DNA of 64,000 nucleotides from NCBI GenBank assembly GCA_907165135.1, contig OU015566.1:12276001-12340000 (forward strand), read 5' to 3'. Made by a program: the position numbers and the translations under genes. This DNA is from Oikopleura dioica. Its lineage: Eukaryota > Animalia > Chordata. This document shows, in pieces, positions 1-64,000 of the stretch; positions within the stretch are counted from its first letter, which is position 1; each line of letters opens with the position of its first letter. The notes beneath the pieces are model-generated. The model did not search any database. It worked only from the letters and a program-made list of their open reading frames with translations, and was not told the origin of the DNA.

Positions 1-557
1 AATCTCTTGCGTCAACTCCTCAGAAGTCATTTCTTCGCTCAAAGGGCTTTTGGATTTGAGAATTCTTGGAACTCCCATTTCGACTCTCGGAAAGCCAGTG
101 TGCAGCTTCTTGACGATCTGGGGCTTTTGATTGTGGCGATTTCCGGGTTGTTCTTTTCCTTTGCGGCACTGATTCATTTGGTGCGGTCGGATTCGTTTGT
201 TTCGGAAGTTCTTAGCGCTAGAAATCGTTGAATTAACGTAGGAAAGGAATAGTACTGTAATTACTTGCAAAAAGTGCCTCCTTGAGTCTCCATCGCGCCC
301 AGTGCATCCTCAAGCTGGGCAGTGAGTTCTTGCTCCATCAGAATATCACCCCAGAGATTCGCCTTTGGCATATTTTCAACACGGTCAACTCTAAAAATGC
401 GAGTTGACTTGGATATCTTCATTACCCAAATTCCACAAAGACTGGCACAGACTCTCAAAATCTCTCGTTCAAATTTTCTGGGGGGCTTTCTCAATAAAGA
501 GCGACGTTGGCCAATGAGCTCGCGGCGATTTTCCAATATTACTGAAATGAAGCACAA
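1..557 (-). CDS. PHAX: PHAX-like phosphorylated adapter for RNA export (spliced; start uncertain; 3' part runs off the window edge)
   Basis: KANLWGDILMEQELTAQLEDALGAME resembles PHAX NNIWGAVLQEQ...ELGILGMEG. The next exon ends SPLSEEMTSEELTQEI, like the start of the PHAX RNA-binding domain (EITAEDSQEKVADEI). Confidence 0.55.
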
Positions 558-763
558 GCAAAACCGTTAAGTTACTTTTCAGAGAAGAAAATACCCATGA
601 AAGAGATTGAAATCTAAGAAAAGTTCCATCTAGAAGAATGAAGATAAGTACCGACGTTTTCAATGTCTGATAGTCTGCATCAATTACTCAATAAACTAGA
701 GATTATCTGAACATTCTTCAATCTGAATTTTTTATAATAAATATTCAAAATTTTGTTCTTAGA

Positions 764-1927
764 ATGTTTCACACATCGACCCAGCGCGAGCACTGGACAT
801 TTTCCTCGAAAGATGACCTCTTCACCCTTCGAGAAAGGGTCAACGAAAACTACCGGTCGAAAATGAGCTCACGATTGAAGCTAGGGCCCTCTCAATGGCT
901 TGCTCCAGATGAAGAGCTCAAATATATAAAGTATTATGAAGGAAGACTTCAAAGTTTCTGCAACCACTTCAAGGTGCTTCTTCTTAAAATTATTTATCTA
1001 TCATTCTTAATTTTAGGTCCCTGTCAAGAACATATTCAGCCTTCCTCCGACCGTCAAAGCCACTGCAATCGTTTACTTCAAGCGTTTTTACCTCCGGACG
1101 TCTGCGATGGAATACAACCCGCGTTTTGTTGCTTTTGCATGTCTCTGGCTCGCCACCAAAGTTGAGGAGTTCAACGTCTCCATTACAGAGTTTGTCGAGA
1201 ATTTGCAGCCGAAGGATCAAGACGAATGCACCCACTTCGAGGACATCATTTTGTCTCTCGAATTGCCGATTATTCACGCTCTGAAGGTGAGAACAGAAAA
1301 CTTCCAGCAGCGAAATAAACACTTCTTGACTAGTATCACCTGACAATACATAATCCATACAGACCCCTAGAAGGATTTCTCATCGATCTTCGAGCGAGAT
1401 GCGAGGGTCTTCAAAACAGCGATATTCTCCGCCAAAATGCATATGCTTTTCTCGATAAGGTCTTCCGCACTGACGTTCCTCTTCTTCACCCACCATCAGT
1501 GATCGCAATTGCCGCTTGCAGACAATCAGCGAGCGAGAATAAAGTGTCCATTGATCAGTGAGTCAAGAAATAGTGGTATCTCTCTTCTTCAATGTTAGGT
1601 ACATTCTCGGAAAATTGTTCCCCGATTCCAAAGAATCACCAGAATATGAGCACTTCAAAACTGCTATCAAAAAGATCCGGAGCGCTGTCAAAAAGTCCGA
1701 CAAAGAGATTCCGGCCCCAGAAGTCGTCGGTCAACTCAAAGCCAAGTGGGAGCGCTGTCGAAATCCAGGTAAACTCATGTTCATTCGAAAATGCAGCAGT
1801 AGTCATTCAAGTTCAATGATCTATTTCAGACCTTACTGACGAAAAACTTGTCCAATTCGTTGACGATGATGATGATGCTGCTCCAGTTGTTGAAACAATT
1901 TCAATGGATGATCTCGTCGATTTCTAA
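764..1927 (+). CDS. CCNH: Cyclin H (multi-exon)
   Basis: MFHTSTQREHWTF N-terminus; cyclin-box motifs ACLWLATKVEEFNVS and PYRPLEGFLIDL; GT-AG introns; ATG directly after a ttttgttcttag acceptor. Confidence 0.93.
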
Positions 1928-2045
1928 AGAAAGATCCTTACAAGTTCAAAAATGTATCTAGACTGCCAATTAGTAACTAAAGCAGCTGACTTTTTTGACT
2001 TTTTCAGAGGAAAATCGGATCGGGTTATGTAGAGAACAAGCAGAG

Positions 2046-5702
<3,657 letters not shown>

Positions 5703-5927
5703 GTTCAACTAAATAAAGAAAGAAATTCTAAAGCCTTTGAAGCCACATTCGATTTTTCTGTTTCATATATCTTTATTCTTCTTTCGCCTATTTCATATTT
5801 GCAAAAGGTTAATGTGTAATTTGTGATTCTAAAAACTATTCTAAAATTAAAAAGTGCAAATTCATTCATAATTTCGTTGCGGAGGATTTTCGTTTTCAAG
5901 GGTCGTTTCTTTTGAATTTTGGTTCAG

Positions 5928-7238
5928 AAATCCGGGCTGGAAATGAAAGGGCTGAACGGCGTCAAACCGGAGATTCTCAAGAACTTCGAAATTTCCAGCC
6001 AGAATGTTATTCAACCCCTTCCACCGATCGAAAAAATACCGACCCTGAAGACTTCCCTGATCAATACTGGCCGAGTTCTTCAAAAAATGAAAACGCGGAG
6101 GGCCAGGTTAGGAAGAAAACGTTTGAAGAAAAGATCAAAGAAGAAATTGACGGCATCGTGAATTCTAAAATAAAAGACGAAGCTCAATCTCCAAGAAAAC
6201 TCGATCCTTTGCCCCCTTTCAATCTTCATATTTCGGAGAATATCTCCGTAGGCCCGGGGCAGGTAAGTTTCTTTCTATCAGAATCAAACCGTGACAGTAT
6301 CTCTCAATCAGACAGTGACGGACCCTGCGTTTGCGTACACAAAGAAGGAAGCTCTTACTTCTTACAAGAAAATACACAAGGCAGTTGCGCCAAAATCGTG
6401 GAAAGTTCCAAAAGAAGAGAAGCCAGTCTCGTTGCTAAAAGAACTTTGCCCAGAAACAGAAATCCTGAAATTCGGAGAGCACCAAGAACTCCTGCTAGAG
6501 GTAAAAAGTCATAATTATTCCTCACTCAAAATCTCCTAGATTCTGAAACACTACAGAGAATACCTAGGCCATCTCGACACTAAAATCGCATCACTCGATG
6601 ATTTACCAGAACCTGTCCCGATCACAGTAAATGTCAGAGAAGAAAAACGACTTCACGATCAAGCGATTCAAAGCGGAAAAGAAAAACAAGAATATATCGC
6701 GGCACCTTTGCCTCCGCCACCAAAGCCTGAAGAAATTATCAAAACAGAATACATAGACCCAGAATATCATGAACTACCAAAGGCAGGATTTTTTTATTTA
6801 TAATAATGTATCAAGACCAGTATTTGACGCACGGAGTCTAAATCTTTTTGAATCATTTTAAAACATTAAATTGAAACAGTAATGGGAACAAAGTGTGAAA
6901 AGGTTTATATTTCGATTTTCAATGCAAGAGCGCCCCCAGAAGCATCTGTTTAAAATGCATAAAAATGCATGTGAAATGCAAAAATGCCTAAAAGATCCTT
7001 ATCAAAGTCAATCGTCGACCTCGGCGTTCAAGTCCAAGATCAGATCAATCGACTTGCTGACCTCGATTCTGAAACAAGCAAGATCAAACCATGGTACAAC
7101 AAGCTCGAAAAAACCCTTCTCGATGAAGAAAAACTACTTCGCATAAAACTATCAAATCTAAAGGAGAAAAACGACCTTTTTGAGAGCCAAGAAGAGCTGA
7201 AAGAGCTCAGCGACGAATTCTCGAAGGAAGCATATTAA
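5928..7238 (+). CDS. Hypothetical multi-exon protein with C-terminal coiled coil; start codon not located
   Basis: ORFs 5912, 6291 and 6984 are flanked by splice sites; the 6262 donor and the 6282 acceptor join in frame. No family recognised. Confidence 0.5.
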
Positions 7239-7344
7239 TTTTTATACTTTGTTAATTCATAAAATATATTTTTCTACTGTAAGTAATCGTTATTTCATTT
7301 TAGATGATTTATTAATCGTAAAATATCAAAGAAAATATACGAAG

Positions 7345-9755
7345 ATGAGGACTGTTCGTATTCATGTCAAGTCTGTTTTAAAGGTTTTCGAACATCTGTA
7401 AATCGCTGTGGTAACTTTATTTTTAGCTCATTGTCTTCCTTGGATGCTTCGGTGGAATAATGTTTGCCATGTGGCCCAAGACCACCGAAGAGTTTATCCG
7501 AGAGACGGAAAGCTCTTACAATGATCTCAAAAAACGCGCCATGGACTCTATCGCATCTGTTGGTGGTAAGCTTCGACTTGAAGATATTGACCCAGCCTTG
7601 GCGGAGGGTTTCCCAAAATTGACGAAAGATGAGATTGGCAATTACGAGCCGAAGGATTGGAAGGTCCCTGCGGGTCCGGGTGAAGGTGGACTTGAGCCAG
7701 TCAAGCTGGATAACTCGCCGGAGATGGAGAAGAAACAGAAAGATGGTAAGTCATTCACTTCAATGGCTTCGTTTCTATTGAAATTCTAGCTATCAACGAA
7801 TTCGGCTTCAATATGGTGGCATCGGATGCTGTCTCACTCGATCGCTATCCAGCTGATTTGCGTCACGAAGAATGCAAACACTACCAATACCCAGAAAAAC
7901 TCCCAGCATCATCGGTCATTTTCGTCTTTCACAACGAGGGCTGGTCTACTCTAGTACGAAGTATTCACTCGGTCGTAAATTTTTCGCCTCCAGAGCTTCT
8001 CGAAGAAGTTGTGCTGATTGACGATGGCTCGACGAAGGAACATATTACCGGAGGTCGACTTGAGGAGCATATCAAACAGTGGAATGGACTTGTCAAGGTA
8101 AAGAAATTTTTTCGAAACCGGTCTAAAAAATTCTAGCTTTACCGAAACGAGCGTAGAGAAGGTCTGATTCGAGCTCGATCTATCGGAGCGAAGAAAGCTG
8201 TCGGCTCAGTTCTAGTCTATCTCGATGCACACTGTGAAGTTCAGCCGAACTGGCTTGTTCCCCTTGTTGAGCCAATGGTCCACGACTATCGAATTTGCAC
8301 TGTTCCTATGGTGGATGCTATCGATGGTTCAACATATGTCTTCTCACCACAAGCGGGAGGAGATGAGAATAATTTTGCTAGAGGAGCTTGGGATTGGGAC
8401 TTGCTGTGGAAGAGAATTCCTTTGAACGATCGAGAGAGGGTACTTAGACACTCATTTACCCTTTTTAAATCAGTTTTAGGCTCGACAAGAGCATACTACA
8501 TCGCCTTACCGATCGCCCGCCATGGCTGGTGGTCTTTTTGCAATTTCCCGAAAGTTCTTCTTTGAACTTGGTTTGTACGATCAAGGACTCGATATTTGGG
8601 GAGGAGAAAACTTTGAAATTTCATACAAAATCTGGATGTGTCACGGACAGATGCTTTTTGTTCCATGTTCCAGAGTTGGACATATTTACAGAATGAAGGG
8701 ATGGAGGGGCAATGGTACTCCATCTTATGTCAAAGGTAGACAGTTTTATTACGCTCTCGCAAATTGATCTTCTTCAAGGAAATTTCGTCGATCGAAACTA
8801 CGTTCGAGTGGTGGAAGTCTGGTGGGATGACTACGCTAAATACTTTTATGAGCGAAAACCTAATGCTAAACATGTTGATCCTGGAGATCTCACTGAAGTT
8901 AAAGCGGTACGAGAACGGCTTCAGTGCAAATCCTTCGATTGGTTCATGAAAGAGATCGGCTACGACTTACCAAAATATTTCCCTCTTGTTGAACCCGGAA
9001 ATGGAGCTCGCGGACATATCACAAACGTTGGTACGAATCTATGCGTCGATGGACATCACGCTGGTCAAGGAGATCAGCTTTCACTCTCCGAATGTAACGC
9101 AGTCAAGGAAGGTCAATGGATGCTCACCTGGCATGAAGATATCCGACCTCTTAGCGGATCAAGTAAGTTTTTAAGGCGTACAACTATTTTAATTAAATCA
9201 GGTGGGATAATGGATAAAATGATGTTTTGGAAAAATTTTGGTAAGCACTTAGCATGCAATTTATCTTCATTTATCCGACCCAACGATCCGTTTATCTCTC
9301 ATAAATGAACTTCGATTAGTTCTCAGATGATTATTTTCAAATTATTGATTTTAAAATCGGCTCCCATTTTGATAGTTATCTTTAGATGTCGAAAATAAAA
9401 AAGCCTCTGACGCGCGAAAACAATGCTGGGACGGCACTGGAATCGGAAATCCAATTGGTTTTTGGGAGTGCCACACACAAGGTGGCAACCAGCTCTTCAA
9501 ATATCTCCCCGACAAGAAGCAATTCATCCACGCGCCTTCCAGAGCTTGCGCTACGGCCGATCCGGTTTTCCTCGTATCAATAAATGATTTTTATGTTCTT
9601 TTTAGGACAAGAAAAAGGTCTATCTCAAAGCTTGTGATGATGGCAACGACAGGCAAAAATGGTGGTGGGATAGACAGGACGACGCTGTTCTTGCTCGACA
9701 AAATAAAGACATGCAAAATCACATCGATCCTCCAGAGTTGGATTATCTTTCGTAA
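7345..9755 (+). CDS. GALNT7: Polypeptide N-acetylgalactosaminyltransferase 7
   Basis: Type II anchor [16 protein letters not shown]; [13 protein letters not shown]; LDAHCEV; [24 protein letters not shown]; [11 protein letters not shown]; [13 protein letters not shown]; [11 protein letters not shown]; C-terminal ricin lectin domain. Confidence 0.93.
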
Positions 9756-9997
9756 TCTTTCTCATTTTAGAGTTAACTTATAGAAACACCAAATCAACTC
9801 AAAACCCAATAGATTCAATTACGCTAAACTAGTACACACGCTTTCCACTGGTGAAAATAACTTCAGATCAGAGTATCTCCTACATGCCGTTATTTGCGGT
9901 CCCAATCGTGTTTTCCTTCAGGTATCGACAACTCTCACTGCTTCTAAGTTTCGCCTTCTCTTCGCAAAAGTCTACCTGACTAGTATCTGACGCGCTT

Positions 9998-10013
9998 CTG
10001 AAATCAAGGAAGA
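9998..10013 (+). repeat. Dispersed motif YTGAAATCAASGAAGA, copy 1 (between GALNT7 and PAM16)
   Basis: CTGAAATCAAGGAAGA read directly. Confidence 0.9.
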
Positions 10014-10320
10014 GAATTTCTCATAAATCTCTTTCTCCATTCGTATATTTTTTCATGTCGCTAAAATGTGTTAAAAGCTGTTAAAAAGCCTAAAAATAGA
10101 TTCAAAGCCTACAAGATTATCTTCTGTATCGAGTATTTTATGATTCAAAGTCAAGTGTTTTACACGGGCATTTCTATTTCAACATAGAAGTGTCCGAAAT
10201 TCGCCTTCAAGCTCCTGTATTGTTCTTTCAAATAAAAAATATTCTGTTACTGCTTAGTCGGTGCAATAAACTTTCATTAATAAAACAAGTGTTTGACTTC
10301 GTTACAGTTTTAGTTTCAGT

Positions 10321-10862
10321 ATGACTTGGGACTCATTCAAGAGGCTCGCCATTGTCGCTCAGAAAACAGCAAAAGCATCGCTAAATGCGGCTCGAACTGC
10401 TGTGACAGAGACTTACAAGCAGAACAAGATCAGAGCTGAGGCAGCAGAGGCCCGGGAAGTAAGAATTCTCAATCTATAAAATGTTTTCTCTAATTGTTTT
10501 TAAAGAAAGAAGAAGCGGCTCAAAACAAAAACTTTTTCGAAAAAATGGGTCCCAGCCGTGAAATGTCGTTATCGGAAGCAATCGAAGTCCTTGGAATCGA
10601 AGATCAATACAAGACAGAGGAATTTACTGTCAGCCTAATTGAAGAGCGTCACGAAAAGATGATAGAAATCAATCAAAAGGGCAAAGTCGTCAGCCCGTAT
10701 TTGGTGGCGAAGATTAATAACGCTAAAGATTCTGCCATTGTGGCGGCGCTCATGGAAGCGGAAAAGAATTCTAGCGCCGCAGAAGCCGATTCCAGTCAGG
10801 AAAAAGAGAAGACTGAAGCGAAAAGTGAAAGTGAAGAGAATAAAAAATCTGAACAAAAATAA
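10321..10862 (+). CDS. PAM16: Mitochondrial import motor subunit PAM16/Tim16 (Magmas), 2 exons
   Basis: J-like domain MSLSEAIEVLGI...IEERHEKMIEINQKGKVVSPYLVAKINNAKD, matching LSLQEAQQILNV...SFYLQSKVVRAKE. Confidence 0.85.
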
Positions 10863-11004
10863 ATTATTTACGACTAATTGAAAACAAGCTAAAATTCATA
10901 AAAGAAAGCCGGATCACTCGAGCCTTGAGCCTAAATGAAAGTTTCCCACCGCCAAGTACGCCGGTGATTCTATTTAGAAAGTCCTCGAGTTGATTAAATA
11001 TTTC

Positions 11005-11465
11005 CAGGGTGGCTATTTTGGATTTGGGGGTTAGTTGGAATTGGATTGGATCCAATCCAATAAGGTTTGGATGGAATTTGGATGGCCAGGGTACCGGATT
11101 TTGTTGGGGAAAATTGGGCAATTGGGGGAAATTTGGGGAATCGGATCCAATAAAAAATATATCCCTAAACTATGCAAAGTAGGGTCATTTTCATGATGAA
11201 AATGAACAATTTCAGATAAAAAAATCATCGTTTGGCAGAGTTGATCCTCCTTTCGGATAAAAACTTACTGTTTCCTTTCTTTTTAAAGTACTAGAAGCCT
11301 TGGAAAAATTGGAAACCCAATTGGATCCAATTGGAATTGGGGATTATTGGGAAATTGGGTAAAATTGGATTGGATTGGATTTTGGATGGATAGCTTCGAC
11401 TCAAAATTTATTGGATGGAAATTGGATGGCCAGACCCCGAAATTTTGTCCAAAATAGCCACCCTG
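11005..11465. mobile_element. MITE-1: non-autonomous DNA transposon, 461 bp
   Basis: Perfect 18-bp TIR CAGGGTGGCTATTTTGGA (11005-11022) / TCCAAAATAGCCACCCTG (11448-11465); flanking direct repeat ATATTTC (10998-11004, 11466-11472); internal AATTGG/ATCCAAT repeats. Confidence 0.9.
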
Positions 11466-11535
11466 ATATTTCCCCTCATTGATTGTTTGCGATTTAGACG
11501 GACTTCGAAAAGACAAAAATGTGGTCATACAGAGA

Positions 11536-13744
11536 ATGAAAGCTCTCCGGACAAGAGCATACGGGCTCCTGGCGTTTTTCCTTGCGATTGTGCACAATGT
11601 TTTCCTGATTTACCATGTCGATGTTTATGTTTACTCCTACAAGGTTTGATCAAATTTTGAAGACGAAATCGAAACCGATTTTTAGGTTGATAAAGGGTCA
11701 TTCTGGCTCGGAGAAATTATCTTTTTGCTGTGGAACTCGATCAACGATCCTCTTTTCGGATATCTCTCCGACGTCGACCTAGTATCGGAAAATACGAAGA
11801 AGCATTATGCAGAAGATCTCGTTCTACGTCGCCTAAAATCCATTCGCACTTACGGACCACTTTTATGTCTGAGCTTCTTTCTTTTCTGGATTCCCTTTCT
11901 CCCCGTTTGGACCCACTTCGTTGTTGGTATCTGCTTGTATGACAGTTTCCTGACTGTGATGGATTTAAATATGAATTCCTTATTGGCAGATATCTCCTCG
12001 TCGATGGAAGAGAGGACTGCTTTGTCGAAGAGTCGGTCTTTAGGAAATATTGTTGCTTCAATTTCTGTNNNNNNNNNNNNNNNNNNNNNNNNNNNATTAT
12101 TTCAAGGTATGCTATCAGCTAAAATCTGTATCAAAAGGCCTTTAGATTTTCTGTTTCTGTATTTCCGTCTTATCTGGCTTTGGTTTCTTTTTGATTTCTT
12201 CAACCCTCATCCGCCAATTCGAGCCCAAATCATTCGCCTCAGAAGATTCGCAACTTCTACCATCAATTGTTTCAAATATCAAATTGCCTTCGCTCAATTT
12301 AGCCGCTATTGTCGCGGCTTTATCGTACCTGTCGCAGCTGTGCTCGATGCACAACTTTCTGTATTTTGTGATGATGAGCCTGATTCAAGTTTTTCATTGT
12401 CACTTCAATTCAAGTTTCATGCCGCTCTTTGTTGTAAGTATAATTTTCATTTTTCTAGGAGAAACGGATTCTTTTCAGTCATTGCTGCTCAAAGATCATT
12501 TTCCCTCATACTTCTGTCCCCTTTTGATGGGCCTCTCTTTTCTTTTACCGCATCTGAATAACTTTTACTTCCTACGTTTGTGTCAAAAGCAGGGAACGTA
12601 TCATGTTATCCAAGGTAAGCACACTCTTTAGGGGAGAGCTACGACTCGCCGGGATTTCTGGCCGAGCTACGACTTGCCGGGATTAGATGTGCAGAATCCC
12701 GACGAGTCGTAGCTGATGTTTTAGAAACTCTAGATAACAGAACTCTACGGAAGTAAAAAAGTGAAAAATTCGCCGATTATTGTTTTTGTTCGATCGTTAT
12801 TAATAGAATATTATCGAAACAAATATGATTGGCAGTTAAATATTTTTGAACCCCTAACCCTAACATTAAAATAGAAAAATCACACAAATACAAACTTACA
12901 CGATGCTTCAACCAAATCTCACTGTCAAACAACTAAACACACAGTTAAAAACAAAATTTAACAATAAATAATGTCTTCTGTTATAAAGAAAAATATTTCA
13001 AGTAAACTTTCATCAGTTTTGCAAAGCTAAATTTGGTAAAACTTTTATCCTAACCTTTATTTTAGAATGATTGAGGGTATTTATATCAGAATTTCTAGAC
13101 CAGCTACGACTCGCCGGGATTTATTATGCAAGGTCCCGGCAAGTCCTGAAAATCCCGGCGAGTCGTAGCTCCCCGCTCTTTAGTGTACTCCTTGTTGACT
13201 TCAAGATCTTTAGGTCTCTTGGTGATCAAATTTCTCCTCGCATTCGCAGTCTACATCGCCGACGTCAACTTGCTCTGGCTCATCGCTATCTTTATCATGT
13301 CCAACAGAATCTTCACCGAAGGAATTTGCCGACTTTGTGATCTCGTCATCGCCGATTTGATCGACCAGGACTTTGTTGAAAACGACAGAAAAGTGACAGC
13401 CTCGGCTTTCTTTTTCGGATCAACCGCGCTTTTGACCAAGCCAGGCCAAAGTCTAGCGCCAATTATCGGTACCGCGCTGCTTACAGTAGCAGCTGGTTCG
13501 GATGATATCAGAGCGAGGACAGAAGAAGAAGCCCTTACAGAGGAAGATTTTAAGTCTTATTGCTTGGTACTGACAGGGGTGCCGATGGTTTGCTCGATTT
13601 TGCAAATTCTTATTTGGGTAAGCTTCATTTACTGATAACTTACGAGGATCAACCCTCTTTGTTCAGAAACAATTTGATCTGAAAGGAGGCAAGCTCCGTT
13701 ACATAAAATCCGTCCGCCAAAAACAAGAAATCCACTCAATATAA
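11536..13744 (+). CDS. MFSD13A: Major facilitator superfamily protein MFSD13A/TMEM180
   Basis: AYGLLAFFLAIVHNVFLIYHVD; FWLGEIIFLLWNSINDPLFGYLSD; CLYDSFLT; SNRIFTEG; ALLTKPGQSLAPIIG. Exact ATG is uncertain. Confidence 0.9.
12069..12095. other. Assembly gap (27 N) inside MFSD13A
   Basis: Run of n characters. Confidence 0.99.
12631..13175. mobile_element. MITE-2 (about 545 bp) in an MFSD13A intron
   Basis: 22-bp inverted repeat GAGCTACGACTCGCCGGGATTT (12636-12657 / 13150-13171); flanking direct repeat CTCTTTA(G) at 12624 and 13176; further internal copies of AGCTACGACT(C/T)GCCGGGA in both orientations. Confidence 0.88.
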
Positions 13745-13960
13745 ACCTACTCATCAATCCGTCTATTTATTCGCTCAAAGATTTTCTTTCATTCACTGTA
13801 TTTGCATCTCTCAAAGTTCCATCCTCTCCATTTTGTTTATATCGATTTTTACGCAAGAACCTAAAGGCTATATATTCTGATTCTTTCATAATTCTGTTCA
13901 AAACTCAATAAACTTTACGAATGATGAAAATAACTGAATGAACATTTGCAGAATGAGGTG

Positions 13961-16546
13961 ATGGATGCTAATAATTACGCTCGGGCAAAATTTGCTTACG
14001 AGCCTCAGAATGCTGATGAGCTCAGCCTCACCAAAGGCGACTATGTTGAGATTTTGAACAGCGAAGAAGAAGAATGGTGGGAGGCCCGTATTCTCACCTC
14101 GAATGAAAGAGGATGGATTCCAAAAGCATACTTGAGGCCGCTCAAAGGACAAAAAGAGCTCGACAAGGTCTTACGTTTACTGAGAAAAAGTCCAAAAGGA
14201 AGAAATTCTGGAGCAGAGCCGGTAGAAGCTGTGGTGCAAAATGACTGGTTCAAAAAAGTGTATATCGAAGTTATCGAAGATTCGAAGAAGTATCTGAGAG
14301 ATGTGGAAGCGATAAGAACAACCTGTGCCAAAGTAAGGGAGGCTCTTGGAGACACGGCGTATGCAGTATCGAAGTTGGAAGCGAGCTCGGATAAACTGAG
14401 GGGAGTTGAAAATCGAATTGTAGAGAGATTTCAACATGATATTGACTCTGAGTCGCCAAGCGCTGGAAGAATCCTAAATGAGGTAAAAGTAACATCATGG
14501 ATTGATTTAACGAAATGTATTAGACACTCGAAGAATACAGAAATGTTTATGAGTCGTATCACATCAACCACCCAACAGCAGTTGACTCCCTCCAACGCGA
14601 GCAACATCACATTCAGAACCTTGATCTCAATGCCATCAGATCATCCTGGGCGAAGCCACTTTTGAGATTAGAAAACTTTCCTTTGAGATTAAGAGATCTT
14701 GAGAAATATTATGGGGAAGCAGATGAGGATAGAAATCTTCTTGGTAAGTTTTTTAGCGAATTTTCTGAAGTAGCCCCCTTTTCAAGCCCGATCAATCTAC
14801 CAAATTGAAGAAGTCCTACTCCAGAAGTGCCAGAGTATAAGGAAAAATAAAGAGCTCGAACTTGCTGTACTCCAGCAGCCTATCAGAAATTGGACTGGTG
14901 ACTCTATCGATGAGCTCGGCTCTCTCAGACTAATGACTCCTGTAAGACCCTTCGACTAGCAACACCTTCTGATTCTTCCTTTAGTTAATGATTCGCGCAG
15001 GTCGCGAAATCAAAGCTTTCAACGGCTATGGTCTCGTCTTTTCATCAGCTATTGTTTTGATCACAGCGACAGATCGCATGTCTGGATTCGTACTCGTTGC
15101 AAATATTCCAAAAGTTAAACTAGCGGTTTCGCGAAAGAGTGACACTTGTGTCGAGGTAGGATTATTTTATGTTCTCTTCCTTGATGTCGATTTTCAGACA
15201 ACTGGTAACGCAGGTCACTTCTGGTTCGTCTTCGAGTCCAAAGAAGATACCGATGAGTGGTGGGGAGCAATGGAAGCTCTCAATGTTCAAATTTCAAAGT
15301 CGCTTTCGACAACCCAAATTCTTCATCCCTCTGATCGATCGAGCTTCTCTGAAGTGAACGGGCACGGACCTCGAAAAAGTCGAGAAAGACCAAGCTATTC
15401 TACTGAGAGCAGTGCTACCCTCAACGTTGATAACAAAAGAAATCCCAGATCAAAATCTGGTAGTCCATTTGCAGTTATGGCACCGGTTAAACATGTTCCC
15501 ATCAGAGTTTGTTGAATATCTAATTCTCTCTATTTTATGATTTTCTTAGACTTCACGAAATCCAGTTGAATATTCTTCATACAACCACAATCAGTCCTCC
15601 CCACCACCGATCAAACTCTGTCCTTCTTCATCAACCTTATCCACAACAGGTATTTGAAGAATGCGCTGTCTTTTGTTTTGCGTTTTCATAATGCATCATA
15701 ATAAAAGAGCAGCAATTTAATTATCTGTTGCTAGCCTCATCAACATTCTGCGCCCGACCGACTCCCCCTTATCGAGCGACATCACCTCGTCCTGCCAGAA
15801 GTAAAGACAGAAAGTCAAAGACGTTCAGATCGAGAACGCCGGAACATCATCGAGAGACGCGGCAGAATGTAAGAAAGATAAATCGGTTTTGAATACAATA
15901 ATACCTCAATGAGGTCATTAACTCCTTGTGAAAAAATTATGGAAAAGTAAAGCCGTTTTTAAGCCCCGAGATCACTCGATAGAAGTGATGGGGATTTACG
16001 AAGCTTACAACTCGACAAACAGAAGGCGGAAAAACTCAGATCCATCTCTTGCTGCCGGTAGAATGAGCCAAATACCGCTTGCGAATCAACAGGCGTTTCA
16101 TCGATCTATGGAAGAGTAATTGGCTAACTAAAGTGCACTTGTAATCATAATTTCTAGCTTGATGGAAATGAAAATATCAATTCTTCGTCAGGAGTTTGAG
16201 GAAAAGTTTGATAAGCTAAGAGAGCGGATAGAAACTGCTGATCAAGATCGATCTGTTTTAAAAGCGACAATCAGGTGAACAACGATTTAAATCGAAGGTC
16301 TCTTAAAAAGACTTCAGAGCGACTCGTAATAATCTACTAGAAGAACAGGCAACAAGGCGTCGACTTGAAGCAAAGATACAGGAGATGATTAATGAAAGAG
16401 ATACACTTGAGCTTCCACCAGGAAAGGGTTACTTTGAAGACTTCAAAGTTTGAAGGTTGAAGTAGCAAAATCTTAGCCTAAGATTCTTTGAACCAGAAGT
16501 AACCAAGCAAGAAAACGCATTCACTTCGCACTCTGAAGACCATTAA
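13961..16546 (+). CDS. ARHGEF7: PIX-family Rho GEF (SH3-DH-PH with C-terminal coiled coil), ARHGEF6/7; 3' end approximate
   Basis: SH3 ARAKFAYEPQNADELSLTKGDYV...WW; DH YESYHINHPTAVDSL; PH FSSAIVLITATDRMSGFVLVANIP (PIX: [24 protein letters not shown]); LLEEQATRRRLE coiled coil. Confidence 0.82.
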
Positions 16547-17022
16547 ATGAAAATTAAAGAAGTACTTCCTCACTAAGAAATCTTCACTAAATAAAACTCA
16601 AAATCACCCAAGTGCTCCAAGTTCACGTGAAAAACCCCTTTTATTACATTTAAATTCAATGCCGCTAATGAATTGAATAAGTTCAGCTTAAAGCTTCCTC
16701 TCCCCTTTTATTTGTGTATCATTTTTTGTTCTTTGGAAGATGGCAAGCTGGATATTTTGCCTTTTTCTGAACCATTTCTTTACCAAATGAAAGCTTTCAA
16801 TTTTATTTCACGCGTACTCGCATTCAAGAATCGCGATTTCAAATCTATTCTATCTGTACAATTTTCTTAGAATCTATCCAACCGCTATCATGTCCTCGAA
16901 AATGACTTATCAAAATGAAATCTTATGCATGTGCTTCAAATCGCCTGTTTTCCCATTTCACCTAAATTCATAAAAAAACGAACAACTGCGCAATCAAAAT
17001 CTAACGATGAACTTTAGAAAAG

Positions 17023-19488
17023 ATGAACGATATCGGAAGAGACCAGAGTCGGGAGGAGACGGAACGAATGCGCGCCAGCTTCGCTGCTGATTTTGCTGGA
17101 ACGATTCGAGTTTATCAAGTGCTCAACGAACGATGGCAAGATAAAGCTCCTCCCTTTCTTTTGCGAAATATTGATTATATAAGAGACAACGATATAAGAG
17201 TAGCGAAAAAACCACCGAAAGAACCAAAAATTAACAAGCCATGCAAGAAGAAGCCAAAGCTAAAATCGCGAATCTCAGACGTAACAGAAAAATTGAAACT
17301 AACCGCACAGCCGGTTCGAACATGTGATTCTATGAGGATATCTCTCAATGGCATCCATAATGTAAAAAACGTCGACGAGAGGGCACATAAAAACTTTGTC
17401 CAGTGCAAGATCAAATTCATCGGCAATACTGCTCCTCACAAACGAAAACCAACGGAAGAGCAAATTTTCAAGACGATCCAGACCTAGGATCGACAAATGC
17501 CCCCGAAATCCGGATCGGGTTTTCGTCGGATTTTCTCGAAGTCTGATTTTTCCGATCGGGTTTTTGTCGGGTTTTCGTCGGGTTTTTGTCGGGTTTTTAT
17601 CGGATTTTCGTAGGGTATTTTTCGGGTTTTTGTAGGGTATTTTTCGGGTTTTTGTCGGGTTTTTGTCGGGTCTTTGTCGGGTTCTTGTCGAGTTTTCACA
17701 ACACTGAAGTTGAATCAAGTAAAATAAATCCAAATGGGGGAAAATAGACATAATTTTTGGCTAACAGAATTTCGGGTACTGTCTTTAATCAAACTGATGA
17801 GTAGATCCGAAGAGAAACCCGACGAAAATACCCTACAAAAATCCGATAAATGACCCTATAAATACCCGATTTTGTAGGGTCGCCAAAATTTCAGCGTCGG
17901 GTTTTTGTAGGGTCGGCAGAATCCAACAAAAACCCGACAAAAACGTCGGTTTTCGATCGGGTGTCGGGTGGGACTTGTCGATCCTAGATCCAGACTGTCC
18001 TAATTTTGAATCCAAAGAAAGGAAGCTTTTCCGAGGGAATACAAATCGATCTTACCGATCTTGAAATGGCGTCCAGAGTTTTGTTTGAATGCCAGTTTCC
18101 TGAAATTACGAAGAATTCAAAAAATCATTCGCCAAGAAAGCGCCAAAAGATAGACAACCATCCTGTAGATTCTCTTCATGGGCTTTGGGTTGCGTACTGG
18201 GGCATTTCTCCGCCTATCCGCGAAGGTGAGCATACGCTGATGCTTGAATCGGGAATCAAAACTGAAAAAGACTCAAAACCGCCGCCAAAGAAAATGGCAT
18301 CGTGGCAGACTTTTGATCAAAATCTCGAAGGGTTACCTCCATTTGGCGTTTCGCAGGAACCGCATGTCTGCTTCAACCTTTCGTGGACCGAGGCGATCAG
18401 TCACTTGCGCAGCGATCTGAAGCGTTCTTTCCTCCCTTCCGCTTGTAAAGACGCAACTCGAGTTCATTACCAGCTCTATTATATGTCGAAATCTCGCGTC
18501 TGTACCCAAACGTATGACCAGCCCCTGTGCCAATTCTGCGAAATCAAGCCAGATCCAGTCGATGCTAGCCGTTACGGAAAACCAGTAACGCGTACTAGAG
18601 TGTTTAAATCCGTCAAGGATCTCATGTGCCACTTGAAAAATTGTCACGATAAATTTGTGTTCCGATCGCCGGAAGAACGAGCCATCAAAGAAGGGCAAGA
18701 GCTCGAAACTGTCTTCATCGAGGTCTATCCGAATCCGAAATATGTGCGGAGCTACCTCGGGAACTCGAAAAACACTCTTGAGTCGCTTCGAAAAGGCGAA
18801 ACGAAGGTGCTTGTCTGGCGCGGTGTTCACGTGGATCCAGACGAAACGTACAACAAGGAATACGAATTCACAGACTGCTCGTTGACTTCTTTTGGACATA
18901 CCAGACTTTACTTTCACACAAGCTACAACTTGCCGATAAGGGCGTGCGAATTCGAGTACGATAGTGAGGACGATCAGTCGCACGAGTTCAACTGGGTTCG
19001 CTCTCACATGGTCAAGCAAATTGATGAATTTACAGATGTCAACGAGGTTACTTTTTATCAGAAGTATTTTGAATAAAATATTATTCAGGATGAGAAATTG
19101 ATCATGAAGCTTTGGAATCATCAACTGATGGTTACTCGTGTATTGTCCCAGCAACAACTTCTTGAAGCATGCAGAACTATATCCAGAAAGTATGGAAAAT
19201 TCATCTACAAAAGAAATGTCCGACGCAATTGGTTGCTTCATCTCCTTAACTTGGTCGACCACTGTCTCTTAAAAGCTTCGGAAGTCCCGAAAATAATGGT
19301 CTTGATGGGTAATCACACTATTCTCTGTTTTTTTTCTACTATTTTTAGATGAATGTGTAAAAGACGAATCAATTCCATACGAAGAACCTGATATTACTGG
19401 AGATAAAGCACATGAGGAAAATCTGAAGAAAATCATAGAAGACTCGGCCAAAAGAAACTGTCATTTCTCAAAGAAAACAGATGCATAA
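17023..19488 (+). CDS. SUZ12: Polycomb PRC2 subunit SUZ12, interrupted by MITE-3 in this sequence
   Basis: N-terminal ADFAGTIRVYQVLNERW..APPFLLRNIDY; zinc finger LCQFC...LMCHLKNCHDKFVF; VEFS box GHTRLYFHTS..LPIR..EYDSED..IDEFTDVNE..IMKLWNH. Start may lie further upstream. Confidence 0.92.
17484..17987. mobile_element. MITE-3 (504 bp, hAT-like) inside a SUZ12 coding exon
   Basis: 13-bp TIR CTAGGATCGACAA (17484-17496) / TTGTCGATCCTAG (17975-17987); perfect 8-bp TSD ATCCAGAC (17476-17483, 17988-17995); subterminal GTCGGGTTTTT arrays and inverted copies. Confidence 0.95.
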
Positions 19489-19655
19489 AATCCTGTTCAT
19501 TCCGAACGTAGAAACTCACACTGCCTCTCTGCAGACAAACTACAGCCTGACTTATGGCCCATAAGTTGTGGCCTAAACACAACTGCCCATTATCACCCTT
19601 TTTACAATAAAACGAACGAAGAAAAAAAGTTCATTTGCGTACTCTTAGATACAGG

Positions 19656-20776
19656 ATGATAGGGCGACATGTGCGGACGTTGAGTTCAAGTGCTGTCCAT
19701 AAATTTCGAGGGCATGGAAACGCGATGAATTGGTTCGCGCCAAACATTACTCCGGAAGCGAAATATCAGAGGTGAATCAAAAATTCCAAAATGAACATTT
19801 TCTATGACCAATGAATTTTTCGAAGATCAAATAAAAATGCCTGAACAGGACCATTGTACGTTGTTCATTTCATTTGTACGTCTGTCATTTAGAAAACAAT
19901 GGCTACACAGCCTCGAGAAAAAGCAACACAACGACATGGGCGAGTGGTCCAAGAAGAATAATATGATCTATCCGCCCTTAGAAGAGGGCCAGCCTCCCCG
20001 ACCTCATGAAATTTATTGGGGCAGAAGCAGAGTAGCAATTTCAAAAAGAGTCATGGCAAGAACTTGGTAAGTTAGTGTGAAAATAAATGCTCGAAATTGA
20101 GCTTGACATTCAGTTAAATTTCTGTCATATTGTTAACTACGCTAACATGGTTGTTTACAGCCCCTAATGCGGCTATAAACTCCTCACGAGTTGTTTAAAT
20201 TGTCATGATAAAGGGCAGACACAGAATACGCGATTATCTCGCGTTGTTAATAATACGATTTGTGTATTGAGAATTTTCCTCTCTGAAAATGAGATTTTTT
20301 GAAATCAAGGAAGACTAACTTTTGGATTTTTAGTTTGACTGTGAACAATTTGGAGCTACAAGATGCTCTGGACAAGATGTACAACTTAAAAGCGCGCGAA
20401 GGATTTATTGTGAGTTAGCGACGTCCCATCAATCAGCCAAAAATGAACGTTTGCTTTCTTTTCAGATGTACGAAATTTTACGAGAAGCTAGAGACTTTGC
20501 CAGCAAGCGGGCCCCGAGCGCAAGCACGTTCCACATCGCTGAGTGCTGGGCAACAATCTTGAACAGAGAGTATAGACATGGATATGCCATTTTAAGGTTT
20601 GCCCTTATCAAAAACTTTTTTCATAAAGAAATTTTAGAAAACGCGATTTAACAAATATTTATGTGCTCTTGCGCGAAGGACCACCCCCACCCGAGCGAAC
20701 AAAGTTGACAACAGAAGACGCCATTGATCACTATCTTCAAGGGCATAGAGAGAAAGAGATTCCTTTTACTTGGTAA
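19656..20776 (+). CDS. MRPL22: Mitochondrial ribosomal protein L22
   Basis: WSKKNNMIYPPLEEGQPPRPHEIY matches [38 protein letters not shown]; presequence-like N-terminus. Confidence 0.85.
20299..20314 (+). repeat. Dispersed motif, copy 2 (MRPL22 intron)
   Basis: TTGAAATCAAGGAAGA read directly. Confidence 0.9.
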
Positions 20777-20815
20777 ACAACTTGTTACATAAGTTTTGAG
20801 TGTGTGTTTTTCAGA

Positions 20816-23800
20816 ATGCCTACGAGCTCGCGGGGCGATAATCGAGCCTCGCGGCCTTCATCAGCATCGAGATTGTCCCAAGCGCGCGGTACCAGCAGCA
20901 GGAACAATTTGGGATCAACAGGTACGCCCTTGAACGCAAAAACAAAACCCTAAATTATATCAAGGCGGCATCAACTCCGGCAGCAGCGAGAACATAAAAG
21001 CGTTGTACGAAGCTTCACCTTCTCGTGGCAGGACTGAGAGGCCCATTTCCGGCCAGAAGACAGCGAAGACAGCTAAGCCCGGTGTCGTCAAGGCGCCTGC
21101 AAGCTCTCACATGCGTGGTGGAAAGGTACCTTCCAGCAAGTCGACCGGCGCCAATTCGAAAGTACCCGCTCAAGGGACGGCTCAGCGACCAAGGAGAGAT
21201 AATAACGAAATGGTTCGAAATGAAGGAAAGGGTCATTATTATCAAAATGATTTATGAGATTCGAGTCTGTTTTAGCACGGAGATAAGGTCAAACAGAACC
21301 TTATCATGGCGATATTAACAGGTTCAAGTCATATTTCAAATCGCTTTTTCGTAGAAATATAAAATTTCGAAATATTATTTTTAAAAATGTTGAATACCCC
21401 TTCAACTGAAGCTTACCGAAGCCAACAAGACGCGATCGAAGAGCTCAAGACTCAATTCGCGCAGCTACAGGCTCAATTTCTGTCTACACAAAAAGAAGCG
21501 ATTACACAAGAAAACGAGCGACTGAAAGACCAACTTGCAAGGGCCGTTTTGAATTTGCACAAGCATTAAAATCGCCTCGTAATGAGTGAAGTTTGAGCTT
21601 GATAGCGCACTTATGGTGCTACAGACATCTGAACTCAAACAAAATTCAAAGACTATTTTTGAAGCTTTCGGGACTCAATTTTTGGAATTTGAAAATATTT
21701 TGAAACGGAAATAGTATGTCGAAAACGATGGCAAACATCAACTACAAAGAGAACTTCAAAAGCAGCGCTCCAGTAGATGGCATGTCCACCCCTGACTCAC
21801 TCTCCGATCAAGAGAATTCGCGCAATCCCTCAAGCTCAAGCAAAGATAAGAGGCTTTCGATAGCGGAAGAATTGGATGCGACAAAAGACGAGCTGCAAGA
21901 GGCACAAGATCGCGTCGCCCAAGTTGTGACTCAGGTGAATTCTCGTTTCTCCGGCGCCACTCATATTCATTATCAGTTGATATCTTCAATGCTTACTGAC
22001 ATTGAAAACAGTTAATTCGCTCATTTTTCTCAAGAGTTAAACTAAAAGTTGTAAAATTAAAATGGTAAGCCCTGTTCTGTTTTGTATTTTTTCCATGAGA
22101 AGCAAAGAGTCGATCCAGTAAATCTTACAATGAGCTCTTTATGAATTATTTATGTAGTTGAAGATTAATGGGAATCAATAGTGCTATTTTTCGCGCTGAG
22201 CGAACAACTCATATTTAGCGATTGCTTCTATCTTAGCGCGGATTACGCCGAGCAAACTTATAGGCCCCGATCGTTCGTTTTTCCTAGCGCAAATCGATTC
22301 TTTTCTCGCCCCTGAGAAATTATTGAGATTTATTTAACGAAAATCACGCGAACAAGACGAATATATTTTTCAAAATATTGAACCACCAAAAGGCAAAATA
22401 ACGATACATCAATTTAGAACGCTCATCTGAAGAGAGAACTACAGGACTTCAGTAACAGAGTGAATGAAAGCCTTGTGCATCCTCCTCCAGGTAATTCATA
22501 CTGATATTAATTGTTCATCAATCAAAAGTAGTAAAAATTGAAATCAAGGAAGACTCATTTCAAAATCATTTTCCCTCTAATTATTAAAGTTTATTAAAGT
22601 TTATTAATTTTCTAGAGCTACTTTTGAGCAACTGTTTGCTCGAACAGACAGAGATAGTTTTCCTTTCTTATCATTTTTCTCATAAGTAAGCTTCATCTTT
22701 TGTGACTATTCACATGCGTAGAAAACGAATTTTAATCTGTCTTTTGCAGATTTGAGCCTGGCTGAGCGCCTTACAATCGTCCTGGAGGGTGGAACAAAAG
22801 CAGTGCAAGGGCTTCAACGCCAACTTCAGTAAGTCAAAGCCATCCTACTTCTCAGAGAAGAGGCCTAAGAGTGTGTGTGCCCAACAATTCAGAGCAATTT
22901 GGGCGAATTGATATGTGCTCCTTTTGTCCCTAATTGAATTGAAGTCGAAATTGGACATCGCATTATGGAATCTCAGACTCAGAGTAATGGATCTATTTCT
23001 TTTAGTGACCAGGAGGAAGAGAATGAGGGAATCAAGCGGGAAATGGCTGAGATAAAAAGTAACGAAACTCCAGAGGTAGTTACCATCATTTGTTGTTGAA
23101 CCATGTTTGAATTCAGGCACATGAGTTGAGAAACAGAATCGAAGAGCTTGAAAGCCAGTTGAAAAGCTTCCAAAGCGACTACGCAGATCTCATGCAAATG
23201 GATCAAGCAGATCGAGAAGCGACGCTAGAAGCGATCAAACTCAAGTATCTGAGGGAAAAGGATATTCTCATTGAAAGAGAAGAGACCATCCAAGCACTTC
23301 AGGTACCTTTAAAAATATTACCAGTTTTGAGTCAGCTGTGAAATAAGGAGGAGATGTTTGCAAAAGACAACGACCATCGTCAAGATCTTGAAGAGCTCTC
23401 GAAATTTATCGATGAACTGCGCAGCGAACGATGGAAGAAGGATCAAGAAATGGACAAGCTTTTGAATCAGCTGATTGATCTTGAGGATGCAGTCGAGCAG
23501 CAGATTGCTGTGAAGGTAAACCAAAATCGCCCTTTCGATTTTTCAATGTTTTAAGCAATTTGCGGAGCACGAGCGAAAACTGCTCCAAGAAGAAGTCAAC
23601 GATCTCAATGCCCAAATTGTCGAGCACAACAAAGAACTGATCATGCTCAAACGAAAAGCTGAAAAGTCAGAAGAGGATAAAAACACCCTTCAACAAGACA
23701 TGACGTCGGCCATTACACTTGCCCAGGATGCCAAAATAGCAAAGGAAAATGAAATTCGCGAGCTTCAGGTTAGGTCGAATTCTTTTTGGACGCGTCCTGA

Positions 23801-24989
23801 CAGATAATTTAGGACAAAAATCGAAAGCTAGAGGAAGAAAACGCGAGACTAACGGTCGAAGTTTCCCAACTCAGACGGGATCGTCGCGGAAGCCCGGTTC
23901 TAGCAGAACCAGTATCGCCAAAGCCACAAGTTTTCGAGCCTGATAGAAGACTGTCAACCTCCCTGATGGCTTCAACAGAGGATTCTTGGTCGACAAGACG
24001 TAATAGGTAATGAATTCGAAGAAGGAAAACATCTTGAATGGAAATATTTAGATTTGTGAAAAGCGACCCGCCAAGTGTTCAAAATCTCATTCAAAACTTC
24101 AACAAAGATCCCGAACCAACTCTTGAGGACTCTGGCAGAAGTACTGGCAGCGGTATTGCAGTGCCCAGCTCTCCTGGCTCAAGTGGCGATCGTCTTGCCA
24201 AATTCAGACTGAGCTTTGAAAGACGCGAAAGCGCGAGAGACGTTTATCTGTCAGAGCGTGTCAGTCAGGAACGGATTGAATTTGTGTTTACGCGTGTTAT
24301 CTGTCATAGGATCGATAATTAACGAGCCCATATTCAACCTAATGAAAGCTGAGAACGAAAGCAAATCGAACTTCTACAGTTTCTTCTCGCCTTGGCAGCG
24401 ATGGGGCTACTCCAAGACGTCCCTACGCGCGTAGTGAAGACTCCACTACATCATCATCGTCTGTTCCATCGATTCAGTCGTATTCTAGCATCAATTATCC
24501 GTCAATAAACACGAGTGATCCTTTACAAGATCTCTCGAGAAAATATGGTTGCTCCAAGAGAAACGCTCTTTTGAAGGTTTGAAAACAAACTGTTATTGGA
24601 TTTAGTAAGATAATTGTAATTAAGTGGTGTCAAGAAGAGCTTGCCAATTACAAGGAAGTCGATGTGACGAACTTTAGCTCATCATGGGGCGATGGATTGG
24701 CCCTCTGTGCCTTGTTACACACGAGAATGCCGCACAACGTCCCCTTTAGGGAGCTGGTGCTCGACAACAACCCAAGAAAGAATGTTGAGACTGCGTTGAA
24801 AGCTTGCTCAGGTTGGCAACTATCATTATAGCTACAAAAGAAATAACGTGCATTTTAGTGCTTGGAATCGGCGGTCTACCGAGTGTGGATGAGTTCCTCG
24901 TGAACGAGCGGCCCGATTGGCAGCGGATCATGAAATTAATTTCACAAATTTTCAAAAACTTCACCTCTGACCAGCCAGCAACTGCATAA
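20816..24989 (+). CDS. SPECC1: Cytospin/SPECC1-like coiled-coil protein with C-terminal calponin-homology domain; 5' exon usage uncertain
   Basis: [23 protein letters not shown]...VTNFSSSWGDGLALCALLH...ERPDWQRIM; long coiled-coil exons from 21716 to 23900. Confidence 0.85.
22538..22553 (+). repeat. Dispersed motif, copy 3 (SPECC1 intron)
   Basis: TTGAAATCAAGGAAGA read directly. Confidence 0.9.
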
Positions 24990-25336
24990 ACGACTACCAG
25001 ACCAGAATAGAATGTCAAAATGACTTCTAACCACTTGTACCTTCCATTTTGCACCTTGGGCATCTCAACGAAAAAAAGTACTTCTATCTTGTCACCTCTG
25101 CAATTCTCTTCACGAAACTAAAAGATTCATCCTTTCTCCATCATATTTTTTTATATTTAGAACCCTCTCTTTCTGTACAAGCTCTTTCTGTGCAGCGCAT
25201 GGATATGATAAAAAACAATAAACTAAAGCAACCGTTCGGTAAAATGACAGAAAGACTTGAGTTGATGAGTTTAGTCTGATGCTCGATGATAAGAAAGTGA
25301 GTTGTTCTTCAAGATAGTCTAAACAAACAGGGAAAA

Positions 25337-27945
25337 ATGAGCTGGTTTTTTCGGCAGTCGCAGCCTGGATATGTTGGCAGCAAGTGAGTGCAGTATTTTT
25401 GTATCATCGTTAATATTAAATCAGCGTCCAAATCGGCTCGTACAATGTTCACATCGAATCAGTCCTCGCCGAGGGTGGCTTTTCCATCGTTTATCTCGCT
25501 AATGCTAAAATTCCGAATTCCAAGTCGACTAAAGCAGCCCTCAAGGTACTTCTAATTCAATAAAGACTTTTTGTTATCAGATGTTAAAGCGTATGTTTGT
25601 GAATGATGAAGAGACACTCGCTGGGTGCAAAAATGAAATTCAAGTCATGCGAAAACTGACGGGCCACAAGAACATAGTCCGTTACATGGCGCACAAAATA
25701 ACCTGCCTGAAAAATGGCACGCACGAAGTCCTGGTCCTTATCGAGTACTGTTCTCGTGGCCATGTCCTGGACTTTATGAACAAAAGACTCAACAGTGGAT
25801 TTACTGAGGAAGAAGTGATGAAGATCTTCTGTGACGTCGTCGAAGCTGTAGCGAAGATGCACCAGTCGAATCCTCCTTTTGCCCATCGTGATTTGAAAGT
25901 AGAAAATGTCCTGATTCACGATAGTGGTAGATATGTTCTGTGCGATTTTGGGTCAGCAAGTAGTCGTATCCTCGAGCCAGACAAAAACGGTGTTAGTACT
26001 GTCGAAGAAGAAATCACCAAGTTCACGACTGTTCAATATCGTTCTCCAGAAATGGTCGATCTTTATTCCGGCTTTCCGATCGGGCCCAAGTCGGATATTT
26101 GGGCACTGGGCGTTCTCTTGTATCATCTCTGCTTTTTCAACCTTCCGTTTTCTACGACTCTTTCTATTCAAACTGGCGAAATCTCTGTTCCCGATAATTC
26201 GCCGTTTTCCGTTGAAATTCATCGAATTATTCAATTTTGTCTCACTGTGGATGTTCAAAGACGTCCAGGAAAGGGATAATAAAAGATTCACATAACCTAT
26301 TGTTAGCAAAAAAAAAAAGTTTTGACCCAAAAAAGATATTTGGCAGCTCGCGGAAGCTGTTTTCGCCCATGCAAAGCGCCAGAATCCTGTCCATAACCGA
26401 AACAACTCTCCTTCTATTGACCTCTTAACGATCTCCCCATTAATGAACGCTACCCAACTCGCCCAGTTCAAAGAAGACCAGCGTCGGCAACAGAAAGACG
26501 CGTCGAATCAACAGAATCAGCAAGGCAATTTCGCGAATGCAACAATAGCACCAAGACAACGACCGAATCCGAAGCGACCGCCTTCTCCGAAAGAAATGGT
26601 CAATAGAGCAGAATCTGCGCTACAGGTTACTAAAAAAGCTTTCTTTTTGTTAAATTTTTATTCAGATTCTTCAAAAACAAATGGCCGATATAAAAGTCAC
26701 ATATGCCCAGCTCCCTGCCACTGATAGCCGCCGAATCAAACTAGAAAACGACGCCGCAACGATCAAAATCAAGTATCAGAAAATCCTCGATTTGCGGAAT
26801 GAAAATCGCTCGCGCCTCGCCAACTCTTCAAGTACGACATTTAATCCCAGTCAGCAAAGTGCGAATTTCCGCCAGAATCCGCCGCGCGCCGAAATTCCCC
26901 CTCCGAAGATTCCGCCGAAGATTCATCAAGGAAATGCGCCTGAAATCCACACAAATCATCATCTTACTCACAGAAGAGTGCTCTCTGATCCATCCACTAT
27001 TCAAGAGATTCAAAGTCAGCAACTTCAGCAACAGAGACAAAATCAAATGGCATCCTCGCAGACTTTTACTACTGGACTTTCAGCATTTCAACAGCCCGTG
27101 ATTCCTGATCAAATGTAACAGTATTCAACCAAAGTCAAATAATATTTAATAATTTTAGGTCATCTTTTGCTTCTGATTCGACAATCGACTCCGTTTCAAC
27201 TGTAAGGCTTGCTAACTCACCTTCAGAAAAAGATGATGATGGTAAAGAGAACGAATGTTTTTGATTACTAACTGAATTCAGCTTTTGATGCTTTCCTCGA
27301 AAAACGGAAGAACTTGTCCGATGCGCCGACAAACTTCAAATGCGAAAAGGGACCAGTCTACCAAGCTCTTTATTCCAACGGGTAATTAAATATTTGCAAG
27401 TCAGTATTTTACTGTTTTGAGGACTTCTGAATCTCAACCCGAGACAAACGGTGGCTGGGTGAAAGATCCAGAAGATACTGATGATTCTTCGTCAGTTTCC
27501 GACTCTTCAGAATCGCGATCGGTTAAATCGGATTCCGAAGATGCCGACGCGCTCATTGATTCTTCTGATGACGATTTTCCGCAAGTTCGGCAAATGCGCT
27601 CCCAAACTTGCCCGAATTTGTCGGACTCCGTCAATCTAGCGCTGAATCGAGAAGAAGTAAGATCTCAACTTATTTGTTTGGTTGACCGACTTTTAGGATC
27701 CATTCTCGATGGCTCCGTTTCCAGCTGCCGCTATTCCGCCACAAATTAAAGAAAATGACCCCTGGGGTGACAATCTTCCACAAAGTAGACCTCCTATCTC
27801 AAAGACGAATCCTTTCCGAATGGGCGCGTTTTCCGGCCCGCTTGAATCTTCTGTAAGTTGAGCTTCTTCGATAATCAATTTTTCTACTTTTGCCGTTTAG
27901 AATGATGCCGATCCCTTCAATAATGCTCCATTCCCAGCGACATGA
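25337..27945 (+). CDS. AAK1: NAK-family kinase AAK1/BMP2K
   Basis: LAEGGFSIVYLA; ALKRMFVN; HRDLKVENVL; CDFGSA; TTVQYRSPEMVDLYSG; KSDIWALG; Q-rich linker; DPW/NPF/DPF tail motifs. Confidence 0.92.
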
Positions 27946-28730
27946 GCATCTCTGACTCTCATTTTTATTGTTCAAAGCTGCGTTAACTTTTTCTATCTTT
28001 CGAAGTTGATCTTCAGAAAATATCTTCATTATCGAAGATTTGTGATAATGAGCCGCTGTAAACTTGCAAGTAGTCTTGTGCCTATTATATATCAATAAAC
28101 AAGTTTAATCAAGCCCCGTTAATTACACAGTACGTATCCCATCAACAACTGCAATATCAACAGAAAAATTCTTATCTATACATATTGATACTGAACATGT
28201 CGTGTCGTTTGTTCTTCATCTTTTCACCAATACATTTTTCTTGAATAAAATCATATTCCTTTGCTTCATTATTGTTAATTTTCTTCTTCTACCTTTCATC
28301 AACCTGTTTGCTTCCTATAATAAATATAGCTTGAGTTCAACTCTTCATAGGGTCCAAGATCCTGGTTGAAGACATCTTGGACTCTATTTTTGTTAGACTT
28401 CCTTTTCTTGTTTTCATACAAAGATGAATCGACCCAAGGGTTTTTTCACATGAAAGTAACCGCCTAGTTCAAAGGTACACTTGTGCAAACAGTCATATAC
28501 TTTCAAATGTTAATTAAGCAGGGCTTTAATTAACGATAAAAGCTTATATTTGTACTGAGTCAGAATTAGAGCTCAGCCTCTCAGAATGATTTGTTATTCT
28601 CGCTCGCTTCTAGAACAAGCACTGATCCCTTTTATCGATCCGCCATGAAGATTTAAATCCGATTACAGACATTTCCCGCGCCCTTTCTACCATTATTTCA
28701 AGCTTTCACGAGAGCGAGGAGAGGTTGAAA

Positions 28731-30517
28731 ATGCGCTTGAATGTTTCGGGTTTCTTTATGTTGCTTTTGGGGGTGACAGCGATGGATTATGAGTGTGATG
28801 GAGTGATTGGGTGCTTCCCAGAGAAGTATGAGAGGGTTTATGGGTACATACCGACGAGGAAGAAGCCGCTTTCTAGGTTTAATTTGGGAGGTATGTTAGT
28901 TTCTCTTTCTGAAATCAACGAAGAATCGTCATTCAGGAAAAAATGGTGGCATCATTCTCAATTCCACATGGATTGAGCCGGACCCTAATTTATCCTATCT
29001 ATCAAATGAGACATCCGCAGATGAAGTTTTCAAAAAGTTCAATCCGAAAAACAAAATGGTAGTCATTATCCACGGTTGGCAAATTGCAAATACGCCTGTT
29101 AAAGAAATGATTGATGGAAAATTAACTGATACTGTTCAATTGGGTTCATGGCAAAATGATTTGGAGAACGCATTATTTCAAAAGGAGGATGAAATTAATG
29201 TGGTGATTCTTGACTGGCGGAGAGGAGCCACTGTAGGATACAGGTAACTGTAGCTCAGCTGTACCTAGCCATCCATAAATCATTCATCACAGGGGCGCGA
29301 TGTCAAACACGTGGGTAGTGGCTCGAGAGACTGTTGTCTTTCTCAAGGCATTTATCAATCGGGGTCTAAAGCTCGAAGATATTCACGTGCTCGGGCATTC
29401 GCTTGGAGCTCATGTGGCTGGAATTATCGGTAATAATTTGAAGCTGGAATTTGGAAAGAAGATCGGACGTGTGACAGGTCTCGATCCTGCCGCTCCATAT
29501 TATGATGAAGTTCCTGGCGCTTGTGAGTTACCTAGAGAGTTGACAAGTAGTCTCATCTTATTTTCAAGTGATGATAGATTCTCATAATGCCGAGTTGGTT
29601 GATGTCTACCACACAGATACAAAGAGTCGACTGTATTCTAACGCTGGTCTTCCTGGGCAGCATGGGCACGCCGATTTCTATGTCAACGGAGGGGAGGATC
29701 AACCCCGATGCAAAAAACTGAAGACAGTTTCAAAACAAGAACTTTGTGATCACTTTAGCGTTTGCGATTATTTCGTCCAGGTAATTTCAGAGATTTTCGA
29801 GTGTTTAGTCAACGCGAACTTCAGTCAGTTCAAAGGCCTACTTATGCGATTCGCTGCGGTTCCTCCGAGGATTTTATTGCCGGAAAATGCAAGAGTTGCG
29901 GTCAACGAAAGTGCTCATTTGCAGGGTACAATTATCGACCGTTTGGGAATCACAAAGATGGCAAGATGTTTTACCAGACAACTGAGGAAGTGAAGAATAA
30001 GTGTGCCAGATCAGCTGCATTTGAATTTCGAACATTCGGAAAGCGTGAATCAAATATTCATGGAGATAAGAAGTTAAGAGCTGGAAAAATAGGAAAAGAG
30101 ATAAAAACAAGTCTGACCATTGATTTTGTAGAAGAAGACCTCCCCAAAAGGTTCTCTTCGTTGATTTCAGACTCTTGGATTAAAGTCGTTCATCTCTTCT
30201 TAGAGCTCAAACTCTTCTCTTTTTCAAACAGCACTCGTACCCTCACAGACTCAACCCTTCTCCCTGCGATAACAGGTTCAAGAAGGAAGACATTTTCATT
30301 CGTTCGGCCGATCCCGTGTGATGCACAAATCTTCCCACTGGAGCGTATCGAGATTTCGCTCATTGATTCGCAATCAGAATCGAAGCCAACAATCTCGGTT
30401 TCAATTCCAATTCGGCAAATTAAAATTTTCACCATCGAGCCCAATCCCTACCGAGGGAAGCTCAAGAGACAGTCAAGAAAGAAAAATGAACCGATGATCT
30501 TCAGACCAAAGAAATAA
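28731..30517 (+). CDS. Secreted pancreatic-lipase-family triacylglycerol lipase
   Basis: Signal peptide; VIIHGW; NVVILDW; GHSLGAHVAG nucleophile motif; RVTGLDPA; VDVYHTD; GHADFYVNGGEDQPRC. Confidence 0.92.
28909..28924 (+). repeat. Dispersed motif, copy 4 (lipase intron 1)
   Basis: CTGAAATCAACGAAGA read directly. Confidence 0.9.
30155..30170 (-). repeat. Dispersed motif, copy 5 (late lipase intron)
   Basis: TCTTCGTTGATTTCAG on the + strand. Confidence 0.9.
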
Positions 30518-30710
30518 AATGAAACCGTACTATCTAGCTACACTAGAAATTAGTGCGCGATTTATTCGATAGCCTACTGCAATATTCTTTCATTATTGAG
30601 CATATAGCCACTGTATTACCTTAAAAATTATACAAAATAAATAATAGCCTGACAGTAACTGGAAATTCTCTGATATTGAAAAGATTTATATTAGAAATTG
30701 TTAAACTGGC

Positions 30711-33240
30711 ATGAATGAATCGGAAACTCGAATAAACAGTCCACCACCAATAAAGGAGAAGGCGGCGGAGGAGGGATCAGTGGTCGAAGGTGAAAAGGTA
30801 AAATTTCTAGACGCGGCGACAGTCTACGAGACTAAGCCCAAGTTTAAATAAATTTTCTGGAACTTGGTCACTCCACATGCCCTGTTATTGCGAATTGCAA
30901 CTTCAGACATGAATAGACAATTTTATACACTTTTTCAGAGTATTTTTTTCCTAGAAGACAGTAAAGTTTTCGAATTTCTCGCTAGAATAGCTTTTGTTTT
31001 GCTAAATATGGTCAAATTGGAGGATTTAGAGATGGAAATTGACCAACTTCATCTAGAGGTTTGTCAAATTTTCTAGCACACGAAAAATAAAAAGTCCGCG
31101 TTCCATTCGAGAATGTTTCTTCGCCCAAAATTCGTTTTAGAGGGAATACTATCGCAGAAAGCCGCAGCTTAATAATTGCATAAAATGCTAAAAGTAGCAT
31201 AAATTTTATTTGCAAAAAAATTTTTTTGAGAATTTTATCTCAAAGCCGCGAGCGGTTTTAGAAGACGACTTCCTTTAGTTTCACTCGGAAGTTCGAATTC
31301 AATTGGTTTTTATAGCGTTCCCTGATATTTTTCAGACAATAGAAGGGCGTGTTTGCTTCAGTGAAATTAAATATTTGCGGAAAACGGACGTGAATTACTC
31401 TTAAGGAGAACCAGACCCCCGAAGCCGTGATCAGCATAGATGACGACGCAAATATAAATCCAACTTCCATCAAGAGCAAAACTCAGTCAGAGCTAAGCAT
31501 ATCTTCGAAAACCAGTCTCGATGAAAAGCCAAAAAATAGCCCGGCCAGGAAGCCGAGGAGGACCAAGGCAGAAATGGAAAAGGAGAAAAAAGAAAAAGAA
31601 GAGCAAAGAAAACGCAAAGCAGAAGAGCTAGCGAAGAAAAAAGCGGAAAAGGTTGGTTCTTCTTCTAGCTTCTAACTTGAGTTCAATCTTCTCAGGAGCG
31701 CGAAAAAGAAGAAAAACGCAAGGCAAAAGAGCTTGCTGATCAAGAGCGAGCAGAAAAGAAACGCCTTGAAAATGAAGAAAAACAAAGGTAGAAATTCTGT
31801 GCTTTCATACTTTTTTATGAAATGATATTTTGTAGAAAAGCAGCGGAAAGAGAGAAAATACGTCTTGAAAAAGAAGAAAAAGAGAAACAAGCTCGCGAAG
31901 AGCGAGAAAAGAAGCAAAAAGAAAAAGACGAAGCAAAGAGGAAAAAAGAAGATTTAGAAAAACGGAGACTAGAGGAAAAAGAAAAAGAGCGCCTTCTCAT
32001 TGAAGAGAGGGAGGAAAAAGCAAGGTCTGTCTATTTGCTGAGGTGTTCGATTATCCTAAATTGTGATTTCAGGCAACAAAGAGCCAAGTTTTTTCAAAGC
32101 TTTTCGAAAAAACGGCTTTCCACAAAAATTGAAAAAATCGAAGATGAACCGCGCTGGACGCCATTTGTCGCTCACAAGGAGCAGTTCCTTTGCCCAGTTA
32201 TTTATCGACAGTGGAGTGAATCAGAAGAAGACGACTTTGAAAAGTTTCTCAAATTATTACGCGAAAAGGGCTTTTCTTGCGAAGAATCAAAATACTTTCA
32301 TGAGCTCAAGTGAGTACAGTTTCTCAAGTTCGATTCTCCATTTCAAAGGCTATTATTCTCAATTCAATGCTCATTAGTATCATAGAAACCGGCCATTTCG
32401 GAGGCGTCCAAAACGAGAGCGGCGAAAAAAGACCGACGATGAGTGTTTCTTAATCAATCCAGAGCTGGAACAGGCGCTCAAAGAGGTAAGCCGCAGCGGT
32501 CACTTCCTCTTTCCGGAAAATCGAAAACCGAGTACCGGAAAGACGGCCGGTTGGTTTAATATTTACACGCTTTTGGTAGGGCGCGCGGTTCAAATATTTC
32601 AATTTTCACACGGATTATCGGCCGCCTTTTTACGGAACAAACAGAAGTACATCAACCGAGATCAATCCAAGACGGCCACTCGCTTTGGACCCAAATTTAG
32701 ATTACGAATACGACTCAGGTAAGCAATCACAAGAAAATCTCATCTGACCATCGTGATTTTAGGTGAAGATTGGGAAGAAGAACCGGAAGGCGAAGACGTC
32801 GAATCCGGGAATGAAAAAATGTCAGGTTGGTCAACCATTTTTGTTTACTTTCTGATAAGACTTTATTTAGACGAGGAAGAAATGGATGAAGACGACCAGG
32901 ACGGCTTTTTCGTTCCGCACGGTTACCTCAGCGACGATGAAGAAAACGCCGCTTGTGATCCGGATGGTAAGATCCTCATCATTAGCTTTGATGGTCCACT
33001 GCTATTTTTAGATCCGGAAGATAGGCGACCCAAACTTACTGAAAAGGAACTCCAAGAACGCGAAGAAAGATTCCAGAAAATGCGAAAACGGCGTCTTCGC
33101 AAGCTGATTGCCTTTACCGAGGGACCGATCTATTCCGATGAGGAAGATGATGACAAGCCGCAACTTGAAAATATGAGCTATGATCAAAAGACCAAAGAAT
33201 TCGACTGGGAAGAGGTCATTTGTTTGCGCGAGGTGAGCTT
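30711..33240 (+). CDS. CHAF1A: Chromatin assembly factor 1 subunit A (p150); 3' end unresolved
   Basis: K/E/R-rich helix; FHTDYRPPFYGT...LDYEYDSGEDWEEEPEGED; DGFFVPHGYLSDDE signature. Confidence 0.9.
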
Positions 33241-33821
33241 ATAATTTGAGCGTAACAAGTAACAAGGTCAAAAGCAGGGGAAACAAATTTCCATGAAATT
33301 TGACCTATTTTTGTAATCAACTGATTACGTGGTGATTACCAAGTTCATATTTACTCAAGAGCTAATAAGGGGATTCTTTTTTAGCAACGTTTTTCGATTT
33401 TAGAAATTTTCGAAAGTCCTCTTTCTTATAAACCGCTTTCGCAACGATTTCCCATGTTAAAAATGTGTTTTGCAAGCTGTTGGAAACCGGATTTAGTCCC
33501 ATCGGATTAGGAGTTTCCGCACAGTAACTCGCCCGCTTCCGATATCATGTCCATACAAGTGCTGATCCGCTTACGTCTGAGTTATCGGTTGGCCGCTGCA
33601 TTTTCACGGTTTTTGGCGCAACTTGGCAGGTGTGTGGTCGTGGGTGGTGGATAAACGCTTGTTCCAAGGCCCGGTCAATCCACCAAAAAGCTCCGGGCGT
33701 CGTTGCTCTTGCACCACCATTATTCTCAAGCCCCTCAGCTGCTTGTTACATGCATTGTTTCTTCTATCAACATAAACACCAATTGAATCTCCAAAAAACA
33801 ACTTATGCATTTTTGCTTTAG

Positions 33822-35413
33822 GGCTCACCAGATCCTCTGAGAGACTATTCCGACAATGAAATCGGCTCTCTTGATGGAATTTGGAATGAAATTGCATCAT
33901 CAGAGGAAGAGTGTGACATCGAAAACGTCGAACTTGACGAAGATGAAGAGGAGGATCTGGTAGAACTTGAAGACCAGTTCCCCTCAGACGAAGAGGACTT
34001 TGTTGAGCTAGAGAATCCTATGTGGGACAATTCTGCCATGAGAAACTGGAGCGACTTCGACGAAGTCAAAGAACAGCTGTTGAAGCGTGAGGAAGAGTAT
34101 GCTGCTCCTGAAGGTAAGTTTTGTAATTTTGACAGCAATTTTTATCATGAAACTAGACGATGCAATGGAAGTAGAAAAAACTCAGAAATCTGAGGATCAG
34201 CTCTTCTGCACTGAGAGTCCCGAGAAAACTCGAATGAGGAGGAAAATTTGGGCACATCCTTCTGGTGCTTCTGTTTCATGCGCTCGCGCTACAACATATT
34301 TGGATGTATGCGACTTGAATATGATCCTCAAAGACGGCAAGATTACTATTGCTCCTGGAATAGAACCTGAAGCTTCCGAATCCGAAGAGGTTGAGGAATT
34401 CATGGAAAACGAAGATTCTGAACATGAAGAGGAGCAGGAAGTGGAAGAAGATGGCGGAGAAATTCAAGGAGAAGTCATTGAAATCCTGAGCAGCGATGGC
34501 GAAGGTGATTCCGAGGGTCATGAATCCGAGGAAATTCCAGACACGGAAGATGAACAAGAAGTCGAACAACCAGAAGCCGTTTCTGAGGTAGACGAAGACG
34601 ATGACGATCTCGATAATGTCGAAGATGATGAAGATGACGAAGAATCCCTCGGCGACGAAGACTCGGATGAAGACGAGGAAGAGCTCGAAGATCCAGAAGA
34701 ACACGACAGCATTCCTTGTGGAGGAAATTTCGACGATGAACAGGAGAATAACAAGGTTAGATCGAGGCAAAAAGTGTGATCTCACTTTTCACTCAGCTGG
34801 ATTATGAATACAAAAACTCGAGCATCATACAAAATCGCTAAAGTCCTTTGTAGCTCGGTGAGAAGCGAAAAGTATCGCCAGCGCGAAGACAGTTGAACTT
34901 CGAAGACCCAAAAAATAATGACGAAGCTCCTCAAAAAGAGCCAGTAGCGCCAATTGTTATCGATAGCGATTCAAATCCTCCGTAAGTCTGATAATATTAC
35001 ACGTTCGTTTTTTCCAGTCTAATTGCTTTTACAAGCTTTCAGGGGCTCGGGAGGGTGAGAAAAAATGGCTTATTTTATAATTCGCTTCGAAATTCATGCG
35101 AAGATAAAAGACGCGCTGACCGTTTTAGCGGATCAAAGGCGGCGTCTAATTAACGCATGACTCAACAGCTGCCAGAACCCGTCCCCTTTCGCTTCCCCCT
35201 TTTTTTCTTTCCCAAGTGGCTTATAACTTGGCCCCACCTCTATGGCGCCCCCATGGGGAATTCAAATGTGGCGCGCAAAAATGCGTGAGCATTATTGGCC
35301 CCCGCAAATTACTGATTTTTTCTGCTTTTAGAGCACCTATTGAAGAGACACCGAAAGAAGAAAAAGTCAATATTTTGATACCGAAGAAGAAAAAGAAGAA
35401 AGATAAAAGTTAA
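33822..35413 (+). CDS. Highly acidic low-complexity coding exons with a poly-Lys C-terminus (CHAF1A extension or separate gene)
   Basis: D/E-rich open frames at 33822-34110 and 34150-34756; last exon ...IPKKKKKKDKS* joins the 34982 donor in frame. Confidence 0.6.
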
Positions 35414-36239
35414 AAGAGAGTTCTCATGAAGCCTTTTTCCACACCACCAAAAGCAAGTAGTTCTAATTTAGTTTATTCCTTTCAAATCTATTCCGTCAAA
35501 AATTTTTTTTAGCATCTATCCTGCCTTTTTTAACTAACACACATTTTTCCTCCTGACTCGATTCAATCTTCCTAATTCATTGATTGAGCCCATGGCTCGT
35601 GAAAACTGTCAGAAAATCTTCAATCTGACAGGAATCAAGAGAAGTTTTATTGAGTGGAAAATATCGGGCCCTGGCCCCAATTGACACGCTATATTACCCG
35701 TTTACTGGGTTATCAGTCCCACAAAATTGAAACAACACATGCTCCTTTTTTGCTACTTGTCACAGTTTTCTATCAGTTCAATAAATACTACGCCCTTTTG
35801 AAGCATGATCTTTTATTTGTTCCAAATAGCGAATAAAAGGATAAGTACCGAAAAAGGCCGTTATAAAAAGAACCCTCCGTTTAATTCCCTTCCAAATATT
35901 TGCGCTGTAATGACGACTCCTGTTTGAAAAGGTCGAGAGGTCTTTATTACAAGAAAAATCAACCCTGTCAAAATACGAGAATGATTGCGAAAATCTATAG
36001 ATCGTTTTAAAAAATCATCGCAGAAATTGTGCGTTTCACTCTATCAAACTGCCAGTTACCCTCCCACTACTACTTTCGTACAAAAGAGTAAAAAATACCT
36101 GTATAAAGATAAATAATATCAATCGTGCCTTTTTACAGTAAAACTCATCTAAACTTCTTCTTTTTTCAGAAAGTCGGAATTGGGAAAAAATGCTGAGAAG
36201 CTTTATCAAACCTGAAAATTGATTGAAAAAGTAAAGAAT

Positions 36240-39200
36240 ATGCAATCTAGCACTGGTTCAAGCAATGGCTACTATCTTGCTGAGCAAGCTGATCGATTGA
36301 TTCGGTAAGTCTTTAGTTTAACTCTCTGCCAGATGGCAAACTTTCTTTTACAACCGGGTGCTTGAACCGGAATCCACTTGAAATACTTCTAATATTACCC
36401 CGTCAATTATAATAAAATTACTCTTTGTAGAGCTTCCCGCTACCACGAGGCCTTTCAACTAGCCGCGCGCGCCCGCGACGCCGATGAATATTGCACCACT
36501 GCTTATATGGCCGAGGGGCTTGCTCTCCTTGGCCTCAACAAACCTGATGAGGCTCTCGCTGCCATCGCTGAGGGTATCGCCAACTGCCCAAGCGACATTC
36601 ACATACTTCGGACAATGATCAAAGTAGCCAAGGAATGTCCTCTCAAGAACGAACTCCGTGGCAATATCCAGCGACTTGAGCAAAAGAACCTCGCTGAAAA
36701 TCCATTTCTCGTCCTTTCGATGATCGGTCAAGATCTACACCGGGCAAAGCATCATCAGGCAGCAATAGACGTCCTCGAATGCGCCCTCGATCTGAATGCT
36801 CCTTCATTCAAGCTCCGTGGAACCGTTCTCAACTCTTTGGGTGCTGCTTATTGGGCTGTGGGCGAGAGAGAATCCGCTACATCAAAAATGAAGGAAGAAC
36901 TTATCTTGAGCCGGGAAAACGCCGACATCGAGGGGGAAATCAGAGCCCTTGGAAGCTTAGCCGCCGCAGCTCGTGAAAGTGGACGGTTGAGCGAGTCAAT
37001 CTCCTGCTTGCGTGAGCAAATCCGGGCCTCTCGATCCCTTCCTGATGTTCAATCCTCAGCTGCCGAGCTCTTGGCTCAACTTACCAACACAGAAATGGCT
37101 CTGCAAACATTGGAGAAATTCAGTGCCAAGGCGGCCACTTTCCTTCTATTCTCGCAGCGGAGAAGTGATAAGGCGGAAAAGCGCGATAGCTTGCGTCGGG
37201 CAATCGCCGCAGCGGAACGCTTCAAAGAGGAGGATTTACTCATCCAGTCCCTGCTCAAGCTTGGCCAAGTGCTTCTTGAACTGAAACTTCATGGCGACGC
37301 CATCGTTCGCGTGGAACGAGCAAAGCTACTACTTGCAAAACATCAAACAACCGGGAATAAACAACAACTGCTTCTCGATGCTTGTGCAACTCTGTGCACG
37401 TGTTATCGAGCTGTGAGAGAACATTCCAAGGCCACTCAGGTGGCGAGAAAGGGCGCGGAACTTTCACAAAAGTTGAACAACCCAGATGTCGAGTTTCACT
37501 GTCTTGGAGAAGAAGGACGAGCTTACCAAGATCTTGGCAATCCTGAAAAGGCACTGGCCAGTTTCACATCACAGCGGGAGCTCCTCAGTCCGTCTAGCTA
37601 TCCTATTGCTTGGGCAGATTGTCTTCTTGGCATCGTCGATTGCTTGGACAGTTTGAGCAAAAAAGCCGAAGCAAAGTCTGTGGCTCATGAACTCGCGCAC
37701 AAATGTGAACGAGAATACAACCTTCAAATCCGCGTCTACAGACGATTGTCTCGTCTTCATGCTGATGAAAATTGCCTCGACTTGACAGCGGCGATCAAAT
37801 CCACCGAGTCCCTTCTCTACGCCGCTATAAAAGAAGCTGACACGGAAGTCGAGTGGGAAGCATATCATTCTTTGGGACAGTATCACATGCGACTTGGGCA
37901 GCTTCAACAAGCTGAAAGTTGCTTGGAACGCGCCAAACGAATGGACCAAGACAAAAGCAAGGCGATTGATATTGATCTCGCTTATATCGCCTTTCAATTG
38001 AAAAACTTTGACAAGGCGCGCACGATCCTACGTCATCACCATACGAATGAGGCGTTCAACATCCTTGGTAAGATTTAACTCTATCAAAAAGTCATTCTTA
38101 CTTGTTTTTCTAGCGCAAATCGAAGAGGAATCTGACAACTGCCAGGTTGCCGTCGATCTCTATAAAGGAATTATCGATTCGACTCAGAATCTGACTCTGA
38201 AAGATGCTTGCACGAGCAAACTAGCAAGATGTCTTCAGAAGATGAACCTCCACGACGAAGCCGTTTCAACTCTCAGAAATGTTGTCAAGAAAAGTGGTGG
38301 CGAAACCGACTCTGTTGTTTCTGACGCGACGCTGAACAAAACCGCCACTACTACTGCAACGATCTCAAGTATACACTCCACCGGGTCAAGTACAGCCGAA
38401 CAACTTCATCTGACTCTTGCCGAGTCACTGGCAGCGATTGGAAATATCGAAGAAGCGCTAGAAGAGGCTGAACATGCTGGAGATACTGGAACGTCTCTTC
38501 GGGAGCTTCTTCTTGTTCGGGAAAAGAAACTTACAGAAGCTTTGCACGAGAGAGTTGCTGATCCAAAGCCGGGTCTCCACTTTTCCCTCTGTCGGCTTGA
38601 TCTGCACTGCTGGCTCGTGAATGATTACCAACAAGTCATTGCTTTTTGTGGACACTCAAAGGCTTCTGACCACCTCGTTCGCCTCCGAAACATCATGCTT
38701 CGTGATCTCAGCCCTCGGATGGACATTTCTGATCAATCTATGGATAGCACCGACGACAATTTCACCCTTCAGTCCGCCTCGGTTTATCTTTACGAAGCAC
38801 TGATTGGCGCTTTTGAAGCGGAACTGGTTCGAGGTCAGTCTTTGGAAATCTACTGCCACGACGATCGGCTGTTATCTGTTCCATGGTCGTGCCTCACTGG
38901 AGACGATAAGATCCCACTCGTGGAAAAATACAAGATCGCAGTCGTTCCGTCTGCTCTTGATGTGATGCCAGCATCACCTGAATCCGGCGTGAAGCTTATC
39001 CAAATCCAATCTCTTGAGACTCAATCAGAACCAAACAGCAAGGACGAAGGGTTCCCACAAAGTGTCATCTCCAATCTTGCAGAATTGAAGAATGCCTTGG
39101 CGAAAGAAAAGCATGTTTGGCTGAGTCTGGACGTTCGCAGCGAGCTCGAACTTTGTCTGTCCGAAGAGCGACATGACGTTTATAACTTATTCTCAACTGG

Positions 39201-40363
39201 AGAGCTTTCAAATCTGAGTATGATCGTCCTTGATTCCGACAACACCGGCCCACTTGCAGATGTTCTGATCAAAGCAGGAGTTTCTTGCGTGATTCGACCA
39301 CTTTGGAAGGTTCCTAAGATCGCTGTGTCTGATTTTGTGCGATTATTGAACGAGAGCCTTGAATCAATGGATCCGATCAGTGCTTTACAAGATGCTCAGT
39401 TGAAACAAAAGTCGGGAAAGAAATTTGTCGATACTAGCTTTTGGGGTGCCTGGATTGGAACAGGGATTCCCAAGTCTGGTCCGAATGCGTCCATCACCGA
39501 TGCTCTTTATGGGCTTCTGAGAAGCGAACCGAGTAGAGCCAGGCGAACGCTTCTTCAAGTTCAGCTTGGCGAGAAGACTCTTTCAGAAGAAGATGAATCC
39601 CTTGTCGATGACTTTACAGCTCTCGTCCCGTCGCTTCTTGCGATTCCAGTGGATTGCTTGAGCGCTCTTGTTCCAATCCTTCCCCGACGTCGACTTCTCG
39701 GAGAAATCAAACGCCAATTGAAGTCATCTGACAAGAGCAGAATCGATATTGACATGTGCTCCTGGGCTGCCGGCGGGTGCCATGATTTCCTCCAGAAAAT
39801 GGGCTTTGGCGTCGTGGAAATGAGCGCCGAAAAGGTTTCCCTCCAAGGCGGCAAATCAGAAATCGTTGAAATCGTTCACCGCGCTCTCACGCAAATGCTC
39901 AGTACTACCGACAAGAGTGCCAGCCAAAGTCCAGATGAAACGAGCCTGGAACTAATTGAGAACTCGCCCGTTGTATCTGAGCCGTCAAATACGTCACCTC
40001 TAAGACACTCCGATGCGTCGCCATTCAGGTTCGTGATTTTAAAAGTTCAGTTTCTAGTTGAACCTATCTTTCAAGTAACCAGTTATTAAAAATCTATTCA
40101 GGGTTGTCCAACGAAAGGCGAAAAGTCTCAACGATACAATGGACTCTGCTCTCGGGCCTGAAAGCATCAAATCGCCTGACCTAAACCTTACCCCGTCAAA
40201 ACGCCGCGTTATTGAAGTGACTGGAAGATCGAGCTTGCCCCTAGTTCAACACAAGTTCCGATCGCTATGGATCGGCTCAGATCCGCTTCGACCCAGATGC
40301 GAGGAAGATCAGAGTTCCGGATTCGGCTCTGGACAGAACAAAACACTCAGTGAAACACTGTAA
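36240..40363 (+). CDS. TTC28: TTC28-like TPR and CHAT-domain protein
   Basis: NPFLVLSMIGQDL...FKLRGTVLNSLGAAYWAVG matches TTC28 SPFVVVSVVGQEL...LKLRGSVFSALSSAYWSLG; CHAT-like AGVSCVIRPLWKV...FWGAWIGTG. Confidence 0.82.
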
Positions 40364-40622
40364 CTGTAAATTAATCTTATTTGTATAAACGTTATTTTTA
40401 TATATTCCGATGAAACTGCCTTATCTTGATTTACACGCCTAGAATATATCTTCACTCTTTTATTCCGAAAAAATAACCTAAATTGTTTCTTGTACTGTTG
40501 GAGGCTCAAAAAACTAGAGTTACTGTGAACGAAATCTTATACAATCGACTGTTCTTGTAATTATTTCTTCGCCTGTTTCTGAATGTATATTTTGACAAAA
40601 AAAAAATAAAAAGCATAAAATC

Positions 40623-40638
40623 TCTTCGTTGATTTCAA
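40623..40638 (-). repeat. Dispersed motif, copy 6 (downstream of TTC28)
   Basis: TCTTCGTTGATTTCAA on the + strand. Confidence 0.9.
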
Positions 40639-41635
40639 TCAAAATGGTTTTGATGGCCGTTAAAGGCTTGAATTAAAGTTTTAATTGAAGGAGCTGAGTA
40701 ATTCTCTAGAATAATTCTCTCCCAATATTTGCACACTCTTATCGACCGTACAGTTTCTAATCATACAGTCGCTTGGTTACTCATGCTCTGGCTCTCGAGC
40801 TGGTCCACTCTGAATTAGTGTGAATCACACACTCAATGATGCACTATTCCCTTGGCTGATCCCCTGGCCAATGGCCGGCGCGTGAGCTCGGTTGAGATCA
40901 TCTCCAGAGCACGGAGCTTCGTGGCCCTAGCGCGCGTGGGCGCACTCCTTTATTCCCGCAGCAGATCGCGCCAACTTAGTCAAGCCACCAAAAAATAGCA
41001 AGGAAATACTCACCCTAAAAGCCTTCCCCGAGCCGTAGATAGAGAACAAGGGGCCTCACAGATCGCGGAAAACGTGTATTTTTCTGTTGTTTAGCGGCGC
41101 GGACTGAGCAAACTTATTTTGTCGTTCAACGGCGCCACGGGTCAGAGCGGGTGAGAGGCTTCAGGGAGATTTTGAAAAATAAAATTATACAAAAGAGACT
41201 TTAAGAGCGATTTATTTTATGAAAGAGACTCGGTGAAAGTGAGGAAAAAGAAAATGTATGAAGACGGCAGAAAACTGAACTGGAATCGATTTTCATCAGC
41301 CACGGTTTTAAATAGTTATTGATTCAAAATAATGCCGACTTTTTGTTTGTTTTTTAAAAACAGCCTTTCTTTTGAAGGTTCTTTGCAAGTAAAAAGCAGT
41401 AAGGTTAAAATTAAGTAACTTCCGCTCACGTCAGTTTATTTCTCCTTCACGGAAAGGGTGGTCTGTCTTTCTCAAAATTCCTGAATCCTCACTAGTCTGG
41501 CCCTTAGTCAAGCCATCACTATTATCATGCCCTGTCTACATGTGACCATGTGATACCTCTATTATTTATCTTCTCTGCTTCCCATTTTACGAGTGCTCAA
41601 TCATTCAAGAGTGATTTTATTCAGAAAGAAGTTGA

Positions 41636-42619
<984 letters not shown>

Positions 42620-42715
42620 AAATGTTGGAAAGTTATCTTCTCACTGGAAAATTAATTCCCTAAAGGCGCCGGGCTGATTGCTTTTTTGTTTTTTCTCGGT
42701 CGATAATTTTCATAT

Positions 42716-42731
42716 TTGAAATCAAGGAAGA
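42716..42731 (+). repeat. Dispersed motif, copy 7 (RAB1 3' UTR)
   Basis: TTGAAATCAAGGAAGA read directly. Confidence 0.9.
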
Positions 42732-43686
42732 GTACATATATTGAGCATTTATCTGTTTATATTAAACAGCCCTGTAAAAAGATATATACACCACAACTCT
42801 CGCCACTTTCAACTCTCATCGCTGCACCACCTTTGCGTCAATTTCACAATTTACAGTCTCCTCTTTCGAGGATGAAATATCGTCGGAACTAATCTCAATA
42901 TTCAAACCGTACCACCACCAGCTCGACCCAAAAAAGAAGAAAACTACGTTTTGTCAATATTTCCCTCTATTCGTTATATAATATTACAAGAAACGACATA
43001 TTTATATACAAAAAATATACTTACATTACAATAATTCTTCGCCGCAGCCTGCAGGTGGCACTTTTGCGTTTTTCTTTTTTTCTTTCATGAACATGTTCGA
43101 AATTTACTCCATCCGGTAAATGCAATAAAATTATTCTGATCAAAATCAATGTCTTTTGTTCAATTGTCATTACAGGTATCTAACAGTGTCAAAGAGGGAA
43201 GGTCAGCAATTGCGTCAACAGTCAATTCCGTTGTTCACGCAATTGCTGATTTTCCGGACAAGAAAGTCGCGAGTTTCTTCACCGCTATTTCCATCTTCTA
43301 TTCTAACCAGTAAGTTCTAATCAGATTTTATCAATTTTTCGCTGTCAACCAACATACAAGCTCAACTTCGTTATATTCTTATAGTGAGACAACCACGTTT
43401 TCATCTTTTCACGTATGCTTGGCAATGACTTTCGTAGGAGCCAGTATATTTTCTTTTCAATAATATTACTGCAAAATCATGATAAATATACATAATAATT
43501 TTCACTTTCGGAATGTATGCAAGAACACGAAGCTTTTGCATATGATTCGAGTTTATTTCGATTGACAGTTAAGGTACTAAAGATCAGAAAGTGCGAAGGA
43601 TTCTCTTGTCCCTCTACTCGGCATAAGCGGACTTACATCGTTGCCGATCTGTTGACTTATCGATCGAGGAAAGATTCGACCTGAAC

Positions 43687-45151
43687 TTAGTTTTGTCTGC
43701 TAGAAGTGCCCTTCTCACCACTCATGTTCGTTTGTTGAGTCCTTATTGATGAGCGCGAGGAGAAAAACTCCAGGTCATTTTCTAAAGAAGCAACTTTTAC
43801 AGTCAACAACGGAATAAGAACTTACGCAAATCGTTGTTATGCACTCTTATGTCGGAAAAACCTGACTCTTCTTCGACGCAGCAGAATAGTAGACAGGGCG
43901 ATATGTACTTGTATCTAACGCGGTAAATAAGTCGATAGAACAGTTTTCTGCATTCAACTCGGTATTCGCTGCTGTGAATTATCTTTTCGTTGTTGAAAAT
44001 TGTTTTGCTTTTTCTTGGAAATTTTAATTTTTAACATTCATAAAATATTGGATCAGCGCAGTTTCCAATCTGCGGCATAATCTGAAAGAAAGCGGAGACC
44101 ATGATGATCCAGTGGCTTGGCTTGGCGACTTGACTTTTCAAGTCAAAAAACTTTGACCAATTTAAATACAATTTACTGGCGTGATAAGGCCCCCAGCTCA
44201 ATGCATATAATATTCCCAAAGCTGTAATCAAGTGTTGGGCTTTTTGTTCCCTCTCGATTACTGGATTGATGGAATTTCTGTTCTTGCGCTTGATGTGCTG
44301 TCTCAGTCTTTTGTAGACGTAGAAGTATGAGTGGCAGATGATCAATAAGGGAAGCATGTAGAAGAGTGCGAATCTGATCGTTCTGAAGATGGGGAAACTT
44401 GATGAGCTTTCGTGGTAGCTGAATTTGGTTGAATATTTGTTACAAATTGAAAATAAGAAGCAATATTTATCAACCAAATGTCCCACAGCTCTTGACCGTT
44501 GAAATATTCGAATAAACTGGGTTCAAACCATCAACTGGCCTCGAAACGGCCTGCGAAGAAATAAAGGACAATGTTGGAACTGATGAAATAATCGCTGATA
44601 GAAGAACGGCGTAAAGTTTGATTGACGACTCTTCAGCTCGGTACACTGAGCCCAATCGCTTGTCAAGCCCGCTGACGGTATTGTATCGCTCGTTAGCAAT
44701 AATCGCGAGTGAGGTGGATATTAAAGAAGATGCAAGGTCTTCTCCGAAAAATGAAAGTTTGCAAAAAGCGTTATTCTCCGTCAGAAGGTCGTGAGTCTGG
44801 CTCGGTTTGTAAAAATCCTCGTTTGCTGATGTTTGCAAATAGTTGATGTTCATAAGAAACTTGTGGGGCAGAACGCTAACTATGTATCTCAAATGATATT
44901 AAATTTTCTCTCCTCTTGAGTATTGCTTACATAATACTTCCGATAGCATTAAGCTGAAGAAAACGTCGAGTTCCAGTCTTTCTCTTGCTTATTTGCTGGA
45001 CATAAATGACCAGTAAATTTCCAAAAATACCGATAAGAAAGCTCGGTATCTCTATAGCAAGTTCTGCAAGAGCATATGCATTCGTTGTTGTAAAAAACTC
45101 TTCAGTTTTATCGCCAAAACGAAAATCGAACTCATGAGTTGATTCCAACAT
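43687..45151 (-). CDS. Class A (rhodopsin-like) GPCR, probable peptide receptor
   Basis: TM1 IGIFGNLLVI; C in FCKL; ANERY; TM5 FYMLPLLIICHSY; TM6 SWGPYH; TM7 GNCADPIFY; helix 8 SSEYRVECRKLF. Confidence 0.88.
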
Positions 45152-45316
45152 GTTTTGGGTTTTAGTCGGCAGTTGATATTTTGCGAGATTTTATAATCTT
45201 TCCTTTTGACTAGGTTTTTGTTCTGCTTTCAAAGTTGACGCTCTGTAACAAAGATAATTGAGTTTTGTTTATATCAGGAATACGTTTTAAGGTTCAATAA
45301 CAGACAGATTTGTAGG

Positions 45317-47259
45317 TCAAAGGCTTGAGGAACAACTTTCAATCGGCTTGAAAGGCTTTGACTCTTCGGAAGATAGGCGTTCATGCGTTTTTTTTGTAAG
45401 GAATTTTGTCTTTATTTTTGAAGCGAGAAGGAGAATCGCAAAAACCATGAGCATGATTGTTGTTTTGAAGGGGAAGAGTTGAGGATGTTTGTAGTCAACA
45501 GATTCGTCATAGCCGGGCCATTTGATGAAAGCTGGAATTCCAAGAAAATGCTCACCGGAGAGCAGCCTTATCAAGGTTCCGAAGATGAATGCAATGACGG
45601 AGCCGAATCCATTCACGCGATCCTTGAGATAGAGAGATGCAGTCAGCTGCGGAAAGAGAAGAACGTAGACCAAATCACCGGCAAAGTGGAAGAGCTCGTA
45701 GATTGATTCGAACGTCAGGGATAGGTAAGTGGCGATGGCGGAAAGGAGAATGATGTTGACTTTGAGAAGGTATCCTCCTGTTTTATTCGTGATTTCGAAA
45801 CCCTAAAAGAATGTTGATTGAGCACTTTGATAACAAAAACTACCTTTGCGTCAGCAATTTCTTGAATAACATTCGCTGTAAGCATCGAGGCGCCGGAAAG
45901 CATAGAAGAGTCAATTGAGCTCATCACAGCAGCTGCAACTGCTCCAAGTCCGAAATACCCAACAATTGTCGGAGTGAACTCTTCAAGAGAAAGCGGGAGA
46001 ATTGATTTCTTATTCTTTAGAAGCCACTCTTGAAGCTCTGAATCATTCATATCCATATTGGCCAAGCTTGTAAGAGACCAGTCCGCAACTTTTGCCGAAG
46101 CTCCGATAACGACGGGAGGGATAACCAAAATTGTGGTCCCAATAGCGCCACAAAATGAAAGAATCTTAGCGGATTTGTCGCTCGATGCCGAGAGAACTCG
46201 CTGGAAATATCCTTGCCAAGGAATTCCTCCAAGCATAAGCATGATAATTGCATCAATCCAGCTGGCGATTTTCGGTTCTGGGATTGTTCCGATCCAGTCA
46301 GAAGTTCGATTTTCCCAGTGGCCAGCTACAGGCTCAGAGGTTAGAACAAAAGGCATCGCAGTGAAGAGTCCGATGGCAATGAAGATTAATTGGACAATAT
46401 CTGTGTATGCTACCGCGTAGATGCCACCAGAGACAGTCTAACGGAATTATTACCAGTATGGATAAGCATGAACTTACATAGAGTGTCCCCACAGCAGCGG
46501 AGATGATGATAGTAGGCGTTTCTGGAGTGTTCAAGATGACCGACAAAGTTGTTCCCAGAGCGGCGAGAACAGCAGTACTCCAAAATAGATCTCCAAGTAC
46601 TGCAGGGATAACTAGCAGGGCAGCAGGCAATCTTCCGTAAGCTTTCTTTCGTAAGATTTTTAGACAGAGGTTCTTTACGCGAATTATGTCACAAGAGTTC
46701 ACACTTCCTCAAGACTCGAGAATTTCAACTTGAAACCAATTAGCGAGCACTTATCGCTATTAAACCTTTCCTTCAAAGGATCAATCATCGTTGTAGCACC
46801 AGTCGCTCGTATCTGTTTCGCAAAAAACATGCCACCGATGGCCATGGAGAGTGTGTATCCAACTGCACTAGAAATCGCCTCAACTAAGATGATGCTATAC
46901 GAAACTTACGCTTGGCACCACAGAAGGCCTTTTTGAAACACAACTTCGGCAGAACCGTTTATGTAACCGCCGCAGACCCATGTAGCTGTCATTGTGAATA
47001 CTCCAACAACCGTTGAAATATCCCTGAATATAATTAAACCTTTTCAAACGCTTGGCTACGTTACCTGTCACCAACAATGTATCCATTGTCGCCTTTTCCT
47101 TTGTGACGATTCTTCCAGCCAGCCCAGACACCAACACCAGCAACAGCCAAGTAGAAAACTATCATGCATTTCGCCATTATTACGATAACAAAAATGAGAT
47201 GACTTACTCAAAATGATTATAAGTCCAACAACATCTAAAGATCCGCCTTCACTCGTCAT
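45317..47259 (-). CDS. SLC5A7: High-affinity choline transporter CHT1
   Basis: [20 protein letters not shown]; [16 protein letters not shown]; [14 protein letters not shown]; [16 protein letters not shown]; [13 protein letters not shown]; VYVLLFPQL. Confidence 0.95.
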
Positions 47260-48688
47260 AAGTAACTGTTGAAATGACTTCGAATGTTCAGTCTCTTAAA
47301 TTTTTGTCTCTTTGATGTGGATTAAAAAAATAACTGCTATCAATTTTTATCAAAATATGAGGTTCTGGAAGGAGAAGTTCACTCCCGCCTTGAGTAACTT
47401 GTAGCAATGTAGATGGGAGCAATAGCGTAGTGCCCTCTATACTCTGTTACGCATAAGGCTTGTTCCATAAGCGATGCTGCAAATCAGATACAAATTTTCC
47501 TCGCTAGAAGCGCTAATCCGTCCCAATGTCAATTACATGAAAAAGCAAATTATTTTATGAGCGAGAATCTCTGATATTTCGGAAGTATTTTCTCAAAATC
47601 AAAAAATAATATTTGATTCGATCACGAATGATGTTATCCATCATTTTTTTATTTCAAAAATATGGAAACTTTACCGTCCGAGTGTAAAGCAGTCTCTTAC
47701 TCATAAATAAGAGACATGTATAAACGTAAAAGAAATTTTTTACCGTAGATAAAGTATATTTTAGTTTGACAGGAAGAGGAAATTTTTTCTCCATTAGCCA
47801 AAACTGACCCTTATACCACATTGAAAAAATGTATTTGGGCCAAAATAACTGTTCACAGGAAGGAATATATTTGTTGGTATATTATTTGCAAATATTAAAA
47901 AAATCGAACAATTCGATAGGATATTCCAAAATCATGTACCTCCTCCCTTATTTTAGTCATAACGTTGAAAACGATTCTATTTGAGCAAATTTATTCATCA
48001 AATTTCGAATTTATAAAAGTTTGGTGGTTTTCTTCGTCGGCCAAATCACTCCAACTCCAACTGGGCCTCCAACAAGGCCTCCAACGACAGAAGGGCGCTT
48101 GTTGTTCACTGTTCTGCTTTGATGATCCTGATCATCGTCTTCAAGACTTTCGTATCGCTTCTGTTTAAAAGTTTTTACAAAATCAAAAAATGTCATCTCT
48201 GAATTAAAAAAACGTGTCTACTGGTTGTTGCTGCAACGTGAAAGGTACCAGAAAGAGGAGGGGCCTGAAGAAGCACGAGTGTTCTATCCCCTCGGGCGGC
48301 AGTTGATGAAAGTATTTCGGAAGAATTGAGAGTCTCGTGTGTCTCAAAAATGTTGATCAGCATTTCAGGCAACGCTGAAAGTTTCAGCATGAAATACAAT
48401 TTGAAATTTCTTATCATAATTTTATTTATGATCTCGGCATTTTCTAATTCATTTGTCAGCTAAATTTTTCGTCATTTTCACCACAATTTATGCGGAAAAA
48501 AACATATGCGCTGACTTTTCAAATGCATTATGCTTTTGTTGAAAGGTCACGCCGCAAACGATGCTATAAAATGAAATCTTATCATTTTGGAAGGTGACTC
48601 TGAGATACTCAACCGCCAACCGTCCACGAAAGGTTTGAAAGCTTTGCGAGATAATTATTTGAGAAATTGTGAATGTAGGAGTCGGGGA

Positions 48689-51143
48689 ATGAAATTGTTC
48701 CCGTCCCTTTCAATCCTGCACCTAGCAGCGGCGGGGTCAGACTTCCACGTCGAGGGTTGTCTCTCCGTTGCCGTGCCATGGGGCGGGCTCCTTGCTGATT
48801 TGGACAACCAATGTACTGCGCTCGGTGACGCCATTTCGGCCCAGTATCCGGACATGGAGTTTCGAGCGAACACGTGCTTCTCGACTTGCTCAGCCCAAAA
48901 CGAAATCGGAGGGTCGCCGGAAATTGCTTATTCTGCTGGCCAGTTGAACCCAACAACTGCGGCCTTTGGTTGCTACGATGTTTGCGTAGAGGCTTGGAAC
49001 ATCAACGAAGACGCTGTTGGTAGCGATGATGAGGCTGATGTCCTTGAGTATATCGAGGTGAGAAATACTCATGTTCAAAATTCGCATCAAACTCTAGAAC
49101 GGAATCGGCCTTCCATACGGTGGCTTTGCCAAATTCATAAACGTCATCAACTTCAACGAATTTGAAGGCTCTGGATCTGGTGACGAGGTCAGCACAACAA
49201 CTGGTCCAACAACAACCACGACGTCTGGAACCGGTACGACCACAACTGACTTCACCACCACCACGACAGTCAACCCCTTCGAGGGCTACAGCGAGTACAG
49301 AACATGTGTCACCATGTATTTGCCCATTCTCTGGCTCTTCGGGTCGATTTTCGGAAATGTGAATGAGCTCTGCTTCAGTTTTACTGGACAGATCTGTCAG
49401 TCGTTCCATGCTGTCGGAGCTAAATGCTGGGAGACTGCATGCGCTGGAACCTGCAGTGGTAATGGTGTCCAAGACGGTGTCAACGACTTCCTCGATAACG
49501 ATGCTGCCGCTCAGGAGGACAGCCAACAAAGTAGCCAGGCTTTCGACAGCAATGGCCGCCTGAAGCCAGATGCACCCCCAAACAAACCAGGTTGTTTTGA
49601 TTACTGCTGGACTGTTCATGCTACAGATGACCAGATTGCAACAGTTATCAACCAATGGTCCTCCAGCAGTCGCGGCTTTGCTGAGAAAGTCAGTCAGCAG
49701 CGATTCATCGTCGATCGACAGAAAACCTTCGAGGTCATCGCTGACTTCGCCCTTCTTGATGCTATCGTTGAAGAGGGTGAATACACTGGTGGTATGCAAC
49801 AGCTTGTTGATGACACTGTTGATGCTGGTTTCGTCTGTGATGCTGATTGCGACGAGAACAACATTGTGGATACCGCTTCTTCAACCATGTGGGGCAAAGC
49901 TGACAACAGTGCCCTTTCAGGTATCGACTGTCAGGACGGCAACAACGGCGGCTGTTCCCATCTTTGCACCGGTGAAGGTGTTGACGGAGTCTGCAGTTGC
50001 CCTAATGCTTGTTGGGATCTTGTCGGAAAAGAGTGCCAGATTCCCTCTGACAAAGTACTCCTTAAGTGTGAGCCCGATCGTATGGTCGCTTACATCGCCA
50101 AGTGCATTGTTGAAGACCTTGATGAGGGAGTCACAACTGGCGATTATCATCTCAGCGATAGCCAATGCAACCCTGTTACTGGCTACGTCAACGCTACTGA
50201 GCCTTGCCCAGCAGAGATCGACTCTATGACTACTGGATGCATGTCTTTCAACACCCGTCTTGATGAGTGCTCAACCGGTGTCACTGCTGATTACACAGCC
50301 AACATCATGACCTTTTCTCAGACCCTCCAGTCTGCAACAACCGGAAACGCAGTCACTGCTTCAAGCGGAGCTCTTTTCTTCATGAGCATTGCTCCAAAAA
50401 TCACTGTTGACTTCACCTGTGAGTACAACACTGACTACGAGACTCATGTTGGATCTGCTCTCGTAAATCCAGATTCTGTTGATAACTCACTCACCAGCAC
50501 CGGTAACTTCGTCTTCCAGTTGAACACTCTCGATCCCGTGTACACACGAAGCGGAGCCATCACTAGCTGGGCCATGCATGATGCTGTCGCCGATCCTTAC
50601 AATGTCGGTTCTACTCTTTACTACAAGGTCTGCCAAGCCATGCCTCTCGACAACATTTACTTCTCTGTTCCCGACTGCACAGTCACCAACGCCAACAAGA
50701 CTGAGTCCTACGGCATCATGGTGAACCATCAGACCGACGAATTCGTCAAGTTCCAACGAGTTGGACGGGATTTCAATGGTACTTTTGCCGAGTGGGGCAA
50801 TGCTGCGGATCTTGTACCTATGCCAGCTGGTTCGTGGTACAGCCCATCAAACGAGCTCTCGAACGACTGTCTCTACTTCAGGTTAGAATTTGTTATATTC
50901 TGTATAGTTATCATCTCTATCTCTAGTTACACCGTTTTCGAGTTCGTTGGTGACGATAACGACGGAGACCTCCGACTCACCTGCGACGTCCACGCTTGCA
51001 ACTACGATGAAGATCAGCCCAACGACATCTCATCTTGCGTGAGCGAGGATCTTCTCGCCCGACGAAAGCGATCTACCGACGATCAAATTCAGCAATACTG
51101 GCGAGTGGCGGTTGATATCCCCCTTCGTCATCTTGACGTTTAA
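48689..51143 (+). CDS. Secreted Cys-rich/Thr-rich EGF-ZP-domain protein (oikosin-like candidate)
   Basis: Signal peptide MKLFPSLSILHLAAAG; Thr-rich linker; EGF CQDGNNGGCSHLC...CSCP; ZP cysteine pattern (LKCEPDRM...VDFTCEY...VPDCTVT...LTCDVHAC); furin site RRKR; no TM segment. Confidence 0.85.
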
Positions 51144-51572
51144 ACAAAAACAAATACTGTTTGTTTGAGTTTCCTCAGACATTCGAATTCGACAATTCTG
51201 CTTTGACAATTGACCATGCTCCTGCTGAACTGGGCCAAAGTACCGCCGTGGGACAACGCGCAAAAGGCCGACCGATACTTTGACCCAGTCAGCTATTTCT
51301 TCACCAAAAACGCTCTCATTTTCATATTTTTTACCTCAGCTGTGGTATAAATTGATAATATAGTATCAGAGTCATTATCAATTTATGCCGCGCGAGGGCG
51401 CTGCTTATTTCCCTACCTTTTCACTTTTATTCGTTTTTACCATCTGAATCTGTTTTTGCTTTCCATTTTCTCAGTTAACGAAAAAGAGAAGAAACTGTTG
51501 CGGTTTAGTTTCTTCTGTTTACAACAAATGCGAAAATAAATCAAAAACTTTTCAAACACCATGTAATCGTTG

Positions 51573-52509
51573 TTAATCATTCTTTGTAGCAGCTGTGTAG
51601 TAAGGCTCAAATACTGAATTACGAGGCATCTGACCGGTTTGACCCATTGTTTCCAGCATGTTTCGATACTTGTCTTCCTCATCTTGCTCGATTTTCTCCC
51701 GATGGTACCTTAGATCTTCAAAACCTCTTCTTTTGTACACTGCATATGCAAGACACATGTCTAGAAGTCATTAAGATGTTTTTATAGGAGTTATTCTTTA
51801 CCAACGAAAGCGATGCAAAAAGCCGCATAAGTGCATCCTCCAAGCTCAAATCGAATTTGGTCAAGATCAATTTTGAGCTGATTTCCAGGCATGAAATCGC
51901 TACTCCAGAGCTCTTCTGACTTGAACTTCTTTACGATCATGCTTGTGTATAAACTTGCAGTTGTTAGCTCAAGAACGCCAGCGGAAAAGGTCAGCAAGGC
52001 GGCGAGTTTCATGAGCCGAGTTTTTGTCTCCGGTGTCTTCAAAGAGTATGAAGCAAACTTTTTTCTACTTGGTAGAACTTACCCTAAAAAAGCACTTTGT
52101 ACATTCCATTCCGAAGAGCAGAATGATCAGCGCAGCTCCCAGGAAAATCTGGCTTATTATAGCAAAAGCTTGCATCACAATTGTGACTGGAGTTTTTAAG
52201 AAGAGAGGTCTGAGGCCATTATCACATTGGAATTGACCAGGCATATATTGAGCACACTGCGCAAAAAGTCCCTTGAAGAAGAAAATGGCTCCAAGAGCAG
52301 GGGATGAAACAGCTGAGTTCATAAGCGCCCAGAGTGGCCATACAAGAAGAATGACTTTTTTAAAGTTAGCCTTGGAAGAATGAAAGATGCAACTTACATT
52401 GAGTTGTGAAGGCAAAAAGGACGCAACAAAATAAAACAATCTGCAATTGATCAAAAGGTGGTAATTGGTAAACTGTGGAAGCTGAATTAAATGTTCTTCT
52501 CTCCATCAT
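51573..52509 (-). CDS. Claudin-like tetraspan protein
   Basis: TM1 LQIVLFCCVLFAF...PLW; ECL1 KGLFAQCAQYMPGQFQC (W-GLW-C-C-like); GMECTKCF; RFELGGCTYAAF. Confidence 0.75.
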
Positions 52510-52659
52510 TTTGTTATTTGAAATATTGAAAATTCTCACTCCTGCTAGTCTTTTATTGCTTTGCGCCATTATAAAAAGCCAAAAGTACACATTCGATATT
52601 TTTATTGGAATGAGAATTTCCGTCGAAAATTTTCGATTATTTATGAAAACAAATATATT

Positions 52660-54646
52660 ATCAGAAAAAAAATTTGAATATGGCAGTTATGAATACATGA
52701 AATATAAGTTGAAAGTTATAAAAAGAAATTAACGCGGTGGTGTTTGTCCATGTTTCCATATCGAAAGCTTTCAGTAAGGAAATCTAGGTCCATTGTTCCC
52801 TCATCGTAAAGACGCCCTTATAAAAATATGTTCATAAGAAGTGAGGAAAGGCTTACTTAATTTGATAATCGGTGCAGTTTGCTCCGTTGTCATTCCATTA
52901 GCTGTGTGCGTCTCTGTTGTTCGCTCAACTTCCTTTTCAATATCAGCAATAGTAAGGAGTCTGCCACAATTTGGCCCTGTATCCCACTTGTAGCAAAGCT
53001 GAACATAGCCATCGTGCCAGAATTCTATGTGAAGTCCTTCTAAACTTGAGTCTTAGATAGAGGAATAAAGGGTACTCAACCATCAGGATGATCACTGGTA
53101 TCTTTGCAGTTGTCCACCCAGCAGAGCATTTCTGGTTCTCCGTCTTTTATTCTGGCAAGGAAGCTGTGTCTTTCAGCGTGCGGCAAATCGTCGGCATCAT
53201 CTTTTCCAATGTAGCAATACATCGTATCTTTATAGTAACCAAAGGCTTGAATGTCGGTCCAACCATGGCCGAATCTGTAACTTTCAACCTTTCTTTCATC
53301 GAGGCGAATGTGATAGATAAGAGTCCGAAAAAGGTCCGGATTGCAATCTATCCCTGCCCAGTTGTAGCTATCAAGAAAGGCCATTCGCGAGAAGATTTCA
53401 AATTTCGTTCCTTCATCCTCTACCTCGTCCAAGATGACTATTTGGCTCCACTGCTCTTTGATGCCTTCGGGAGAAATATGCCAGACTTCGATTTTGACTT
53501 TGTCGGCACGGTCTGTTGGGAAAACGACCGGCAGAAAATGATTCTTGGAAAAGAAACGATCTTGGATTAGCTTGGGTCTGTAACGCTTGTCGTACTCGTG
53601 GCATCCGTAGCAGAGTCCACCAACGATTTCTGCTGTCCGTGGATCAACGATGTCTTCTCTGATATTTTCCATGTTGTAGATTTGCACTTGTTTCAACTGA
53701 TGCATCCGCGACCGTATGGTTACCACATATGGCTCGTAAAGATAGAATTCTGGATGATAGACTTGGTAGTCGTACTCGGCGGTGAAGACTTGGTTCAACA
53801 TGACAGTCACTTTTGAAAAGCTTTCGATTCGAAATCCGAGTGTATGATTTATATTCAGAGTAAAAGCGTTCCTGCGTTTGGCCGAATGATTTTGTAAACA
53901 TAGAAGGTGATAGTAGTTTGTGCTAAAGGCCCTCTTGATGCTTTCGTTCTGTCTTTCTTTGGGAGGCTTCGATCGTGTGAGCCAAGAATTCGAGCATCTG
54001 ACACAATCTAAAGACAATTAGAGGAAGAAGAAACTGGAGAAACTTACATAATCATTCCCAAGAAATATCTCAGGGAAGGAAATACTCGCGCAAGTTCGGA
54101 AAGAAGCTTTTGGTTGAATGTATCCTTCGCAAAGAGCCTTGTGGGTTTTGATGATGCTGACTATCCCGGAAACATTTGGTTTCTTTGATAAAATAACGCT
54201 AACAGAGAATAAGAAGATGAAAACTTTACCTTTTTGTACTTAATTTCAAAGTCTCGTCTCACAAAGGCGATGTTTCTATCAACAGTTCGCTCCATCTTGT
54301 TCAGAAGTTCAGCACATCTTGTATCTGAGATAATGCCGTCGTATGGCCCCGCTCCTGGTGGGCAAAGGATGTATTCAAGGTTCAAAAAATCGTTGTATTC
54401 AAGCTGTGCTAGGATCTTCGCACCGATAAGATGACCCATCGGGTGATTCTTTATGCCTTCTAAAGTGGATATTTGCTTGTCTCTTGCTGATGACGACTGC
54501 ATTTTTGCAGCTTTTCTGCTGCCAAGACTTTCAGATTCGCTGAAAACATCATCCCTTGCGACAGTTCTAGAGAAATCATGTTCTATTTTGAAAACATTCT
54601 TTACGATTGATGCTCGACTCCGACCATTATCTATCATTGATTTCAT
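52660..54646 (-). CDS. Hypothetical multi-exon protein with a possible N-terminal F-box-like motif; 3' end approximate
   Basis: ORFs 54161-54646 and 53076-54017 plus downstream exons; HPMGHLIGAKILAQLEYNDFLNLEYIL resembles the F-box pattern (weak). Confidence 0.5.
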
Positions 54647-54900
54647 GCAATAAAAAATGAGTCATAAATTCTGCTGAAAGGCAGAGAACAGCTCCGTCGA
54701 TCCCCTGAGTCCACCAATCGGCTCCTTTTATCTCCGTGAAAATCAAGAAAGAGAACGCTTATTCAGCTTTCCCTCTCTCACTTTTCTATATTTACCGAGG
54801 CGGACGAGTGAGCACACTTTTGCGCTTCCCTCGCAGTTCAGCAAATCACTGATCACACTTGTTTAATTTTTCTTAATCGAGAGAAGCAAACTTCAAGAAA

Positions 54901-56087
54901 ATGGGACTTTATCCGACACTCGAAGATATGACTGTAGCAAATGCTATGAACGCTCAACAAGCACAACAACAACAACGTCAACAAAATATGATCCAAAGCC
55001 GTAAGCAACTTTGAATTCTAATCGATATAAAAAATAAGTGTCAAAATGAATTTTTTTTCCGAAATGTATTTTCAGACTCTAGTGCTCCTTATCCAACACT
55101 GACGCCAGGTTCACGCCCTGATGATCCTCCAAACTACTGGAACCAGCAATCGCAAACATCTCAAGCTCTTCAACCTGTTCAGCCATCTTCCATGGCCGTG
55201 GCAAACTACTCAAGCGCCCCTGTTTCAGGCGAGATGGTCGGAATTAAGAGAGCTGAGATCAAAGATGGCCTCCGAATGGTGCACATCTGTGTTGATCCTG
55301 ATTCTAACAAGTTTGGACTCAAGTTGAAATGCATCGACGCTGGAGTCTTTGTCAGGAAATGTTCCTAGAAGATCCCGTGAAATTTTCCCTTTTGAATTCA
55401 TTTTTGGAACACTAGATAGCTTGGTTGCAAAAGAATCACCGGCTGCACTCGTAGGAATTCGCTTTGGCGATCAAATCGTGCAAATCGATGGCGAAAACCT
55501 AGCTGGCAAGTCCTCAGACAAGGCGCTGAAGCTGCTCAAGAAGGCGAATCCCCAGAGATGTGAGGTAACAATAACTTTGAATGACACGCTCGTTAAATTG
55601 ATCTTGTGCGTCAATCATTCTGAGTGTACGAAATTGTTATGAAAGCCTCTCACAATCACTTAAAGCTTGTTCTTCGCGACAGGCCATTGTCCTCCACGAT
55701 TACGATGCAGAAGGATAGTCAAGGGCATGTTGGCTTCAAATTCAGTAATGGGCGTATTTCTCACCTCGTGCAAGGTAAATACGCGCTTACGCGTTTTCCC
55801 TTACAGTGTTTGTCTATAGACTCATCTGCTGCAAGAAATGGTTTGCTCATTGATCGTCAAATTTGTGAGGTTAACGGTCAAAATGTCGTTGGAATGAAGG
55901 TACCAGAAAGCCTCTTCTGAAATTCTTATGAAAAAACCTTTAGGACAAACTTATTTTGGAAATCCTTGCTGGCTGTGGACGAACCGTAACATTGACGACT
56001 ATGCCAAAAGACGAGTTCGAGCATTTGTCGAAGAATGTAAGCAGAAGCATGTTCAAATCTATGGATCATTCTATTCCTGATGTTTGA
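54901..56087 (+). CDS. SDCBP: Syntenin (two PDZ domains)
   Basis: MGLYPTLEDM; GIKRAEIKDGLR; SPAALVGIRFGDQIVQIDG; RDRPLSSTITMQKDSQGHVGF; DSSAARNGLL; MDHSIPDV*. Confidence 0.95.
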
Positions 56088-56304
56088 TAAAAGAGCTTCT
56101 GTCTTCTTCGCGCCTGTATAAAGTTCCTATGACCGTTAAATATCCCTTTGAGAAAAAAAGTCCAATAAAGCGTCTTCTATTGATTGTTTCTGTCATATTT
56201 GATTATCTGCTATTGATACTGGTAATAAATGCAGTGATATAATCATAAGAGCTGTCTTGCCAACATCATTTTGAACTTATTATTTATGAATTGCAATATC
56301 TATG

Positions 56305-57120
56305 GACCGCCAAGAGCGAAATAGAATGGTATTGATTGACCTGGCAAGGTAAACGCAGTGCATAGAATTCTTTCAAAAAGTCAAATTGTCAACAGAGGAA
56401 ATCTGATTTATTCAGACGTCTGACGCAATATTCCAGATTGACAGCACTATCTCCATGTTTAACCCATGGTCAGTCATTTCTTTTTCCTTAGTAATCAAGG
56501 GCAAAGAGGCTCTGACGGAGCCGCTCCGTTGACCAAGAGTGCCTTTGGAGAATATTCTAAATTATACTAGTATCTAATGCAAGGCCAAGCAAGTTAGCGT
56601 AAATTTCAGTCCAGTTATTACCGAGTTCAATGAACTAAAGAAAAGAAGAATCTGGAGGTAAGACAGTGCGCACCGTCACAGTCATGCCTGCATTAATTAT
56701 TATTACGAGATCCAACACTCAAAAGGCCAACAATATCGAAGTTGCTGGTCAGATCGTCGGTCATGAATTTAAGCTTTTTTCAACGGGTTATCATAGTTGT
56801 TGGTTTTGTTGGAGGAGTCAGAGGGATGAGTTACAATCAGGCTTGGAATGGGGCCTTTCAGGAAGGTTTAATGAACAATTTTTCTAGGGGAAAAAGTACT
56901 GTTTAGTAAGCCAGAAAAGTTGAAAAATGCGGGGCAACAGGTGAGCTTGGTTTAACTCATTAAAGGGAACAATATTTCAATTTAACTTTCTAATAGGAAA
57001 GTGAGGCGAATGCAAATCTAGTCTCTATCTTCGCATCCAAAGATGGGATGAAACGTTTAGCTGCGGACAAGAGGCGAAACAAATTCCTGCGAATGTACCA
57101 AAAACATGCTTTCGCCTGAA
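56305..57120 (+). CDS. Unresolved small multi-exon gene
   Basis: Regular series of GT...AG introns of about 35-55 nt separating short open exons; reading frame ambiguous. Confidence 0.35.
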
Positions 57121-57544
57121 CCTTCTTTCTGCGAATAAACTCGAATTGAACTCTAACTCTCGTCGTGTGGTAGACCAAGAATTGAAACTGTGTGCATAGC
57201 TGGCGTCGGTGTAAAATAAAATTTCCGACTGCCAACCATTCAGACAGTTCTTATTCTTGATCTCAAATCGTGTCTGTGTCTGGGTGACTGTCTGTTTTGT
57301 TCCTTGCTCCCCAGAAGGGATGAAAGGAATGATACTGAATCTGTCGAGCTTGCAATAAGCGAGGACTGTCGTTGGCGCCGAAACTGCGCCGGGTGGTGGC
57401 GCCACTCATTGGAACGTGTCCAGCGCATAGACAAAAGAGAATCGATAGAGGAACAGATGCCACCTACGAATCGATTGGCAGCTGCTCCAAATCGTTTTTT
57501 GCAAAAATATCGATATATTAAAATATAATTTTCAAGTATTCGTT

Positions 57545-59734
57545 CAAGTATAAAAATAAATGTGTTTGTGTTCAATATTATGGCATGGTGATAGTAAAGT
57601 CGCATCATCGAAATTTGGGCAAGTGAAATCATAATTTCGCAACTGCGGATAATCTAGCTTTAGACGGGATTCATTTCGCTTTTCATTTTCGAGTTTTGAC
57701 TGGATTTTATGATCGGAGCTCCTAGCACGCCGCTCTTGTGCATTCTGCTCTCGTGAAGAAGCTTTTCTTGGCGACTGAAAAAAAGATGTTTAGGGTTGAA
57801 TAGAAGGGCAGAAGTTTACCTTTGAAATCGAAGACTAGACAAGTCTTTAGCCCTCAAAGGCTTTGTATTAAGATCCACAAGTTTTCTAGCGTCTTTGAGT
57901 CCAAAGTTTTGCGGCATTGCATCTGCCTTGAGCGGTGGAAGATCCTTTGCATCACCTGCTTCTGTCTCTGGTCGCCCAATAATCTCTGTTGCCGACGTTT
58001 TCTGTAACTGCTTTGGTCGAATACTGAAAAAATATTCATAAAAACTAGAATTCTAGAAAAATGAGCCATTCCAATTTGAGATTTCCAAGAAAACTTACTC
58101 TTTTTTCCTCGTTGATCGGACAAGCACTTTTTTGACTGGATTTTCATCCTCTCTCAGGCTAAGATCAGAAATAGAAGTCGTTGCGGATATGATTCCAGAG
58201 TCGGCTTCGGAGTAATCGTCAAGTTTCAAAACATTCACTTCACTTGAACTTGCTCTGCTCAGCGCTGATTGCTGTCGATTTTTGAGCTCATCTAGAGTTT
58301 TCTGGATGTCTTCCGGAGTTACGGGAGTCTTATTCTGAGAATTTGCAGAACTTGGTCTCACTCTGGTTCGACCCTAAAATCGTTGGTAAAAACCATCCTT
58401 TCCGTGAAATCAAACCTGCAAGAGCCCCCTGTGACCTTGACGAATTCCGCCACTGGTGAGTGAAGAAGCAGACCCTGGCCGTGGCCCGATCGTATCGTCA
58501 ACGGAAAACTCGACTTTGAAGTTATTGATCGCAGTTCTAAAACGATCACTTTTGCGATGGTAATCACATTATTGCTACAGACTTTTTCCACTAGTATCGA
58601 TTCTTGCACACATACATAACCATATGCTTTCGTTATCTAATTAAGTCCAAAAGTAGACTTAACTAAAATGCAGATTCTTACCTGGGCCGGCTGGCAGACG
58701 GCGACTGGGGCGTCAGTTTTCCTGTTTTTGGGCGAATTCCAATCGCGGTAAACGGTCGCGAGAGTGGCTCGCTCGCAAGCAGCTCATCCTCGTCCTGAAA
58801 ATTACCATCTGGCGAGTGGGTAAAATCAATTATCGAAGAAACTTTTGAACCTTCTCCACCGAAAATTATCACCCGCAATGATTGATTAGCTCTTGTTCCG
58901 TAATTATCGAAGTAGAAGAAGATTTTTTAAAGCAAGTTCACAAAGAAATTCCTTCAGGAAGTTTCATCTCTTATCTATCCAAAAAAAGTAAAAATCGCTA
59001 CTCCGGAAAATCCGGATATTCAACGTACCAGAACGCCTTCAGCACAAAGCTCTTTGATGAAATTGACATCTGATAACTCGTCGAGAAAAGGCTCATCAGA
59101 GGGTGAATCATCCTCAATTGTACAGCTCTTCGGAAGGCGATTCGTCAAAAGCTTCCGGTAATCTGCCAGCTTTGAAAGAGGCGAGCCGGAAAGATTCACG
59201 TGTCGTAGATTTGGGCACAGAGACAGGAATTTTAGCTCAAGTGCTGAATAGTCCTAGTAAGAAACTGGAAGTATGAAATAACCTACCTGAATCAACATAG
59301 TTTCCTTCCATATCCAACACTTCCAGGTTCGAGCAAAATGCCAACGGCCCCAGCTCTTGAATTTGATTGTACGAAACGAACAGTTCTGTCAAATTTGGCA
59401 ATCCAGAAGTCCCGTCTAAAGTTTCCATTCCCACTGCGTGTGCCCATAATATTTTTAGACTTTTGCAACTTCCGAGTTTTCGTAAATTTGGGAGGAATGA
59501 TGGCGGTTCGAGTTTCAACTCGACCAGATTTGGTAGGAATTGGGACAGGTCTGATATTGAATTGGAATCTGTGTCTAAACAAGAGCTAGAAAAGTGTTCC
59601 TGAATAAGAAACATACCAAGAGGGAAGGCTACTTTCTCTACTGTATCAAGATTTTTTTCTTCTGTAATTTGCTCTAGCCTCTGTCGCGTGAGCTTATTTC
59701 CGACCTCAACCCCTCCAAGCCCTTCCGAATTCAT
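57545..59734 (-). CDS. LRRC56: Leucine-rich repeat protein 56 (ciliary); C-terminal end approximate
   Basis: LPNLVELKL...LKILWAHAVGMETLDGTSGLPNLTELFVSYNQIQELGPLAFCSNLEVLDMEGN matches LRRC56; low-complexity downstream exons. Confidence 0.8.
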
Positions 59735-59806
59735 CTCTGAAATTTTCAGCGTTAAATTTTTTTGTCTCTTCACAATTTAAAATGGCAGTTTTTTTGGGAA
59801 ATGGTT

Positions 59807-60917
59807 CTAATCTGAGTCTGAATCACTTGACGACTCGCTTTCGGACTTGTGGACTTCTGTGGTGTCAGTTTTTTCGTGGAGGACGATGTACTCGCGCGTT
59901 GAAAAGCCGAACTTGAGCATGTCTTGTTCTTTGAGCTCGTAATATCTAGAATTTCTTTGAAAAACGGAAAAGGAGAGATGGCGTTGAGAACCTTCTTGGT
60001 TGAATCTTTTCGTTGTTGAGATAAGTTCCATTCGCCGATTCAAGATCAATGATATAAGGGCGGACAGAAAGAACTGTTCGTCCACTGGGTTTTGTGATCT
60101 TGACAGCGCGGAACTGGAGAGCGGCGTGTTGACGCGAGCAAGAGGGGTGTTCAACGGGGATTTCACAGATATCAGCAAGTTTTCCAATCAGATACGCAGA
60201 TTGTCGATGGAGATAGATCACCTATGTTTTGCTAAAGACAGGGAGTTACAGAGATCTTACCTTCAGTGCTTCCTCCCCTTTGAAAGGATACAATCGCCAC
60301 CTTTTCTTTGGAATTTTAGCCTCTGGCGGCTCAGAATATTTTATCACAACTCCCTAAAGAACGCGCTTTATTTACTTTATCACTTCTCTGTTTGAATAAT
60401 GACCTTATAAGTGTTAGTTTCCGCAGTAAGGGCTCCGGAAAGTCCAAGATCAGGCTTTTGTTTCGGTTTTGAAGACTTGTCTCCTTCTTTGTCATTGCTC
60501 CGAAGGCCCCATTGTTGCTCGTCATTAGTATCGCCGCGCAGTGCGTCAGCGAAAACATTCTGAGAGCTTCCGCCCGGCGAGTCCGGCTCTCTTTTCATCG
60601 CCTAATGAATAAAGAGTCACTTCAGAGTTCTGGCAGATCGGGTTTTTCACCTCATTTTTAACATCTCTGTCTCCGCGCTGGAAATGATTTCGCCGTTCTC
60701 GCGCACGCTCCTGTCTTCTATCAAATTCTTCCTCAGTTTTAACCTCCTTCTTGATATCAGGAGATCTCTCTCGTCGGCGCTCTCTTGACCTGGATCGTCT
60801 TCTTTCCCGGGAACGATCGCGCCTTCTATCACGTGATCGCGAACGGGACCGAGATCTGGATCTTCGACGCCTTCTCTCCCGAGATCTTGAGCGAGATCGT
60901 TCTCTTTCTCGACCCAT
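59807..60917 (-). CDS. SNIP1: Smad nuclear-interacting protein 1 (RS region and FHA domain; RES complex)
   Basis: RS repeats; KPDLGLSGALTAETN; IKYSEPPEAKIPKKRWRLYPFK; HPSCSRQHAALQFR; PYIIDLESANGTYLN; LKFGFSTREY. Confidence 0.95.
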
Positions 60918-61284
60918 CTGATGCAAATTACAAATTAACAATTGTGTCGGAATGACATTAGCCGTATGAATGTAGAAATGAACTTTTAAAAGAAGAGATA
61001 AAGATAATAAATGATATCGAATTCAAGAGATAAAGAAGGAGGTCCTGAGTTCAGGAATAAACTCTTTTTGTTCCACTTAAAAATGTTTCAGTCGCGAGGA
61101 ATTTTTATGAAGAATAAGTAAATAATCGGTAGAAAAGATAAGAGTCGGCCGAACCATTTTTTTCAATTGCACATGTTTTTCCGGTAAAAATAAAAACGAA
61201 GAGGGGATGAAGAGGGATCAGTAAGTGGTTGATGAATTATTTTGTATTTCGAAAGCGAGTTTTTGATTGTTTAAATTCGCCATT

Positions 61285-64000
61285 TTATTTTTGGTGAATG
61301 ATAGCGCGCAACGTTTTTTCTGCCTCAATTCGAATGTCTGTCTGTTTTTCGAAAAATTCGCGGATGTGATCTTCTTGAAACAGAATGGCCTCCATTTGCG
61401 AGTACTTCAGGGTCCATTCTTTGTTTTCCGAGCAATCTTCAAAATGATTAAAACAGTAATTTTAAAGCAGGCGGTACCAGAATGATCAATAATTTCCGCC
61501 TCATCAGAATCTTGATTTCCTTCCTTACTTTCGTCTTCCTTGCTTCCCTGTTCATCCTTCTTTTCGATCGAAGCATGATGTTTTCGCTTTGCTTCACCAA
61601 GTTCTGTCATTAGCGAGATTGCATGTGCCAATTCTGTCCGCTCCGTCTGTCCCGTCCCGTTGCTTGAAACGTCGCCAAAAAGCTATCAGGTTTAATAATT
61701 CATGCGTTTTATAAATTACAACGAAATTCGTCGCTTTTAGCGTAATCGTCACGCGAAACAGCTTTACCTTGTAAATGAGCAGGTTGAAAGCTGTGAACTC
61801 GTCATAATTGAATGTTGTGGGCGTTTCATGGAAGTACGACTCTTTGTTAATTTCAAGATTCGCCAGATCATCGGCAAGAACCGCGGAAGCATCTCCACTA
61901 GGGCCAACGATCTCTAAAATTTTTTCACAAAATATTTCCTTGCTGAAAAAGTACCTAATGAATCGGGTCTCGATTCAAGATGCTTAACGCCAGCCCATGA
62001 TCCAGAGGTCTTCATTGGATCAACATCAGCTGCACCTCCACCAAGTAAGTTGCCAATCGGACGGGTAGGAGCTTCTACTTCGGGGAAGAAGTCTTCTTTG
62101 AGCACAACTTTTGCGACAACTTCTGTAGATGAAGTTAGAGAGCCAGATTGTCCATTGTCGTCGCATGAAACAAGGCAGTAGCTGTCTTTTGGAGTTGTTT
62201 TTACTGCAGGAGGCTTTTGGCAGCGAGCAATTACGCGAAGTCGATCAGAGCTTGTTCCGCGGCAGAGTTCCCCGAATGTACTACATGCATCTTCAAATGA
62301 TACAAATCCCTTTGAGTCTTTCTTGAGAAGCTTCCATATCCTGCTGCAGATTTCATCACCTAAACATTCAAACTAAGAGAATGTGGTCAAAGGGTCCACT
62401 CATGCTACTGATAAGATTTTGCCCTTCCGCGCCATTTTGGCGGTTGTTTGTATTTCTGATAACAATTGTGTTCGGGCTCAATTCATTCTGATTGTAACAA
62501 ATTTACATGAAGATGTCTTTTTTAAAGCTTTTTACGAAAAAGAAAAATGAAATTTCAAAGAGACTTGATGAGTTCAACTCGATGGTAGCCGATGAAAAAT
62601 ACGAAAAAGAAGACATGATTGCTTCTGCTCAAAATGAAATAAAAAAACACAAGGCGAAGATGAGCAACGATAATAAAGACGCAGCAATCATCGCCAGAGA
62701 TATCAAAGACATCACTAATGAAATTGAGTTCTTTGAGGAAAAAATCGCTGAAGGAAAGCAAGCAAAAGCCTCCGCGGAAATAGCTCTCAACGCGAAAACC
62801 ATTCAAATTGCCGAAAATGATCGAATCCTTGAGGAATTAGAAGCGAATCTCCAAAAACGAAAGGAAGAAAAGGTAAAGCTTGATGACGATATGATTGAAC
62901 GATTGAAAAATCTGGAGGTGAAACAAAAAGAAAATGATGATGTCCCGGAATGCCCCGTATGTTTCAATGCTTACAATGATGGGGAGAACCAGCTCGCCTC
63001 GGCACGATGCGGCCATATGTTCTGCAATGCTTGCATTCGAAAATTAGTGCAGGATGGGAAAAACTGCTCGATGTGCGACAAGAAAATTGAAGCTTGCGAT
63101 GTTCGACGACATTTTATGTTCACATAAATTTTATCCATTGCAATTTCGTCGTTAGGAATAAAATCAATAAATCAAAAACATACCGACCAATCCTTTACCA
63201 AATGGCAAAAGTTCTTTGCCAAGGCTCATCCATAGAGGTCGATCGATGCGAAATTGTGCTTCAGCAGGTTTTTCAGGATCAAACAAGCAGTCTCTTATTT
63301 CTTCGTCATGATATCTTCTACTCATAGCTTCTTCCCGAATAAGCCTGTAAAGCGCTTCGATTTCTTCATATGCAAGCTACAGAAATTAAGTAAAGCATTC
63401 AAATTCAAAGAGGTACCTTCGTAGTGACTCTTCTGCAAGCAGATCTCATCGTGTTATTCTCAAGATCTCTGATAACTCGAAGTCGCTGATCCATTCTTAG
63501 TTTCTCAATCGAATCTGCAGAAATTAGCGAGTAGTGTTGGTAAGCATGTCGGATGAGTTGCGATATCTCCTGGCCAGTTCCAGCTCTTGAATTGAGGACA
63601 TCTTTTGGTGCAGTCTGGTGGCTTTTCGGGGCTGCTTCTCGTGAGAAAACAGACTCAAGATATCCAGAAAGCAGGAGCATGATTTCTCCTTCATCTCTGC
63701 AATCCAAAAGCTAAGAGCGTTACGAAAGTGTATTAGAATAGAAATGTACCTTCTGTTCGTTTTCGCGAAGTATAGCAAGTGCTACTCTGAATATGACAAC
63801 TGCACCATCAAGAAAGAAAGCATCGACAATCATTGTCGCTGCGTGAAAGGGCATTGAAGACAAGAAAATTGTAAGGAACCATGGAAGCGTCAAAGTGTCT
63901 ACTACAGATAATTCTGCCAGACGACCGTGAATTTTTGGTAAGTGCTAAAAATCTTACAAACTTTGACTCTCAAAATAGAACCGACCTGTTTGACAAGTCC
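61285..64000 (-). CDS. TBC1D9: TBC1D8/9-family Rab GAP (TBC and EF-hand; 5' part outside the window)
   Basis: LTLPWFLTIFLSSMPF...IVDAFFLDGAVVIFRVALAIL; LDCRDEGEIMLLLSGYLESV; DQRLRVIRDLE; EF-hand IWKLLKKDSKGFVSFED; WTLKYSQMEA. Confidence 0.9.
62507..63127 (+). CDS. Intronless coiled-coil plus C3HC4 RING finger protein, nested antisense in a TBC1D9 intron
   Basis: 206-aa ORF; CPVC...CGHMFCNAC...CSMC; AATAAA signals at about 63157 and 63166. Confidence 0.85.
   Translation: MKMSFLKLFTKKKNEISKRLDEFNSMVADEKYEKEDMIASAQNEIKKHKAKMSNDNKDAAIIARDIKDITNEIEFFEEKIAEGKQAKASAEIALNAKTIQIAENDRILEELEANLQKRKEEKVKLDDDMIERLKNLEVKQKENDDVPECPVCFNAYNDGENQLASARCGHMFCNACIRKLVQDGKNCSMCDKKIEACDVRRHFMFT

Follow-up and report, generated by a model that had tools for sequence, protein, structure and literature searches.

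The stretch of DNA analyzed here, called the window, is 64 kb long and lies on chromosome 1 of OKI2018_I69, the reference assembly of the Okinawan Oikopleura dioica. The assembly is Nanopore-based; its source was one male from a laboratory culture, with a heterozygosity of about 3.6%, and the two haplotypes were merged by HaploMerger2 (PMC8008620). A 9.4-kb piece of OU015566.1 in GCA_907165135.1 matches window 14066–23488 letter for letter, so that the window begins at about position 12,276,001 of that contig. Gaps or masked letters are limited to a run of 27 N at 12069–12095.

The gene of interest is SUZ12, which is read on the plus strand and has a coding exon that is interrupted by a transposable element. 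The part of the exon 5′ of the insertion (17023–17483) is an open reading frame starting at the ATG at 17023. It comprises 153 complete codons and 2 nt of a T codon, to which the element's first base adds the third, and it shares 99% identity with the N-terminal part of P0001, the protein of an allele that lacks the element. The remainder of the interrupted exon (17996–19046) holds the zinc finger region and the start of the VEFS-box. There follow a true GT-AG intron of 42 nt with a T-rich 3′ end (intron 1, 19047–19088), an exon in which the VEFS-box continues (19089–19308), a second true GT-AG intron of 40 nt, also with a T-rich 3′ end (intron 2, 19309–19348), and the last exon (19349–19488), which ends in a TAA stop codon at 19486–19488. 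With these 42- and 40-nt introns, the exon set yields the public protein P0002 exactly.

The interrupted gene is SUZ12. In the piece downstream of the insertion, Pfam finds the VEFS-box (PF09733) with an E-value of 8.9e-10 and a score of 39 bits, above the cut-off of 23, and the same piece matches human SUZ12 chains with an E-value of about 3e-13. The VEFS-box binds EZH2. The SUZ12 zinc finger (PF23320) is matched weakly in the downstream piece, at 21.1 bits against a cut-off of 28; a precomputed domain table lists this domain in the orthologues P0004 and P0005. The original prediction, made from the letters of the window, had placed both domains beyond the insertion; the VEFS-box is found there, as is the sub-threshold match to the zinc finger. 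The N-terminal half aligns too weakly to human SUZ12, so that no domain is named at the insertion point.

The public gene models reflect the interruption, as follows. The downstream open reading frame is 100% identical to Oidioi.mRNA.OKI2018_I69.chr1.g3341 (P0002, 446 aa), a SUZ12 model whose start is the ATG at 18066 and which retains the VEFS-box. Upstream, the public model (window 14066–17487) is more than 928 aa long and contains SH3 and RhoGEF domains. Its CDS ends at 17487, a position that coincides with a TAG inside the left end of the element. That is, because of the insertion, the N-terminal SUZ12 exon has been fused to the upstream RhoGEF/SH3 model, making that model chimeric.

A MITE within a SUZ12 coding exon

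The element is 504 bp long (17484–17987) and is bounded by perfect 13-bp terminal inverted repeats (TIRs). The left TIR, CTAGGATCGACAA, is at 17484–17496 on the plus strand; the right TIR, at 17975–17987 on the minus strand, is its exact reverse complement, with 13 of 13 positions complementary. The two TIRs are the sole 0-mismatch matches to this sequence in the 64-kb window, where matches with one or two mismatches occur at chance level only. Flanking the TIRs are two copies of a perfect 8-bp target site duplication (TSD), ATCCAGAC, the left at 17476–17483 and the right at 17988–17995. The window has two copies of ATCCAGAC, and each of two empty alleles, those of contig L001 and of a contig from sample X2, which are described below, has one. 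By coincidence, the final G of the right TIR continues the TSD, so that the direct repeat is 9 nt long (GATCCAGAC). The TIRs and the TSD had been called in the original prediction, and direct reading and a repeat search both bear them out. So does the reading of the TAG at 17485–17487, which is in frame and closes the frame from ATG 17023 after 154 residues. At the other end, the CTAG of the right TIR puts a TAG (17985–17987) in the downstream reading frame.

Inside the left TIR lies an array, found by repeat search, of about 15 subterminal 11-bp units with the consensus TCGGGTTTTTG (17513–17700). Inverted copies of the 11-bp units are present on the right arm, at about 17815–17945. The element's open reading frames are only 53–79 aa long and are read through the 11-bp repeats; there is no transposase gene. 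Folded as RNA, the element is predicted to form a single long hairpin closing at the TIRs, with an energy of −206.6 kcal/mol and a z-score of −8.1.

The window contains no second copy, as blastn of the element against its 64 kb finds the element itself only. Copies elsewhere are indicated by two sets of public DNA data: X1, a run with contigs from an independent short-read assembly, and X2, another sample of the same study. In both runs, contigs with unrelated flanks end at 17482–17484 and at 17987, and depth in the interior of the element is several-fold above that of the flanks. Thus, the element belongs to a multi-copy family. Its ends are fixed by the same data, since the flanks of the other copies break off at 17484 and 17987. 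With its TIRs, its TSD, its small size without a transposase and its multiple copies, the element is a non-autonomous TIR element of the MITE type. The 8-bp TSD, the short TIRs and the opposed subterminal arrays suggest that it is hAT-like, although its terminus, CTAGG, does not fit the hAT motif YARNG, and an 8-bp TSD can also come from P and Merlin elements.

Several further observations concern the element's relatives. In one contig of X2, 17679 is connected to 17924 by a filler of AAT and 244 nt are skipped; the contig probably represents a member of the MITE family, elsewhere in the genome, that has lost part of its interior. At two interior positions, every X1 contig there differs from the window: 17691 is G rather than A, and 17863 is A rather than T. 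Either X1 shows only paralogues at these positions, or the reference carries polishing errors within the repeat. A 16-mer of the TIR was also matched in public metagenomes at 120 loci or more, but these loci have nothing else in common with the element and were rejected as chance matches.

Filled and empty alleles

The insertion is present at this site in DNA other than the reference. X1 contigs agree with the window in every letter between 16300 and 17511, a position inside the element, and again from 17959 out to 20300, so that both filled junctions are crossed with 0 mismatches.

Alleles without the element also exist. A 223-nt contig of X2, with a depth of 10.5, joins 17474 to 17987 with 512 nt skipped and 9 ambiguous letters at the joint, which is an exact empty site. 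A second empty site is found in L001, a 3.5-kb contig of a Tara Oceans metagenome (PRJEB4352). L001 aligns to window positions 15905–17483 and 17987–19974, and the two alignments share 9 nt of the contig. The element is missing from L001 and GATCCAGAC occurs a single time, again an exact empty site, and the downstream identity of the contig to the window is 98.7%. Because the sequence of L001 continues through intron 1, the contig is genomic DNA and not cDNA. The empty site, for which a check of other haplotypes and populations had been proposed, is thus present in X2 and in L001.

The open reading frame called on L001 encodes P0001, which in the protein search reads ...QIFKTIQTVLILNPKKGSF... 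without a break. It had been predicted that deletion of 512 nt, the element plus one TSD copy, would fuse the two open reading frames, and the joined reading is indeed the product of this natural allele. P0001 and four other orthologues, P0003 (72% identity), P0004 (46%), P0005 (38%) and P0006, all read through the site uninterrupted, and the residues there belong to a conserved T-V/I-L-x-LNPKK motif. The 154-aa N-terminal piece was used as a query for proteins truncated at the junction or spanning it, and only two short ENA fragments were returned; P0006 is contiguous.

Compared over 504 codons, the filled allele and the empty one from Tara show 18 codon differences that are synonymous and 2 that are non-synonymous; other lesions are absent. 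These counts, and the lack of another lesion, indicate a gene under purifying selection and an insertion that is young. The X2 empty allele departs from the filled one at 16735 and 18395, with no difference in the roughly 180 nt next to the site. The X2 contig is short by one letter at 18119, 18265, 19328 and 19622, two of these positions being within the SUZ12 exon. As the frame of the window agrees with that of the Tara allele, the one-letter losses look like errors of the read technology and not like frameshifts. The 1-nt homopolymer gaps suggest that X2 is derived from long reads.

To summarize, the insertion is real, its ends are defined, it is polymorphic, and it breaks the SUZ12 frame. 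The original prediction of a recent, polymorphic insertion therefore stands, with the empty site in X2 and L001 and with the perfect TIRs and TSD. A rare heterozygous state, which that prediction had named as counting against the intron model, is not shown, as X1 has filled junctions only.

Consequences for SUZ12

We favor, with moderate confidence, the view that a young and segregating MITE copy has created a loss-of-function or hypomorphic allele of SUZ12 and that the element is not an established intron. Events would have run as follows. The inserted copy, which still segregates in the population, belongs to a multi-copy family of non-coding elements that would move by cut-and-paste. Transposase supplied in trans, presumably acting by a hAT-type mechanism, would have cut the first SUZ12 coding exon in the Okinawan lineage with a stagger of 8 bp. 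The 504-bp element would have been pasted into the cut, and the ATCCAGAC duplication would have been left behind. Provided that the element is not efficiently spliced, as we infer, translation from ATG 17023 would halt at the TAG of the left TIR after 154 residues, giving a truncated product without the zinc finger and the EZH2-binding VEFS-box. A product lacking these two parts is the reason for reading the allele as loss-of-function or hypomorphic, and some phenotypic effect would be expected. Both exon halves are intact on the carrier haplotype, which counts somewhat against a broken gene but which a young insertion predicts as well. In our judgment, the case is that of an ordinary young transposon-insertion allele.

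A simple null allele is put in question by zygosity. X1 is letter-identical to the window and has filled junctions only, contigs of this kind being evidence of presence and not of absence. The X1 contigs pass the point at which an empty allele would branch off, which suggests that the sampled animal or pool was homozygous or that the insertion was nearly fixed in it. Neither homozygosity nor near-fixation would be expected if an allele of this core PRC2 gene were recessive and lethal. The filled-only state of X1 hints that carriers tolerate the insertion, and the X1 data, read literally, mean that carriers reach adulthood. HaploMerger2, which may by default prefer the longer allele, could have loaded the reference with heterozygous insertions; filled junctions alone in X1 at this locus would not be explained in this way. 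Tolerance could come about through maternal PRC2, through a shortened SUZ12 made from ATG 18066, or through removal of the element from RNA. For this reason, a sizeable probability is kept on the two alternatives in which the insertion is tolerated.

The first of these is that the truncation itself is tolerated, and we give it a low but appreciable probability. A transcript that starts in or after the element, or is trans-spliced there to a spliced leader (SL), would be translated from ATG 18066 into an N-terminally shortened protein that retains the zinc finger and the VEFS-box and provides enough PRC2 activity. SL trans-splicing is widespread in O. dioica, and in mammals the VEFS region alone supports EZH2-EED catalysis. 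The public protein P0002 starts at 18066 and keeps the VEFS-box, and the X1 data fit as well; however, the g3341 model from which P0002 comes may be mere salvage by the gene predictor. Against this alternative are also the 170-odd residues that would be lost. They are conserved among Oikopleura orthologues, for example in the AGTIRVYQVLNERWQDK and MRISLNGIH blocks, and are therefore under selection.

The second alternative is that the element is a nascent non-canonical intron, and it is, in our estimate, unlikely. Here the element and one TSD copy would be removed from the pre-mRNA, and full-length or near-full-length SUZ12 would be made. The sites would be AT..AG (17476–17987), AC..AG (17482–17993), or a cryptic in-frame pair, for example GA at 17455 or 17458 with AG at 17987 or 17993, with help from the hairpin. 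Several points favor this alternative. Two of the registers for exact excision end in AG, and in-frame GA..AG pairs are present. The hairpin closes at the TIRs with the predicted stability given above and would bring the duplicated sites together. X1 is filled-only. Donors other than GT make up 11–12% of those of O. dioica and are tolerated (PMC8008620, PMC7072748), and MITE-derived introns have been documented in another larvacean (PMC13326754, PMC11282704).

The splice signals themselves argue otherwise. Ten registers give exact excision of the 512 nt, all with one and the same mRNA, as follows: GA..TA, AT..AG, TC..GA, CC..AT, CA..TC, AG..CC, GA..CA, AC..AG, CC..GA and CT..AC. As the original prediction held, only AT..AG and AC..AG end in AG, and none starts with GT or GC. 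Among the ten, there is also no pair with a G start and an AG end. Two AG ends among ten registers are about what chance gives; by our estimate, at least one is expected roughly one time in two. No pyrimidine tract precedes either AG, the preceding letters being GTCGATCCT and CTAGATCC. The nearest in-frame pairs with a G start are the GA..AG pairs named above, and their use would cost 6–9 conserved residues. The nearest good-looking GT, in GTAAAA at 17362, would cost 38 residues. The form seen in Fritillaria, with an AG start, an AC or AT end and YAY, is absent from the exact registers, and there is no YAY at either border; the nearest AG..AC or AG..AT pairs would cost at least 7 residues. In Fritillaria this form is linked to a U2AF duplication that is lineage-specific (PMC13326754). 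The non-canonical introns of O. dioica are chiefly GA-AG (PMC7072748). The median intron of the species is 49 bp (PMC8008620), and the element is ten times longer than the norm. As judged from the letters, then, splicing of the element finds no support. Its most literal form, that is, AT-AG or AC-AG splicing at the duplicated site in homozygous carriers, with no pyrimidine tract and by way of a hairpin of about 500 nt, appears quite improbable to us.

The public annotation, which used RNA hints, found no intron at the element, the upstream CDS ending at 17487 and SUZ12 beginning at ATG 18066. Of the words of the SUZ12 gene, a fraction of 0.00 is present in the indexed RNA runs of the species. 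Two poly-A RNA runs, X19 and X20, were matched at 90% likeness. Their reads fall on the neighboring gene only (19650–20070), with 90–95% likeness and none on SUZ12. About 20 differences are fixed in every one of these reads, which indicates that the runs come from a different cryptic lineage under the same species label; they are silent on this allele. In the neighboring gene, a 121-nt GT-AG intron (19770–19890) is supported by 30 reads in X19 and 44 in X20. A few X19 and X20 reads match the 11-bp array only (17559–17596) and continue in unrelated sequence on both sides, and are thus from a related repeat inside a transcript of the divergent lineage.

Finally, the chance that the element is at this place in no animal, being an artefact of amplification or, as the original prediction had allowed, of assembly, is negligible: the Nanopore reference was merged from two haplotypes (PMC8008620) and differs at 17691 and 17863 from every X1 contig there, but short-read contigs of X1 span both junctions without a mismatch, and where empty alleles have the 8-bp site once, its perfect doubling in the window bears the mark of transposition and not of misassembly.

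Some practical points follow. In the reference for Okinawan O. dioica, SUZ12 is broken, and the public annotation splits the gene. For PRC2 work on the Okinawan strain, the empty allele is preferable. Since the insertion segregates, empty alleles will contribute a "512-nt junction" to RNA from pooled animals, and this junction is not to be read as splicing. The same caution extends to any similar exonic MITE in the O. dioica genome. O. dioica is a cultured animal with a generation time of 4 days. As filled and empty alleles coexist in such an animal, crossing offers a direct test of whether a fresh transposon without canonical sites is spliced. If AT-AG or AC-AG removal were true, a chordate intron would have been caught at birth, while still polymorphic, and exonic MITEs elsewhere in the genome might be neutralized in the same way. 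The practical value of the locus lies in the quality of the reference annotation, in the caution about pooled RNA and in a tractable cross.

Comparison with known systems

The favored reading, a segregating MITE allele, has its counterpart in maize. Ds and dSpm insertions are reported in exons of wx and adh1, and some are said to be partly spliced out through cryptic sites. As in maize, a non-autonomous TIR element with a TSD sits in an exon, breaks the frame and segregates against an exact empty site. The SUZ12 case differs in its host, a very compact chordate genome.

As to the type of element, hAT MITEs share with it the 8-bp TSD, a short TIR, here of 13 bp, and short subterminal repeats that are opposed on the two arms, whereas the CTAGG terminus departs from the usual YARNG.

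Among larvaceans, the MITE introns of Fritillaria borealis are the nearest case (Soo et al. 2026, PMC13326754; Henriet et al. 2019, as cited in PMC11282704). The ends of its introns are for the most part AG/AC and AG/AT, and YAY triplets stand ahead of the 5′ site and at the 3′ end (PMC13326754). The introns are fixed and RNA-supported, and are processed with lineage-specific U2AF paralogues (PMC13326754, PMC11282704). In common with them, the SUZ12 element is a TIR element in the coding sequence of a larvacean and is without GT-AG ends. Unlike them, it is also without the AG/AC-AT ends and YAY, and its host species is O. dioica.

The introners of Micromonas, Aureococcus and others provide a further comparison (Huff et al. 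2016; Gozashti et al. 2022; reviewed in PMC11282704). An introner brings one canonical splice site with it and obtains the second from the TSD; introners have hundreds of genic copies, and their splicing has been shown with RNA (PMC11282704). In contrast, no register of the SUZ12 element gives a canonical pair, and one copy was studied. The likeness to introners is that of a short DNA transposon with TIRs and a TSD, placed in an exon, where exact loss of the element and one TSD copy restores the reading frame.
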